A DNA stretch of 54,661 nucleotides from Lysobacteraceae bacterium (GTDB lineage: Bacteria; Pseudomonadota; Gammaproteobacteria; Xanthomonadales; Xanthomonadaceae). The stretch lies in NCBI GenBank assembly GCA_033765245.1, contig JANRIF010000249.1, forward strand, positions 1 to 54,661, given 5' to 3'. A program made the position numbers and the translations under genes. Under the pieces are notes generated by a model. That model worked only from the letters and a program-made list of their open reading frames with translations, was not told where the DNA came from and searched no databases. This document shows positions 1-54,661 of the stretch, one piece after another (the stretch's first letter is position 1; each line of letters starts with the position of its first letter).

Positions 1-1
1 C

Positions 2-19
2 GGGACTCGGGACTCGGGG
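2..19. repeat. Edge fragment of a GGGACTC-heptad REP-like element
   Basis: cgggactcgggactcgggg at the window edge equals the left-arm heptads of the elements at 9649, 33568, 45026 and 48669. The window start truncates it. Confidence 0.5.
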
Positions 20-482
20 AAGGCTCTCACCCTCGCGAGGCATGTCAAGCTCGCAGCAACGAAATTGCGTCGTGGCGACGGCATGAAACGGAGAAGCAGA
101 CCTGTAGCGCATGGATGCGCGGTCGAGAGCGACAGGGCGCCATAGAGCGCGCCGAGCATCGCAGGCAGACGCAGGGGAAAGGCGCCGCTGTCTGAGCACA
201 TGGATGTGCGAGTTCGGCGCCGGCCTGCGGCTGCCGAGAAGCGCAGGGGCCCGACACGGCAGGAGCCGTGGCGGCGCGCGTCCGGCGCGGCGTTTTTGCT
301 TACTTTTTGCGCCACAAAAAGTAAGCCGCCCGCCGCAGGCGGGTGGAAGCTCTTGCCTTTTGAAGACCCGCGACAAGCATCAACCCCGTCCCAGCCGCAC
401 TGCGAACCGAGGGGCGAACCGCGTGCCGCGTGCCGCGTGAAATCAAGCGACCCACCCCGATATCGTCGCGCATCAACCCACA

Positions 483-578
483 GTCGGTTCCACCGCTTCG
501 CGGCTTGAACCGACCTACGGGGCGCGAAGGTGATGTGCTCCGGTAGGTCGGTTCAAGCGCCAACGACGCGGAACCGAC
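483..578. repeat. Inverted pair of 36-nt GTAG-type REP units (BIME-like)
   Basis: 483-518 gtcggttccaccgcttcgcggcttgaaccgacctac is the near reverse complement of 543-578 gtaggtcggttcaagcgccaacgacgcggaaccgac. Each unit is a hairpin (GTCGGTTC/GAACCGAC). A third copy lies at 16340-16375. Confidence 0.65.
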
Positions 579-587
579 GTCGCCGCC

Positions 588-1166
588 CTACTTCTGCTTC
601 CAGTTGCCGCCCGCGTCCTGATACCAACTACCGCCCGGCGCGCTGTCGACCCATTGCTTGGCGAAGGTCTGGCGGATCTGCGCTTCCCACTCCGGATGAC
701 CGTTGGCGACTGCGATTTCACGGTAGACCGCGCTGCGATCGCGGTTTTCTTCGGCCACCAACGGATTGAGCGTGGCGCGATCCTTCAGCGGCACCGCCGA
801 CGCATCGCGCACCACCAGCAGACCGTCGGCACCAAAGCCGACCGCGCCAGCACCCACCAGCGGCGCCAGCCGCGCCTGATAGCGCTGCGCCATGCGGTCC
901 TGGATCGCCTGGATCACCGGGGTGCGGATGGTGATGTCGGCCGCTTGCGCGTGTGCGCTGGAGATGAAGAAGTCCAGCACCGCCATGCCGCCGCCATTGT
1001 CGCCGGCCGACTTGGCATCGCTGGGCGCGGCATCAGGGCCGATCACCTTTTCCACAAACTCCTTGGCCGCCTGCTGCGCCTCGGCAGCCGGGAAATACAC
1101 GTTGATGGTGACGCAGGCGGTAAGCGCCATTGCCAGGGTTGCTACGGAAACGAGCCACTTGCGCAT
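588..1166 (-). CDS. ydbL: YdbL-like (DUF1318) periplasmic protein with N-terminal lipoprotein signal
   Basis: Start set at MRKWLV (ATG 1166, AAGGAGA 5 nt upstream) inside ORF 588..1208. Lipobox LTAC. The C-terminal half (REIAVANGHPEWEAQIRQTFAKQW) looks like DUF1318/YdbL. It lies directly downstream of a ydbH-like gene, as in E. coli ydbH-ynbE-ydbL. Confidence 0.6.
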   Translation of the reverse strand: MRKWLVSVATLAMALTACVTINVYFPAAEAQQAAKEFVEKVIGPDAAPSDAKSAGDNGGGMAVLDFFISSAHAQAADITIRTPVIQAIQDRMAQRYQARLAPLVGAGAVGFGADGLLVVRDASAVPLKDRATLNPLVAEENRDRSAVYREIAVANGHPEWEAQIRQTFAKQWVDSAPGGSWYQDAGGNWKQK

Positions 1167-1311
1167 GCGATTCTCCTTGCGAAACGCGATATGAAATTTG
1201 CCATGCACGCCCGGAATGAGGCAAAGCGGACCGCACGGATCATTGGTTTCGGCAATCCGACGACGCTATGGATCGACGTCGCCACGCTTACCCACAACCC
1301 ACAACGCGACA

Positions 1312-3336
1312 CTATTGCACCACCGGCATCTGCCCCTCGGTCGCCGCCTTGAGCCGTTGCAGCAGCACCGGCCAGTCCACCTGGCGGGCAAAGCCGACCA
1401 CGGTGATGCGCGGCAAGCCGGAACCTTCGACAATCGTATAGCCCTGCCCTGCTGAACCCACCCCGTCCATCTGACACACGTTCTCGCGCAGCCGGCACTG
1501 CAGGCCGAGGCGCGAGTACGAGAAGCTGCTGAACATCTTGAGCACGGTGTTCTGCAAGCCGGCCACCAGCCCGCTGCCGCCGACGTTCGAGAGGTCCTGC
1601 ACGGCACGCTGGCTGATGCGTTTGTTGCCTTTGAAGCCTGGGCGCGAATGGAAGTCGGCATCGAACTGCACCGGAGTCCAGTCGACCAACCGCAGGTTGC
1701 GCACGGTGCCGTCGAGGCGGCCGGTAATTTCGCCGAAGCCGAATGCGGCGGTCAGTGGCTGCAGGTCGAGGTTGTCGTAGGCGACGTTGGCGCCCAACAT
1801 CGGAGCCACTCCGAACGGGCGCTCCATGATCAGGTCGTCGATGCGCACCTCGCCATCGAACATGCGGATCGCGATGCCGCCGTCAAGGCGTAGCCGGTTG
1901 TCGGCATACTGCGCGTCCGGCAGCACGCCTCCCATCGTGCCGGTAAACGGCGGCCACCCCAGCCGCTGCGAAAGCTTGCCCAGATCGAGCCCGTCCAGCG
2001 CCATGCCCAGCCGGATGCGCGCGCCCTGCTCGCCCTGTCGCGGGGTGAGCGCGAGATGGGTGAGGGTGAAGCGCCCACCCAGCAGGTCCGCCTGCACCGG
2101 CGCCAGCAACGTAATTTCGCGATTCGCACTGCGCAACGTGGCCGAAGCGGCGCCGAACCCCAGGCCGTAGATCGCCGCCGCGTCCCAGCCGATGCGGCCG
2201 TCTCGGGGCGGGCCGTCGCGGGTCCAGCCGGCAGCACCGCTCACCCCGGCCAACGCGAACCGCCCATCCGGCGCAACCGCCGCAATCCGGTCCAACTGCA
2301 GATCGAGCGCACGCGGCCCGCTGCCATCCCAGTTCAGCGTGGCGCGCACGCCGCCGGACAACCGCAGCCCGGTCAGACCGGCCAGACCGAGCGGCCCGCT
2401 CAGGTAGCGCGGCGCCAGTTCGTGCAGGGCGTCGCTGCGCACCGCAAGATCGGCTGCTACCGGATTCAGCTCCGGGCCCAGCGTCACCGCGCCGCTCACC
2501 GCGAGCACGCCGGGATCGTCCCAGCGCAGGTCGTGCAAGCGCCATCCGGCGTTGCCACGCTGCTCGGCCACCAGCGCCACCTGCACCGGCTGCGCCGGCA
2601 GCGGCACGTACAGGCTCGACACCAGCAATTCGCCGCCACGTAGCGTCCCCGAGAGCGCGATGCGAGTGGTCTGCTCTTGCAAGGAAAATTCCAGCTTCGC
2701 CCGCGCGCCCAGCCCTTCGCCGGCGATCGACCCATCCGGTGTATCGAACGATAGCGCCGACACGCTGAGCGGGCCGCTCACCGTCAATGGCGCGGCATCG
2801 GCGGCATTCACCTGAAAGTCGGCATCGACTGCACCCTTGCCGAAGCGGCCATCGCTCCACAGCGAGGCCATGAACGCGCGCAACCACGTCGCCGGCACCT
2901 TGCTCAGGATCAGGCGCGTGGTGTCGGGCGTGGCGGCATCGCGCAGCAGCGTGATCCGTGCCTTGCCGCCCGCCAACTGCACGTCGGTGGCGGCCAGCGA
3001 CAGCGCCAGTCGCAAGCTAGGCAGTTTGCCCTGCGCCGAACGCACCGCACCGGCGCAGACATAGTTCTCGCCCTCGCGCCGCAGCTCGCATTGCCAGTGC
3101 AACGTGTCGAAGCGATAACCCAGCGCCGCTGCGGACGCCCGGCCGATCGATACCTGCAACTGGCCGCTGCTGGCGCCATCCGGCCAGACGAGCACTGCTT
3201 GCAAGTTCTGCAGTTCGGCCACCGCGGTGACCATGCGATCGACGTCCACGCGCAAGGTGCGCGCCGCGCCCGTACCGCCGGCAAGCAACGACACCATCAG
3301 CAACAGCAGCTTGAACGCGCTCGGCGAACTTCGCAT
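1312..3336 (-). CDS. ydbH: YdbH-like AsmA-family large envelope protein
   Basis: Real start taken at MRSSPSAFKLLLLMVSLLAG (ATG 3336), which has a signal/anchor-like N-terminus. The longer ORF to 4047 is antisense to the REC-Hpt gene. The C-terminus (KRISQRAVQDLSNVGG...GYTIVEGSGLPRI) is typical of the YdbH family. Confidence 0.65.
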   Translation of the reverse strand: MRSSPSAFKLLLLMVSLLAGGTGAARTLRVDVDRMVTAVAELQNLQAVLVWPDGASSGQLQVSIGRASAAALGYRFDTLHWQCELRREGENYVCAGAVRSAQGKLPSLRLALSLAATDVQLAGGKARITLLRDAATPDTTRLILSKVPATWLRAFMASLWSDGRFGKGAVDADFQVNAADAAPLTVSGPLSVSALSFDTPDGSIAGEGLGARAKLEFSLQEQTTRIALSGTLRGGELLVSSLYVPLPAQPVQVALVAEQRGNAGWRLHDLRWDDPGVLAVSGAVTLGPELNPVAADLAVRSDALHELAPRYLSGPLGLAGLTGLRLSGGVRATLNWDGSGPRALDLQLDRIAAVAPDGRFALAGVSGAAGWTRDGPPRDGRIGWDAAAIYGLGFGAASATLRSANREITLLAPVQADLLGGRFTLTHLALTPRQGEQGARIRLGMALDGLDLGKLSQRLGWPPFTGTMGGVLPDAQYADNRLRLDGGIAIRMFDGEVRIDDLIMERPFGVAPMLGANVAYDNLDLQPLTAAFGFGEITGRLDGTVRNLRLVDWTPVQFDADFHSRPGFKGNKRISQRAVQDLSNVGGSGLVAGLQNTVLKMFSSFSYSRLGLQCRLRENVCQMDGVGSAGQGYTIVEGSGLPRITVVGFARQVDWPVLLQRLKAATEGQMPVVQ

Positions 3337-3388
3337 TGTGCGAGCATAGCCGCTACCGCGCGCTGCCGCATCCCGACGAACGGGTTCA

Positions 3389-4072
3389 ATGGACGCCCTG
3401 CCCCACCTGCTGCTGCTCGAAGACGACCCACCCAGCCGGATGTTCCTGCACGAGGTGCTGGGCACGCTACCTGCGCGGGTCGACGCGGTGGAGACGCTGA
3501 CGCAGGCGCGCGCGGCCATGACGGTGCAATCGTACGATCTGTGGTTGTTCGACGCCCGTCTGCCCGACGGCGACAGCGCGACGCTGCTGACCGAGCGGCG
3601 CGCATCAGGGGACGCGACACCGGCACTCGTGCTCACCGCAGACCCGCAGCCCGGGCGACGCCGCGAACTGCTCGCGGCGGGCTTTGCCGAGGTGCTGGTC
3701 AAGCCTTTGTCGGCCCAGACGCTGCACGCCACCACGCGCTCGATGCTGACCCGATGCGCACGTCCGATGGCCGGCAATGGCGAGTGGGACGAAGCGCATG
3801 CACTGTCCGCCGCCGGCGGCGTCGCCCGCACCCGCGACGCGCTGCGCGAGCTGTTCCTCGCCGAACTGCCGGGTCTACGCGAGCGCATTCTGCAAGCGCT
3901 GGCTGCCGACGACATAGACGGCGCCAGGGCGTCGCTGCACCGGCTCAAGGGGAGTTGCGCCTTCGTCGGCGCCAGCGCCTTGCTGCGCGCCACACAGGCA
4001 TTGGCGCAGACACCGAGCGACAGCGCGACGCGCGGCCACTTCGCCACGGAATGCGCACGCTTGCTGCGATAG
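3389..4072 (+). CDS. Response-regulator receiver domain fused to an Hpt phosphotransfer domain
   Basis: LLLLEDD acidic pocket, DLWLFDARLPDGDS phospho-acceptor Asp and VLVKPL Lys indicate a REC domain. The C-terminal HRLKGSCAFVGA is the Hpt histidine motif. Confidence 0.7.
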   Translation: MDALPHLLLLEDDPPSRMFLHEVLGTLPARVDAVETLTQARAAMTVQSYDLWLFDARLPDGDSATLLTERRASGDATPALVLTADPQPGRRRELLAAGFAEVLVKPLSAQTLHATTRSMLTRCARPMAGNGEWDEAHALSAAGGVARTRDALRELFLAELPGLRERILQALAADDIDGARASLHRLKGSCAFVGASALLRATQALAQTPSDSATRGHFATECARLLR

Positions 4073-4143
4073 CGCGAACGCGCGTCAGTGGGCGTGGGCG
4101 AAGCCGTCGCGCATCGACACGCTCACACCGGAGCCTGCGCCGC

Positions 4144-4875
4144 TCACGCCGACGGCCGGCGCGCGTCCGCCAGTTCGCCCAGCAAATCCCAGGAGCGCAA
4201 CGGCCGGCCGTCGAGCAGGCGACCGATGTGGTTGCGCAACAGGCGGCGCAACGACCGCAACGCTGCGGCGTCGGGTACGCGATCATGCGCCAGCGCCAAC
4301 AACGCGGCGCCGCGCACGTCGCCTTCCTGACCCGGCGCGGCACGTCGTGCGCCGCGTTCGGGATCGACCCAATAGCCGGCTTGCGGCTCCAGCGGCTCTC
4401 CGTCCTCGTCGCAATCGCAGGCCAGCGCGTAGCCCAGCTCGGCCAGCAGATCGCGTTCGAAACGTCGCAGCGTCCAGGCTAGCCCGCCTTTCTCACATCC
4501 ATCCGTAGCGAGGGCGTCGAGCGCGGCGGAATATCGCACGAACAACGCAGCGCAAGGATCGCCGCGCACGGTGAGGCGCAGCAGCAATTCGTTGAGATAC
4601 AGGCCGGCCAGCACCGCGTCGCCGACCAACGGCTGCGCCGCAGCGGTGGCCTCCACCGCGCCCAGCGTGGCCAGTTCGCCGGACTGATGAAAGGCGATGC
4701 GCAATGGCGTGAACGCCTGCAAGGCGGCGCGCAGCGGCTGCTGGCGCGGTCCGCGCAGGCCGCGCGCGATGGCGCCGATGCGGCCGTGTTCGTGGGTGAA
4801 CAGCTCCACCAGCGCGCTGGTCTCGCGCCATGGCCGCAGATGCAGCACCCACGCCGGTTGCGCGCTTATCCGCAT
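4144..4875 (-). CDS. recO: DNA repair protein RecO
   Basis: 243 aa. The N-terminal OB-fold-like AWVLHLRPWRETSALVELFT is typical of RecO. It sits in the conserved rnc-era-recO order. Confidence 0.9.
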   Translation of the reverse strand: MRISAQPAWVLHLRPWRETSALVELFTHEHGRIGAIARGLRGPRQQPLRAALQAFTPLRIAFHQSGELATLGAVEATAAAQPLVGDAVLAGLYLNELLLRLTVRGDPCAALFVRYSAALDALATDGCEKGGLAWTLRRFERDLLAELGYALACDCDEDGEPLEPQAGYWVDPERGARRAAPGQEGDVRGAALLALAHDRVPDAAALRSLRRLLRNHIGRLLDGRPLRSWDLLGELADARRPSA

Positions 4876-4908
4876 GACGATGCCATGCCGACCCGCCTGT
4901 GCCGGCAG

Positions 4909-5802
4909 TTATTCGGAATAGCCGAAGCGGCGCAACGCGGCCTCGTCATCGGCCCAGTCCTCACGCACCTTGCACCACATTTCGAGGAACACCTTGCGCC
5001 CGAACAGACGCTCCATGCCCTCGCGCGCGGAACGGCCGATCGCCTTGAGGCGCTCGCCACCCTTGCCGATCACGATCGGCTTCTGCCCTTCGCGCGCCAC
5101 CCACACCACCACCGCGATCCGCAGCAGCGCGCCATCTTCCTCGAAACGCTCCACCTCCACCGTGGCCGAGTATGGAACCTCCTCGCCGAGTCGCTGCATC
5201 AACTGCTCGCGCACCAGTTCGGCAGCGAGGAAGCGCTGGCTCTTGTCGGTGATCTCGTCCTCGTCGAACACCGGCGCCGATTCCGGCATCAGCCGCAGCA
5301 AGGTGGCGCGTAGCGCGTCCAGACCCTTCGCTTGCAACGCCGAGATCGGATGCACCGCGGCGAAATCGCGGCCGTGGGTATGCTCGGCGATGAACGGCAG
5401 CAATGTGGTCTTGTCCTTGATACGGTCGATCTTGTTGATCGCCAGCACGCAGGGCACCCCGGAACGGACGAGCGCCTCGTAGGCCAGGCTGTCTTCCGCG
5501 TGCCAGCGGCCCGCCTCGATGACCAGCAACGCCGCATTCACGTCGGGCAAGGCGCCGCGCGCGGCGCGGTTGAGATGCCGGCTCATGGCATTGCCCTGCT
5601 CGCGATGAATGCCTGGCGTATCCACAAGCACCAGTTGCCCGGCATCCGAACTGGCGATACCCAGCATCCGATGGCGGGTGGTCTGCGGCTTGGCCGAGAC
5701 GATGCTGATCTTGACCCCCACCAGCGCATTGACCAGGGTGGACTTGCCGACGTTGGGGCGCCCCACCACCGCTACGTAACCGGCGCGATACGGTTCAGTC
5801 AT
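4909..5802 (-). CDS. era: GTPase Era
   Basis: G1 motif [18 protein letters not shown], and a C-terminal KH domain. Start chosen at ATG 5802 (GGAGA 6 nt upstream). ATG 5808 is also possible. It overlaps the rnc stop. Confidence 0.92.
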
Positions 5803-6466
5803 GTCCATTCTCCAGGTGTGCGAGCATCGCCTGTGCGGCATTTTGTTCCGCCTGGCGTCGCGATTGCCCAACACCGGTGGCTTCGAACCCGATATCGGAC
5901 ACGCTGCAGCGCACTTCGAACTCCTTGGCGTGGTCCTCGCCGCGGGTATCCACCAGCAGATAGGCGGGCAGCGCCCGCGAGCGCCCCTGCAACCATTCCT
6001 GCAGGCGCGTCTTGGGATCCTTTTGCACCTTGCCGACCGGCAGCGCCGCAATTTCCGGCTCCAACCAACCCAGCACCACCTCACGGCAGCGCTCGAAGCC
6101 GGCGTCGGCGTATATCGCCGCCACCACGGCTTCGAAAGCGTCGGCGAGGATCGAATCGCGACGATGACCGCCGCTCTTCATCTCGCCAGGGCCAAACGTC
6201 ATCTTCTCGCCCAGACCGAGACCGCGCGCCAGACGCGCCAGGGTGGACTCGCGCACCAACTCGGCGCGCGCGCGCGTCAGTGCGCCTTCGTCGGCGCGCT
6301 GCCAGCGCGAATACAGCGCCTCGGCGGCGATGAAGTTGAGCATGGCATCACCGAGGAACTCCTGACGTTCGTTGTTGCGGGCACCGACGCTGCGATGGGT
6401 CAGCGCCTGCGCCAGCAGGCGGGAGTCGGCGAACCGATATCCGCCGATCGCATCACTCACCGGCAC
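5795..6466 (-). CDS. rnc: Ribonuclease III
   Basis: RNase III signature [10 protein letters not shown] plus a C-terminal dsRNA-binding domain. 223 aa. Confidence 0.95.
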
Positions 6467-6824
6467 CCCGGTTGAGCGTTTCGCTGTGGTCGAAGCTGAC
6501 CACCAGATCGATGTTGGACACGAACGGTTTGCGGACTTCGTAGCGGATGTTGATGCTGGGGTTACGGTCGCGCGAAATGCGGATGTCGTTGGGGCGTACC
6601 GAATCGACGTAGCTGATGTCGAAGTGACGCAGCAGCATGACGCGGATGTCGCCGGGCTGCTTGTTGGCCACCCCGACTTCGCCGGCCACCGCCTTCATGG
6701 CTTTGACCACGCTGAAGTACTCGGTATAGACCGGTACCAGACGCATCGCCGCATAGGCGAAGAAGCCGACCACCACCAACACCATCAGAAAGCCGATGAA
6801 TGTGATGCCACGTTGCATCTTCAT
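6453..6824 (-). CDS. DUF4845-like small membrane-anchored protein
   Basis: 123 aa with an N-terminal TM helix ([21 protein letters not shown]), then [10 protein letters not shown]. It occupies the lepB-rnc slot where DUF4845 genes occur in pseudomonads and xanthomonads. Confidence 0.7.
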
Positions 6825-6919
6825 GGTTGTTCACTCCGTCTGCAAACCCCGCCGGGACGTACCGTACGGACCCCATCGCGCCACTGCGACTGACAGGGAC
6901 CGGGCCGCGCAGCGCTACT

Positions 6920-7732
6920 CTACTCGACCACGGTGCCGATGCGCGAGAACACCGGGCCACCGTCCCAGCTCATCCAGATTGCGAACGCGCGTCCCACCAG
7001 ATTACCCTCCGGCACGAAACCCCAGAAGCGGCCGTCGTCGCTGTTGTCGCGGTTGTCGCCCATCACGAAATAGTGCCCGGCCGGCACGTCGAAGGCGCCG
7101 TCGCCGCGCGATATGTTGTCGCGATGCAGAACGCGGTGCTTGTGAGTGCCGAGGGTTTCGTCGAGCAGGCGCGCGCCGGTGCTGTCGCGGCCGCTGCGCT
7201 CGCCGATGTAAAGCCCATCCTGAACCTGCGCGATGGCCTCGCCGTTGACGAATATCTGCTTACCGCGGTATTCGATGCGATCGCCCGGCAGCCCGACCAC
7301 GCGCTTGATGAAATCGTCGCCCTTCATGGGATCGGTGGGACCGCGACCGGGAAAGCGGAACACCACCACGTCGCCACGCTTGGGCTCGCCGATTTCCATC
7401 ACCTTCGAGTTGAGCACCGGCAGGCGCAACCCGTAGGCGAATTTGTTGACCAGGATGAAGTCGCCGATCAGCAGGGTCGGCATCATCGAGCTGGAGGGAA
7501 TGCGGAACGGCTCGCCCAGGAACGAGCGCACCAGCAACACCGCGAAGATCACCGGAAAGAACGAGCGCGCGTATTCGACCACCAGCGGAACCGGCACTTC
7601 GTTGCCGGTCGCCGGCACCGGCTCCGGCGCGCGCGCCTTGCGCGCCTTGGCGAAGAACAGCGCATCGATCAGCCAGATCAGGCCGGTAACGGCGGATAGC
7701 ACCGTCAGAACCAAGGCAAAGTCAATCTTCAC
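6920..7732 (-). CDS. lepB: Signal peptidase I
   Basis: S26 boxes SSSMMPTL, GDFILVNKF and GDNRDNSDDGRFWGFV. GTG start with GAGGAAG upstream. Confidence 0.95.
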   Translation of the reverse strand: MKIDFALVLTVLSAVTGLIWLIDALFFAKARKARAPEPVPATGNEVPVPLVVEYARSFFPVIFAVLLVRSFLGEPFRIPSSSMMPTLLIGDFILVNKFAYGLRLPVLNSKVMEIGEPKRGDVVVFRFPGRGPTDPMKGDDFIKRVVGLPGDRIEYRGKQIFVNGEAIAQVQDGLYIGERSGRDSTGARLLDETLGTHKHRVLHRDNISRGDGAFDVPAGHYFVMGDNRDNSDDGRFWGFVPEGNLVGRAFAIWMSWDGGPVFSRIGTVVE

Positions 7733-7762
7733 TCGCGCTTCCTCTTGCCCGATCCCTCAGGC

Positions 7763-9556
7763 TCATTTGTTGTCGATCTGCAATACCGCGAGGAAGGCTT
7801 CCTGCGGAATCTCCACCCGCCCGACCTGCTTCATGCGCTTCTTGCCGGCCTTCTGCTTTTCCAGCAACTTCTTCTTGCGCGTGGCGTCGCCGCCGTAGCA
7901 CTTTGCCAGCACGTTCTTGCGCATCGCCTTGACCGTGGTACGGGCGATGACCTGCGAACCCACCGCGGCCTGGATCGCCACGTCGAACATCTGCCGCGGA
8001 ATCAGTTCGCGCATCTTCTCGGCAATCTCGCGGCCACGGCGGTCTGCCTGAGCACGATGCACGATCAGGCTCATCGCGTCCACCCGATCGCCGTTGATCA
8101 ATGTGTCAAGACGCACAAACGGACCGACATCGAAGCGCAGCAGGTGGTAATCGAGCGAGGCATAGCCGCGGCTGACCGACTTGAGCCGGTCGAAGAAATC
8201 CAGCACCACCTCCGCCATCGGCAGTTCATAGATGATCTGTACCTGGCTGCCGAGATAGTGGATGCCCTGCTGCGCGCCGCGCTTTTCCTCGCACAGAGTG
8301 ATGACGTTGCCGACATAGTCCGGGGGGGTGAGGATGGTGGCGAGAATGATCGGCTCGCGGATTTCCTCGATCTTGTTGACCGGCGGCAGCTTGGCAGGGT
8401 TGTCCAGGCTGACGACGGTGCCATCGGTCAGGAGCAGTTCGTAGACCACGGTCGGCGCGGTGGTGACCAGATCGAGGTCGTACTCGCGCTCCAGCCGTTC
8501 CTGCACGATTTCCAGATGCAGCATACCGAGGAAGCCGCAGCGGAAACCAAAGCCCATCGCCTCCGAGCTTTCCGGTTCGAAGCGCAGCGCGGCGTCGTTC
8601 AGCCGCAGCTTTTCCAGCGCCTCGCGCAGCGCCGGGTAGTCGTCCGACTCCACCGGGAACAGGCCGGCGAACACGCGCGGCTTCATCTCCTGGAAGCCCG
8701 GCAGCGGTTTGTCGGCCGGCAGCGACGCCGAGGTCAACGTGTCGCCCACCGGCGCGCCATGCACGTCCTTGATCGAGGCGTTGACCCAACCCACCTCGCC
8801 GGCACCCAGCTTGGGCAGATCCTTGCGCTTGGGAGTGAACACGCCCACCTTGTCGACCAGATGCGTGCGTCCCGTGGACATCACCATGATCTTGTCGCCG
8901 GGCACGATCTCGCCTTGCATCACCCGCACCAGCGATACCACCCCCAGGTAGTTGTCGAACCACGAATCGATGATCAGCGCCTGCAAACGATCGGTGTCGC
9001 GCGGCTTCGGCGGCGGGATGCGCTGCACGATCGCCTCCAGCACCTCGACCACGTTCAGGCCGGTCTTGGCGCTGATCGCCACAGCATCGGTGGCATCGAT
9101 GCCGATCACTGCCTCGATCTCCGCCTTGACCTTGTCGACATCGGCGGTGGGCAGGTCGATCTTGTTCAGCACCGGCACCACTTCCAGCCCCTGCTCGACC
9201 GCGGTGTAGCAGTTGGCGACCGACTGCGCCTCGACGCCCTGCGCCGCATCGACCACCAGCAGCGCGCCCTCGCAGGCGGCCAGCGAGCGGCTCACCTCGT
9301 AGCTGAAATCGACGTGGCCGGGGGTATCGATGAAGTTGAGCTGATAGGTCTTGCCGTCGCGCGCGGTGTACGGCAACGACACCGACTGTGCCTTGATGGT
9401 GATGCCGCGCTCGCGCTCGATCGGATTGGAGTCGAGCACCTGCGCCTCCATCTCGCGCGCCTCGAGGCCGCCACACAGTTGGATGATGCGATCGGCCAGC
9501 GTGGACTTGCCGTGATCGACGTGGGCGATGATCGAAAAATTACGGATATGCTGCAT
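7763..9556 (-). CDS. lepA: Elongation factor 4 (LepA)
   Basis: Start at [20 protein letters not shown] (ATG 9556). 597 aa. The upstream part of ORF 7763..9724 runs into the heptad repeat and is not coding. Confidence 0.95.
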
Positions 9557-9648
9557 GGGCTCGGCCGGCGCGAACGGCCGTCTGGTGGTGAACCGCGAAT
9601 TATCGCACAAGCGGGGGTGGGGGCTCGATGGGGCCGGGAACGGGGCTT

Positions 9649-9822
9649 GATGAAGCCGGGACTCGGGACTGGGGACTGGGGACTCGGAAAAGCCAAGGCA
9701 AATGCTCAAAGCGAAAGTTCGCAAGCTTGTAGTCCCGAGTCCCGAGTCCCGAGTCCCGAGTCCCGAGTCCCGAGTCCCGAGTCCCGAGTCCCGAGCCCCG
9801 AGTCCCGAGCCCCGAGTCCCGC
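9649..9822. repeat. Heptad-hairpin REP-like element (4 left heptads, 13 right heptads)
   Basis: Left arm gatgaagccGGGACTCGGGACTGGGGACTGGGGACTCGG (9649-9687). Spacer ending gttcgcaagcttGTAG. Right arm has 9 perfect GTCCCGA units plus 4 variants (9732-9822), ending 3 nt before the degP stop. Confidence 0.85.
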
Positions 9823-9824
9823 CC

Positions 9825-11249
9825 TCAATCCCCCTTACGCGGCGTCACCGCCACGAACTGAGTTTGCTCGCCGCGCCGGACCAGCAGCATCGCGGTGTCG
9901 CCGACCTTGACATCTTTGACGGCCTCGGTGAACTCCTTGGCGCTGGCCACCGCGGTGCGGCCGACGCGGAGAATCACGTCGCCGGCGCGCAACCCGGCGC
10001 GCTGCGCGGCTTCGCCGCTGATGCGCGATACCAGCACACCCTCGTTGGCGCCCAGACCCAACTGCTCGCGCTCGTCCGCGCTCGGGGTCTTCACCACCAG
10101 CCCCAGTGGGCCGGAGCTGCCGTTGGCGCTGGATGAACTGTTGCCGGTTGCGGCAGTGTCGTCACTCGGCACCTCGCCCAGCACCGCAGCGACGTCGCGC
10201 GTCTTGCCGTCGCGCAGCACGCGCAGGTTCACCTTGGCACCGGGCGCGGTATTGCCCACCAGTGGCGGCAGATCGGACGATTGCAGGATTTCGGTGCCAT
10301 TGAGCGCAAGGATCACGTCGCCGACCTTGATGCCCGCCTTGTCGGCGGCGCTGTCCGGCGTGACCGAGCTGACCAGAGCGCCGACGCTGCGATCCAGGCC
10401 GAGGTTCTTGGCGAACTCGCGATCGACATTCTGGATCGCCACGCCCAACTGGCCGCGGCTGACGTGACCACTCGCGCGCAACTGCCGCGCCGAGTTCATC
10501 GCCACCTCGATCGGAATGGCGAAGCTCACGCCCATGTAGCCGCCCGAATTCGAGAAAATCTGCGAGTTGATGCCGACCACTTCGCCCTTCGTGTTGAGCA
10601 GCGGACCGCCGGAATTGCCGCGGTTGATCGCAACGTCGGTCTGGATGAACGGGGTGTACTGCTGCGAGGCGTCGAGGCTGCGCCGACCCACGCCGCTGAC
10701 CACACCGACCGTGACGGTGTTGTCCAGAAACCCGAACGGCGAGCCGATCGCGAACACCCATTCGCCCGGCCGCAGCGCCTTGGATGCTCCGGGCTTGAGT
10801 GAGGGCAGCCCCTTGGCATCGATCCGCAACAGTGCGATGTCCGCCTGCGGATCGCTGCCGATCACCTTGGCGACGAATTCGCGCCGGTCCGGCGTGCGCA
10901 CGATCACCTGGTCGGCGCCCTCGATGACGTGATGGTTGGTCAGCACCTCGCCGTCGGTGGAAATGATGAAGCCCGAGCCCGACGCGACGCGATCGCGCGG
11001 CTCCATTGGCGGCATGCCCGGCTGGCCGAAGAAGCGCCGGAAGAACTCCGGCATTTCCTGGGGATCCACTTCCTCGTCGTCGCCGCTGGCCGCGGCGGAA
11101 CCGGCAGTGTGGGTCGCTTCGATGTTGACGACGGCAGGACTCGCCTTTTCCGCCAGTTCGGTGAAATCGGGAAGGGTGGTCTGTGCGATGAGTGAGCCCG
11201 ACCCCAACATCAGGCCAAGCATCAGCGCGAATCGAGAGGCGTGGTTCAT
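9825..11249 (-). CDS. mucD: Periplasmic serine endoprotease DegP/MucD family
   Basis: Signal peptide, trypsin-like domain with GNSGGPLLN, and two PDZ-like repeats. It follows rpoE-rseABC as in algU-mucABCD. Confidence 0.9.
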
Positions 11250-11269
11250 GGCGATTTCTGAAACTCCGG

Positions 11270-11722
11270 TTACGAAAGGGACGATGAAACCGAGTGTGCA
11301 GTGGTTGTCGTGAGCGCCGGGTTAACCCTGACGTCACCCGTGCGCCGCGCCGCCCACAGCACGCCCAGCAACAAGCCGACCAGCGTCGGCGGGTCGGCCG
11401 GCAAGCCGATGCCCCACGCCAGCCATTGTCCGATCCCCGCGCCCAGCAGCATGCCCAGCAGTGCCCGCCCGTAGCCGGCAAAGGCAGCGTTGCGCAAGGC
11501 GCGGTCGGAAAACGTCAACAACACGGCTTGCCCCGGCATCAGCTCCATGCCGGGCTCGCGCGGCAGTTCGATCCGGGCGTCGCGTTCGCTCGCGAGCAGG
11601 TTGCAGCGCCCGCCGCAACCATCGCCGCAGCCCGCGCAAGCCGAACCGAGCAGTTGCAACGTCACTGCATCGCGCGATACCGCCGTCACCCGGGCCTGCC
11701 GTTGCAACACGTCAGCGCGCAT
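11270..11722 (-). CDS. rseC: RseC/MucC family protein
   Basis: N-terminal Cys cluster CAGCGDGCGGRC followed by two TM helices. Position after rseB. Confidence 0.75.
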   Translation of the reverse strand: MRADVLQRQARVTAVSRDAVTLQLLGSACAGCGDGCGGRCNLLASERDARIELPREPGMELMPGQAVLLTFSDRALRNAAFAGYGRALLGMLLGAGIGQWLAWGIGLPADPPTLVGLLLGVLWAARRTGDVRVNPALTTTTAHSVSSSLS

Positions 11723-12641
11723 CCTCGGCGGCCACGCCGCGCGCGAATCGCTCCACCGTCTGCGCCGGCGCCTTGCCGATCACGAACACGCGACGATCGC
11801 CCAAGCTGAGCGAACGCGCATGAACGGCGCCGGCGCGCGAAGCGGTGGCCTCGGCTGGCTTGTCGCCCTGGGGTTCGATGTAGATCGACACGCTGGCCAG
11901 GCCGTCGCTGTACACCAGGTGATCGCCGGCCGCGGTGCGCTGTTGCGAGCGCAGCATGAAGCCCTTGGGCGGATCGCGCACGACCCAGCCCAGGTTGACC
12001 ATCGGCGCGATCGGCGAACTCAGCTTGAAGTGCCGGGTGAACTCCGGCACCGACGGCAACAAGTCCTTGGCCGCCGGCGGCACGCCGACCGTGACCTCGG
12101 TGAACATCAACTGCTCCAGCGGCGCGGCCTTGTCGTCGCCGTCGACAAGGATCACCTTCAATGGCAGCCCGGTACGCTGCTCCAGCCACAGGCGATAGCT
12201 GTAGCGCAGCCCGTCGCGGGCGCGCAGATCGAGCTCCTGGGTGACGTGACCCGCCACGCGCTCGACCCCACCCAGCACCAGTTCGTATTCGGTCAACATC
12301 CCCGCTTGCGCGGCGTCGACCGCGGGTAGCCACTTGGCCAACGGCGAACCTTCGTAGGCGACCGTCGGATCGCCCTCGCCGATGCAAATCAGGGTATCGC
12401 CGTCGCGCACGATCTCGCGATGCGCTCCGGTCAGCACCACCAGGCGCTCGCGACCGTCATGCGCCGATCGGAACACCTTGAGGGTCTCCATCCGCGTGCC
12501 GTCGGCATAGACCAACGTGCCCTGGTAGTCGGTCTGCGCGAGGCCCGACGCCATGCGCGCCAGCCATTCCCCGGCGTCTGCCGCAACCGCCGGCGCCGCC
12601 GTAACGAGCGAAACGATCAGACCCGAAATCCAACGGCTCAC
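11712..12641 (-). CDS. rseB: Sigma-E regulatory protein RseB/MucB
   Basis: Signal peptide, then WLARMASGLAQTDYQGTLVY, typical of MucB/RseB. GTG start overlapping the rseA stop (GTGA). Confidence 0.85.
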   Translation of the reverse strand: MSRWISGLIVSLVTAAPAVAADAGEWLARMASGLAQTDYQGTLVYADGTRMETLKVFRSAHDGRERLVVLTGAHREIVRDGDTLICIGEGDPTVAYEGSPLAKWLPAVDAAQAGMLTEYELVLGGVERVAGHVTQELDLRARDGLRYSYRLWLEQRTGLPLKVILVDGDDKAAPLEQLMFTEVTVGVPPAAKDLLPSVPEFTRHFKLSSPIAPMVNLGWVVRDPPKGFMLRSQQRTAAGDHLVYSDGLASVSIYIEPQGDKPAEATASRAGAVHARSLSLGDRRVFVIGKAPAQTVERFARGVAAEDAR

Positions 12642-13297
12642 CGGGACGATTCCTCCGTCATCCAGGCGGCGACCCGCGCCTCGGCCTTCGGATGCGCGAT
12701 CACGTCCACGTCCGGCACGAAACCGCCGATCCCCGCCTCACGCAGCATGGCGTTGTGGCGAATCATGTAGTCCTGCAATTCCGGACTCAGCCCTTCGCGC
12801 TCGGGGGCGAATTCGATCACGCTGCCCAGCGCGTTCGCGGCCACGGTGTCGGCCGGCGCGGCGAAGCGCGGACGCAGATCGGATTCGATCAGGCCGGACG
12901 GCGCCACCTGCCCCGCGACCGGCCGCAACACCACCGCCTGATCGCCCACCACGCCCGGCTCCGGCGGCGCCATCGCCACCAGCGAGATCAGCGCCACGCT
13001 GGCCGCCACCGCCAGCCCGCCGACCCAGCGCAACACCGCGGCACCGCGTCTTGCCGCTCGCGGCGCGGCTTGATCGGCGATCGCTGCCGCCACCCGGGCG
13101 GCGAAATCGCTCGGCATCGGCCGCATCGTCTGACGCTTCAACGCGACCGCGGCCAGACTCCAACGCGACCAGGCGTCCATCAGCTCGGCATCGCCGGCGA
13201 TGCGGCGCAACAGGAAACGCGACTCGTCGGCCGAAAGCTCGCCGTCGTACAGACTGGACAGCGACTCGGCAATCGGGGTGGGATTCGGCGTATTCAT
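12638..13297 (-). CDS. rseA: Anti-sigma-E factor RseA/MucA
   Basis: N-terminal SLSSLYDGELSADESRFLLRRI...W..W anti-sigma domain with a central TM segment. ATGA overlap with the rpoE stop. Confidence 0.8.
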   Translation of the reverse strand: MNTPNPTPIAESLSSLYDGELSADESRFLLRRIAGDAELMDAWSRWSLAAVALKRQTMRPMPSDFAARVAAAIADQAAPRAARRGAAVLRWVGGLAVAASVALISLVAMAPPEPGVVGDQAVVLRPVAGQVAPSGLIESDLRPRFAAPADTVAANALGSVIEFAPEREGLSPELQDYMIRHNAMLREAGIGGFVPDVDVIAHPKAEARVAAWMTEESSR

Positions 13298-13887
13298 GGT
13301 CTGACTCGCTCATTGTCCAGCAGGGGCCGCAACCGTGCATCAATCGCCTCACGGGCCCGGAATATCCGCGAACGCACGGTACCGATAGGGCACCGCATCG
13401 CTTCCGCAATTTCCTCGTAACTCAATCCGTCCACCTCGCGCAGGGTGATCGCGGTGCGCAGATCCTCCGGCAACTGATCGACGGTGTCGGTGACCGTGTT
13501 CTCGATCTCCTGGCGCAACAACTCGTGCTCCGGGGTATCGGTGTTGCGCAGGCGGTCGCCAGACACGAACTGCTCGGCATCGCCCACGTCGATGTCGTCG
13601 GTGGGCGGCCGGCGCTTCTGCGCCACCAGGTGGTTCTTCGCAGTGTTGACGGCAATCTTGTACAACCATGTGTAGAACTGGCTGTCGCCGCGGAAATTCG
13701 CCAGCGCACGATAGGCACGGATGAAGGTTTCCTGGGCCACATCCTGGCATTCGCTCCAATCCGAGATGTAACGGGAGATCAAGCCGCCGATCTTGTGCTG
13801 GTACTTGCGCACCAACAGATCGAACGCCGCCTTGTCTCCTTGTTGCACCCGTAGAATCAGCGCCTGATCCACTTCGTTCTCGGCCAT
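13294..13887 (-). CDS. rpoE: ECF sigma factor RpoE/AlgU
   Basis: Start at MAENEVDQALILRVQQGDKAAFDLLV (ATG 13887, AAGGAG upstream). Sigma-70 regions 2 and 4 are present (LREVDGLSYEEIAEAM). 197 aa. Confidence 0.95.
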   Translation of the reverse strand: MAENEVDQALILRVQQGDKAAFDLLVRKYQHKIGGLISRYISDWSECQDVAQETFIRAYRALANFRGDSQFYTWLYKIAVNTAKNHLVAQKRRPPTDDIDVGDAEQFVSGDRLRNTDTPEHELLRQEIENTVTDTVDQLPEDLRTAITLREVDGLSYEEIAEAMRCPIGTVRSRIFRAREAIDARLRPLLDNERVRP

Positions 13888-13941
13888 CAGGGCCGTCACT
13901 CCTTGTCGACGCAGCCGGCCGATCGCGCGCCGGTTGCATTG

Positions 13942-13968
13942 AATGACCCGACACCGTGCAAAAAGTTC
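13942..13968 (-). promoter_or_regulatory. Candidate sigma-E (AlgU)-type autoregulatory promoter of rpoE
   Basis: The minus strand reads GAACTT-N16-TCATT about 55-80 nt upstream of the rpoE ATG. This matches the GAACTT-N16/17-TCnnA class. Confidence 0.55.
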
Positions 13969-14055
13969 ACGGATCCGTCCCCCACGTTCGGCATTGACCC
14001 GCCCGAACCTCTGCCGGGATGATACGGGGTTCCAGACCCAAGGCGGGAACCGACC

Positions 14056-16089
14056 ATGTTCGACGGACTTCGTTTCAAGCACTGGCAGCCGCAACTGCGG
14101 CCGGACGGCATCGTCGTACTCACCCTGGACCGCGCCGACAATGGCGTCAATGCGCTGTCGCAGGCCGTCCTTGACGAACTGGGGCAGGCGGTCGAACGCA
14201 TTGCGATCGGCAAGCCCAAGGGCGTGGTGATCCGTTCGGGCAAAGCGGCGGGCTTCGTGCCCGGCGCCGACATCAAGGAGTTCCAGGAATTCGACGTCAA
14301 GGGCACTACCCTTGATGCGATCCAGCGCGGCCAGAACGTGTACCAGCGCCTGTCCGAATTGCCCTGCCCCACGGTCGCCGCGATCCACGGCCACTGCATG
14401 GGCGGTGGCACCGAACTGGCGCTAGCCTGCCGCTGGCGCGTGGCCAGCAACGCCGACAACACCCGCATCGGCCTGCCGGAAGTCAAACTGGGCATCTATC
14501 CCGGCTGGGGCGGCAGCGTGCGCCTGCCGCTGCTGGTTGGCGCGCCGGCAGCCATGGACATGATGCTGACCGGCCGCACGCTATCGGCCAATGCCGCCCG
14601 CGCCATCGGCCTGGTGGACAAGGTGACCGAACCGGCGTTGCTGGACGACGCCGCACTGGAATGGGTAACGCGGCGAGCGCCGCGCCCGTTCAAGCAGCGC
14701 GCCACCGCCTGGGCCACCAACCTGTGGCTGACCCGGCAGATCCTCGCGCCGATCCTGGTCAAGCAAGTCGCGCGCAAGGCGCGCAAGGAACACTACCCGG
14801 CGCCGTTCGCGCTGATCGAGACCTGGCGCCGCAGCGGCGGCCCGATCCCGGCCCGGCTCAAGGCCGAGGCTCGCAGCGTGGTCAAGCTGGCGCAAACGCC
14901 CACCGCGCGCAATCTGGTACGCATCTTCTTCCTGCAGGAACGGCTCAAAGGACTGGGCGGAAAAGAACACGGCATGCAACACGTGCACGTGGTGGGCGCG
15001 GGCGTGATGGGTGGAGACATCGCCGCTTGGTGCGCGCTCAAGGGGTTCGAAGTCACCTTGCAGGATCGCGAACTGAAGTACATCGAGCCTGCCCTGGCAC
15101 GCGCGGCCAAGCTCTATGAGAAGAAAGTGAAGCGCGAGGACGAACGCGCCAAGACCACGGCCCGGCTCAAGGCCGACGTGGCCGGCGACGGCGTGGCCTC
15201 GGCCGACCTGGTGATCGAGGCGATCTTCGAGAACCTCGACGCCAAGAAGGCGCTGTTCGCCAAGGTGGAGGAAACCCTCAAGCCCGACGCCATCCTCACC
15301 AGCAACACCAGTTCCATCCCGCTTACCGATCTGCGCGAAGGCGTGCAGCGCAAGGGCCGATTCGCCGGCCTGCACTACTTCAACCCGGTCTCGATGATGC
15401 CGCTGGTGGAGATCGTCCGTCACGACGCCATGGATGCCGAGACCGAACGCCGCCTCGCCGCGTTCTGCCGCGCCATCGACAAACTGCCGGTGCCGGTCGC
15501 GGGCAGCCCCGGCTTCCTGGTCAACCGCGTGTTGTTCCCGTACATGCTCGAAGCCATCACCTGCTACGGCGAAGGCATTCCCGGCCCGGTGATCGACAAA
15601 GCTGCACTCAAGTTCGGCATGCCGATGGGCCCGATCGAACTGGCCGACACCGTCGGCCTGGACGTGGCTGCCTCGGTGGCCAAGGTGCTCACCCCCTTCC
15701 TCGGCCTGAGCATTCCCGACGGCCTCGACTCGCTGCTGCAATCGGGCAAGCGTGGCCGCAAGGACGGCCAGGGGTTCTACACCTGGGAAAACGGCCGCGC
15801 CAAAAAGCCCGAAGTGCCCAAGGACTACCAAGCCCCCGACGACCTCGAAGACCGCCTGATCCTGCCCTTCGTCAACGAGGCCGTGGCCTGCCTGCACGAA
15901 GGCGTCGTGGCCGATGCCGACCTGCTCGACGCCGGCGTGATCTTCGGCACCGGCTTCGCCCCCTTCCGCGGCGGCCCGATCACCTACGCCCGCGCCGCCG
16001 GCCCGGCAACGCTCAAAGCCAAACTGCAAGCCCTCGCCGAACGCCACGGCCCACGCTTTGCCCCGCGTGCGGGGTGGGATGCGCTGTAG
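14056..16089 (+). CDS. Bifunctional enoyl-CoA hydratase / 3-hydroxyacyl-CoA dehydrogenase (FadB/FadJ-like)
   Basis: N-terminal crotonase fold (GADIKEF, HGHCMGGGTELALAC). Central Rossmann motif VVGAGVMGGDIA. 677 aa. Confidence 0.85.
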   Translation: MFDGLRFKHWQPQLRPDGIVVLTLDRADNGVNALSQAVLDELGQAVERIAIGKPKGVVIRSGKAAGFVPGADIKEFQEFDVKGTTLDAIQRGQNVYQRLSELPCPTVAAIHGHCMGGGTELALACRWRVASNADNTRIGLPEVKLGIYPGWGGSVRLPLLVGAPAAMDMMLTGRTLSANAARAIGLVDKVTEPALLDDAALEWVTRRAPRPFKQRATAWATNLWLTRQILAPILVKQVARKARKEHYPAPFALIETWRRSGGPIPARLKAEARSVVKLAQTPTARNLVRIFFLQERLKGLGGKEHGMQHVHVVGAGVMGGDIAAWCALKGFEVTLQDRELKYIEPALARAAKLYEKKVKREDERAKTTARLKADVAGDGVASADLVIEAIFENLDAKKALFAKVEETLKPDAILTSNTSSIPLTDLREGVQRKGRFAGLHYFNPVSMMPLVEIVRHDAMDAETERRLAAFCRAIDKLPVPVAGSPGFLVNRVLFPYMLEAITCYGEGIPGPVIDKAALKFGMPMGPIELADTVGLDVAASVAKVLTPFLGLSIPDGLDSLLQSGKRGRKDGQGFYTWENGRAKKPEVPKDYQAPDDLEDRLILPFVNEAVACLHEGVVADADLLDAGVIFGTGFAPFRGGPITYARAAGPATLKAKLQALAERHGPRFAPRAGWDAL

Positions 16090-16339
16090 CTGCCTTGCCG
16101 CGACGCCCTAGCAGAGGCATGGGTTCGCAAAGGACGCCAACCACGCAAAGGGCGCAAAGGGAAGTGGCGCGGCGTCGTAGGCTGGGGTGAGCATCGCGAA
16201 CCCCAGCGTTTCCGGGCTCATCGTGTCGGCCCGAATCTGGCGATGTTACTGATGCCGCCGTCGCGTGCGTCGCGAGGTGCAAGAGCTGGCGCTCATCGCG
16301 GCGCCAGCGCTGCGGCTCGCAGGCTCGGGCGGTATCTTG

Positions 16340-16375
16340 GTAGGCCGGTTCAAGCCGCGTAGCGGCGGAACCGAC
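16340..16375. repeat. GTAG-type REP unit (same family as 483-578)
   Basis: gtaggccggttcaagccgcgtagcggcggaaccgac. A second REP type (gtaggctggggtgagcatcgcgaaccccagc) lies near 16178-16208. Confidence 0.6.
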
Positions 16376-16571
16376 GTGCGGAGAGATTCGAAGCCGTGCG
16401 AAATCCGCGGTGCGCGTGGTGTCGGATCCACTGCGTGAGAAATGCAAGTTCGCCCCAGAACAGGGTTGAGATGCCCTCAAGCGGCAGAACCGCAAGGCCC
16501 ATGGATTCTTCGTAAAAACGTAGCTCTTGCTCGGGATCGGATTGCACAAGCCATGGCGCGCCGCCCGCCTG

Positions 16572-16934
16572 CTATTTGCCGAAGCGCAGTTTGAACGACT
16601 TCTCGGTGAAGCCCACGCTGACTACCCCATCGACCGACACCAGCACCGGGCGCTTGACGATGGCGGGGTACTCCTTGATCAACAGCGTCCACTCCGGTGC
16701 CGAGCCGGGGGAGCGACGCGCCTCCGGCAGATTGCGCCAGGTGGTGGATGTACGATTGATCAGTCGGTCCCAGCCGCCCAGTTGCTGAGCCCATGCGGTC
16801 AGCGTCTCCGGGGCGATGCGGTGCTCGCGATAGTCGATGAATTCATGCCGGATGCCAGCGCGCTGCAGCCAGTTGCGGGCCTTGCGGCAGGTATCGCAGG
16901 TTTCGAGGCCGTACAGTTGCGTGATCAGGGGCAC
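16572..16934 (-). CDS. ArsC/Spx/YffB-family thioredoxin-fold protein
   Basis: LYGLETCDTCRKARNWL N-terminal motif. Start set at GTG 16934 (AGGAAA 6 nt upstream). The ORF could extend to 16994. Confidence 0.8.
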   Translation of the reverse strand: MPLITQLYGLETCDTCRKARNWLQRAGIRHEFIDYREHRIAPETLTAWAQQLGGWDRLINRTSTTWRNLPEARRSPGSAPEWTLLIKEYPAIVKRPVLVSVDGVVSVGFTEKSFKLRFGK

Positions 16935-17057
16935 AGAACGTTTCCTGGGAGTTATGCGCGCGCGCAGCCGACTTTCAGCATAGCAGCCCATCACGCGCGC
17001 TGAACGTCGCGCATCGCAACCATTGGGTCATGAGTGACCGCCGCCGGAACACGGCCG

Positions 17058-17165
17058 TTGTGGGAGGCCGCTTGCGGGCGACAGGTGCTCGGCCAGAGCG
17101 TGGCTGCCGTCGCGCGCAAGCGCGCTCCCCCTGAGTTCGCAAGCTAGTAGCCCCGAGTCCCGCTC
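17058..17165. repeat. REP cluster (GTGGGAG-type unit plus a degenerate heptad-element tail)
   Basis: 17058-17089 ttgtgggaggccgcttgcgggcgacaggtgct is identical to 31560-31591. It is followed by gcgcgcaagcgcgctccc and gttcgcaagctaGTAGccccgagtcccgc, which resembles the spacer and right arm of the heptad elements. Confidence 0.6.
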
Positions 17166-17202
17166 CTGCCACCAGGAAGCCGCTTGCGGGCTACCCGTCA
17201 GC

Positions 17203-18057
17203 TCAAACGCCGCTGCGCAGCAGCTCGTTCACCGATGTCTTGGCGCGGGTACGCGCATCCACCCGTTTGACGATCACCGCGCAATACAGCGCGTACTTGC
17301 CGTCGGCGGACGGCAGCGAGCCGGCCACCACCACGCTGCCGGCGGGCACGCGGCCGTAGCTGACTTCGCCGCTGGCGCGGTCGTAGATGCGCGTGCTCTG
17401 GCCCAGGAACACGCCCATGCCGATCACGCTGCCCTTCTCCACTACCACGCCTTCCACCACTTCCGAGCGGGCGCCGATGAAGCAGCCGTCCTCGATGATG
17501 GTGGGTGCGGCTTGCAGGGGTTCGAGCACGCCGCCGATGCCGGCACCGCCGGAGATGTGGCAGTTGCGGCCGACCTGGGCGCATGAACCGACGGTGGCCC
17601 AGGTGTCGACCATGGTACCGGCGCCGACGAAGGCGCCGATGTTGACGAAACTCGGCATCAGCACCACGTCGCGGCCCAGATGCGCGCCGCGGCGCACCAC
17701 CGCGCCCGGCACTACGCGCGCGCCGACCTCGCGGAACGCGGCGTCGTCGTGCCCGGCAAAGCGCAGCGGCACTTTGTCGAAATAGGGTGCGGGCTGGGCA
17801 TCCATGACCTGCATGTCGTTGACGCGGAAATACAGCAGCACCGCCTTCTTCAGCCACTCGTGCACTTGCCAGCCGCCGCCGCGCGCCGGCGCCGCCACTC
17901 TCAGCTCGCCCGATTCCAATCCGGCAATGGCTTGTTCCACTGCGGCACGGGTGGAGCCTTCGATTTCGGCGGCGGTGAGCACGCTGCGCCGTTCCCAGGC
18001 GCTTTCGATGGTCTGCTGCAGCGCGCTCCAGCGCGCGTTATCGGTCTTTCTTGCCAT
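17203..18057 (-). CDS. dapD: 2,3,4,5-tetrahydropyridine-2,6-dicarboxylate N-succinyltransferase
   Basis: 284 aa with left-handed beta-helix hexapeptide repeats. The N-terminus [16 protein letters not shown] is typical of DapD. Conserved dapD-glnD-map neighbourhood. Confidence 0.93.
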
Positions 18058-20764
18058 GTTGTTCTCCGTCGACGCAGTCGATCAGCGCCACGCGCAGTTC
18101 CTGCAGCGCCCGCTCCCGCTCCAACGCAAAATCGCGCTCGTCGGTGAGCTGGAAGAAATCCTCCACGCGCTCGCCGAAGGTGGCGATCCGCGCGGCATGT
18201 ACGCGCACTTGCTGCGCACGAAACACCTGCGCCACGTCGGCCAGCAAACCGGGGCGATCGGTACACACCAGCGCCAACTGGGTGCGGCCGTTGCGCAGCG
18301 GTTCGAATTCCACCCGCACCGGCACCCGGAAATGGCGTAGGTGGCTGGGCAAGGCGCGCCGCGCCGGGCGCACCGCATCGAGCGGCCCGCTCAACACCTG
18401 GGTCAGACGCTCGCACACGGTCTGCGCCTGTGCCTCCGGGGGGGCCGACATGTGGGTGGCGAGCACCTGGAAGGTGTCCAGGCTCATCCCGTTACGCGCT
18501 GTCACCACGCGCGCCGCCAGCACGTTCAGCCCGAGCCGGTCCAGCGTCGCCGCTACTGCTGCGAACAGGCCATCGCTATCGTGCGCGTACACGAATACTT
18601 CGAGCGCCGGCGCGCCGGTCTGACGCAACGAGCGCACCAGCACCAACGGTCCATTGCCGGTGTGCTCGGCGATCGCACGGGTCTGCCAGGCCAGTTGCTC
18701 CGGGCGGTAGCGCAGGAAACTTTCGTCCGGGAAGTCGAGCCACACCGCGTCGATGCGGGGATCATCCATGCCCAGCGCGTGCAACTTCTCGCGCGCGGCA
18801 ACGCGGCATTCGCTGACGCGCTCGGCTCCGTGCACCGGGTGCTCCAACCCGCGCCGCAGGGCAAAGCGCGCCGCCGAGTAGAGATCGGCCAGCAGGCGGT
18901 CCTTCCACGCATTCCACAGCTTGGGCCCGGTGCCGGCGATATCGGCCACGGTCAACAGATACAGGTAGTCCAGGTGCTCGCGATCGCCGACGCGGGTAGC
19001 GAAACGGTTGATCACGTCTGGATCGGAGATGTCCTGCCGCTGCGCGGTCACCGACATCATCAGATGCTCGCGCACCAGCCATGCCACCAGTTCGGAATCG
19101 GCGGCGGCCAGTCCGTGGGTTTCGCAGAAAGCCCGCGCGTCGTGCGCGCCCAGCTCCGAGTGGTCGCCGCCGCGCCCCTTGGCAACGTCGTGAAACAGGC
19201 CGGCCAGCAACAGCAACTCGGGCTTGCGCAGGCGCGGCCAGGTCTCGTGCGCAAGCGAAAAACGCTGCGCGCTGTCGGCGCTGGCGAAGCTGTCGATGTT
19301 GTCGAGCACGGCGAGCGTGTGCTGGTCCACCGTGTACACGTGAAACAGGTCGAACTGCATGCGGCCCGACACCTTGCCGAACGCCGGCAGGTAGGCGCCC
19401 AACAGGCCGAGTCGGGCCATGCGCTTGAGACTGCGCACCGCGCGCTCGCCGCGCAGAATGTCCACGAAGCGTTGCCGCAGTACCGGGGTGGCACGGTCGT
19501 AGGTCGGCATGTTGGCCAGTGCCTCGGCCAGCGCGCGTGCCGATTCCGAGTGCAGGCCGCGCAAGTCCGGGTGCTCCGCCCATACCTGAAACAGTCGCAG
19601 CATCAATTCCGGCTGCCCCGCCAGGCGGCCGGGCTCGCGCAGTGCAAGGTAGCCGTGACGCCGCACGAAATCCTGATCGAGCGGCTGCGGCGCCTGCTCG
19701 CCCTCCAGTTGCTCCTCGAAGCGTTGCAACAGGCGGTCGTTGATGCGCAGCACGGTCGCGGCCGAACGGAAGAAGCCCTGCATCAACTGTTCCACCGCGA
19801 GATTGTCGGCGCGCTCGTCGCGCAGCCCCAAACGCGCCGCCAGCGCTTTTTGCAGGTCGAACAGCAGACGCTCCTCGCGCCGACCCGCCACCAGGTGCAG
19901 GCCGAAACGCAGCCGCGACAGCGCCTGGCGCTCGCGCTCCAGGCTGGCGCATTCGTCCTCGCCCAACACCCCCAGCGGTACCAGCGCCGCCAGCCCGGGC
20001 ACACCGTGGATGCGCCGCGCCATCCACGTCAGGGTGTGGACATCGCGCAGTCCGCCCGGACCTTCCTTGAGATTGGGTTCGAGGTTGTAGGCGGTGTCGT
20101 TGAAGCGCGCGTGGCGCTGGTGCTGCTCCTCGCGCTTGGCGGCAAAGAAGGCTTGGGGCGGCCACAGCGTGCGCGCATCGGTGGCGTGCGCCAGCCGCAC
20201 CGCGGCTTCGTGCGAGCCCACCAGCAGGCGCCATTCGGACAGCGCAGTGACCACAGTGAGATCGTCGCGCGCGGCCTGCTGGCATTGCGCCTGCGAACGC
20301 ACCGCGTGGCCGGCGGCAAGGCCGGCATCCCATAACAACGCGAAAAAACGCGCCAGTGCCTGCGCATGGCGCGCCTGCGGCTCGGGTTCGGCAAGCACCA
20401 GCAGGTCGATGTCGGATTGCGGAAACAACTCGCCACGGCCGTAACCGCCGGTCGCCAGCAGGTGGGCATCGTCGCAATTGGGCAGGCAGCGGGTCCAGGT
20501 GCCGATCACCACCGCATCGACCGCGCGGGCACGGGCGTCGAGCAGGCGATCCACCGCCTCGCCGCGATCGAAACGCGCGGCCAGCGCCGTATCCATGTCG
20601 GCGAGCGCGGCGCGCGCGGCGTCGCGCCAGGCATCATCGTCGCCGGTCGAGACCTGCTGCATTCGCGCTGCGGTGTCGACGCCCATTGGCGCTACCTGTC
20701 GCGCGCCGGCGCGCTGGCACCGAAATGCCCGGAACGCGGTGCGGCAATGCCGCCGCTCCGGCAC
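18038..20764 (-). CDS. glnD: [Protein-PII] uridylyltransferase/uridylyl-removing enzyme GlnD
   Basis: Nucleotidyltransferase motif [21 protein letters not shown] domain LFHDVAKG, two C-terminal ACT-like repeats. The start is uncertain: GTG 20764 is the longest, and ATG 20686 or 20662 are alternatives. It overlaps the dapD start by 20 nt. Confidence 0.88.
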
Positions 20765-20776
20765 GTAAGCGGTCGC

Positions 20777-21553
20777 TCACAACGCATTGTCGTCCCCCGG
20801 CACCACGGTCATCAGTTCGACGCCGGTTTCGGTGACCAGGCAGGTGTGCTCCCACTGTGCCGACAGCGAGCGATCCTTGGTGACCACGGTCCATCCGTCC
20901 GGCAACACCCGGGTATGGCGGGCGCCGGCGTTCACCATCGGCTCGATGGTGAAGGTCATGCCCGGTTTGAGCACGGCGCCGGTGCCGGGCGTGCCGTAAT
21001 GCAGCACCTGCGGATCCTCGTGATAGACCCGGCCGATGCCGTGGCCGCAGTATTCGCGCACCACCGAGAAGCGCTGCGCCTCGACGAAACTCTGGATGGC
21101 ATGACCGATGTCGCCCAAGGTGGCGCCGGGGCGCACCACGCGGATGCCGCGAAACATCGCCTCGCGGGTGGTTTCCACCAGCCGCCGCGCCAGCACCGAG
21201 GGTTCGCCGACGAAGTACATGCGACTGGTGTCGCCGTGGAAGCCATCCTTGATCACGGTGACGTCGATATTGATGATGTCGCCGTCCTTGAGTTCCTTGG
21301 CGACGCTCGGAATGCCATGGCAGATGACGTTGTTGACCGAGGTGCAGATGGTCTTGGGGAAGCCGCGATAGCCCAGGTTGGCCGGGATGGTGCCCTGCAC
21401 GTTGACGATGTAATCGTGGCAGATGCGGTCCAGTTCCTCGGTACTGACGCCCGGCCGCACGTGCGGACCGATCATCTGCAGCACCTCGGCGGCGAGTCGT
21501 CCGGCCACGCGCATCTTGGCGATATCTTCAGGAGTCTTGATGGAGATTGGCAT
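20777..21553 (-). CDS. map: Methionine aminopeptidase type I
   Basis: 258 aa. The N-terminus MPISIKTPEDIAKMRVAGRLAAEVL and the pita-bread metal-ligand pattern (NVICHGIP, DGFHGD, YCGHGIG) match MetAP. Confidence 0.95.
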   Translation of the reverse strand: MPISIKTPEDIAKMRVAGRLAAEVLQMIGPHVRPGVSTEELDRICHDYIVNVQGTIPANLGYRGFPKTICTSVNNVICHGIPSVAKELKDGDIINIDVTVIKDGFHGDTSRMYFVGEPSVLARRLVETTREAMFRGIRVVRPGATLGDIGHAIQSFVEAQRFSVVREYCGHGIGRVYHEDPQVLHYGTPGTGAVLKPGMTFTIEPMVNAGARHTRVLPDGWTVVTKDRSLSAQWEHTCLVTETGVELMTVVPGDDNAL

Positions 21554-21573
21554 AGCTTTTCATTATCCGACAC

Positions 21574-21603
21574 TTGCACCCGTTTAGGCCAGCACGCTAC
21601 AAT
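21574..21603 (+). promoter_or_regulatory. Candidate sigma-70 promoter of rpsB-tsf
   Basis: TTGCAC (21574-21579), 18-nt spacer, TACAAT (21598-21603). It leaves a structured leader of about 210 nt before the rpsB ATG. Confidence 0.55.
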
Positions 21604-21817
21604 CCGCCGGCTGGGCGCGTCCCAGTCGCCGACACCGGGCGTCACCGGTGAATTCGCACACGCGGCATTACCCCGCCCCGGGGTGCCCGACGCTCGCGCA
21701 AGGGACAACGCCCTTGCAAGGGTAGACGGGTTCGAGGCGGCGGCCGCGTGGAGGCCCAACCCCGGAGCATCGACCTGGCCTGAACCGCCGGCGGCTCCCT
21801 TTCGTCAGGAATGACCC

Positions 21818-22681
21818 ATGTCCCAAGTCACCATGCGCCAGATGCTGGAAGCCGGCGTGCATTTCGGCCACCAGACCCGCTATTGGAACCCGAAGATGGC
21901 GCCGTACATCTTCGGCGCACGCGGCAAGATCCACATCATCAACCTCGAAAAGACCCTGCCGCTGTTCGTCGACGCCACCAATTTCATCTCGGGGCTGGCG
22001 CAGAAGCGCGGCACCGTGCTGTTCGTCGGCACCAAGCGCTCGGCGCGCGACGCCATCAAGGAAGAAGCGATCCGCTGCGGCATGCCCTACATCGCGCAGC
22101 GCTGGCTCGGCGGCACGCTGACCAACTTCCGCACCGTCAAGCAGTCCGTGTCACGGCTCAAGGAGCTGGAAGCCGCCGAGACCGACGGCACCTTCGAGAA
22201 GCTGGTCAAGCACGAAGTGCTGCAGCGCCGCCGCGAGCGCGACAAGCTCGACAGCTCGCTGGGCGGCATCAAGAACATGGACCGCCTGCCCGACGCGCTG
22301 TTCGTGATCGACATCGGCAACGAGAACATCGCCGTGCAGGAAGCCAAGAAGCTCGGCATCCCGGTGATCGCCGTGGTCGACACCAACTACGACCCGTCGC
22401 TGGTCGACTACGCCATTCCGGGCAATGACGACGCCATCCGCGCGGTGCAGTTGTACACCCACGCCATCGCCGACGCGGTGCTGGAAGGCAAGGCCGCGGC
22501 GCCGATCATGGCTAACGCCAAGGACGACTTCATCGAACTCGACGCCGAAGGCAACCCGCTGACCGCCGAGGACGCCGAGCAGCGCAAGAAGGCCGCGCCG
22601 CGCCGCCCGCCCGCCAAGAAGGGTCCGGCCCGCCGCGCCTCCGCCCCGGGCCGCAAGCCCGAAGGCGACGCCGGTCGGTAA
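21818..22681 (+). CDS. rpsB: 30S ribosomal protein S2
   Basis: [27 protein letters not shown]. 287 aa with a basic/acidic C-terminal extension. Confidence 0.97.
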
Positions 22682-22695
22682 TCTCACCGCAGCAC

Positions 22696-22723
22696 GCGGG
22701 TGGCATCATCAGATGCCGCCCGC
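22696..22723 (+). promoter_or_regulatory. Intercistronic hairpin between rpsB and tsf (possible attenuator)
   Basis: 12-bp stem GCGGGTGGCATC/GATGCCGCCCGC (one G-T pair) with loop atca, 15 nt after the rpsB stop. No T-tract follows, so it is not a classical terminator. Confidence 0.3.
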
Positions 22724-22919
22724 ACGCGGCAATTCCGGACACCGCCGCGTCGGTATCGTCCCGAGCGCAGTCCGCCCATGTCCGCGGACGCAGCGCGGGT
22801 TGACCCACCGCCCGGCATGACGATCAGGCCGGCACCGCAGGCCCCCGACATGCGCCCTGCCCCGGAACCCGCTCGACATCACCCGGCGCTATCGCGCCAC
22901 GAATTCAAGAGGTAATGCA

Positions 22920-23795
<876 letters not shown>

Positions 23796-23820
23796 CGTCA
23801 TCCGCCGCTTCGGCGTCGCA

Positions 23821-23857
23821 CGAGGGGCCGCAGGCGACTGCGGCCCCTCGCGTTTTT
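23821..23857 (+). terminator. Rho-independent terminator of rpsB-tsf
   Basis: 13-bp GC-rich stem cgaggggccgcag/ctgcggcccctcg, loop gcga, followed by cgttttt. Confidence 0.85.
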
Positions 23858-24076
23858 GGTGCGTCTCATACCGTCATGACGCCCGGTGACACCTCCCCGG
23901 GCAACACCGAAGCCCAGCGCTGTCCTGAGCAGGTCGATTCAGGCGCCAACGGCGCGAACCCACATGGCATGCGCCATCCCGACGCCTCACCGTTGCGTAC
24001 CTTGCCGGTTCCGCCACTACGTGGCCTGAGTCCACCTCCAGCGCTGACGGAAGCGCCATCGGTCCTGCATGCCGCT

Positions 24077-27000
24077 TTACCGCGTCTGTTCCGCATCGCC
24101 CGTCGCAACGGCGTTGAACCGCCAGCGCGCCGCCAGCACCGGCAATACCAGCATGGTCAGCGCGGTCGAACTGAGCAAACCACCAAGCACCACGATCGCC
24201 ATCGGTGCCTCGATCTCGTGCCCGGCACGGCCGATGCCCAGAGCCAGCGGCACCAGGCCCAGGCCGGTCGCGAGCGCTGTCATCAAAACCGGCCGCAAAC
24301 GCTCGCTGGCGCCACGCCAGGCCAGTTCCGCACTCCACGCTTCGCCTTCCTCACAGACCAGATGCTCGTAATGTGCCAGCAGCAGGATCGCATTGCGCGC
24401 ACTGATGCCGAACACCGTCACCAAACCGATCAGCGAACCGATCGACAGACCGATGCCGGTAAGCGCCATCGCCAGGATGCCGCCGAGCAGCGCGAACGGC
24501 AGATTGAGCAGAAGCATCGGGACATGGACCCGGCGGCGAAACGCCATGCCGACCACCATCGCGATCGCCAGCGACGCCAGCACCCCGTATAGCCACAACT
24601 CGCGCCGCGCGGCCGCCTCGGCTTCAGCCACGCCGCCCACCTCAAGGAAGGTACGTTCAGGCAACTCGATCTGCCGGGCCAGCCGCGATCGCAGTTCGGC
24701 CACCACCATCGCCGCGCTGCGTCCGGCGACATTGAAGCCAACCGCCACCCGACGGCGCCCGCCATCGTGATCGATGCTGTAGCGTCCCTCGACCGGCGCT
24801 ATCCGCCCGACCTGACCGAGCGTCGTGCGACTGCCATCAACCCCGGAGAGCGGCACCTGTGCCAGCAGTTCCGGACGCTCACGCCACTGCGACGGCAAAG
24901 TCGCCACCACATCGACCCGATGGTCCTGACGCTGCACCTGACCAACCACGGTGCCGCCGTAGGCGGTGGCGATCGCCTCCAACGCATCCGCCGCGCGCAC
25001 CGCGTGCTCGCCGAGGCGCAGCGCATCCAGCGTCACCGCCAGCGCCGGAGCGGCGGCCTGCGAACGGCTGCGCAGGTCCACCACGCCCGGTACCGACGCC
25101 GCCACACGCGCCACCTGCGCCGCCAGCAAATCCAGTTGCGCCAGATCCGGCCCCACCACATTGACCACCACCTGCGCGGTTTCGCCGGTGAGGGTTTCGC
25201 TGATGCGATCGCCGAGAAACGTCAGCACCTCCGACTGCATGCCGGGATAGCCGGCCAGTATCCGACGCAAGTCCTGCTGCGCCTGCACTTGATCGACACG
25301 GCTGCCGGGCTTGAGCTCGACGTGAAACTCCGAGCGATGGCTGCCCCAGGTGTCTTCGCCCCGTTCGGCGCGTCCGACCTGCTGCTCGATCGAAGCGACA
25401 TACGGCAAACGCATCGCCTCGTCGCTGATCGCGCGCCCCACTTGCAGCATCTGCGCAATCGAAGTGCCGGGGAGTCGACTGGACACCTGCAATACGAAAT
25501 GCCCTTCGCGGAACATGGGAAAAAACTCGCCGCCCAGACGCGGCAACACCAGCAGCGCCGACAGCAGCAGCAACGTCAGCGCGACCAACACCGTGCGCAA
25601 TCGCCGGTCCACCCAGCCCAACGCTACGCGATGATGCACGTGGAGCCGGCGTTGCCAGCGCGGGTCGCCGACCTCGGCGTGATCACGCAACAACAACGCG
25701 CACAGCGCCGGGGTAACACTCAGCGCAACCAGCAACGACGCCATCACCGACAGCGCGAATGCCAATGCCAACGGCGCCAGCAACCGCCCCTGCACCCCAC
25801 TCATCGCCAACACCGGCACGAACACCAGCAGCACCACCACCGTGGCATAGAGCACCGAGCCGCGGATCTCTACCGAGGCGGCACGCACCACCTCCAGAAA
25901 CGGCAATGGCGCATCACGAACGGCATTGAGCTTGAGCCGGCGCACGATGTTTTCGATGTCGATGATCGCGTCATCCACCAACACCCCCAGCGCCACCGCG
26001 AATCCGCCCAAGGTGAGCGTGTTGACGCTGGCATCAAAGGCGTTCAGCACCAGCAGCGCGAGCAGCAACGACAGCGGAATGGTGAGGAAGGAAATCAGCA
26101 CCGTGCGCCAATTGCGCAGGAACGCCAGCAACAACGCCAGGATCAACAGCGAGCCGAGCAGCAGCGATTGCCCCAGGTTGCGCAACGCCAGCTCGATGAA
26201 ATTGGCGGGCCGATGCAGTGGAGAGATCACCTGCACACCCTGCGCCGCAAGCGTCGGCCGCAGTTCCTCCAACGCCGCCTCCACCGCCCGCGTGGTGGTG
26301 AGGGTGTTGGCGCCGAACTGCCCAGACATCGTCAGCAACACGCCGCGACGGCCCTGGATAAGGGCATCGCCAAACGCAACCGCCGCGCCATCGCGGATGT
26401 CCGCCACGTCGCGCAACAGCAGCGGTCTTCCGCTGCGGCCGGCGAGCACGGTCATCCCGATCGCATCGGCATCGGCAACGGGGTCGGCAATCGACAACAA
26501 CAGGCGCTGATTGGGCAACTCGATCAGGCCGCCACCCTGCTGTCCGAGCGCCGCGCGCATCGTCGCCAACACATCGGCCAGAGCCAATCCGCTGGCACGC
26601 AGGCGTGCCGGATCGATCTGGATCTGAAGCTGGCGCACCGCACCGCCGAACACGGTCACCCGCGACACGCCCGGCACCGCCAGCAGGCGGGGGCGCAAGC
26701 TGTATGCGGCAAGATCGCGCAAGGCAAAATCGTCCAGACGATTCGAGACCAGACCGACCTTGAGCAGATCCATGGTGCTGGAGGTGAGCGGCGACATCAG
26801 CGGCGAAGCCACCCCCGCCGGCAGTACCCCGGCAACCGTCGCCAGGCGTTCGGCGACGCCTTGACGCGCCATGACCGGGTCGATGTCGTCCGCGAACGCA
26901 AGCGTGATCACCGACAGTCCGGCGATCGATTCCGAGCGCAGCGATTCGAGCCCGGGCGCGCCGCCCAGCGCCGATTCCAGCGGCGTGGTGACGCGTTGCT

Positions 27001-27181
27001 CGACCTGGTCCGGCGTCATTCCCGGCGCCTCGGTCTGCACCGTCACCTGCGGCGGCACGAATTCCGGAAACACGTCCAGCGGCATGGCAAGCAAGGTTTT
27101 CAGGCCATACGCCATCGCGATGGACATCAGCACGATCAACACCAGACGATGACGGATCGACAATGCGATCAGTGCATTCAT
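24077..27181 (-). CDS. RND efflux permease (AcrB/CzcA superfamily), 1034 aa
   Basis: 12-TM RND architecture. The N-terminus LDVFPEFVPPQVTVQTEAPGMTPDQVEQRVTTPLE resembles CusA/CzcA-type pumps. The TM4 motif is ALGVLVDDAIIDIENI. It is last in an OMF-MFP-RND operon. Confidence 0.9.
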   Translation of the reverse strand: MNALIALSIRHRLVLIVLMSIAMAYGLKTLLAMPLDVFPEFVPPQVTVQTEAPGMTPDQVEQRVTTPLESALGGAPGLESLRSESIAGLSVITLAFADDIDPVMARQGVAERLATVAGVLPAGVASPLMSPLTSSTMDLLKVGLVSNRLDDFALRDLAAYSLRPRLLAVPGVSRVTVFGGAVRQLQIQIDPARLRASGLALADVLATMRAALGQQGGGLIELPNQRLLLSIADPVADADAIGMTVLAGRSGRPLLLRDVADIRDGAAVAFGDALIQGRRGVLLTMSGQFGANTLTTTRAVEAALEELRPTLAAQGVQVISPLHRPANFIELALRNLGQSLLLGSLLILALLLAFLRNWRTVLISFLTIPLSLLLALLVLNAFDASVNTLTLGGFAVALGVLVDDAIIDIENIVRRLKLNAVRDAPLPFLEVVRAASVEIRGSVLYATVVVLLVFVPVLAMSGVQGRLLAPLALAFALSVMASLLVALSVTPALCALLLRDHAEVGDPRWQRRLHVHHRVALGWVDRRLRTVLVALTLLLLSALLVLPRLGGEFFPMFREGHFVLQVSSRLPGTSIAQMLQVGRAISDEAMRLPYVASIEQQVGRAERGEDTWGSHRSEFHVELKPGSRVDQVQAQQDLRRILAGYPGMQSEVLTFLGDRISETLTGETAQVVVNVVGPDLAQLDLLAAQVARVAASVPGVVDLRSRSQAAAPALAVTLDALRLGEHAVRAADALEAIATAYGGTVVGQVQRQDHRVDVVATLPSQWRERPELLAQVPLSGVDGSRTTLGQVGRIAPVEGRYSIDHDGGRRRVAVGFNVAGRSAAMVVAELRSRLARQIELPERTFLEVGGVAEAEAAARRELWLYGVLASLAIAMVVGMAFRRRVHVPMLLLNLPFALLGGILAMALTGIGLSIGSLIGLVTVFGISARNAILLLAHYEHLVCEEGEAWSAELAWRGASERLRPVLMTALATGLGLVPLALGIGRAGHEIEAPMAIVVLGGLLSSTALTMLVLPVLAARWRFNAVATGDAEQTR

Positions 27182-27183
27182 GA

Positions 27184-28170
27184 TCAGTCCCGGTCGCCCT
27201 GATTCTGCTCGTCCCCACCCAGCGTGTCGCCACGTTCGGCCGCGAGCAGTATCCCAGCCCCCTGGATCACCACCCGCTCTCCGACCGCAAATCCGGCAAC
27301 CTGCACGTACCCGTCAGCACGCATCAAGCTCACGTCGAGTGCGCGCCGCTGCCATCGGGCGACTCCTGTTTCGACATAGGCCGATGGCATCGCCTGCGCA
27401 TACACCAGAGCGGCGCGCGGCACCCACACACCGGCGGTGGCGGGACCCGGCAGATCCAGCGCGACGGCGCCGCGCATGCCGGGACGCAACCCCTGCGCCG
27501 GATCGACCAAGGCGAAAAACACCGGGCCGGGACTGGCGGGATCGCGGCTCGGCGCCGGCCACAGACGGGTGGCGTCCAGTGGGCGATCGCCGTCGCGCAG
27601 CCAGTGCGCCGCCAACGGAACGACGGCATCGGCCATGCCGCCATCGGCCTCGATCCGCAGCAGTGCAACAGTACCGGCCGCCAAGCGCTCAGCCAGCGCA
27701 TCGCCGCCGTCTCCCGCAAGCGGCCCGCCCCATTGCACCTGCAGTTGTCGCTGCGTCCATTGCACGCGCGCGGCGTCCTGCGCCCGGATGGCGCGTGCCG
27801 CATCGCGTTCCTGCATCGAGGCGTTGCCATCGTGCGCGAACAGATCGTCGATCCGCTGGCGGTTGGCGTCGCTGACCGCCAGCGCGGCCCGCGCCAGCGC
27901 ACGATCATGCAGGCTCTGGAACAGCGGCTGCGGATCGATCACCCGCGCGAATGCGGCCACGGAAGCGCCCGCTGACGCTGGCGTCAACGCAACCGACACG
28001 ATGCCGAGGCGCTTGGCCTGTTCGGCGCCGAGCACCACTTCGACCGGCGCGGCAGGCGCTGTCGCGACCACCGCCGTGCTCGCGGCGGGCTGCACGTCGT
28101 CAGCGTCCGTCGACGGTCCTGTGTGGCATCCCGTCAGCAGCATGATCAGCAGCGGTAACGAGGCTCTCAT
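27184..28170 (-). CDS. RND periplasmic adaptor (membrane fusion protein), lipoprotein
   Basis: Start at MRASLPLLIMLLTGC (ATG 28170, ATGA overlap with the upstream stop). Lipobox LTGC. Coiled-coil-like middle and beta-barrel C-terminal part. Positioned between the OMF and RND genes. Confidence 0.75.
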   Translation of the reverse strand: MRASLPLLIMLLTGCHTGPSTDADDVQPAASTAVVATAPAAPVEVVLGAEQAKRLGIVSVALTPASAGASVAAFARVIDPQPLFQSLHDRALARAALAVSDANRQRIDDLFAHDGNASMQERDAARAIRAQDAARVQWTQRQLQVQWGGPLAGDGGDALAERLAAGTVALLRIEADGGMADAVVPLAAHWLRDGDRPLDATRLWPAPSRDPASPGPVFFALVDPAQGLRPGMRGAVALDLPGPATAGVWVPRAALVYAQAMPSAYVETGVARWQRRALDVSLMRADGYVQVAGFAVGERVVIQGAGILLAAERGDTLGGDEQNQGDRD

Positions 28171-29636
28171 CGCCGTACGTCCTGTGAGGTCGACTCGCCG
28201 GCGATCGCGGCGACCGGAGCCAGCGCACTCGAAGGCCAAAGCGGTCGCTGCACGGCCGCTTCCAGCGCACTCATGGCGGCGGCGAGGGCGCGTAGCGCGG
28301 CCAGTACGTCGCGCCGCCCCTGCAGGGCTTCGAGCTGCGCCAGCACAACGCCGATATGGTCGCTGGAGCCGGCCCGCCGAAGCTCGCGTTGCCGCGTCAG
28401 CAAGCGTTCTTGCAACGCCATTCCCGCCTGAGCCGCGCGCAGAGCGCGGCTCGTCGCCTGCACCTGCAATTGCGCCTGATCGAGCGTGGCCATCGCCTGT
28501 GCCTGCACCGCTTCGACATGCCGCGCTGCCGCCTCGCGATGGGCCTGCGCCGATGCGATGGCGGCATCATGGCGATCGTTCACAGGCACCTCGGCCGACA
28601 TCGCCAGCACCAGCTTGCGGTCGCCGACATCGTAGGTGTACCCGGGTCCGAGGGTCAGGTCGGGGTGCTTGCGCGCAACCGTCTCGCGCCAGGCAGCCTC
28701 GGTCTCGTCGTAAGCCGCCAATGCCTGCGCCAGGTCGACCCGGTTGAACACCGCCGCCTCGCGCAGGTCCGCCGCGCCGGGCGGTTGCCACGAACCGACT
28801 TCGTCCACGGCAGGCAACTGCAGCAAGACGTCGGCGAGTGCATCGGCGCGTACACCCACCGCCGCCGCAAGCTGCGCGCGTGCCGCCACCACCGCCTGTC
28901 GCGCAACGCGAGCCTGTGCCTCGTCCTGCAGCGCCAGCAATCTCGCCCGTTCCCGCTCCGCCTCCGGCAGCACGCCAGCCGACACCCGCCGCTCCGTCAA
29001 CTCCAACCAGCGATACCGCAACGATCGCACGCGGACTGCCAGTCGCGCGGCGCCCTCGGCAAGCCGCAACTCCAACGCGCTGGTACGCACCTGCGCGCGC
29101 AGATCCCACGCGATCTGCGCCTGTTGCCACAGCGCCTGGCGAAAACGGGCGCGCGCCTGATCGATGCGCGCGCTACGTTTGTCAGGACTCGCGAACACTT
29201 GCGATACCAGCAATGCGGCGATCCAACTGCTGGCACCGACCGGCGCGTTGGCGATCCACTCGGGCGTGAACGACAGCACCGGATTGGGGCGCCTTGAAGC
29301 TGCCGTGATGTCGGCGTCGGCGGCTATCCGACCTGCACGCGCCTGCGCCAATTCCGGGCGCAGTTGCCAAGCCGCCACTGTCAGCGCATCCAGCGTCCAG
29401 CCCTGAGCGCCCACCGGTACTGCAATGCCTGCTCGCTGCAGTGCCGCCAGCACCGCACTGTCGTCGAGCCGGCGTGCGTCCAACGCCGCCGCCGAACGCA
29501 CGGGATCGAGCGGCTGAGTGGATGATACCGACGCGCAAGCGTTCAGGAACAGTACGAGCAGTACGGCGACCAACAGTCGCATCGGCATCGGCACAATGGT
29601 GTATTGCCCCGGCGAATGACGGAATGCGAAATTCAT
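28167..29636 (-). CDS. Outer-membrane efflux factor (TolC/CzcC family lipoprotein)
   Basis: Lipobox LFLNAC and two repeated helical OEP halves. The start is uncertain: ATG 29636 is the longest, and ATG 29588/29582 give MPMRLLVAVLLVLFLNAC. Confidence 0.8.
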   Translation of the reverse strand: MNFAFRHSPGQYTIVPMPMRLLVAVLLVLFLNACASVSSTQPLDPVRSAAALDARRLDDSAVLAALQRAGIAVPVGAQGWTLDALTVAAWQLRPELAQARAGRIAADADITAASRRPNPVLSFTPEWIANAPVGASSWIAALLVSQVFASPDKRSARIDQARARFRQALWQQAQIAWDLRAQVRTSALELRLAEGAARLAVRVRSLRYRWLELTERRVSAGVLPEAERERARLLALQDEAQARVARQAVVAARAQLAAAVGVRADALADVLLQLPAVDEVGSWQPPGAADLREAAVFNRVDLAQALAAYDETEAAWRETVARKHPDLTLGPGYTYDVGDRKLVLAMSAEVPVNDRHDAAIASAQAHREAAARHVEAVQAQAMATLDQAQLQVQATSRALRAAQAGMALQERLLTRQRELRRAGSSDHIGVVLAQLEALQGRRDVLAALRALAAAMSALEAAVQRPLWPSSALAPVAAIAGESTSQDVRR

Positions 29637-29826
29637 GGCGGCTCACGGAGCAAATTTGCGCCGTATGGTACCGCGTAACCCGACCTGGTTTCCGGCCTGC
29701 TTCGCCGGCATGCGGCCCACCTGTCCGACCGCCGTTGACGCATCCACGCTGCCGCGCGCACCGCGGTCGATCGCGGTCGCGACAACCAGCGCTTCCCGAT
29801 TGCCAGCCGCGCATGCCGCTCGCACA

Positions 29827-30993
29827 ATGCCCGATCCGTTCATCGCAACAGGCGCCGACGCCGTGACCTCCAACCTCTCCGACCTGCGCGCTCAAATCGA
29901 TCGGGTCGACGACGAACTGGTCGCCATCCTGGCGCGCCGCGCGCAACTCACCGCGGCCGTCGGCGAACACAAGACGCGCCACCGGCTGCCGCTGTACGTA
30001 CCCGAGCGCGAGGCGCAGTTGCTCGCCGCGCGGCGCGAACGCGCGGCGGCGGCGGGGCTCGACCCGGCGCTGATGGAAGACATCCTGCGGCGGGTGATGC
30101 GCGAGAGCTACGCCAGCCAGGAGACCGACTTCCCATCCGCAGGGGATCGCAGCCGGCCGGTGGTGGTGGTCGGTGGCGCCGGCGCGCTGGGGCGCTGCCT
30201 GTCGTCGTTCTTCGTGCGCTCCGGCTACAGCGTGCGCACCCTGGAGAAGGACGATTGGGCGCAGGCTCCGGCGCTGCTCGCCAACGCCGGCCTGGTGCTG
30301 GTGGCCGTGCCGATCGAGCGCACCTGCGCGGTGATCGCCAGCCTGCCGGTGCTGCCGCCGGACTGCATCCTGGCCGACGTCACCAGCATCAAGCAGGCGC
30401 CGCTGCAGGCCATGTTGGCGGCGCACGCCGGGCCGGTGCTCGGGCTGCATCCGATGTTCGGTCCGGACGTGCAAAGCCTGGCCAAACAGGTGGTGGTGGT
30501 GTGCCCCGGACGCGACGACGCGCGCTGCCGCTGGTTGCTCGACCAGTTCGGCATCTGGGGCGCGGTATTGCGCGAGGAACTGCCCGAGCGCCACGACCGT
30601 GCGATGGAACTGATCCAGGCGATGCGCCACTTCACCAGCATGGTCTACGGCATCTTCCTGCAACGCCAGGATGCCGACCTGCAGGAACTGATGCGGTTGA
30701 GTTCGCCAATCTACCGGCTGGAACTGGCGATGGTCGGCCGCCTGTTCGCGCAGTCGCCGGTGTTGTATGCCGACATCATCATGGCCGCCGCCGGGCTGCC
30801 GGCACTGCTGGAACAATATCGCAACGTGCTCGACGACCTGCTGCAGCGGGTGCGCGAGCACCAACGCGACGCATTGATCGCCGACTTCAACAGTGCGCGT
30901 GCCTATTTTGGCGACCTCGCACCCGCACTGCTGCGCGAAAGCAGCGAGCTGCTGCGCAAGGCGCACGACGCGCGCGATCCCAGCCTGGGCTGA
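29827..30993 (+). CDS. tyrA: Bifunctional chorismate mutase / prephenate dehydrogenase (T-protein)
   Basis: Start at MPDPFIATGADAVTSNLSDLRAQIDRVDDELVAILARR (ATG 29827). Collinear with E. coli TyrA (LPLYVPEREAQLL, RRVMRESYASQ). Rossmann motif VVVVGGAGALG. Confidence 0.88.
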   Translation: MPDPFIATGADAVTSNLSDLRAQIDRVDDELVAILARRAQLTAAVGEHKTRHRLPLYVPEREAQLLAARRERAAAAGLDPALMEDILRRVMRESYASQETDFPSAGDRSRPVVVVGGAGALGRCLSSFFVRSGYSVRTLEKDDWAQAPALLANAGLVLVAVPIERTCAVIASLPVLPPDCILADVTSIKQAPLQAMLAAHAGPVLGLHPMFGPDVQSLAKQVVVVCPGRDDARCRWLLDQFGIWGAVLREELPERHDRAMELIQAMRHFTSMVYGIFLQRQDADLQELMRLSSPIYRLELAMVGRLFAQSPVLYADIIMAAAGLPALLEQYRNVLDDLLQRVREHQRDALIADFNSARAYFGDLAPALLRESSELLRKAHDARDPSLG

Positions 30994-31098
30994 AAGCCCG
31001 TGAAAATATCGCCCTGAGACCACCTGCACCGCCCGAGCGCGCGGCAGACGTAGCGGGCTGTGGCAAAATCGCCGTTCGCCGTCTTCCGGAAGCGCCCC

Positions 31099-31467
31099 AT
31101 GTCCGTCACCCACATCGCCCGTCTCGACAGCGAGTGCACCCTGCGCGAGCGCACCGAGATCGCTGCCGAAAAACTCATCCACGGCGAACCGATGCAGTCG
31201 TTCGCCGACATCTATTCCGACCCCGGCAAAGTGTTCCACGTCGGTATCTGGGAGGGCGCGCCGGCACGCTGGCGGGTGAAGTACACCGAACACGAGTTCT
31301 GCTACATCGTGTCCGGCAGCCTGCGCATCACCGACACCCAGGGCGTTTCCATCTATGCCGGACGCGGCGACAGCTTCGTGATTCCGGCCGGTTTCGTCGG
31401 CGTCTGGGAAATCCTCGAACGCACCCGCAAGATCTACGTGGTCTACGAACCGAATCCTGCTCAATAA
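31099..31467 (+). CDS. Cupin-domain protein (DUF861/EutQ-like)
   Basis: Single cupin barrel (EFCYIVSGSLRITD...GDSFVIPAGFVGVWE). Start at ATG 31099 (GGAAG 6 nt upstream). A GTG at 31060 is also possible. Confidence 0.7.
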   Translation: MSVTHIARLDSECTLRERTEIAAEKLIHGEPMQSFADIYSDPGKVFHVGIWEGAPARWRVKYTEHEFCYIVSGSLRITDTQGVSIYAGRGDSFVIPAGFVGVWEILERTRKIYVVYEPNPAQ

Positions 31468-31499
31468 GCCACGGCGCGCTGAGACCGACTCCACCGTCG

Positions 31500-31770
31500 C
31501 ATCCTGGCATCCGTCGCGCGCGAGCGCGCTCCCACGAGCAGCGAAGGCATCGCACGCTCTTGTGGGAGGCCGCTTGCGGGCGACAGGTGCTTGGTCAAAG
31601 CGAGACATCCGTCGGTCGCCACGCGACAACGCTCGCTGCGCGAGCTACGACGCACAGGGATGTGCAAGTGGCTCTGCACTCCCTACGGTCGCCGCGAGCG
31701 CATGAATGCGCAGAAGCGGCCGCTCGGTCGTGCGCAAGCGCGCTCTCGCAAACAGCGAAGGCATCGTTGT
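31500..31770. repeat. REP cluster (GTGGGAG-type units)
   Basis: 31560-31591 is identical to 17058-17089. gcgcgcgagcgcgctcccacgagcagcgaaggcatcg (about 31516) recurs as gcgcaagcgcgctctcgcaaacagcgaaggcatcg (about 31731). Confidence 0.6.
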
Positions 31771-31843
31771 CGCGAAGCAACCAACCGAACGATTCGTGAC
31801 GCCCCAGGGCGTGGGCGGCTACAATCAACGAGTTTGCCCGCCT

Positions 31844-32584
31844 ATGGAAACTGCCATGACCATGCCCGAGATCAAATACCGTCGCATCCTGCTCAAACTC
31901 TCGGGCGAAGCGCTGATGGGTGAGGCCGATTACGGCATCGATCCGGCGGTGATCAGCCGGTTGGCCGCAGAAATCCTCGAAGCCAGCCGAGCCGGGGTGC
32001 AGGTGGGCGTGGTGATCGGCGGCGGCAACATCTTTCGCGGCGCCGGCCTGGCCGCCGGCGGCATGGATCGCGTCACCGGCGACCACATGGGCATGCTCGC
32101 CACCGTCATCAACGCGCTGGCGATGCAGGACGCACTGGAGAAGCTCGGCGCCTTCGCGCGCGTGATGAGCGCGATCAAGATCAACGAGGTCTGCGAGGAC
32201 TACATCCGTCGGCGCGCCATCCGCCACCTGGAAAAGGGCCGCATCGTGATCTTCGCCGCCGGCACCGGTAATCCATTCTTCACCACCGATTCGGCAGCGG
32301 CGCTGCGCGCGGTGGAAATCAGCGCCGACCTGCTGCTGAAGGCGACCAAGGTCGACGGCGTCTACGACCGCGACCCGGCGAAGCACCCCGATGCCCAGCG
32401 CTTCGACAGTCTGAGCTACGACGAAGTACTGCGGCGCGATCTGCAGGTGATGGACACCGCCGCCTTCGCGCTGTGCCGCGACTACGCGATCCCGCTGCGC
32501 ATCTACAGCCTGAGCGAGCCCGGCAGTCTGATGCGCATCCTCAAGGGCGAATCGATCGGAACCCTGGTGCACGGCCGCAGCTAA
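31844..32584 (+). CDS. pyrH: UMP kinase
   Basis: [15 protein letters not shown] motif. Start ambiguous among ATG 31844, 31856 and 31862. The ORF extension to 31706 lies in REP sequence. Confidence 0.93.
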
Positions 32585-32594
32585 CCCGACCACG

Positions 32595-33521
32595 ATGGCA
32601 CGGCACCACCACCATCGCCATGCACATCATCGCCCGGGCCACGGCCAGGCCAGCGCCCATGCCTTTGCGCTGGGCACCCTGCTCAATCTCGCCTACACCG
32701 CGGTAGAAGCCGGCTTCGGCCTCGTCACCGATTCGCTGGCGCTGCTATCCGATGCCTTGCACAACTTCGGCGACGTGCTCGGCCTGGCCCTGGCATGGGG
32801 AGCCGCGGTGCTGGCGCAACGGCAGCCGACCGCGCAGCATACCTACGGCTGGCGCCGCGCCACCTTGCTGGCGCCGCTGGCGAACGCGCTGTTGCTGGCG
32901 ACCTTCTCCGGCGCGCTGTCGTGGGAGGCGATCCGCCGCCTCGGCGCACCGCCGGAAGTGCCCGGATGGCCGGTGATGTGGGTGGCAATGCTGGGAATAG
33001 CGATCAATCTCGGTACCGCGTGGCTGTTCCATGACGGCCGCCGTGTCGATCTCAATCGTCGCGGCGCCTATCTGCACCTGATGGCCGACGCCATGGTCTC
33101 GATCGCGGCGGTGCTCGCCGGTCTGGGCATGCTGACCCTGCACTGGTACTGGCTGGATCCGGTACTGGCGTTGCTGGTCGCCGCGGTAGTCGCTGGCACT
33201 GGCTGGAAGCTGATGCGCGAGAGTTTTTGGCAGGTGATGGACGCCGTGCCGGAGCACGTCGACCAGAACGCCGTGATCGCCTGGCTGCAAGCGCAAGATG
33301 GCGTGCAACAGGTGCATCACGTGCACATCTGGGCGCTGGGCGCCGAGGAAGTGGCATTGACCGCGCACATCGTGCGCCCACGCATGGACGATCACGACGC
33401 CTTTCTGGACCGTCTGGTGCAGACGCTCGAACAACGCTTCGGCATCAACCACTCGACCTTGCAGTTTGAGCACGGCCCGGGCTGTGCGCACGATCTGCAC
33501 GATCATGCGCCGCATCATTAG
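32595..33521 (+). CDS. Cation diffusion facilitator (CzcD/ZitB-like) metal exporter
   Basis: His-rich termini (MARHHHHRHAHH..., HDLHDHAPHH). CDF TM motifs DSLALLSDALHNFGD and HLMADAMVS. Six predicted TM segments. Confidence 0.88.
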   Translation: MARHHHHRHAHHRPGHGQASAHAFALGTLLNLAYTAVEAGFGLVTDSLALLSDALHNFGDVLGLALAWGAAVLAQRQPTAQHTYGWRRATLLAPLANALLLATFSGALSWEAIRRLGAPPEVPGWPVMWVAMLGIAINLGTAWLFHDGRRVDLNRRGAYLHLMADAMVSIAAVLAGLGMLTLHWYWLDPVLALLVAAVVAGTGWKLMRESFWQVMDAVPEHVDQNAVIAWLQAQDGVQQVHHVHIWALGAEEVALTAHIVRPRMDDHDAFLDRLVQTLEQRFGINHSTLQFEHGPGCAHDLHDHAPHH

Positions 33522-33544
33522 AGGTGGCCGGCACATCGGGATGC

Positions 33545-33780
33545 GATGAAGCCGGGACTTGCGACTCGATGAAGCCGGGACTGGGGACTCGGGACTGGGG
33601 ACTCGGAAAAGCCGGAGCAAAAGGCCAAGGCGAGAGTTCGCAAGCTTGTAGTCCCGAGTCCCGAGTCCCGAGTCCCGAGTCCCGAGTCCCGAGTCCCGAG
33701 TCCCGAGTCCCGAGTCCCGAGTCCCGAGTCCCGAGTCCCGAGTCCCCAGTCCCCAGTCCCGGCTTCATGAGTCCCGAACA
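33545..33780. repeat. Heptad-hairpin REP-like element (4 left heptads, 16 right heptads)
   Basis: Partial left copy at 33545-33567, then ATGAAGCCGGGACTGGGGACTCGGGACTGGGGACTCGG. Spacer ends gttcgcaagcttGTAG. Then 13 perfect GTCCCGA (33651-33741), 2 GTCCCCA, and GTCCCGG-CTTCAT (to 33768), which closes the inverted repeat. Confidence 0.9.
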
Positions 33781-33863
33781 CCAACCACCCCGCACCACGG
33801 GCCATCCGCAGCCATTGCGCCTATAATCGGCGGATTTTCCGACGCATCTCGCTGGAGCCACTT

Positions 33864-34421
33864 ATGCTCAACACCATCAAGACCGACGCCCAGACCCGGA
33901 TGGCCAAGAGCGTCGACGCGCTGCGCCACGACTTGACCAAGCTGCGCACCGGCCGCGCCAGCACCGCGCTGGTCGATCACCTGAAGGTGAACTACTACGG
34001 TTCCGAAGTGCCGCTGTCGCAGGTCGCCAGCGTCGCCGTGGCGGATTCGCGCTCGCTCACCATCACGCCCTGGGAGAAGAACATCGTGGCGGCGGTGGAG
34101 AAGGCGATCCTGGCCTCCGACCTCGGGCTGACGCCGAATACCGCCGGCACCGTGATCCGCATCAACCTGCCCGCGCTCACCGAGGAACGCCGGCGCGAGC
34201 TGTCCAAGCACGTCTCGCACGAGGGCGAGAACGCCAAGGTGGCGATACGCAACGTGCGTCGCGACGCCATGCACCAGGTCAAGGAACTGCTGAAGGACAA
34301 GCAGGTGACCGAGGACGACGCGCACCGCAGCGACGACGAAATCCAGAAGCTCACCGACCGCTTCGTCAAGGAAGTGGACGACGTGGTGCGCGCCAAGGAA
34401 CAGGAACTGCTGGCGATCTGA
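33864..34421 (+). CDS. frr: Ribosome recycling factor
   Basis: 185 aa. Motifs LRTGRASTALVDHLKVNYYG and IRNVRRDA. Confidence 0.97.
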   Translation: MLNTIKTDAQTRMAKSVDALRHDLTKLRTGRASTALVDHLKVNYYGSEVPLSQVASVAVADSRSLTITPWEKNIVAAVEKAILASDLGLTPNTAGTVIRINLPALTEERRRELSKHVSHEGENAKVAIRNVRRDAMHQVKELLKDKQVTEDDAHRSDDEIQKLTDRFVKEVDDVVRAKEQELLAI

Positions 34422-34452
34422 GCGCCCGCGTCTTCCGCCTCCAGGCCGCCAC

Positions 34453-35205
34453 ATGCCCGATCCTTCGGCAGTTCCAGCACGCAAGCCGAGCCATCTCGCC
34501 ATCATCATGGATGGCAACGGACGCTGGGCGCAGCAGCGGCATCGACCGCGCAGCATCGGCCACCGTGCCGGCGCTCGCGCGGTCAACGTCTGCGTCGACT
34601 TCTGCCTGCGCGAGGGCATTCCGGCGCTCACTCTGTTCGCCTTTTCCAGCGAGAACTGGCAGCGCCCGGCGGATGAAGTGGGCGCGCTGATGCAGTTGTT
34701 CCTGCGCGCGCTCGAACGCGAGGTGGACGAACTGCACCGCCGCGGCGTGCGCCTGCGCTTCATTGGCGAGCGCGACGGATTTCCCGAAGCGGTGCGCATC
34801 CGCATGGCGCAAGCCGAGCAATTGACCCACGACAACTCACACCTGAATCTGACCATCGCTGCCGGCTACGGCGGCCGCTGGGACATCACCCAGGCCGCCC
34901 GCGCGCTGGCGCGACAAGTGGCGGCGGGCACCCTGGCGGCCGACGCGATCGGCGAAGCGGACGTGTCGGCGGCGCTGTCGCTGGCCGATCTGCCGGAACC
35001 CGACTTGTTCATCCGTACCGGCGGCGACCAGCGCATCAGCAATTTCCTGCTGTGGCAGTTGGCCTATACCGAACTGTGGTTCACCCCGGTATTGTGGCCG
35101 GACCTCGACGACGCGCTGCTGCACCGGGCGCTGCAGGACTTCGCAACCCGCGAACGCCGCTTCGGACTCACCAGCGACCAATTGTCGCGTGGAGCAAGCA
35201 CCTGA
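34453..35205 (+). CDS. uppS: Undecaprenyl-diphosphate synthase
   Basis: [13 protein letters not shown] and FSSENWQRP motifs. C-terminal RERRFG. Confidence 0.95.
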
Positions 35206-36026
35206 TGCGACAAAGAATCCTCACTGCACTGCTGTTGTTGCCGCTGGCTGTCACGGCAGTGCTGTACCTGCCGACCCCGTGGCTGGGCGGACTCACCACC
35301 CTGCTGCTGCTGCTGGCGCTGTGGGAATGGTCGCGTCTGGTCGGGGTGAGCGGCCTGCCGGCGCGTCTGGCGTTCCTCGCCGCGAATGTGGCGCTGATGA
35401 GCTGGTTGGCATGGTCGGCCGCGGCCTGGCATGGCTTGGCGCTCAGCGTGGTGGTGATCGGCGCGTTGTGGTGGCTGCTGGCGGCAGCATGGCTACGGCG
35501 GATCGCCTTCCTGTCGCTCGATACCCCGCGCGCGCGGGTGCTCAAGCTGTTGGCCGGCGCGCTGGCAGTGGTACCCGCATGGGCGGCGCTGCTGCTGCTG
35601 CACGGCGACGGTGCGCAGGGACCGCGCTGGGCGCTGACCGCGCTGGTGTCGGTATGGGCGGCGGACAGCTTCGCGTACTTTATCGGCAGCCGCTGGGGAC
35701 GTACCAAGCTGGCGCCAAGCATCAGCCCCGGCAAAACCTGGGCCGGATTCTGGGGCGGCCTGGGCGGCTGCATTCTGCTGACCCTGCTCGCCGCGCCGCT
35801 GCTGGGCGTGGGCTGGCTGCAACTGCCGGCACTGGCGCTGCTGGCGGCGATCACCGGCGTGTTCTCGGTATTGGGCGACCTGTTCGAGAGCCTGATCAAG
35901 CGCCACGCCGGCAGCAAGGATTCGGGCGACCTGATCCCCGGACACGGCGGCGTGCTCGACCGCGTGGACAGCCTGCTGGCAGCGTTGCCGGCGTTCCTGG
36001 TCGCCAAGCTCTGGCTCGGCCTGTGA
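35205..36026 (+). CDS. cdsA: Phosphatidate cytidylyltransferase
   Basis: Start at [14 protein letters not shown] (ATG 35205, 1-nt overlap with the uppS stop). CTP-transferase signature [28 protein letters not shown]. Confidence 0.93.
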
Positions 36027-36031
36027 ATGCG

Positions 36032-37216
36032 ATGCGGCGCATCGCGGTGCTGGGCGCGACCGGTTCGATCGGCGGTTCGGCGCTGGACGTGATCGCGCGC
36101 CATCCGGAGCGCTTCCAGGTCGGCGTGCTCAGCGCCAACCAGCGCGTCGATGAGCTGATCGCGCTGTGCCGGCGCTTTCGCCCGGCGCGCGCAATCGTTG
36201 CCGACCCGGCCGCGCACGACACCCTTGCCCGCGGCCTGCGCGAAGCCGGGCTGGCGTGCGAGGCGCTGGCGGGCCCGGCGGCGCTGGCCGCCGCCGCCGG
36301 CGACGGCGATTGCGATACCGTGATCGCCGGCATCGTCGGTGCCGCCGGCATGGCGTCCACCCTTGCCGCCGCCCGCGCCGGCAAGCGCCTGCTGCTGGCC
36401 AACAAGGAATCGGTGGTGCTGGCGGGCGCGCTGTTGCTGCGCGAAGCGAACGCCAGCGGCGCGCAAGTCATTCCGATCGACAGCGAGCACAATGCCATCT
36501 TCCAGTGCCTGCCGATGCCCTCGGCGGTGCCCGGCGAACGCTTCGGCGGAGTCCGGCGATTGCTGCTGACCGCTTCCGGCGGCCCGTTCCGCGGCCGCAG
36601 CCGCGCCGACCTGGCCGCGATCACCCCGGACCAGGCCTGTGCCCACCCCAACTGGGTGATGGGGCGCAAGATATCGGTCGACTCTGCCACGCTGATGAAC
36701 AAGGGCCTGGAGGTGATCGAGGCGCATTGGCTGTTCGGGCTGCCGTCCGAGCGCATCGAGGTGGTGGTGCACCCGCAAAGCATCGTGCATTCGCTGGTCG
36801 ATTACGTGGACGGCTCGGTGTTGGCGCAGTTGGGCCAGCCGGACATGCGCACTGCGCTGGCGTGCGCTCTGGCCTGGCCCGAGCGGATCGAGTCCGGGGT
36901 GAATGCGCTGGATCTGGCCGGCATCGGCCGGCTCGACTTCGAGCCGCCGGACCGCGAGACCTTTCCGTGCCTCGACCTCGCCTACCAGGCGCTGGCATTG
37001 GGCGGCAGCGCTGGCGCCATCGTCAACGCGGCCAACGAAATCGCGGTTTCAGCCTTTCTTCAGGGCCGATTGCGTTTCCTAGACATTCCGGCGCTGATCG
37101 CCCGCACTCTGGACCGCATCGCCGTGACTCCTGCCGACACCCTCGACTCCCTGCTCGTGGCCGATGCCCAGGCCCGCGCGGCGGCAACGCTGTGGCTCGA
37201 CACCCAAGGCACCTGA
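36032..37216 (+). CDS. dxr: 1-deoxy-D-xylulose-5-phosphate reductoisomerase
   Basis: Start at [16 protein letters not shown] (ATG 36032). Also LANKESVV and NKGLEVIEA motifs. Confidence 0.95.
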
Positions 37217-37219
37217 CCC

Positions 37220-38569
37220 ATGCAAACCTTCTTCGGCTCGGTGTGGTGGCTGATCGTCAGTCTCGGCATCCTGGTGACATTCCACGAATTCGGCCACTTC
37301 TGGGTGGCGCGGCGCTGCGGCATCCGCGTACTGCGCTTTTCGGTTGGCTTCGGCGCCCCGCTGTGGCGACGCATGGGCCGCGACGGCACCGAATACCAGA
37401 TCGCCGCGATTCCGCTCGGCGGCTACGTGAAGATGCTGGACGAGCGCGAACAGGACGTGGCACCGGAAGACCGGCCGTTCGCATTCAACAACAAGCCGGT
37501 GTGGCAGCGCATCGCGGTGGTTGCGGCCGGTCCTGGCTTCAACCTGATCCTGTGCCTGGCGCTGCTGTGGCTGATGTACCTGATCGGCAAGCCCGACTAC
37601 CTGCCGCTGGTAGGCCGCGCCGAGGCGATCGCGGCCAGCGCCGGCGTCGCCAAGGGCGACCGCCTGCTGGCGATCGACGGCGAGCCCACACCCACCTGGA
37701 CCGACGTCACCATGCGGCTGGCCGAAGCCGCGCTGGAAGGCGCGCCGGTGACGCTGCGGGTACAACGCGCCTCCGGCCAGGAGCAGCAGCTCACGTTGGC
37801 ACTGGACCAAGTGTCGACACAGCAACGCCAGACCCAGCCGTTGCAGGCGATCGGGCTGACCCCGATGCACGCGCTGCTGCCCGCGGTGGTTGGCGACGTG
37901 CAGGCCGGCAGCGGCGCCGAAGGCGTGCTCAAGGCAGGCGATCGCATCGAGCGCATCGGCGCACGCGCGATCGACGCCTGGGACCAGGTGAGCGAGGCAG
38001 TGCAGACACAGGCGTCGGCCGATGCGCCGCTACTGCTGCAGGTGCGGCGCGACGGCGGCCTGCTCGACCTCAGCGTTCGCCCCCGCCTCGACAGCAGCGG
38101 CGAAACCCCGCGCTGGATGCTCGGCATCGGCCCGGCCCGCGCGCAAGCGCATTACGACACCCTGCTGCGCTACGGCGTAGTGGCAGCAGCAGCGGCAAGC
38201 GCGCGCGAGACCTGGATGCTGGCGCGCAACACGCTGTCGATGCTGGGCAAGATGGTGGCCGGCAAGGCATCGTTGCAGAACCTGTCCGGGCCGCTGACCA
38301 TCGCCAAGGTCGCCAATGCCTCGGCGCAACTGGGCCTGGCGTGGTTCCTGTACTTCCTGGCGCTGATGTCGCTGAGCCTTTGCATCATCAATCTGCTGCC
38401 GATCCCGATACTGGATGGCGGCCACCTGCTGTATTACCTTATCGAATCGATCAAGGGGAGTCCTGTCAGCGAGCGTGCGATGATAGCGGGCCAGTACATC
38501 GGCCTGACGCTGCTGGTCGGCCTGATGGGGCTGGCGCTCTACAACGACGTGCTGTTCCACCTCAGATAA
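37220..38569 (+). CDS. rseP: RIP zinc metalloprotease RseP
   Basis: HEFGHFWVAR HExxH motif, PDZ region, and C-terminal NLLPIPILDGGH. Confidence 0.95.
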   Translation: MQTFFGSVWWLIVSLGILVTFHEFGHFWVARRCGIRVLRFSVGFGAPLWRRMGRDGTEYQIAAIPLGGYVKMLDEREQDVAPEDRPFAFNNKPVWQRIAVVAAGPGFNLILCLALLWLMYLIGKPDYLPLVGRAEAIAASAGVAKGDRLLAIDGEPTPTWTDVTMRLAEAALEGAPVTLRVQRASGQEQQLTLALDQVSTQQRQTQPLQAIGLTPMHALLPAVVGDVQAGSGAEGVLKAGDRIERIGARAIDAWDQVSEAVQTQASADAPLLLQVRRDGGLLDLSVRPRLDSSGETPRWMLGIGPARAQAHYDTLLRYGVVAAAAASARETWMLARNTLSMLGKMVAGKASLQNLSGPLTIAKVANASAQLGLAWFLYFLALMSLSLCIINLLPIPILDGGHLLYYLIESIKGSPVSERAMIAGQYIGLTLLVGLMGLALYNDVLFHLR

Positions 38570-38646
38570 TCCCACCGCTAGCGACCTGCTCCCTGGTCTC
38601 GACCAGCGGCCCGCGACGGCCGCGCCCACCCAACCGGATCCGACGG

Positions 38647-40971
38647 ATGACGCGCACCACAGCTCCCCGACTCCTTGCCATCGCCCTTGCCGCGGCCCTG
38701 GCGCTGCCTCAGCCGTCCGCCGCGCAGGCCCTGCAGCCGTTCGTGGTTTCGGACATCCGCATCGAGGGCCTGCAGCGCATCGCCGCCGGCACGGTGTTCA
38801 CCTACCTGCCGATCGAGCGCGGCCAGCGCATGGACTCGCAGGCCGCCGGCGACGCCATCCGCGCCCTGTTCGCCACCGGTTTCTTCAGCGACGTCAAGCT
38901 CGAACGCCAGAACGACATCCTGGTGGTCACCGTCCAGGAACGCCCAGCGATCAACAAGATCACCCTGGTCGGCAACAAGGACATCAAGACCGACGACCTG
39001 ATGAAGGGACTCAAGGACATCGGTCTGGCCGAGGGCGAAACCTTCGACCGGCTCGACCTCGATCGCGTCACCCAGGAACTGATCCGCCAGTACAACAACC
39101 GCGGCAAGTACAACGCGACCATCAAGCCCAGCATCGCCAACCTCGACCGCAACCGCGTCGACATCACCATCGAGGTGAAGGAAGGCAAGGCGGCCAAGGT
39201 GCGCCACATCAACATCGTCGGCAACACCAAGTTCGACGAAGAAGACCTGCGCGACGGCTGGGAGTCCGACACCAGCAACTGGCTGTCGTGGTACCGCCGC
39301 GACGACCAGTATTCGCGCGAGAAGCTCTCGGGCGACCTCGAAAAGCTCTCCGAGTTCTATCTCGACCGCGGCTACGCGCAGTTCGCCATCGAGTCCTCGC
39401 AGGTGTCGCTGAGCCCCGACAAGAAGGACGTCTACATCACCGCCAGCATCAGCGAGGGCGAGGTGTACAAGGTCAAGAGCGTCGAGGTCACCGGCGATAC
39501 CATCCTGCCCAAGGAACAGATCGACGGCATGGTGTTCCTGCGCAAGGGCGCCACTTTCTCGCGCCGCATCATGGAGTTCTCCTCGGATGCGATCACCGCG
39601 GCGCTGAGCAACATCGGCTATGCCTTCGCCAAGGTCACCCCGATTCCGGACATCGACAACGAGAAGAAGGAAATCGGCATCAAGCTGTTCGTCGAACCCG
39701 GCCAGCGCGTGCACGTGCGCCGGATCGTGTTCAAGGGCAACGTCAAGACCGCCGACGAGGTGATGCGCCGCGAGATGCGCCAGTTCGAGGGCGCCTGGTA
39801 TTCACAGGCCGCGATCGACCGTTCCAAGGTGCGTCTGCAGCGCACCGGCTACTTCGAGGAGGTCGACATCGAGACGCCGCCGGTGCCCGGCGTGGCGGAT
39901 CAGGTCGACGTGGTGGTCAGCTTCAAGGAACGCAGCGCCGGCCAGTTCATCTTCGGTCTGGGCTTCTCGCAGCTCGCCGGTATCACCACCTCGATCGCGG
40001 TCACCCAGGACAACTTCCTCGGCACCGGCAATCGCATTTCGGTGGCGGTGTCCAACAACACCTTCTCCAAGAGCATCAATTTCGGCTTCTCGGACCCCTA
40101 CTTCACCGACGACGGCATCTCGATCGGCTACAACCTGCAATATTCGGAGTTCAACTCGGGCGACGCCAACACCGCGCAGTTCTCCTCCAACACCATCGCG
40201 GCGCGCTCGATCTTCGGCATCCCGCTGAGCGAGACCGACTCGATCTCGGCGGCGCTGGGCATCGACAGTCGCGAGATCTTCGCGATCCGCGGCTTCACCC
40301 CTGACGAACTGGTCGACTACATCGAGCGCGTCGGCAACCGCACCTTCCACTCGGTGCGTGCCGAACTCGCCTGGGCGCGCGATTCGCGCAATCACTTCTT
40401 CGTGCCCACGCGCGGCACCTTCCAGCGCCTCGGCGTCGAAGTGGTACTGCCCGGCTCGACCCAGGAGTTCTACAAGCTCACCTATGACGGCAGCCGGCTG
40501 TGGCCGCTGTCGCGCCATCTGGTGGTGCAGACCTCGGCCAGTCTCGGCTACGGCGAGGGCTACGGCAACGCCAAGAGCAACGGCCTGCCGTTCTTCGAGA
40601 ACTTCTTCACCGGCGGCACCAACTCGATCCGCGGCTTCCGCGACAATACCCTGGGCCCGACCGCCACGGTCAGCGGCAGCACCTTCCAGCAGCCGATTGG
40701 CGGCTCGGTCAAAACGGTCGGCAACATCGAGATGATCTTCCCGACCCTGTTCAAGTCCGAATCCACCCGTATCAGCGCATTCGTCGACTTCGGCAACGTG
40801 TTCCGCAAGACCGGCGACGTATCGCTCAACGAGTTCCGCGCCAGCACCGGCCTGTCCATGCAATGGCAGGCGCCGGTGGGACCGATCGTGATCTCCTACG
40901 CCAAGCCGATACGCACCAAGGACGGCGACCGCACCGAGCAACTGCAGTTCACCTTCGGCGGCCGGTTCTGA
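38647..40971 (+). CDS. bamA: Outer membrane protein assembly factor BamA
   Basis: Start at MTRTTAPRLLAIALAAALALPQPSAAQA (ATG 38647). POTRA repeats, and a C-terminal beta-barrel ending QFTFGGRF. The long upstream frame from 36166 is an artefact. Confidence 0.95.
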   Translation: MTRTTAPRLLAIALAAALALPQPSAAQALQPFVVSDIRIEGLQRIAAGTVFTYLPIERGQRMDSQAAGDAIRALFATGFFSDVKLERQNDILVVTVQERPAINKITLVGNKDIKTDDLMKGLKDIGLAEGETFDRLDLDRVTQELIRQYNNRGKYNATIKPSIANLDRNRVDITIEVKEGKAAKVRHINIVGNTKFDEEDLRDGWESDTSNWLSWYRRDDQYSREKLSGDLEKLSEFYLDRGYAQFAIESSQVSLSPDKKDVYITASISEGEVYKVKSVEVTGDTILPKEQIDGMVFLRKGATFSRRIMEFSSDAITAALSNIGYAFAKVTPIPDIDNEKKEIGIKLFVEPGQRVHVRRIVFKGNVKTADEVMRREMRQFEGAWYSQAAIDRSKVRLQRTGYFEEVDIETPPVPGVADQVDVVVSFKERSAGQFIFGLGFSQLAGITTSIAVTQDNFLGTGNRISVAVSNNTFSKSINFGFSDPYFTDDGISIGYNLQYSEFNSGDANTAQFSSNTIAARSIFGIPLSETDSISAALGIDSREIFAIRGFTPDELVDYIERVGNRTFHSVRAELAWARDSRNHFFVPTRGTFQRLGVEVVLPGSTQEFYKLTYDGSRLWPLSRHLVVQTSASLGYGEGYGNAKSNGLPFFENFFTGGTNSIRGFRDNTLGPTATVSGSTFQQPIGGSVKTVGNIEMIFPTLFKSESTRISAFVDFGNVFRKTGDVSLNEFRASTGLSMQWQAPVGPIVISYAKPIRTKDGDRTEQLQFTFGGRF

Positions 40972-40990
40972 GGCTTGTCCGGCGCTCACC

Positions 40991-42019
40991 ATGAGCCAAC
41001 GCCAATGGACCCTCGGCAACATCGCCCAATCCGTCGGCCTTGAACTGCGCGGCGATCCGTCGCGCGCGGTGCGCGGCGTGGCTACGCTGGCCGCCGCCGA
41101 GCCCGACCAGATCGCGTTCCTGGCCAATCCGCACTATCGCCGGGCGCTGCCCGGCTGTCGCGCGGCGGCGGTGATCCTGGCCCCGGAACATGCGCCCGGC
41201 TGCACCGTCGACGCGCTGCTCAGCGACAACCCCTATGCCGCCTTCGCGCGCGTCGCCGCGTTGTTCGAGGCACGCACTCCGGCGCCTTGCGGCATGCATC
41301 CCAGCGCCGTGGTCGACTCCAGCGCCACCGTGTCCGCACGCGCCAGCATCGGGCCGCTGTGCTGCATCGGCGCACGCACCCGCATCGCCGACGGCGTGGT
41401 ACTCGGCGCGGGCTGCATCGTCGGCGACGACTGCCATATCGGCATCGGCTGCGTGCTGGCGCCGCGCGTGACGCTGGTGACGCGCGTGCGGTTGGGACAG
41501 CGCGTGCACATCCATTCCGGCGCGGTGCTGGGTGCCGACGGCTTCGGCATCGCGATGGACGACGGACGCTGGCGCAAGGTGCCGCAACTGGGCGGCGTAT
41601 GCATCGGCGACGATTGCGAGATCGGCGCCAACACCACCATCGACCGCGGCGCCATCGAGGACACCGAGCTGGCCGAGGACGTACGGCTGGACAACCAGAT
41701 TCAGATCGGCCACAACGTCCGGGTCGGCGCGCACACCGCGATGGCCGGCTGCGTGGCGGTGGCCGGCTCCACCCGGATCGGCCGCTATTGCCTGATCGGC
41801 GGTGCCGCCGGCCTCGTCGGCCACATCGAAATCGTCGACCGGGTTACCATTAGCGCGATGAGCCTGGTGACGCACTCGATTCTCGAACCGGGCGAATATT
41901 CGTCGGGCACACCGTTGCAAGCCAGCCGCCTGTGGCGACGCAACGCCGCCCGCTTCAAGCACCTCGATGCCTTGGTACGCCGTTGGGCGCAGTCGGGCGA
42001 CGACCCGGACACGGAATGA
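40991..42019 (+). CDS. lpxD: UDP-3-O-acylglucosamine N-acyltransferase
   Basis: 342 aa with hexapeptide repeats. Conserved bamA-lpxD-fabZ-lpxA-lpxB order. Confidence 0.93.
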
Positions 42020-42495
42020 CCGACATGACCCACCCCACCTTCAAAATGCCGCTGGACATCGCGTTCATCCGCGAACTGCTGCCGCACCGCTTTCCGTTCC
42101 TGCTGGTGGACCGCGTGCTCGCGTACGAACGCAACAAAAGCCTGCGCGCGATCAAGAACGTCACCATCAACGAGCCCTTCTTCCAGGGCCACTTCCCCGA
42201 ACATCCGGTGATGCCCGGGGTGCTGGTGGTGGAAGCGATGGCGCAGGCTGCCGGTCTGCTCACCCAGATTTCCGCGCTGCCGCGCGATCCCAACGCGCCC
42301 CCGCGCCTGTACTACCTGGTCAAGGTGGACAAGGCACGCTTCGCGCGCGTGGTGTCGCCGGGCGACCAACTGGTGCTGGACGTCGATCTCAAACGCGCCT
42401 TCCGCGGCATGGGCCATTACGATTGCCGTGCCAGCGTCGATGGCCGCGAGGTCGCCAGTGCCGAGATCCTTTGCGCCGAGCGTGCCGCTCCATGA
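42016..42495 (+). CDS. fabZ: 3-hydroxyacyl-ACP dehydratase FabZ
   Basis: Start ATG 42016 (ATGA overlap with the lpxD stop). Motifs [13 protein letters not shown] and FFQGHFP. Confidence 0.95.
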
Positions 42496-43262
42496 TCCAC
42501 CCCAGCGCGTATGTCGACCCCGCCGCGCGCATCGCGCCCGGCGTCAGCATCGGCGCGTTCTGCGTGATCGGCGCCGCGGTAGAGATCGGCGAAGGCACCT
42601 CGATCGGTCCACACGTGGTGATCGACGGCCCCACACGGATCGGCCGCGACAATCGCATCCACGCCTTCGCCGCGCTGGGCGGCGACCCGCAGGACAAGAA
42701 GTACCACGGCGAATCCTCGCGCCTGGAAATCGGCGACCGCAACACCATCCGCGAGTTCGTCACCTTCAACCGCGGCACCGCCGACGATCACAACGTCACC
42801 CGTATCGGCAGCGACAACTGGATCATGGCGTACGTGCACATCGCACATGACTGCGTGGTCGGCGATCACACCGTGTTTGCCAACGCCGCCTCACTGGCCG
42901 GTCATTGCGTGGTCGACGACTGGACCATCCTCGGCGGCTTCACCCTGGTGCACCAGTTCTGCCAGATCGGCGCGCACGCATTCACCGCCATGGGCAGCGT
43001 GGTCAATCGCGACGTACCGCCGTTCGTGATGGTGGCCGGCGCCTACGCGCAGCCGCACGGCATCAACTCCGAGGGCCTGCGCCGGCGCGGCTACGACAAC
43101 GCGCGGATCATGGCGATCAAGCGCGCCTACCGCACCCTCTACAAATCCGGTCTGCCACTGGCACAGGCGCGCCAACAACTCGCCGAACAGGCAGCCGAAG
43201 CGCCCGACGTGCGGGTGATGCTCGACTTCATCGACCGCAGCCAGCGCTCGCTGGTGCGTTGA
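42492..43262 (+). CDS. lpxA: Acyl-ACP--UDP-N-acetylglucosamine O-acyltransferase
   Basis: Start [21 protein letters not shown] (ATGA overlap with the fabZ stop). Hexapeptide repeats. 256 aa. Confidence 0.95.
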
Positions 43263-43267
43263 TCGCC

Positions 43268-44440
43268 ATGGCGCCAGTCGCCCAACGCCCGCTGCGGATC
43301 GCCCTGGTAGCCGGCGAGGCATCCGGCGACGCGCTCGGCGCCGGGCTGATCGAGGCACTGCGGCAACGGCTCGGCGAGGCCCGCTTCGCCGGCATCGGCG
43401 GGCCGCAGATGCGCAACGCTGGCCTCGATGCCTGGCACGACTGCAGCGAACTGGCGGTGATGGGCCTGGCCGAAGTGCTGCGCCACCTGCCACGCCTGCT
43501 GCGGCTGCGGCGGACGCTGCGCCGGCAGCTCGAAAGCTGGCAGCCAGATATTTACATCGGCATCGACGCGCCCGACTTCAACCTGCCGATCGAGCGCGCG
43601 CTCAAGGCGCAGGGCGTGCCCACCGTGCATTACGTAAGTCCGTCGGTGTGGGCATGGCGCGAACAGCGCGCCCGCCGCATTGGCGAAAGTGCCGACCGCG
43701 TGCTGTGCCTGTTCCCGATGGAGCCGCCGATCTACCAGCGCTTCGGGGTGGACGCGCGTTTCGTCGGCCATCCGCTGGCCGACACCTTCGCGCTGCAACC
43801 GGACGCGACCGCCGCGCGGCAACGCCTGGGCGTCGACGGCGCCGCGCCGGTGCTGGCGTTGCTGCCGGGATCGCGAGTCGGCGAGATCGAGCGCCTGCTG
43901 CCGGTATTTCTGCAAGCCTGCGCGCTGCTGCGCGAGGCGTTGCCCGGCCTGCGCGTACTGCTGCCCAGCGCCAACACCGCGTGCGCGGCGACCATCGCCC
44001 GCGTCCGCGCCAACCTGCCACGCGCCGAGTTCGACCTGCACGTGCTGGAAGGCCAGGCCCACGACGCCATGCTGGCGGCCGACGCCGTGCTGCTGGCATC
44101 GGGCACCGCGGCGCTGGAAGCCTTGCTCGCCAAACGCCCCATGGTAGTGGCCTACAAGATTTCGGCGCTCACCCATGCCCTGGTGATGGGCCTGGGACTG
44201 ATGAAAGTGCGCCGCTACAGTTTGCCCAACGCACTCGCCGGACATCTGCTGGTACCGGAGCTGATGCAGCACGACTGCATGCCTGCACCGATCGCGGCGG
44301 CGCTGCTGCCGTGGCTGCTGTGTCCCGATGCCGGTCGCGCGTTGCTGCCACCCTACCTGGCGATCCACCAGCAACTCGCCGGTCACGGCAGCGCCGCCGC
44401 CGCCGATGCGGTGATCGACCTGCTGGGCACGCCGCGATGA
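43268..44440 (+). CDS. lpxB: Lipid-A-disaccharide synthase
   Basis: Start [21 protein letters not shown] (ATG 43268). 390 aa. Confidence 0.93.
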
Positions 44441-45027
44441 ATGCCGGCGCCCACGTGGCCGGCGTCGACGAGGCAGGCCGCGGACCGCTGGCAGGGCCGG
44501 TGGCGGTGGCGGCGGTCATCCTCGACCCCACGCGTCCCATCGCCGGACTGGCGGACTCCAAGCGTCTGAGCGCGGCGCAGCGCGAAGCGCTGTATCCGCA
44601 GATCGTCGAACGCGCGCTCGCCTGGCAAGTGGTGTGCATCGACGCCGGAGAAATCGATCGCCTGAATATTCTCAACGCCACGCTGGAAGGCATGAGCCAG
44701 GTGCTGGAACAATTATCGCCAGCGCCGCACGAAGCGTTGATCGACGGCAACCGCCTACCCCGACGCCTGCCCTGCGCAGCGCGCGCGATCGTTGCCGGCG
44801 ACGCCAGCGTACCGGCAATCAGCGCCGCCTCCATCCTCGCCAAAGTCACGCGCGACCGCTACATGCACGCGCTGGACGAGCGCTTTCCCGGCTACGGCTT
44901 CGCCCAACACGTCGGATACCCCACCCCGGCGCACCTGACCGCGCTGCAGCGGCTCGGCCCCTGCCCGGAACACCGCCGCAGCTTCGCACCCGTGCGTGCG
45001 GCGATGGCTGGCGTGTTGTTGCGGTGA
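44437..45027 (+). CDS. rnhB: Ribonuclease HII
   Basis: Start [22 protein letters not shown] (ATGA overlap with the lpxB stop). 196 aa. Confidence 0.95.
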
Positions 45028-45207
45028 AGCCTGGACTCGGGACTCGGAACGGCCAAGGCGCCGGTAGGCTGGCGGTGAGCGCAGCGAACCCCAGCGCCGT
45101 TGCACCACCTGTGGGCGTGCTGGGGTTCGCTGCGCTCACCGCCAGCCGACATCAGAAGCACAAGCTCAAAGCAGAAGCTCGCAAGCTCGTCGTCCCGCGT
45201 CCCCGAG
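45026..45207. repeat. Degenerate heptad-hairpin element carrying a nested 29-bp perfect inverted repeat
   Basis: gaagcctGGACTCGGGACTCGG...ccaaggc on the left. ctcgcaagctcgtcGTCCCGCGTCCCCGAG on the right. Inside, 45067-45095 ggctggcggtgagcgcagcgaaccccagc is the exact reverse complement of 45119-45147. Confidence 0.8.
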
Positions 45208-45241
45208 CCACCCGCCCCACACTTCCGCGTAGAATCCGCGC

Positions 45242-45925
45242 ATGCGCATCCCACACGTTCAACGTTTCCTGCTCACCGGCTTGCTCACGGTGTTCCCGCT
45301 CTGGCTGACCTGGGTAGTGTTCGAGCTGGTGCTGACCCAGCTCTCGCGCATGGGCGCGCCGTTGGTGGATGCCGCGTTCCGCCTGCTGTCGCAGTTGCTG
45401 CCGATGTCCGAGCACATCCTGAGCTTGACCTGGCTGCGCTTCGTTCTCGCCGTGGTGCTCACCCTGGGCGTGCTCTACAGCTTGGGCGCGCTCGCCAGCC
45501 GGGTGATCGGCAAGCGCGTGCTGTCCTGGCTCGATGGCCTGATCGAGCGGATTCCGCTGGTGCAGTCGATCTATGGCGGCACCAAGAAACTGCTGTCGGT
45601 GCTGCAGGCCAAGCCCGAGGGTTCGCAGCGGGTGGTGCTGATCGATTTTCCGCACGCCGAGATGAAGGCGATTGGTCTGGTCACGCGGGTGATCCGCGAA
45701 CACGGCACCGGCCGCGAACTCGCCGCGGTGTACGTGCCGACCACACCCAACCCCACCTCGGGCTATCTCGAAATCGTGCCGCTCGACCGCCTCACCCCGA
45801 CCGACTGGACCGTGGATCAGGCCATGGCCTTCATCATTTCGGGCGGCGCGGTCAGCCCCGATCGGATCCCCTACGGCCGCCCGGCGGCTGACGCCGCGTC
45901 AGCGCCGCGAGAGCCCTCTGCGTGA
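45242..45925 (+). CDS. DUF502-family membrane protein
   Basis: N-terminal FLLTGLLTVFPLWLTWVV and PTTPNPTSGYL motifs are typical of DUF502. 227 aa. Confidence 0.75.
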   Translation: MRIPHVQRFLLTGLLTVFPLWLTWVVFELVLTQLSRMGAPLVDAAFRLLSQLLPMSEHILSLTWLRFVLAVVLTLGVLYSLGALASRVIGKRVLSWLDGLIERIPLVQSIYGGTKKLLSVLQAKPEGSQRVVLIDFPHAEMKAIGLVTRVIREHGTGRELAAVYVPTTPNPTSGYLEIVPLDRLTPTDWTVDQAMAFIISGGAVSPDRIPYGRPAADAASAPREPSA

Positions 45926-46689
45926 GTCCGCTGGCGGATCGCGGCCAGCGCCTGTTCATCGTGCTGGCGGGCGTGTTCGTCGCCAACGCGCTGCTGGCCG
46001 AGCTGATCGGCGTCAAGATTTTTGCGCTGGAAGAAACCCTCGGCCTGCAGCCATTGCAGTGGAATCTGTTTGGCCGCAGCGGCTCGCTCAATTTCACCGT
46101 GGGTGTGCTGCTGTGGCCGATCGTGTTCGTGATGACCGACGTCATCAACGAGTTCTTCGGTCAGCGTGGCGTGCGCCTGATCAGTTGGCTGGCGGTGATG
46201 CTGATCGTGTACGGATTCGTGTTCGCCTACATCGCCATCGCGCTGGCGCCGGCGCCGTGGTGGACGCAGGCGGCACAGTCGCAGGGCGTGCCGGACTATC
46301 AGGCGGCGTTTGCCACCGTGTTCGGACAGGGCCTGTGGACCATCGGCGGCTCGGTCATCGCGTTCCTGATCGGGCAGTTGATCGACGTCGCGGTGTTCCA
46401 CCGCATCCGCCGTCTCACCGGTGAACGCTGGATCTGGCTGCGCGCCACCGGCTCCACTGTGGTCTCGCAACTTGTGGACAGTTTCGTGGTGCTGTACATC
46501 GCTTTCGTGCTGGGGCCGCAGCACTGGCCAACGCCGTTGTTCCTGGCCGTGGCGAGCGTGAACTACGCTTACAAGGTGATTGCGGCGTTCGCGCTGATTC
46601 CGTTGATCTACCTCGCGCGGCGTCTGATCGTCGGCTATCTGGGCGCCGAGCGCGCGACCGCGCTGCGCGAGGCCGCCGCTGCCGATTGA
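45922..46689 (+). CDS. yhhQ: Queuosine-precursor transporter (YhhQ/DUF165 family)
   Basis: Multi-TM protein with LLWPIVFVMTDVINEFFG and VSQLVDSFVV motifs. GTG start overlapping the upstream stop. Confidence 0.75.
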   Translation: MSPLADRGQRLFIVLAGVFVANALLAELIGVKIFALEETLGLQPLQWNLFGRSGSLNFTVGVLLWPIVFVMTDVINEFFGQRGVRLISWLAVMLIVYGFVFAYIAIALAPAPWWTQAAQSQGVPDYQAAFATVFGQGLWTIGGSVIAFLIGQLIDVAVFHRIRRLTGERWIWLRATGSTVVSQLVDSFVVLYIAFVLGPQHWPTPLFLAVASVNYAYKVIAAFALIPLIYLARRLIVGYLGAERATALREAAAAD

Positions 46690-46783
46690 TGGCCGTGACT
46701 TTCGACCCTTGCCGCGTGCCGGCGCCAGACCGCAGCGTTGTCGTCTTGCAAACCCACCCATGCTCACAACCCGAGAGGCCGTC

Positions 46784-48619
46784 ATGACATCCAGGACCCT
46801 TGCATTGGCCATCGGCCTTGCGCTTTCCACCCTGCTCGCAGGCTGCGGCGGCTCCGGCGAACAGGCCGCCGCGCCGGCAGCGCCGGTTGCGCCGGCGGTG
46901 GACCCGGCCCAACTCGCGGCGGAGATGGAAACCCTGTACGGCCAGTTCTGGGAAGAATCGCTGCAACTCAATCCGATCCAGGCCACCTTCATCGGCGACA
47001 ACCGTTACAACGACCAGTTGCCGAATTTCCTCAGCGCCGAGTTCCGCCAGCGCACCCACGATTTCGACCAGCGCTGGCTCGACAAGGTGCAAGCGATCGA
47101 TCCGACGCCGCTGCAGGGCCAGGCGCGGTTGTCGTACGACATCTTCGTACGCAACCTCAAGACCGAGCTGGAGTCGCAACGCTTCCCGGACTGGATGCAG
47201 CCGATCGACCAGTTTCGCAACATCGGCTCTTTCGCGGTGCAACTGGGCTCCGGCACCGGCGCGCAGCCGTTCAAGACCGTGGCCGATTACGACAACTGGG
47301 TGAAGCGCGCCGACGCCATGGTCGCGATTTTCGACACCGCCATCGCCAACATGCGCGAAGGCATGGCGGCCGGCGTGGTGCAGCCCAAGGTGCTGATGCA
47401 GAAAGTGCTGCCGCAGTTGGACGCGATCATCAAGGACAAGCCCGAGGACACCCAGTTCTGGGGCCCGATCAAGAACCTCCCAGCGGACTTCGCCGAAGCC
47501 GACAAAACGCGGCTGAGCGACGCCTACCGCGCACTGATCGGCGAGCGCCTGATTCCCTCGTTCCAGCGCCTGCGCACCTTCATCGCCAACGACTACCTGC
47601 CCGCCTGCCGCGACAGTGTCGCCCTCTCGGCGCTGCCGGATGGACAGGCGTGGTACGCCTTCAACGTGAAGAACCAGACCACCACCGATCTCACCCCGGA
47701 GCAGATCCACCAGATCGGCCTGGACGAAGTGGCGCGCATCCAGGGCGAAATGCGCGAGGTGATGACGCAGGTCGGCTTCAAGGGCGATCTCAAGGAATTC
47801 TTCCACTTCCTCACCACCGACAAGCAATTCGAATTCAGCAACGAACAGGCTTTGCTGGACAGCTACAACGCGCTGCGCGCGCGGGTCGAGGCCGGCGTAC
47901 CAACGCTGTTCTCGCTGGTGCCGAAGGCGCCGTTCGAGATCCGCCCGGTCGAGCCGTTCCGCGCCGCCTCCGCCGCCGGCGGCCAGTACTTCCCGCCCAG
48001 CGCCGACGGCTCGCGCCCGGGCATTTTCTACGTCAACACCTACGACCTGCCCTCGCGCAAGAAGTGGGACGAGGAAAGCCTGTTCCTGCACGAAGCCATT
48101 CCGGGCCACCACTTCCAGATCGCGCTGCAGCAGGAACTGACCGGCCTGCCGGCATTCCGTCGCTTCGGCGGCGAAACCGCCTACATCGAAGGCTGGGGCC
48201 TGTATGCCGAATCGCTGGGCAAGGAACTGGGCGTGTACACCGATCCCTACCAGTACTTCGGCCGCCTGCAAGCGGAACTGTGGCGCGCGATCCGGCTGGT
48301 GGTGGACACCGGCCTGCACGCCAAAGGCTGGACCCGCGATCAGGTGATCGCTTACATGCTCGACAACTCCGCCACCTCCAACACCGAAGCGGTGTCGGAA
48401 GCCGAGCGCTACATCGCCGTGCCAGGCCAGGCACTGGCCTACAAGATCGGCGAGCTCAAACTGCAGGAACTGCGCAAACGCGCCACCACCGCGCTCGGCG
48501 ACAAGTTCGACATCCACGCCTTCCATGCCGAAATACTGCGCGACGGCTCGTTGCCGCTGGGCATACTGGAGACCAAGCTCGATCGCTGGATTGCGGCGAG
48601 CCAGTCAGCCCAGCCCTAA
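46784..48619 (+). CDS. DUF885-family lipoprotein (putative metallopeptidase-like)
   Basis: Start MTSRTLALAIGLALSTLLAGC (ATG 46784, GAGAGG upstream). Lipobox LLAGC. HEAIPGHH motif and C-terminal ERYIAVPGQALAYKIG, typical of DUF885. Confidence 0.8.
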   Translation: MTSRTLALAIGLALSTLLAGCGGSGEQAAAPAAPVAPAVDPAQLAAEMETLYGQFWEESLQLNPIQATFIGDNRYNDQLPNFLSAEFRQRTHDFDQRWLDKVQAIDPTPLQGQARLSYDIFVRNLKTELESQRFPDWMQPIDQFRNIGSFAVQLGSGTGAQPFKTVADYDNWVKRADAMVAIFDTAIANMREGMAAGVVQPKVLMQKVLPQLDAIIKDKPEDTQFWGPIKNLPADFAEADKTRLSDAYRALIGERLIPSFQRLRTFIANDYLPACRDSVALSALPDGQAWYAFNVKNQTTTDLTPEQIHQIGLDEVARIQGEMREVMTQVGFKGDLKEFFHFLTTDKQFEFSNEQALLDSYNALRARVEAGVPTLFSLVPKAPFEIRPVEPFRAASAAGGQYFPPSADGSRPGIFYVNTYDLPSRKKWDEESLFLHEAIPGHHFQIALQQELTGLPAFRRFGGETAYIEGWGLYAESLGKELGVYTDPYQYFGRLQAELWRAIRLVVDTGLHAKGWTRDQVIAYMLDNSATSNTEAVSEAERYIAVPGQALAYKIGELKLQELRKRATTALGDKFDIHAFHAEILRDGSLPLGILETKLDRWIAASQSAQP

Positions 48620-48636
48620 CGGTACGGCAATGATCG

Positions 48637-48779
48637 AGGGGACTCGGTGAGGTCGGGATTCGGGACGCGATGAAGCCGGGACTCGGGACTGGGGACTGGG
48701 GACTCGGAAAAGCCAAGGCGAGAGATCAGAGCGAAAGTTCGCAAGCTTGCAGTCCCGAGTCCCGAGTCCCGAGTCCCAA
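48637..48779. repeat. Heptad-hairpin REP-like element, short allele (4 left heptads, 3-4 right heptads)
   Basis: gatgaagccGGGACTCGGGACTGGGGACTGGGGACTCGG (from 48669). The spacer is nearly identical to that at 9688-9731. Then GTCCCGA x3 plus GTCCCAA (48752-48779). Confidence 0.85.
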
Positions 48780-48823
48780 CCCTCGCATTGACCACACACC
48801 GCCCCACGCGGCACACTTGCGCC

Positions 48824-49084
48824 ATGCCTCCCGCCGTCAAATCCGATCCTTCCGCCAGCCCAGTCGCCGACTTCGAGCGCTCGCTCGATGAACTGGAACA
48901 GATCGTGCAGCGCATGGAGACCGGCGAGCTGAGCCTGGACGACTCGCTCAGTGCCTACGAACGCGGCGTGTCGTTGTACCGGCAATGCCGTGGCGCACTC
49001 GATCAAGCCGAACTGCGAGTGAAACTGCTGTCCGATCCGCTCGATCCGGACAGTGCGCAGGACTTCGCCGCGGATGCACCCTGA
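48824..49084 (+). CDS. xseB: Exodeoxyribonuclease VII small subunit
   Basis: Start ATG 48824 (MPPAVKSD...). [26 protein letters not shown] is the XseB core. Confidence 0.9.
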
Positions 49085-49183
49085 GCGCAGGCACCTCGGC
49101 CGTGCCCCCACACGCGACGCAACGTTCTGGCATCAACCCCGCACCCATCGCATGAACTCCACGCGCGCAAGCCGCACGTACCG

Positions 49184-50062
49184 ATGCTGAGCGCCGCGCA
49201 ATTTCCGCGCTGGCAAGGCCGCATCGAATCGATGCTGGAACGCCTGCTGCCACCACCCGACAGCACGCCGGCGCGCCTGCACACCGCCATGCGCCACGCA
49301 GTACTCGGCGGCGGCAAGCGCCTGCGACCGATGCTGGTGTATGCCGCCGGCGCGCTCGTTCACGCCGATGCCGCCACCCTGGATCACGCCGCCGCCGCAG
49401 TGGAACTCATCCACGCCTACTCGCTGGTGCACGACGACCTGCCGGCGATGGACGACGACGCCCTGCGGCGCGGCCGCCCGACCGTACACGTGGCGTTCGA
49501 CGAAGCCACCGCCATCCTTGCCGGCGACGCACTGCAGACGTTGGCGTTCGCCGCACTGAGCGATGCACCGGCCCCGGCCGAAGTGCGGCTGGCGTTGCTG
49601 CAAACACTGACTGCCGCCAGCGGCTCACAAGGCATGTGCGGCGGCCAGGCGCTCGACCTCGCCGCCACCGGCCAGCGCCAGACCCTGACCGACCTCGAAG
49701 CCATGCACCGCGCCAAGACCGGCGCACTGATCCGCGCCAGCGTGCGCATGGGTGCCCAGGCCGGCAACGCCGACGCCACGATGCTGGCGTCGCTCGACGA
49801 CTACGCCACCGCCCTTGGCCTCGCCTTCCAGATCCGCGACGACCTGCTCGACATCGAAGGCGACGCCGCACAACTGGGCAAGACCGCCGGCAAAGACGTC
49901 GCCCAAGACAAATCGACCTTCCCCGCCCTGCTCGGCATCGAAGCCTCCTACGCCCGCCTCGACGACCTCACCACCCACATGTGCGACGCGCTCGCAAACA
50001 TCCCCGGCGACACCCTGCCGCTACAGCAACTCGGCGAATTCGCCGCGCGGCGCAGACACTGA
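49184..50062 (+). CDS. ispA: Farnesyl-diphosphate synthase (geranyltranstransferase)
   Basis: First and second Asp-rich motifs LVHDDLPAMDDD and FQIRDDLLD. Conserved xseB-ispA pairing. Confidence 0.95.
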   Translation: MLSAAQFPRWQGRIESMLERLLPPPDSTPARLHTAMRHAVLGGGKRLRPMLVYAAGALVHADAATLDHAAAAVELIHAYSLVHDDLPAMDDDALRRGRPTVHVAFDEATAILAGDALQTLAFAALSDAPAPAEVRLALLQTLTAASGSQGMCGGQALDLAATGQRQTLTDLEAMHRAKTGALIRASVRMGAQAGNADATMLASLDDYATALGLAFQIRDDLLDIEGDAAQLGKTAGKDVAQDKSTFPALLGIEASYARLDDLTTHMCDALANIPGDTLPLQQLGEFAARRRH

Positions 50063-50490
50063 ACTGCTGGCGCGCTCGCACTACCAACCGCCCGGCCAAC
50101 AGCGCCCGCACCGCGTTCCTGCTCAATACCGTTGGAGGCAGCTCAGGGCTCTTGGCTCGCCGGGTGGTTTCCATCCACGGCAACCCGCGGCGCCCTTCGT
50201 GCTCGGAACCCGCATTTGCGCCCATTGCAAGCCGAATCCGGGATGATTACGCTGCCTCCGACGGTGTTACGGTACGATGCCATCAATCGCCTAGTCCCGC
50301 ACCAAAGAACGTTGCGAGGATAGGATGCGAAGATGGGCTGCAACGCAGGGATAACGCGATGATTCGTGCAGGAATTTTCTTGCAATTCACTGCCCCAATA
50401 CCGTGATTGGCTGCGGGTATATCTGGCGATTCGTCGTCGACTAGGTGTAGGCGTCAAGCACCCCACTGCTCCATACCTCGGATGCTCCTC

Positions 50491-50916
50491 ATGAAAACAC
50501 TAATCGCACTTCGCGGCGCGGGGAACCGCGGCAAGAGTAGAACTCTGTGCATGCTCATAGAACTCATCAAGGTGGCCTATCCAAGTGCCAAGTTCGAGGA
50601 GAAGCGGTACAAGATTGACATCACTGTTGTGATCACCGTTGGCACGATCAAAGTTGGGGTCGAGACGCAAGGCGACCCGAACAGTCGGCTGGAACGAAGC
50701 CTAAATACGTTCGTCGACATTGGTTGCAAGGTAATTGTTTGCGCTTCCCGTTCATCTGGCAGAACCGTTGAAATTGTCAACGAGGCTGGGAGTCGAGGAT
50801 ACAGGGTCAAGTGGGTCGAGAAGGCGTCCGTGCAAGAGTCAGCGATGCAATGCGCCGCGAACAGGGCTTCCGCAGGCGAACTGCTCACATTGGTCCAGGC
50901 CGCAATTGACGCCTAA
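50491..50916 (+). CDS. Small P-loop NTPase-like protein (141 aa), family unknown
   Basis: MKTLIALRGAGNRGKSRTL contains a Walker A motif GxxxxGKS (GAGNRGKS). No unambiguous Walker B. ATG 50482 is an alternative start. No clear SD sequence. Confidence 0.6.
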   Translation: MKTLIALRGAGNRGKSRTLCMLIELIKVAYPSAKFEEKRYKIDITVVITVGTIKVGVETQGDPNSRLERSLNTFVDIGCKVIVCASRSSGRTVEIVNEAGSRGYRVKWVEKASVQESAMQCAANRASAGELLTLVQAAIDA

Positions 50917-50929
50917 CGTTAGGGCTTAC

Positions 50930-51637
50930 ATGAGAAATCCGTCGAAGTGGAGTCCGCTCGACTACCTCAAGCGTCAGATGGACAGACGATATGTCGGGAT
51001 ACGAATTGATCCCTTTCCTCAAAAGCCACTTCAAGAGAACCAGCTACAACAGGCGGACGTATTATTCTGCCGCGGAGGGAAACGGAAAATTACTTGGCAA
51101 CTCATTTCATACGGTTCATCAGGCCCTTATGTCCATGTCGCAATTTACCTCAGCGACGGAGAAGTGGCTGAGTCAACAACGAGAGGAGTCAAGCTGTGCA
51201 AATTGAGTGAGCTAATCGAGCGATACGAGTACGTCGCGGTTACGAGGTGCCCAGGCGTTCACGGCATCCCCAACTTGCGATCGAATGTGATTGATTTTTG
51301 CAAGTATCACATTAGCTGCGGAACGCCATACGACCACGTTGGCGCTGCGCTCTCACCTCTATACGAGTTCATCGAGCTGGCATTTCAACGGTCCAGACCC
51401 CGCCGCATAACTTTTAATTGGCAAAGAAGAACTCATCGTCGCACGTTCTGTTCGCAGTTTGTCTTGGACGCATTTGTAGCGGGCGGTTATATTCCAGCAA
51501 CATATTACGCAATGGGTGCTCGGTCACCGACCGCTCTAGCGGAGGAGAAGTGCTTCGGCCTTATTGGCTACTTGAGCAAAGCCCGGAGACTTGGGCCGAA
51601 TCTTCGCGGTGATGTTTTCTGGAACGGAGGCGGGTGA
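50930..51637 (+). CDS. Permuted papain-like / NlpC-P60 superfamily amidase (C92 YaeF/YiiX-like), 235 aa
   Basis: ADVLFCRG...SSGPYVHVAIYLSDGEVAESTTRGV (His block) precedes GTPYDH and RRTFCSQFVLDAF (Cys block). This is the His-before-Cys circular permutation of the YiiX family. Start ATG 50930 within ORF 50735..51637. Confidence 0.6.
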   Translation: MRNPSKWSPLDYLKRQMDRRYVGIRIDPFPQKPLQENQLQQADVLFCRGGKRKITWQLISYGSSGPYVHVAIYLSDGEVAESTTRGVKLCKLSELIERYEYVAVTRCPGVHGIPNLRSNVIDFCKYHISCGTPYDHVGAALSPLYEFIELAFQRSRPRRITFNWQRRTHRRTFCSQFVLDAFVAGGYIPATYYAMGARSPTALAEEKCFGLIGYLSKARRLGPNLRGDVFWNGGG

Positions 51638-51646
51638 GCCACGACA

Positions 51647-51688
51647 AATTAATCCAAAGCGAAGCCGCTTCGCGACCTGGTATTAATT
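51647..51688. repeat. Two-tier imperfect palindrome between the amidase gene and the next ORF
   Basis: The outer AATTAATCC pairs with GGtATTAATT (one bulged T). The inner GCGAAG/CTTCGC stem has a 3-nt loop. No AAC/GTT boxes and no T-tract. Confidence 0.5.
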
Positions 51689-51748
51689 AATACGCTGCGG
51701 CTCTCTATTCATCACGCATCCTTTGCGCATCGATCATCCTGGTGAAAT

Positions 51749-52114
51749 ATGAAACTGAGTGACTTCATCAATGAAACCCTCGTCGAAATTGCAACGGGGA
51801 TAACTCGCGCGAATGAGTCGCTAAGGGGCACTGGCGCCTTAGTGAATCCTCCGAATATTTATGTCGAACCGAATGATCGCTCCAAGATTTTCGGCGTCTG
51901 GAACAGGAAGGCTCTTGAGATGCACCCGGTTGTAGAATTAATAGAATTCGATGTTGCGCTATCTGTGACAGAGAGTCGTGAAACAAATGCAAAGTCTGGT
52001 GTGTCGCTATCCGTCCTCGAACTAGGAGCTGGCGGCAAATCACTGGGCAGTCGTGGCTCTGAATCAAGGGTGAGGTTCCGTGTACCGTTCATCTTTCCAA
52101 GAGCCGAGCCCTAA
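51749..52114 (+). CDS. Small beta-rich protein, trypco2-like by pattern (121 aa)
   Basis: The N-terminal helix LSDFINETLVEIATGITRA, then ELIEFDVALSVTESRETNAKSGVSLSVLELGAGGKSLGSRGSESRVRFRVPF, resembles from memory the small trypsin-co-occurring domain 2 proteins of conflict systems. Unverified. Confidence 0.5.
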   Translation: MKLSDFINETLVEIATGITRANESLRGTGALVNPPNIYVEPNDRSKIFGVWNRKALEMHPVVELIEFDVALSVTESRETNAKSGVSLSVLELGAGGKSLGSRGSESRVRFRVPFIFPRAEP

Positions 52115-52173
52115 CCCGGCAGTCGAGCGCACCTGCGCGAAAAGCCGCGCAGGCCCTCACTTTTAAGTTAGTC
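52109..52173 (+). repeat. attC-like recombination-site candidate 1 (65 nt)
   Basis: CCCTAAC(R'', contains the TAA stop)-ccggc-AGTcGAGcgca-CCTGCGCG-aaaagc-CGCGCAGG-ccCTCACT-tttaa-GTTAGTC(R'). AGT/ACT and GAG/CTC pair around a bulged C. The 5-nt spacers are unpaired. Confidence 0.5.
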
Positions 52174-52193
52174 CCCACAGGGAAGATCATCGA

Positions 52194-52508
52194 ATGTCAG
52201 AACTTTTGAAACGCTCCATTGAAGCTCTTAGCGCTTCGGTTAATGTTGCAACCGGCCTCACTCACCCCCTGGATGAGTCTCGTGCAAAAGAGCTTTTCAA
52301 GGCATTGCATGCTTACGGCGAGGTGCTTACATACGATCAGGTTGAGGAGCTTGCCTTGGCCAATCGGTGGCCCGAGCGCCATGCTACGGATCTCGCAGAG
52401 CTTGCCGAGCGCATTGGTAATGGAGGGCGTGTGGTTATAAAACACGCACGGAAATGGGGTGAGCCAACCGTTGCTCGCCTCAAAGCGGAGATTGAGGCTG
52501 GCGCCTAA
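52194..52508 (+). CDS. Small all-helical hypothetical protein (104 aa)
   Basis: AGGGAAGA lies 9 nt upstream of ATG 52194. The composition is protein-like. The antisense 236-aa ORF (52197..52907) looks random. The stop lies inside a GCCTAAC heptamer. Confidence 0.55.
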   Translation: MSELLKRSIEALSASVNVATGLTHPLDESRAKELFKALHAYGEVLTYDQVEELALANRWPERHATDLAELAERIGNGGRVVIKHARKWGEPTVARLKAEIEAGA

Positions 52509-52945
52509 CAAACAAGGCCACCATTTCACCGCCCGAGTCAATCGGCACGAGTGTATCCGTCGCGGCCAGAGCCGCAATGATCGCAGCTCGTGATGAAGTG
52601 GAGGGGCCGCGACGGCATTCACGCTCGGCGCAGAGTCTTGGCCGCGCCAGTCATCCTTCTGGATCAAGGCGCGTGTCGCGCCCCTGGCTTTCTCCCCAAA
52701 CACTGACCGAGCAAGCGCAGGGAGTGAAGGCGTAGCCGCGTAACAGCCGAACGGTGCAATCGTTGCGTCCCGGTGACCTGACGGTGGCACGGAATCATGG
52801 CTCGAATTTGCACTCGTCCGCCCCTCGTTGGCTCGCACGACGGGCAGCCCCTGAACAACAGGAAACAGTTCACGATTAATTTGTGCCACTCTACTTGATC
52901 GTGGCATATCTTCTACTGTTCTTGTTCCCTACCAGTAGTGACCTC

Positions 52946-53012
52946 GTCCAACCAATCATTCCACCAGACCTGCGCAAAAATCCGCGCAGGCCGGTAAATT
53001 CAAACGTCAGGC
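52946..53012 (+). repeat. attC-like recombination-site candidate 2 (67 nt)
   Basis: GTCCAAC(R'', perfect RYYYAAC)-caatc-ATTCCACCAG-a-CCTGCGC-aaaaatcc-GCGCAGG-CCGGTAAAT-tcaaac-GTCAGGC(R', one mismatch to GTTRRRY). The central stem is the same sequence as in candidate 1. Confidence 0.5.
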
Positions 53013-53016
53013 GCCA

Positions 53017-53271
53017 TCAATAATGATATCGCAGTTGAGCGATAAGCACTGAATCATCGGCCGCCTTATAGACGATTCTATGTTGCTCGTCGATACGCCG
53101 CGACCAATACCCTGCCAACGCATGCTTGAGCGGCTCTGGCTTCCCTGTGCCCGTGTGCGGTGTCCGGGTGATCTCTTTGATCAGCTCGTTGATGCGCTGC
53201 ACTAATTTCTTGTCGGTCTTCTGCCAGTACAGATAGTCTTCCCACGCTTGCTCGGAAAAGACCAATCTCAC
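53017..53271 (-). CDS. yoeB: YoeB/Txe-family toxin (mRNA interferase)
   Basis: 84 aa, collinear with E. coli YoeB: SEQAWEDYLYWQKTDKKLVQRINELIKE, GKPEPLKH, WSRRI, C-terminal RYHY. Confidence 0.95.
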   Translation of the reverse strand: MRLVFSEQAWEDYLYWQKTDKKLVQRINELIKEITRTPHTGTGKPEPLKHALAGYWSRRIDEQHRIVYKAADDSVLIAQLRYHY

Positions 53272-53519
53272 TTGGTCAAGCTCCGCACTTTGCCCTTCCC
53301 GGACTCAAGTGCAGCAATGCTTTCAAGCAGCCGCTGCGCGTTCTTGGGGCTGCGTAGCAGGTAGGAGGTTTCCTCCAGCGCCTTGAAATCGTCTAGCGAC
53401 ATCATTACAACCGCCTGCTGGCCGCTGCGGGTGATGATGATAGGCTCATGATCCTCGCAAACACGGTTCATGGTGTCGGCCAACTTGGCTCGGGCAGTGC
53501 TGTAGGTGATCGCGTCCAC
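53268..53519 (-). CDS. yefM: YefM/Phd-family antitoxin
   Basis: 83 aa, collinear with E. coli YefM: EDHEPIIITR, MSLDDFKALEETSYLLRSPKNAQRLLESI. GTG start with AAAGGAGG 5 nt upstream. 4-nt overlap with yoeB. Confidence 0.93.
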   Translation of the reverse strand: MDAITYSTARAKLADTMNRVCEDHEPIIITRSGQQAVVMMSLDDFKALEETSYLLRSPKNAQRLLESIAALESGKGKVRSLTK

Positions 53520-53532
53520 GGGCGCCTCCTTT

Positions 53533-53550
53533 TGTACAACTATTTGTACA
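53533..53550 (-). promoter_or_regulatory. YefM-YoeB operator-like pair of TGTACA cores
   Basis: TGTACA at 53533-53538 and 53545-53550, 12 bp centre-to-centre, immediately upstream of the yefM SD. Same core and spacing as the E. coli yefM-yoeB operator. Confidence 0.7.
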
Positions 53551-53597
53551 ATGTCGACCCGGCAGTGTCAAGCGGCGGCACCTGACGGACAGGGCGG

Positions 53598-53619
53598 GAT
53601 CGTGCGCAGCTACGATCTG
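53598..53619. repeat. 22-nt hairpin motif shared with 54448-54469
   Basis: gatcgtgcgcagctacgatctg versus gatcgtgcgcagccacgatctg (21 of 22 identical). GATCGT/ACGATC stem. Confidence 0.7.
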
Positions 53620-53866
53620 CAAAGCCCCAAAGCCCAGCCCCACCCTTCCGAACTTTCCTACACAACAACGCGCCACTTGCCGACAGACACGCGGCGGTGC
53701 GGGCGTCACGCTGTGTCCATGACGTATCCACGCAACCCACTTGCTCCACCCGGATCGCCGGCTGTGCGCTGCGCGCAAGCGGCAGCCGTCGACGCCATCG
53801 ATCAGCGCCACTGCGTCTGTTGGGCATCGCCTTGCGTTGGTCATACCACGGTGATACTGTCGCCCC

Positions 53867-54103
53867 ATGAAAGTCGCCATCTCGTTGCCAGATACAGTGT
53901 TCGATGCGGCGGAGATGCTGGCGCAGGAGCTGAGCATGTCTCGTAGTCAGCTCTATGCCCAGGCGTTGTCTGAGTTCTTGCAGGCTCGAAGTGCTTCGGC
54001 TGTCACTGCAAAGCTCAACGAGGTCTATGGCCGGGAAGATGCGGCTGTTGCCCCCGCGTTGATGCGTGCGCAGGTGGGAGCGCTGACTCATGAGGCGTGG
54101 TGA
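53867..54103 (+). CDS. Ribbon-helix-helix (CopG/MazE-like) antitoxin
   Basis: MKVAISLPDTVFDAAEMLAQELSMSRSQLYAQALSEFL is a typical RHH N-terminus. 78 aa. It overlaps the downstream MazF gene by 14 nt. Confidence 0.8.
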   Translation: MKVAISLPDTVFDAAEMLAQELSMSRSQLYAQALSEFLQARSASAVTAKLNEVYGREDAAVAPALMRAQVGALTHEAW

Positions 54104-54428
54104 CGTTTGGTGGGCATCGCTGGATGAACCCGTGGGCTCAGGCCCAGGTCTGCGCCGACCTGTTCTAGTCGTGCAATCGAACCCCTTCAACTTGAGCCGG
54201 ATTTCTACCGTTGTCGTATTGGTCATCTCTTCCAACCTCGCGTTGGCGGAGGCGCCTGGGAACGTGCGGCTGAGCAAGAGCGATTCCGGGCTGCCCAAGC
54301 CGTCGGTAGTCAACGTATCGCAGATTCTCACGCTGGATCGAGGGCTGCTGACAGACCGTGTTCGTGCGTTGCCCGGTCGCGTGATGGAGCGCGTCAATTC
54401 GGGCTTGCACTTGGTTTTGGGGCTGTGA
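54090..54428 (+). CDS. mazF: MazF/PemK-family toxin endoribonuclease
   Basis: MRRGDVWWASLDEPVGSGPGLRRPVLVVQSN...PSVVNVSQILTLDR is the characteristic MazF/PemK SH3-like barrel pattern. 112 aa. Confidence 0.88.
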   Translation: MRRGDVWWASLDEPVGSGPGLRRPVLVVQSNPFNLSRISTVVVLVISSNLALAEAPGNVRLSKSDSGLPKPSVVNVSQILTLDRGLLTDRVRALPGRVMERVNSGLHLVLGL

Positions 54429-54429
54429 T

Positions 54430-54484
54430 GCCTAGCGACTGAGGCTAGATCGTGCGCAGCCACGATCTGAGCCGTTTGTTGGAC
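54430..54484 (+). repeat. attC-like recombination-site candidate 3 (55 nt)
   Basis: GCCTAGC-gactga-GGCT-AGATCGTG-cgcagc-CACGATCT-g-AGCC-gttt-GTTGGAC. It starts 2 nt after the mazF stop. R' is a perfect GTTRRRY. A 12-bp composite stem carries one extrahelical G. Confidence 0.5.
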
Positions 54485-54661
54485 GACCCCGCTCTCGGGC
54501 GCGAGCGGTGCGCTCTGAATGGATGTCCTGTTGGCGGATCACGCTGCAATGGAGGCAGCGTGCTACTCGCCGAAGCAGCCGTTTGGTTCGGGCACGGCGT
54601 CGCCCCAGTCGAGAGATACATGACCCTGTGCCACGTGCCGATGAAAGCTCGAATAGGGCCA

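Follow-up and report, generated by a model that had tools for sequence, protein, structure and literature searches.

A probable decayed chromosomal integron with a short cassette array downstream of ispA in a Lysobacteraceae contig

The DNA analysed here (the window, 54,661 nt) carries after ispA, at positions 50063–54484, what is very probably a decayed sedentary chromosomal integron, comprising a short cassette array and an intI stub. Such an element is of a known kind and is an ordinary example of it; IntegronFinder would be expected to place the decayed array in its CALIN category. In such elements promoterless cassettes are taken up when IntI recombines the folded bottom strand of their attC sites, and they pile up in a single orientation downstream of intI. 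In the proposed organisation the array would run rightwards on the + strand, starting from a minus-strand intI relic beside ispA, with five cassettes that would carry a 141-aa P-loop-like protein; a C92-like protein plus a 121-aa protein; a DUF1889 protein plus 437 nt of non-coding DNA; an inverted YefM-YoeB pair; and an antitoxin-MazF pair. The features are as follows.

50097–50186, minus strand: candidate intI relic of about 30 codons, GLPWMETTRRAKSPELPPTVLSRNAVRALLA, matching IntI residues ~89–119; expected flanking parts missing
50446–50452, plus strand: left junction of cassette 1, degenerate, TGTAGGC against G|TTAGGC in homologous cassettes
50491–50916, plus strand: cassette 1 gene, 141-aa protein, no family match; GxxxxGKS motif by inspection
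50911–50924, plus strand: attC scar, R'' GCCTAAC abutting R' GTTAGGG, with the entire attC interior gone
50930–51637, plus strand: cassette 2 gene 1, permuted papain-like Peptidase_C92/YaeF-like protein, 235 aa (Pfam PF05708, E 1.2e-8)
51646–51695, no strand assigned: AT-rich imperfect hairpin between the cassette 2 genes (fold -11 to -13 kcal/mol, z -2.0 to -2.6)
51749–52114, plus strand: cassette 2 gene 2, 121 aa, weak Trypco2 match (Pfam PF19631, E 0.0011, 19.6 bits, below the 24.2-bit cutoff)
52109–52173, plus (top) strand: predicted attC E1, R'' CCCTAAC, R' GTTAGTC
52194–52508, plus strand: cassette 3 gene, DUF1889, 104 aa (Pfam PF08986, E 9e-11)
52946–53012, plus strand: predicted attC E2, R'' GTCCAAC, R' GTCAGGC
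53017–53519, minus strand: cassette 4, YefM-YoeB operon, inverted relative to the array (Pfam YoeB_toxin, E 3.6e-39; PhdYeFM_antitox, E 5.6e-25)
53552–53625, plus strand: putative attC remnant E3, a degenerate, non-folding chimera with an E1/E2-like left half and an E4-type right half; no R' box
53867–54428, plus strand: cassette 5, antitoxin-position ORF and MazF/PemK (PemK_toxin, E 1.2e-25)
54430–54484, plus strand: predicted attC E4, of another type, last site of the array, R'' GCCTAGC (AAC to AGC), R' GTTGGAC
54563–54661, minus strand: 3' end of a RAYT gene outside the array, in native high-G+C DNA; the contig ends within the gene

An earlier note on this DNA described an AT-richer tract past ispA, filled with short, functionally unrelated genes that include two toxin-antitoxin pairs, and each part of this description holds. 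The computed G+C content of the four 1-kb bins past 50000 is 0.575, 0.499, 0.571 and 0.583, against 0.627–0.714 in all fifty bins before that point; the cassettes lie at 0.51–0.61 compared with 0.70 for ispA, and the value rises again directly 3' of E4. Annotation with Pfam and NCBIfam returned unrelated functions, and Pfam identified the two pairs as YoeB/YefM and MazF/PemK. The ispA junction was compared with the nearest relatives found, whose IspA identity is at most 66%, and these lack the island. The G+C contrast and the absence of the island after ispA in these relatives indicate a foreign origin, in favour of the integron reading.

All three imperfect palindromes that had been proposed as attC sites are found where they were placed (52109–52173, 52946–53012 and 54430–54484), and the first two, E1 and E2, share the central stem CCTGCGC..GCGCAGG as claimed, with 77% identity over 43 nt. 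The 25-nt core of E1/E2 matched at least 120 metagenome loci, and about 120 of the 127 core-bearing sites among the matches listed lie within one ~70-nt element bounded by RYYYAAC and GTTRRRY boxes, with flanks that are unrelated from locus to locus. Pairing in the L helix reaches 97% across 119 such sites, and in six of its pairs both partners have changed; the covariation score of 0.202 compares with 0.104 for shuffled and 0.04–0.07 for slid alignments. Two covariance models, R1 and R2, were built from metagenome loci retrieved with the E1/E2 core. Both sites matched on the bottom (minus) strand with E-values from 1e-15 to 1e-22: E1 scored 58.5 bits with R1 (E 1.8e-15) and 62.9 bits with R2 (E 7.6e-19), and E2 scored 73.2 bits (E 4.5e-20) and 71.1 bits (E 1.1e-21), respectively. 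Since the loci behind the models were chosen by this core, it is the similarity of the flanks (boxes, spacers and L arms) that constitutes independent evidence. With filters off, the whole 54.6 kb gave nothing beyond E1 and E2 better than E 0.14. In metagenome loci L137, L180, L183, L140 and L151 the same models found one-strand arrays of up to about 15 sites, and integron integrases lie beside arrays of this family in L111, L140, L179 and L137 (TIGR02249, 458–492 bits, cutoff 265).

The bottom strand of E1 is predicted to fold into an attC-like structure of -15.9 kcal/mol, with an R stem, spacers of 4 nt and, on the 3' arm of the L stem, single unpaired bases. By their model matches E1 and E2 are identified as attC sites, and palindromes 1 and 2 are assigned to a widespread environmental attC family; because both matches are on the minus strand, the two sites have the same orientation. 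Types of attC site are conserved by taxon (PMC8352920), and the environmental metagenome collection is rich in the E1/E2 type. Two box readings of the earlier note need small corrections: the left box of the third palindrome, GCCTAGC, is no AAC box, and the right box of the second reads GTCAGGC. E1 is the sole site with both core triplets canonical, since E2 has GTC in place of GTT and E4 has AGC; the bottom-strand R' GAC of E2 occurs in none of 141 reference sites. Stop codons do fall inside or next to the left boxes, in that E1 holds the TAA of the 121-aa ORF and 1 nt separates the TGA of MazF from the box of E4. The right end of E2 lies 4 nt short of the opposite-strand YoeB stop.

Palindromes at ORF ends whose folds beat shuffled sequences (z -2.0 to -2.8) might also be intrinsic terminators or other gene-end hairpins of an acquired island with no link to integrons. 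We regard this as scarcely credible: the covariance-model scores of E1 and E2 refute it for these two sites, no terminator-like site (stem plus T run) falls on any of E1, E2 and E4, a terminator has no need of the conserved RYYYAAC/GTTRRRY boxes and spacers, and the ~70-nt element stands 3' of unrelated genes in more than 100 loci.

E4 went undetected by both R1 and R2. Its stem-loop (-10.3 kcal/mol, z -2.3) carries its one bulged base on the arm opposite to that of a canonical attC. Over 33 nt it shows 94% identity with an element of the two-cassette contig L094, whose boxes are canonical (ACCTAAC and GTTGGAC) and in which one stem pair differs from that of E4 by a compensatory change, T:A to C:G. 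A family attC lies one cassette from the L094 element, with the same relative orientation, and the alignment with this single homologue establishes E4 as a probable relative of an element found in cassette context elsewhere. A fourth element, E3, missed in the earlier note, lies between the two toxin-antitoxin pairs. Its E1/E2-like left half, as read from the sequence, is TGTCGAC CCGGC AGTGTCAAGCGG .. ACCTGAC; the right half is the E4-type core GATCGTGCGCAGCTACGATCTG, which occurs in the window in E3 and E4 only, as part of a direct repeat of 27 nt with 89% identity. The predicted fold of E3 is no better than that of shuffled sequences (z +0.55).

The RAYT gene begins only 79 nt past E4. The full 161-aa product, available from Logan contig L001, matches NCBIfam NF047646 with E 2.1e-44, and the 634 nt of extra sequence to the right of the window place the gene in native high-G+C DNA. 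With this neighbour, a common 20-nt core in E3 and E4 on both sides of the MazF pair, and imperfect palindromes at gene ends, which are also a REP trait, one could take the palindromes for REP or REPIN elements serviced by the adjoining RAYT, that is, for ordinary intergenic repeats. This explanation is largely refuted and very improbable. REP-like dispersal is absent from the 54.6-kb contig, where none of the four elements has a copy in the other 50 kb and the palindrome cores have no second copy in bases 1–50000. The genome's own repeats are different, consisting of GTAGG-headed hairpins (483–580, 16339, 23928, 45064–45150) and GGGACTC heptamer arrays, whereas E1 and E2 have no GTAG head; their family sits in arrays beside integron integrases, and the E4 homologue in L094 adjoins a family attC. 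What the locus shares with REP/RAYT systems is short imperfect palindromes at gene ends and the adjoining RAYT gene.

Returning to the integron reading, the gene of cassette 1 has 28 homologues with 53–81% identity, nearly all of 140–145 aa, and in loci L204 and L206 an attC lies at the stop codon of the homologue. These loci establish the 141-aa gene as one that recurs in other genomes as a predicted integron cassette gene. At the corresponding position of the window lies the box-box junction 50911–50924, which the earlier note had missed. L204 reads GACGCCTAAC, a 58-nt attC interior and GTTAGGT, whereas in the window GACGCCTAAC is followed at once by GTTAGGG, and this alignment demonstrates that the predicted hairpin interior of the attC after gene 1 was lost exactly, between 50917 and 50918. 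In a search of the island, model R2 matched both boxes of the scar at 7.9 bits (E 0.94), with a deletion of the 53 interior model positions. The sequence RYYYAACGTTRRR has a single copy in the window; in the comparison sets, 0.50 Mb of integron loci contain 11 copies and 1.39 Mb of control loci contain one. Inspection showed no fewer than two of the 11 to be ordinary attC sites with a spacer starting GTTGAA. The right half of the scar, GTTAGGG (50918–50924), is the exact complement of the R'' box of E1, and in reference arrays 46 of 83 pairs of boxes facing each other across a cassette agree exactly at the outer four positions, versus 8% of random pairs. Because the attC interior is deleted here, cassette 1 is fused to cassette 2. 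Fused cassettes arising from the loss of most of attC (the 59-base element) are known from class 1 integrons; there too an attC stub joins neighbours, but in the present case the stub is R'' plus R' only, exactly the hairpin interior is deleted, and the event is documented by an intact orthologous cassette in another genome.

In cassette 2, the 235-aa C92-like protein also matches NCBIfam NF008552 (E 3e-13, under the family cutoff). The hairpin at 51646–51695 was considered as an attC and rejected, as neither R1 nor R2 matched it; it carries a terminator-like flag on the minus strand only. The DUF1889 stop codon of cassette 3 lies inside a GCCTAAC box (52503–52509), after which folding revealed no foldable attC, and no confident gene was found in the following 437 nt (52509–52945). 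The YefM-YoeB pair of cassette 4 shows 35–40% aa similarity to a pair placed between two attC sites in L083. Cassette 5 comprises a 78-aa ORF in antitoxin position (53867–54103, no family match) and MazF/PemK (54090–54428), with weak similarity to a gene adjoining attC in L113.

The earlier note held that the 430 bp after ispA contain no integrase and that one might lie past the right edge. The first statement does not stand, given the ~30-codon relic at 50097–50186 on the minus strand; with that relic on the left, and the RAYT gene in native DNA on the right, an integrase beyond the right edge is unlikely. In the 55-kb extended window, tblastn with three metagenomic IntI aligned the relic at 41–55% identity over 29 aa (E 3e-4, 6e-4 and 0.016). 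It scored 29–35 bits against four metagenomic IntI, 20 against IntI1 and 17–18 against XerC/XerD (the last three sequences entered by hand), about twofold in favour of metagenomic IntI over XerC/XerD. A five-IntI HMM run against all six-frame fragments of the 55 kb ranked it first by four orders of magnitude (E 2.4e-4, runner-up 2.4). Its position and strand are those expected for a rightward array, which would favour the integron reading. Since the relic comprises only ~30 codons at 16.5 bits and is absent from the matches reported by NCBIfam hmmscan, it might reflect chance similarity or be a remnant of some other Xer-like recombinase. The left junctions, TGTAGGCGTCAAG in the window, GTTAGGCGTCGAG in L204 and GTTAGGC in L206, each lie ~40–50 nt 5' of the ATG of the 141-aa gene.

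Were the relic a chance match, the locus might be a CALIN in the strict sense, never equipped with an integrase of its own, its cassettes having been inserted by a trans-acting IntI at a secondary GTT site after ispA. Consistent with this are the shortness and weakness of the relic; the N-terminal 88 IntI codons and attI, neither of which is recognisable in 50187–50445; L204, where this first cassette stands in a cluster of two attC sites and no integrase gene was called within 6 kb to the left or right; and the chromosomal CALINs away from intI reported in about half of Xanthomonas genomes (10.1101/2025.06.18.660453). The HMM ranking, the twofold score difference and a relic lying exactly at intI's expected place and strand argue against it, and we consider it unlikely. 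Truncated intI has also been reported in the Xanthomonadales/Lysobacterales group (10.1101/2025.06.18.660453).

The E1 and E2 models, the E4 homologue and the recurrence of gene 1 bear out the earlier view of a CALIN-like array, in which attC-bearing cassettes have no working integrase close by. Like a CALIN, the array combines two or more equally oriented attC sites within 4 kb of each other (E1 and E2 are separated by 837 nt) with the lack of a detectable full intI; unlike one, it is headed by an apparent intI relic, most of its attC sites are damaged, and it looks decayed in place rather than detached. A chromosomal array of small genes with toxin-antitoxin cassettes likens it to the sedentary integrons of Xanthomonadales/Lysobacterales (Xanthomonas, Lysobacter, Thermomonas, Stenotrophomonas), and IspA similarity of 64–66% to Lysobacterales puts the host in the clade that carries these integrons. 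It follows ispA rather than ilvD, as in Xanthomonas, and has five cassettes, not tens. With intI apparently destroyed, the left junction reading TGT in place of GTT, and the attC sites damaged (one box-box scar, one non-folding chimera), we infer that the integron is now inert. The cassettes would probably be locked in place, unless an IntI from elsewhere in the genome still uses E1 and E2, and the two toxin-antitoxin cassettes have probably aided the persistence of the array.

Every 1-kb bin of the window up to position 50000 has a G+C content of 0.627–0.714, and the bins that follow have values of 0.575, 0.499, 0.571 and 0.583, which bears out the AT-richer DNA that an earlier note had described after ispA. 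By segment, ispA has a G+C content of 0.70 and the cassettes 0.51–0.61, with a return to 0.64 in the final 177 nt. Family searches likewise recovered the short, functionally unrelated genes and the two toxin-antitoxin pairs of that description, and its three palindromes (E1, E2 and E4) are all where it had placed them; a further element, E3, was absent from it. The features of the region are as follows.

50097–50186, minus strand, probable relic of an integron integrase gene (intI)
50491–50916, plus strand, 141-aa protein without a family match
50911–50924, abutting boxes, attC scar
50930–51637, plus strand, Peptidase_C92/YaeF-like protein (E = 1.2e-8)
51749–52114, plus strand, 121-aa protein with a sub-threshold Trypco2 match
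52109–52173, palindrome E1
52194–52508, plus strand, DUF1889 protein (E = 9e-11)
52946–53012, palindrome E2
53017–53519, minus strand, YoeB and YefM (YoeB_toxin, E = 3.6e-39; PhdYeFM_antitox, E = 5.6e-25)
53552–53625, element E3
53867–54428, plus strand, 78-aa ORF overlapping a MazF/PemK toxin gene downstream (PemK_toxin, E = 1.2e-25)
54430–54484, palindrome E4
54563–54661 (5811–6296 in a Logan contig), gene for a REP-associated tyrosine transposase (RAYT) of 161 aa; the NCBI contig ends within the gene

The YoeB/YefM and PemK pairs each consist of adjacent small genes with family matches, as in type II toxin-antitoxin systems; the 78-aa antitoxin candidate beside PemK_toxin matched no family. 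PADLOC returned no matches for all eight cassette proteins, and nothing was matched in an Rfam scan of the entire window. Two copies of TTTGTACAA lie at 53529–53551, just upstream of the inverted yefM-yoeB genes and overlapping the left box of E3, and are probably the autoregulatory operator of this pair.

The boxes of E1 (R'' CCCTAAC and R' GTTAGTC, with both the AAC and the GTT triplet canonical) agree fully with the attC consensus RYYYAAC/GTTRRRY, and those of E2 agree at all but one base, its R'' box GTCCAAC being canonical and its R' box GTCAGGC one base off. The two elements are 77% identical across 43 nt. A home-made box-plus-fold scanner gave six comparable matches in the 50-kb core and was dropped as too unspecific, so covariance models were used instead. 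Model R1 was built from 119 sites and the broader model R2 from 141 array sites, all from metagenome loci with the window excluded, and both were searched across all 54,661 bases with filters off.

Best covariance-model matches in the window
E2: R1 73.2 bits, E = 4.5e-20; R2 71.1 bits, E = 1.1e-21
E1: R1 58.5 bits, E = 1.8e-15; R2 62.9 bits, E = 7.6e-19
Next best match: R1 E = 0.88; R2 E = 0.14

The earlier reading of E1 and E2 as attC sites is thus matched significantly by both models built here (58–73 bits, E from 1e-15 to 1e-22). Because the reference loci were retrieved using the core common to E1 and E2, the independent evidence lies in the agreement of boxes, spacers and arms rather than of the core. 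Both elements were matched on the minus strand, and since the models describe the bottom strand, their top strand is the plus strand of the window, the direction of most cassette genes. The bottom strand of E1 folds exactly as expected of an attC site: unpaired central spacers lie between the R stem and an L stem whose L'' arm bears the extrahelical bases, and a variable structure forms the tip. The fold predicted in the earlier note was obtained for E2 only in part: the L stem and terminal hairpin are present, and the R stem is missing from the minimum-energy fold, yet it is aligned by R1 and R2.

The shared core ACCTGCGCNNNNNNCCGCGCAGGCC was found at at least 120 loci in a scan of the metagenome collection, and about 120 of 127 core sites among the matches listed lie within one common element of about 70 nt. 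This element opens with GYCYAAC and a 5-nt spacer and closes with a 5–6-nt spacer and GTTRRRY; in between, the core is preceded by an arm of 10 nt and followed by one of 7 nt that complements the first. The DNA beyond the boxes varies between loci. The arms occur as covarying subtypes, namely ATTCCACC/GGTGAAT (that of E2), AGTCGAGC/GCTCACT (that of E1), AGTCAACC/GGTTACT and GCTCAACC/GGTTAGC. In an alignment of 119 sites the inner (L) helix is 97% paired, with both-sided changes in six pairs and a covariation score of 0.202 vs 0.104 for shuffled alignments and 0.04–0.07 when the partners are slid. The bottom strand carries its unpaired bases on the 3' arm, the same as in canonical attC sites. 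R1 found 299 matches in 407 kb of fetched loci, including arrays in which as many as about 15 sites lie on one strand at intervals of 0.3–1 kb (L137, L180, L183, L140, L151 and L201). Integron integrases adjoin such arrays in L111, L140, L179 and L137 (TIGR02249, 458–492 bits against a cutoff of 265), and partial copies are present in further loci. Judged from sequence, E1 and E2 are members of a widespread attC family living in integrons.

Of the 141 reference sites, about 131 have AAC as the R' triplet on the bottom strand if register slips of one base are included, and none has GAC, the triplet of E2 on that strand; the R'' triplet is GTT in 130. In the reference arrays, the facing boxes of a cassette are exactly complementary at the outer four positions in 46 of 83 neighbouring pairs vs 8% of random pairs. 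Four further loci (L117 at about 231, L130 at about 4229, L194 at about 90 and, on the reverse strand, L134 at about 977) have in common AAAAAGGTGTCTACTTAAC followed directly by GTT and then by unrelated DNA. In L130, which has 4.2 kb of DNA left of the junction, this sequence heads an attC array. The arrangement resembles a junction of the attI type, and no integrase was detected in any of the four loci.

A RAYT gene lies 79 nt past the right end of E4 (NF047646, E = 2.1e-44), and this proximity makes the possibility that the palindromes are its REP elements a serious rival to the attC reading. REP and REPIN sequences occur as many dispersed, near-identical intergenic copies, typically with a GTAG head. 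The core of E4 and E3 and that of E1 and E2 are each confined to the island, with no copies in 1–50000, so that the dispersal named in the earlier note as a sign of ordinary REPs is not seen within the window, and the host's real dispersed repeats differ from them in sequence, being GTAGG-headed hairpins and arrays of a GGGACTC heptamer. The evidence speaks against REP elements. None of the terminator-like sites (a stem followed by a T run) coincides with E1, E2 or E4.

The GTAGG-headed hairpins, found at 483–580, 16339–16377, 23928–23966 and 45064–45150, look like the true REPs of this genome and are likely the partners of the RAYT at the contig end. The tandem GGGACTC/GGGACTG elements are intergenic (9640–9830, 33550–33770 and 48666–48841, also 17133 and 45021) and contain, besides an inverted partner, AAGTTCGCAAGCTTGTAG as their conserved centre; xseB-ispA has one of them directly upstream. 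The window is a whole NCBI contig, and two Logan contigs, which share their final base, extend it by 634 nt. The full RAYT product was taken from a Logan contig identical to the window. Inspection of the DNA to the right, as the earlier note had advised, revealed in these 634 nt the RAYT gene and no match to the IntI HMM. Both independent Logan assemblies stop at one base about 250 nt past the RAYT start, which suggests a repeat at the shared break point.

The 141-aa gene has 28 homologues of 53–81% identity. Two loci have its stop codon within the R'' box of an attC site: L204, from a complete chromosome, whose site R2 scores at 55.6 bits (E = 2.2e-16), and L206, a metagenome array with five R2 sites. 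By these matches the 141-aa gene is a recurrent cassette gene. When the two are aligned, L204 reads GACGCCTAAC, a 58-nt attC interior and GTTAGGT, whereas the window reads GACGCCTAAC and then directly GTTAGGG; the alignment shows that the window has lost the entire attC hairpin interior after this gene, so that the boxes abut at 50917/50918. Cassettes in class 1 integrons can become fused via loss of most of an attC. The loss in the window is of like kind, its scar being an interior deletion. The R'' box of E1 (CCCTAAC) and the GTTAGGG at 50918 complement each other at every position, and the C92-like and 121-aa genes therefore form one two-gene cassette ending in E1. An AT-rich hairpin at 51646–51695 was rejected as an attC site, having no boxes and no model match and lying between genes that share one cassette. 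The left junction of the first cassette reads TGTAGGCGTCAAG in the window vs GTTAGGCGTCGAG in L204. In L204 (GCA_964253535.1, OZ176250.1, 6001–7300) the 141-aa cassette belongs to a cluster of two attC sites flanked by a MarR-like gene and priA, with no called integrase gene within 6 kb to either side, and this cluster is another small CALIN (attC cluster lacking an integron integrase) with a cassette in common with the window.

E4 has a canonical R' box (GTTGGAC) and GCCTAGC in place of RYYYAAC, and was matched by neither R1 nor R2. The only homologue found is an element in the 1183-nt locus L094, 94% identical across 33 nt, which reads ACCTAAC-GAATA-AGGTTAGATCGTG-CTTGC-CACGATCTGAACC-GTTT-GTTGGAC with both boxes canonical. 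One cassette separates it from a family attC, and it is oriented relative to a canonical attC as E4 is. The two copies differ by one compensatory stem change (T:A to C:G) and the mutated left box of E4. In both (54430–54484 in the window, 335–395 in L094) the presumed bottom strand has its sole bulged base on the 5' arm, whereas canonical attC sites and the E1/E2 family carry such bases on the other arm, and the spacers of 4 and 6 nt seem reversed in length. It is very improbable that these elements represent an attC class whose strand choice is independent of the usual extrahelical bases, or whose other strand recombines; if they did, both known copies would be informative natural substrates. 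The pattern had no matches in viral contigs. Box complementarity is unchanged by flipping of an array and so gives no decision on the orientation of E4. The first ~100 nt of L094 recur at its end, so that this contig can be read as two cassettes in a circle or in tandem, and its facing boxes are perfectly complementary in both (GTTAGGT/ACCTAAC and GTTGGAC/GTCCAAC).

E3 has 27 nt in common with E4 at 89% identity. Its left half resembles the E1/E2 family, its core is E4-like, the right box is absent, and it folds no better than shuffled sequences (z = +0.55). We read E3 as a dead chimera, which probably arose by deletion between two attC sites. A candidate attC at 53727–53829 ending in GTTGGGC was rejected, since its fold was no better than that of shuffles (z = -0.46).

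The earlier note had described the 430 bp after ispA as holding no integrase. This stands for an intact intI, none of which was found by the IntI HMM in the 54,661 nt plus the 634-nt extension, and it fails for a probable relic of about 30 codons at 50097–50186, whose side and strand are as expected for a rightward array. Three metagenomic IntI proteins matched the minus strand at 50097–50183 (LPWMETTRRAKSPELPPTVLSRNAVRALL vs LPWLDKLTRAKRPQRLPVVLTRDEVRAVL) with 41–55% identity and E-values of 3e-4, 6e-4 and 0.016. An HMM of five IntI proteins, run with filters off on every six-frame fragment of the window and extension, ranked the relic fragment first (E = 2.4e-4), followed by a match with E = 2.4. 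The relic scored 29–35 bits against four metagenomic IntI proteins, 20 against IntI1 and 17–18 against XerC/XerD, the scores for IntI1, XerC and XerD being approximate. An NCBIfam hmmscan of the ORFs of 49968–50494 returned nothing, and the N-terminal 88 codons are not recognisable between the relic and the first cassette. On balance we regard the relic as quite likely to be real. An IntI-like stretch on the plus strand (50366–50464, E = 5.6) was taken as chance.

A complete integron has, within a few kb of its array, an intact intI encoding a tyrosine recombinase with an IntI-specific insertion, and an attI site with a cassette junction xAC/GTTRRRY some 110–135 nt from where intI starts; reference junctions were read in L179, L111, L140, L137 and L184. 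Nothing resembling attI can be recognised in 50187–50445, and the left junction of the window reads TGTAGGC. The island thus has neither an intact intI nor a recognisable attI. An 18-nt inverted repeat (50125–50142 and 50251–50268, 16/18 complementary, 108 nt apart) overlaps the relic, and both arms would encode LPPTVL, one per strand; this suggests an inverted duplication from the destruction of intI, or a large hairpin just after ispA.

A CALIN is defined by two or more attC sites spaced by under 4 kb, with no detectable intI nearby. The distance between E1 and E2 is 837 nt, with E4 another 1.4 kb on, and no intI scored above any family threshold with the IntI HMM or NCBIfam; the CALIN-like reading of the earlier note is upheld, and IntegronFinder would class the island as a CALIN. 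Both triplets are canonical in E1 alone, E2 having GTC and E4 AGC, the left junction is without GTT, one attC is reduced to a scar and E3 does not fold. From the mutated triplets, the scar, the dead E3 and the lost left GTT we infer that the cassettes are essentially fixed in place. Toxin-antitoxin cassettes are a class typical of sedentary integrons, and the two present here probably favoured retention of the array. In appearance the island is a sedentary chromosomal integron that has decayed in place in a member of the Lysobacterales (IspA is 64–66% identical to that of this order).

Xanthomonadales genera are described as having chromosomal integrons whose attC sites are conserved by taxon (PMC8352920), and Xanthomonas has truncated intI genes and CALINs at several loci (preprint 10.1101/2025.06.18.660453). 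The island is of a kind already known and leaves the understanding of integrons unchanged. It does give a clear picture of integron decay, with an integrase stub beside a core gene, a scar, a chimera and two point changes in triplets, amid which two toxin-antitoxin cassettes are still intact, and such examples help to tell clusters that decayed in place from clusters inserted in trans. The covariance model and about 300 environmental attC sites and integrases are reusable.

The comparison of the ispA junction proposed in the earlier note showed the island to be absent from the nearest species representatives found, which are only 64–66% identical in IspA, so that the synteny serves only to show the island as lineage-specific. 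The DNA downstream of ispA is at native G+C in all of these representatives, and neither the island genes nor the RAYT were found there. Within the island, the DUF1889 stop codon falls within a GCCTAAC box (52503), as at the start of a former attC. The 437 nt between this gene and E2 have a G+C content of 0.59 and no confident gene, and the region 52503–52945 may represent a lost attC together with a decayed or gene-less cassette.
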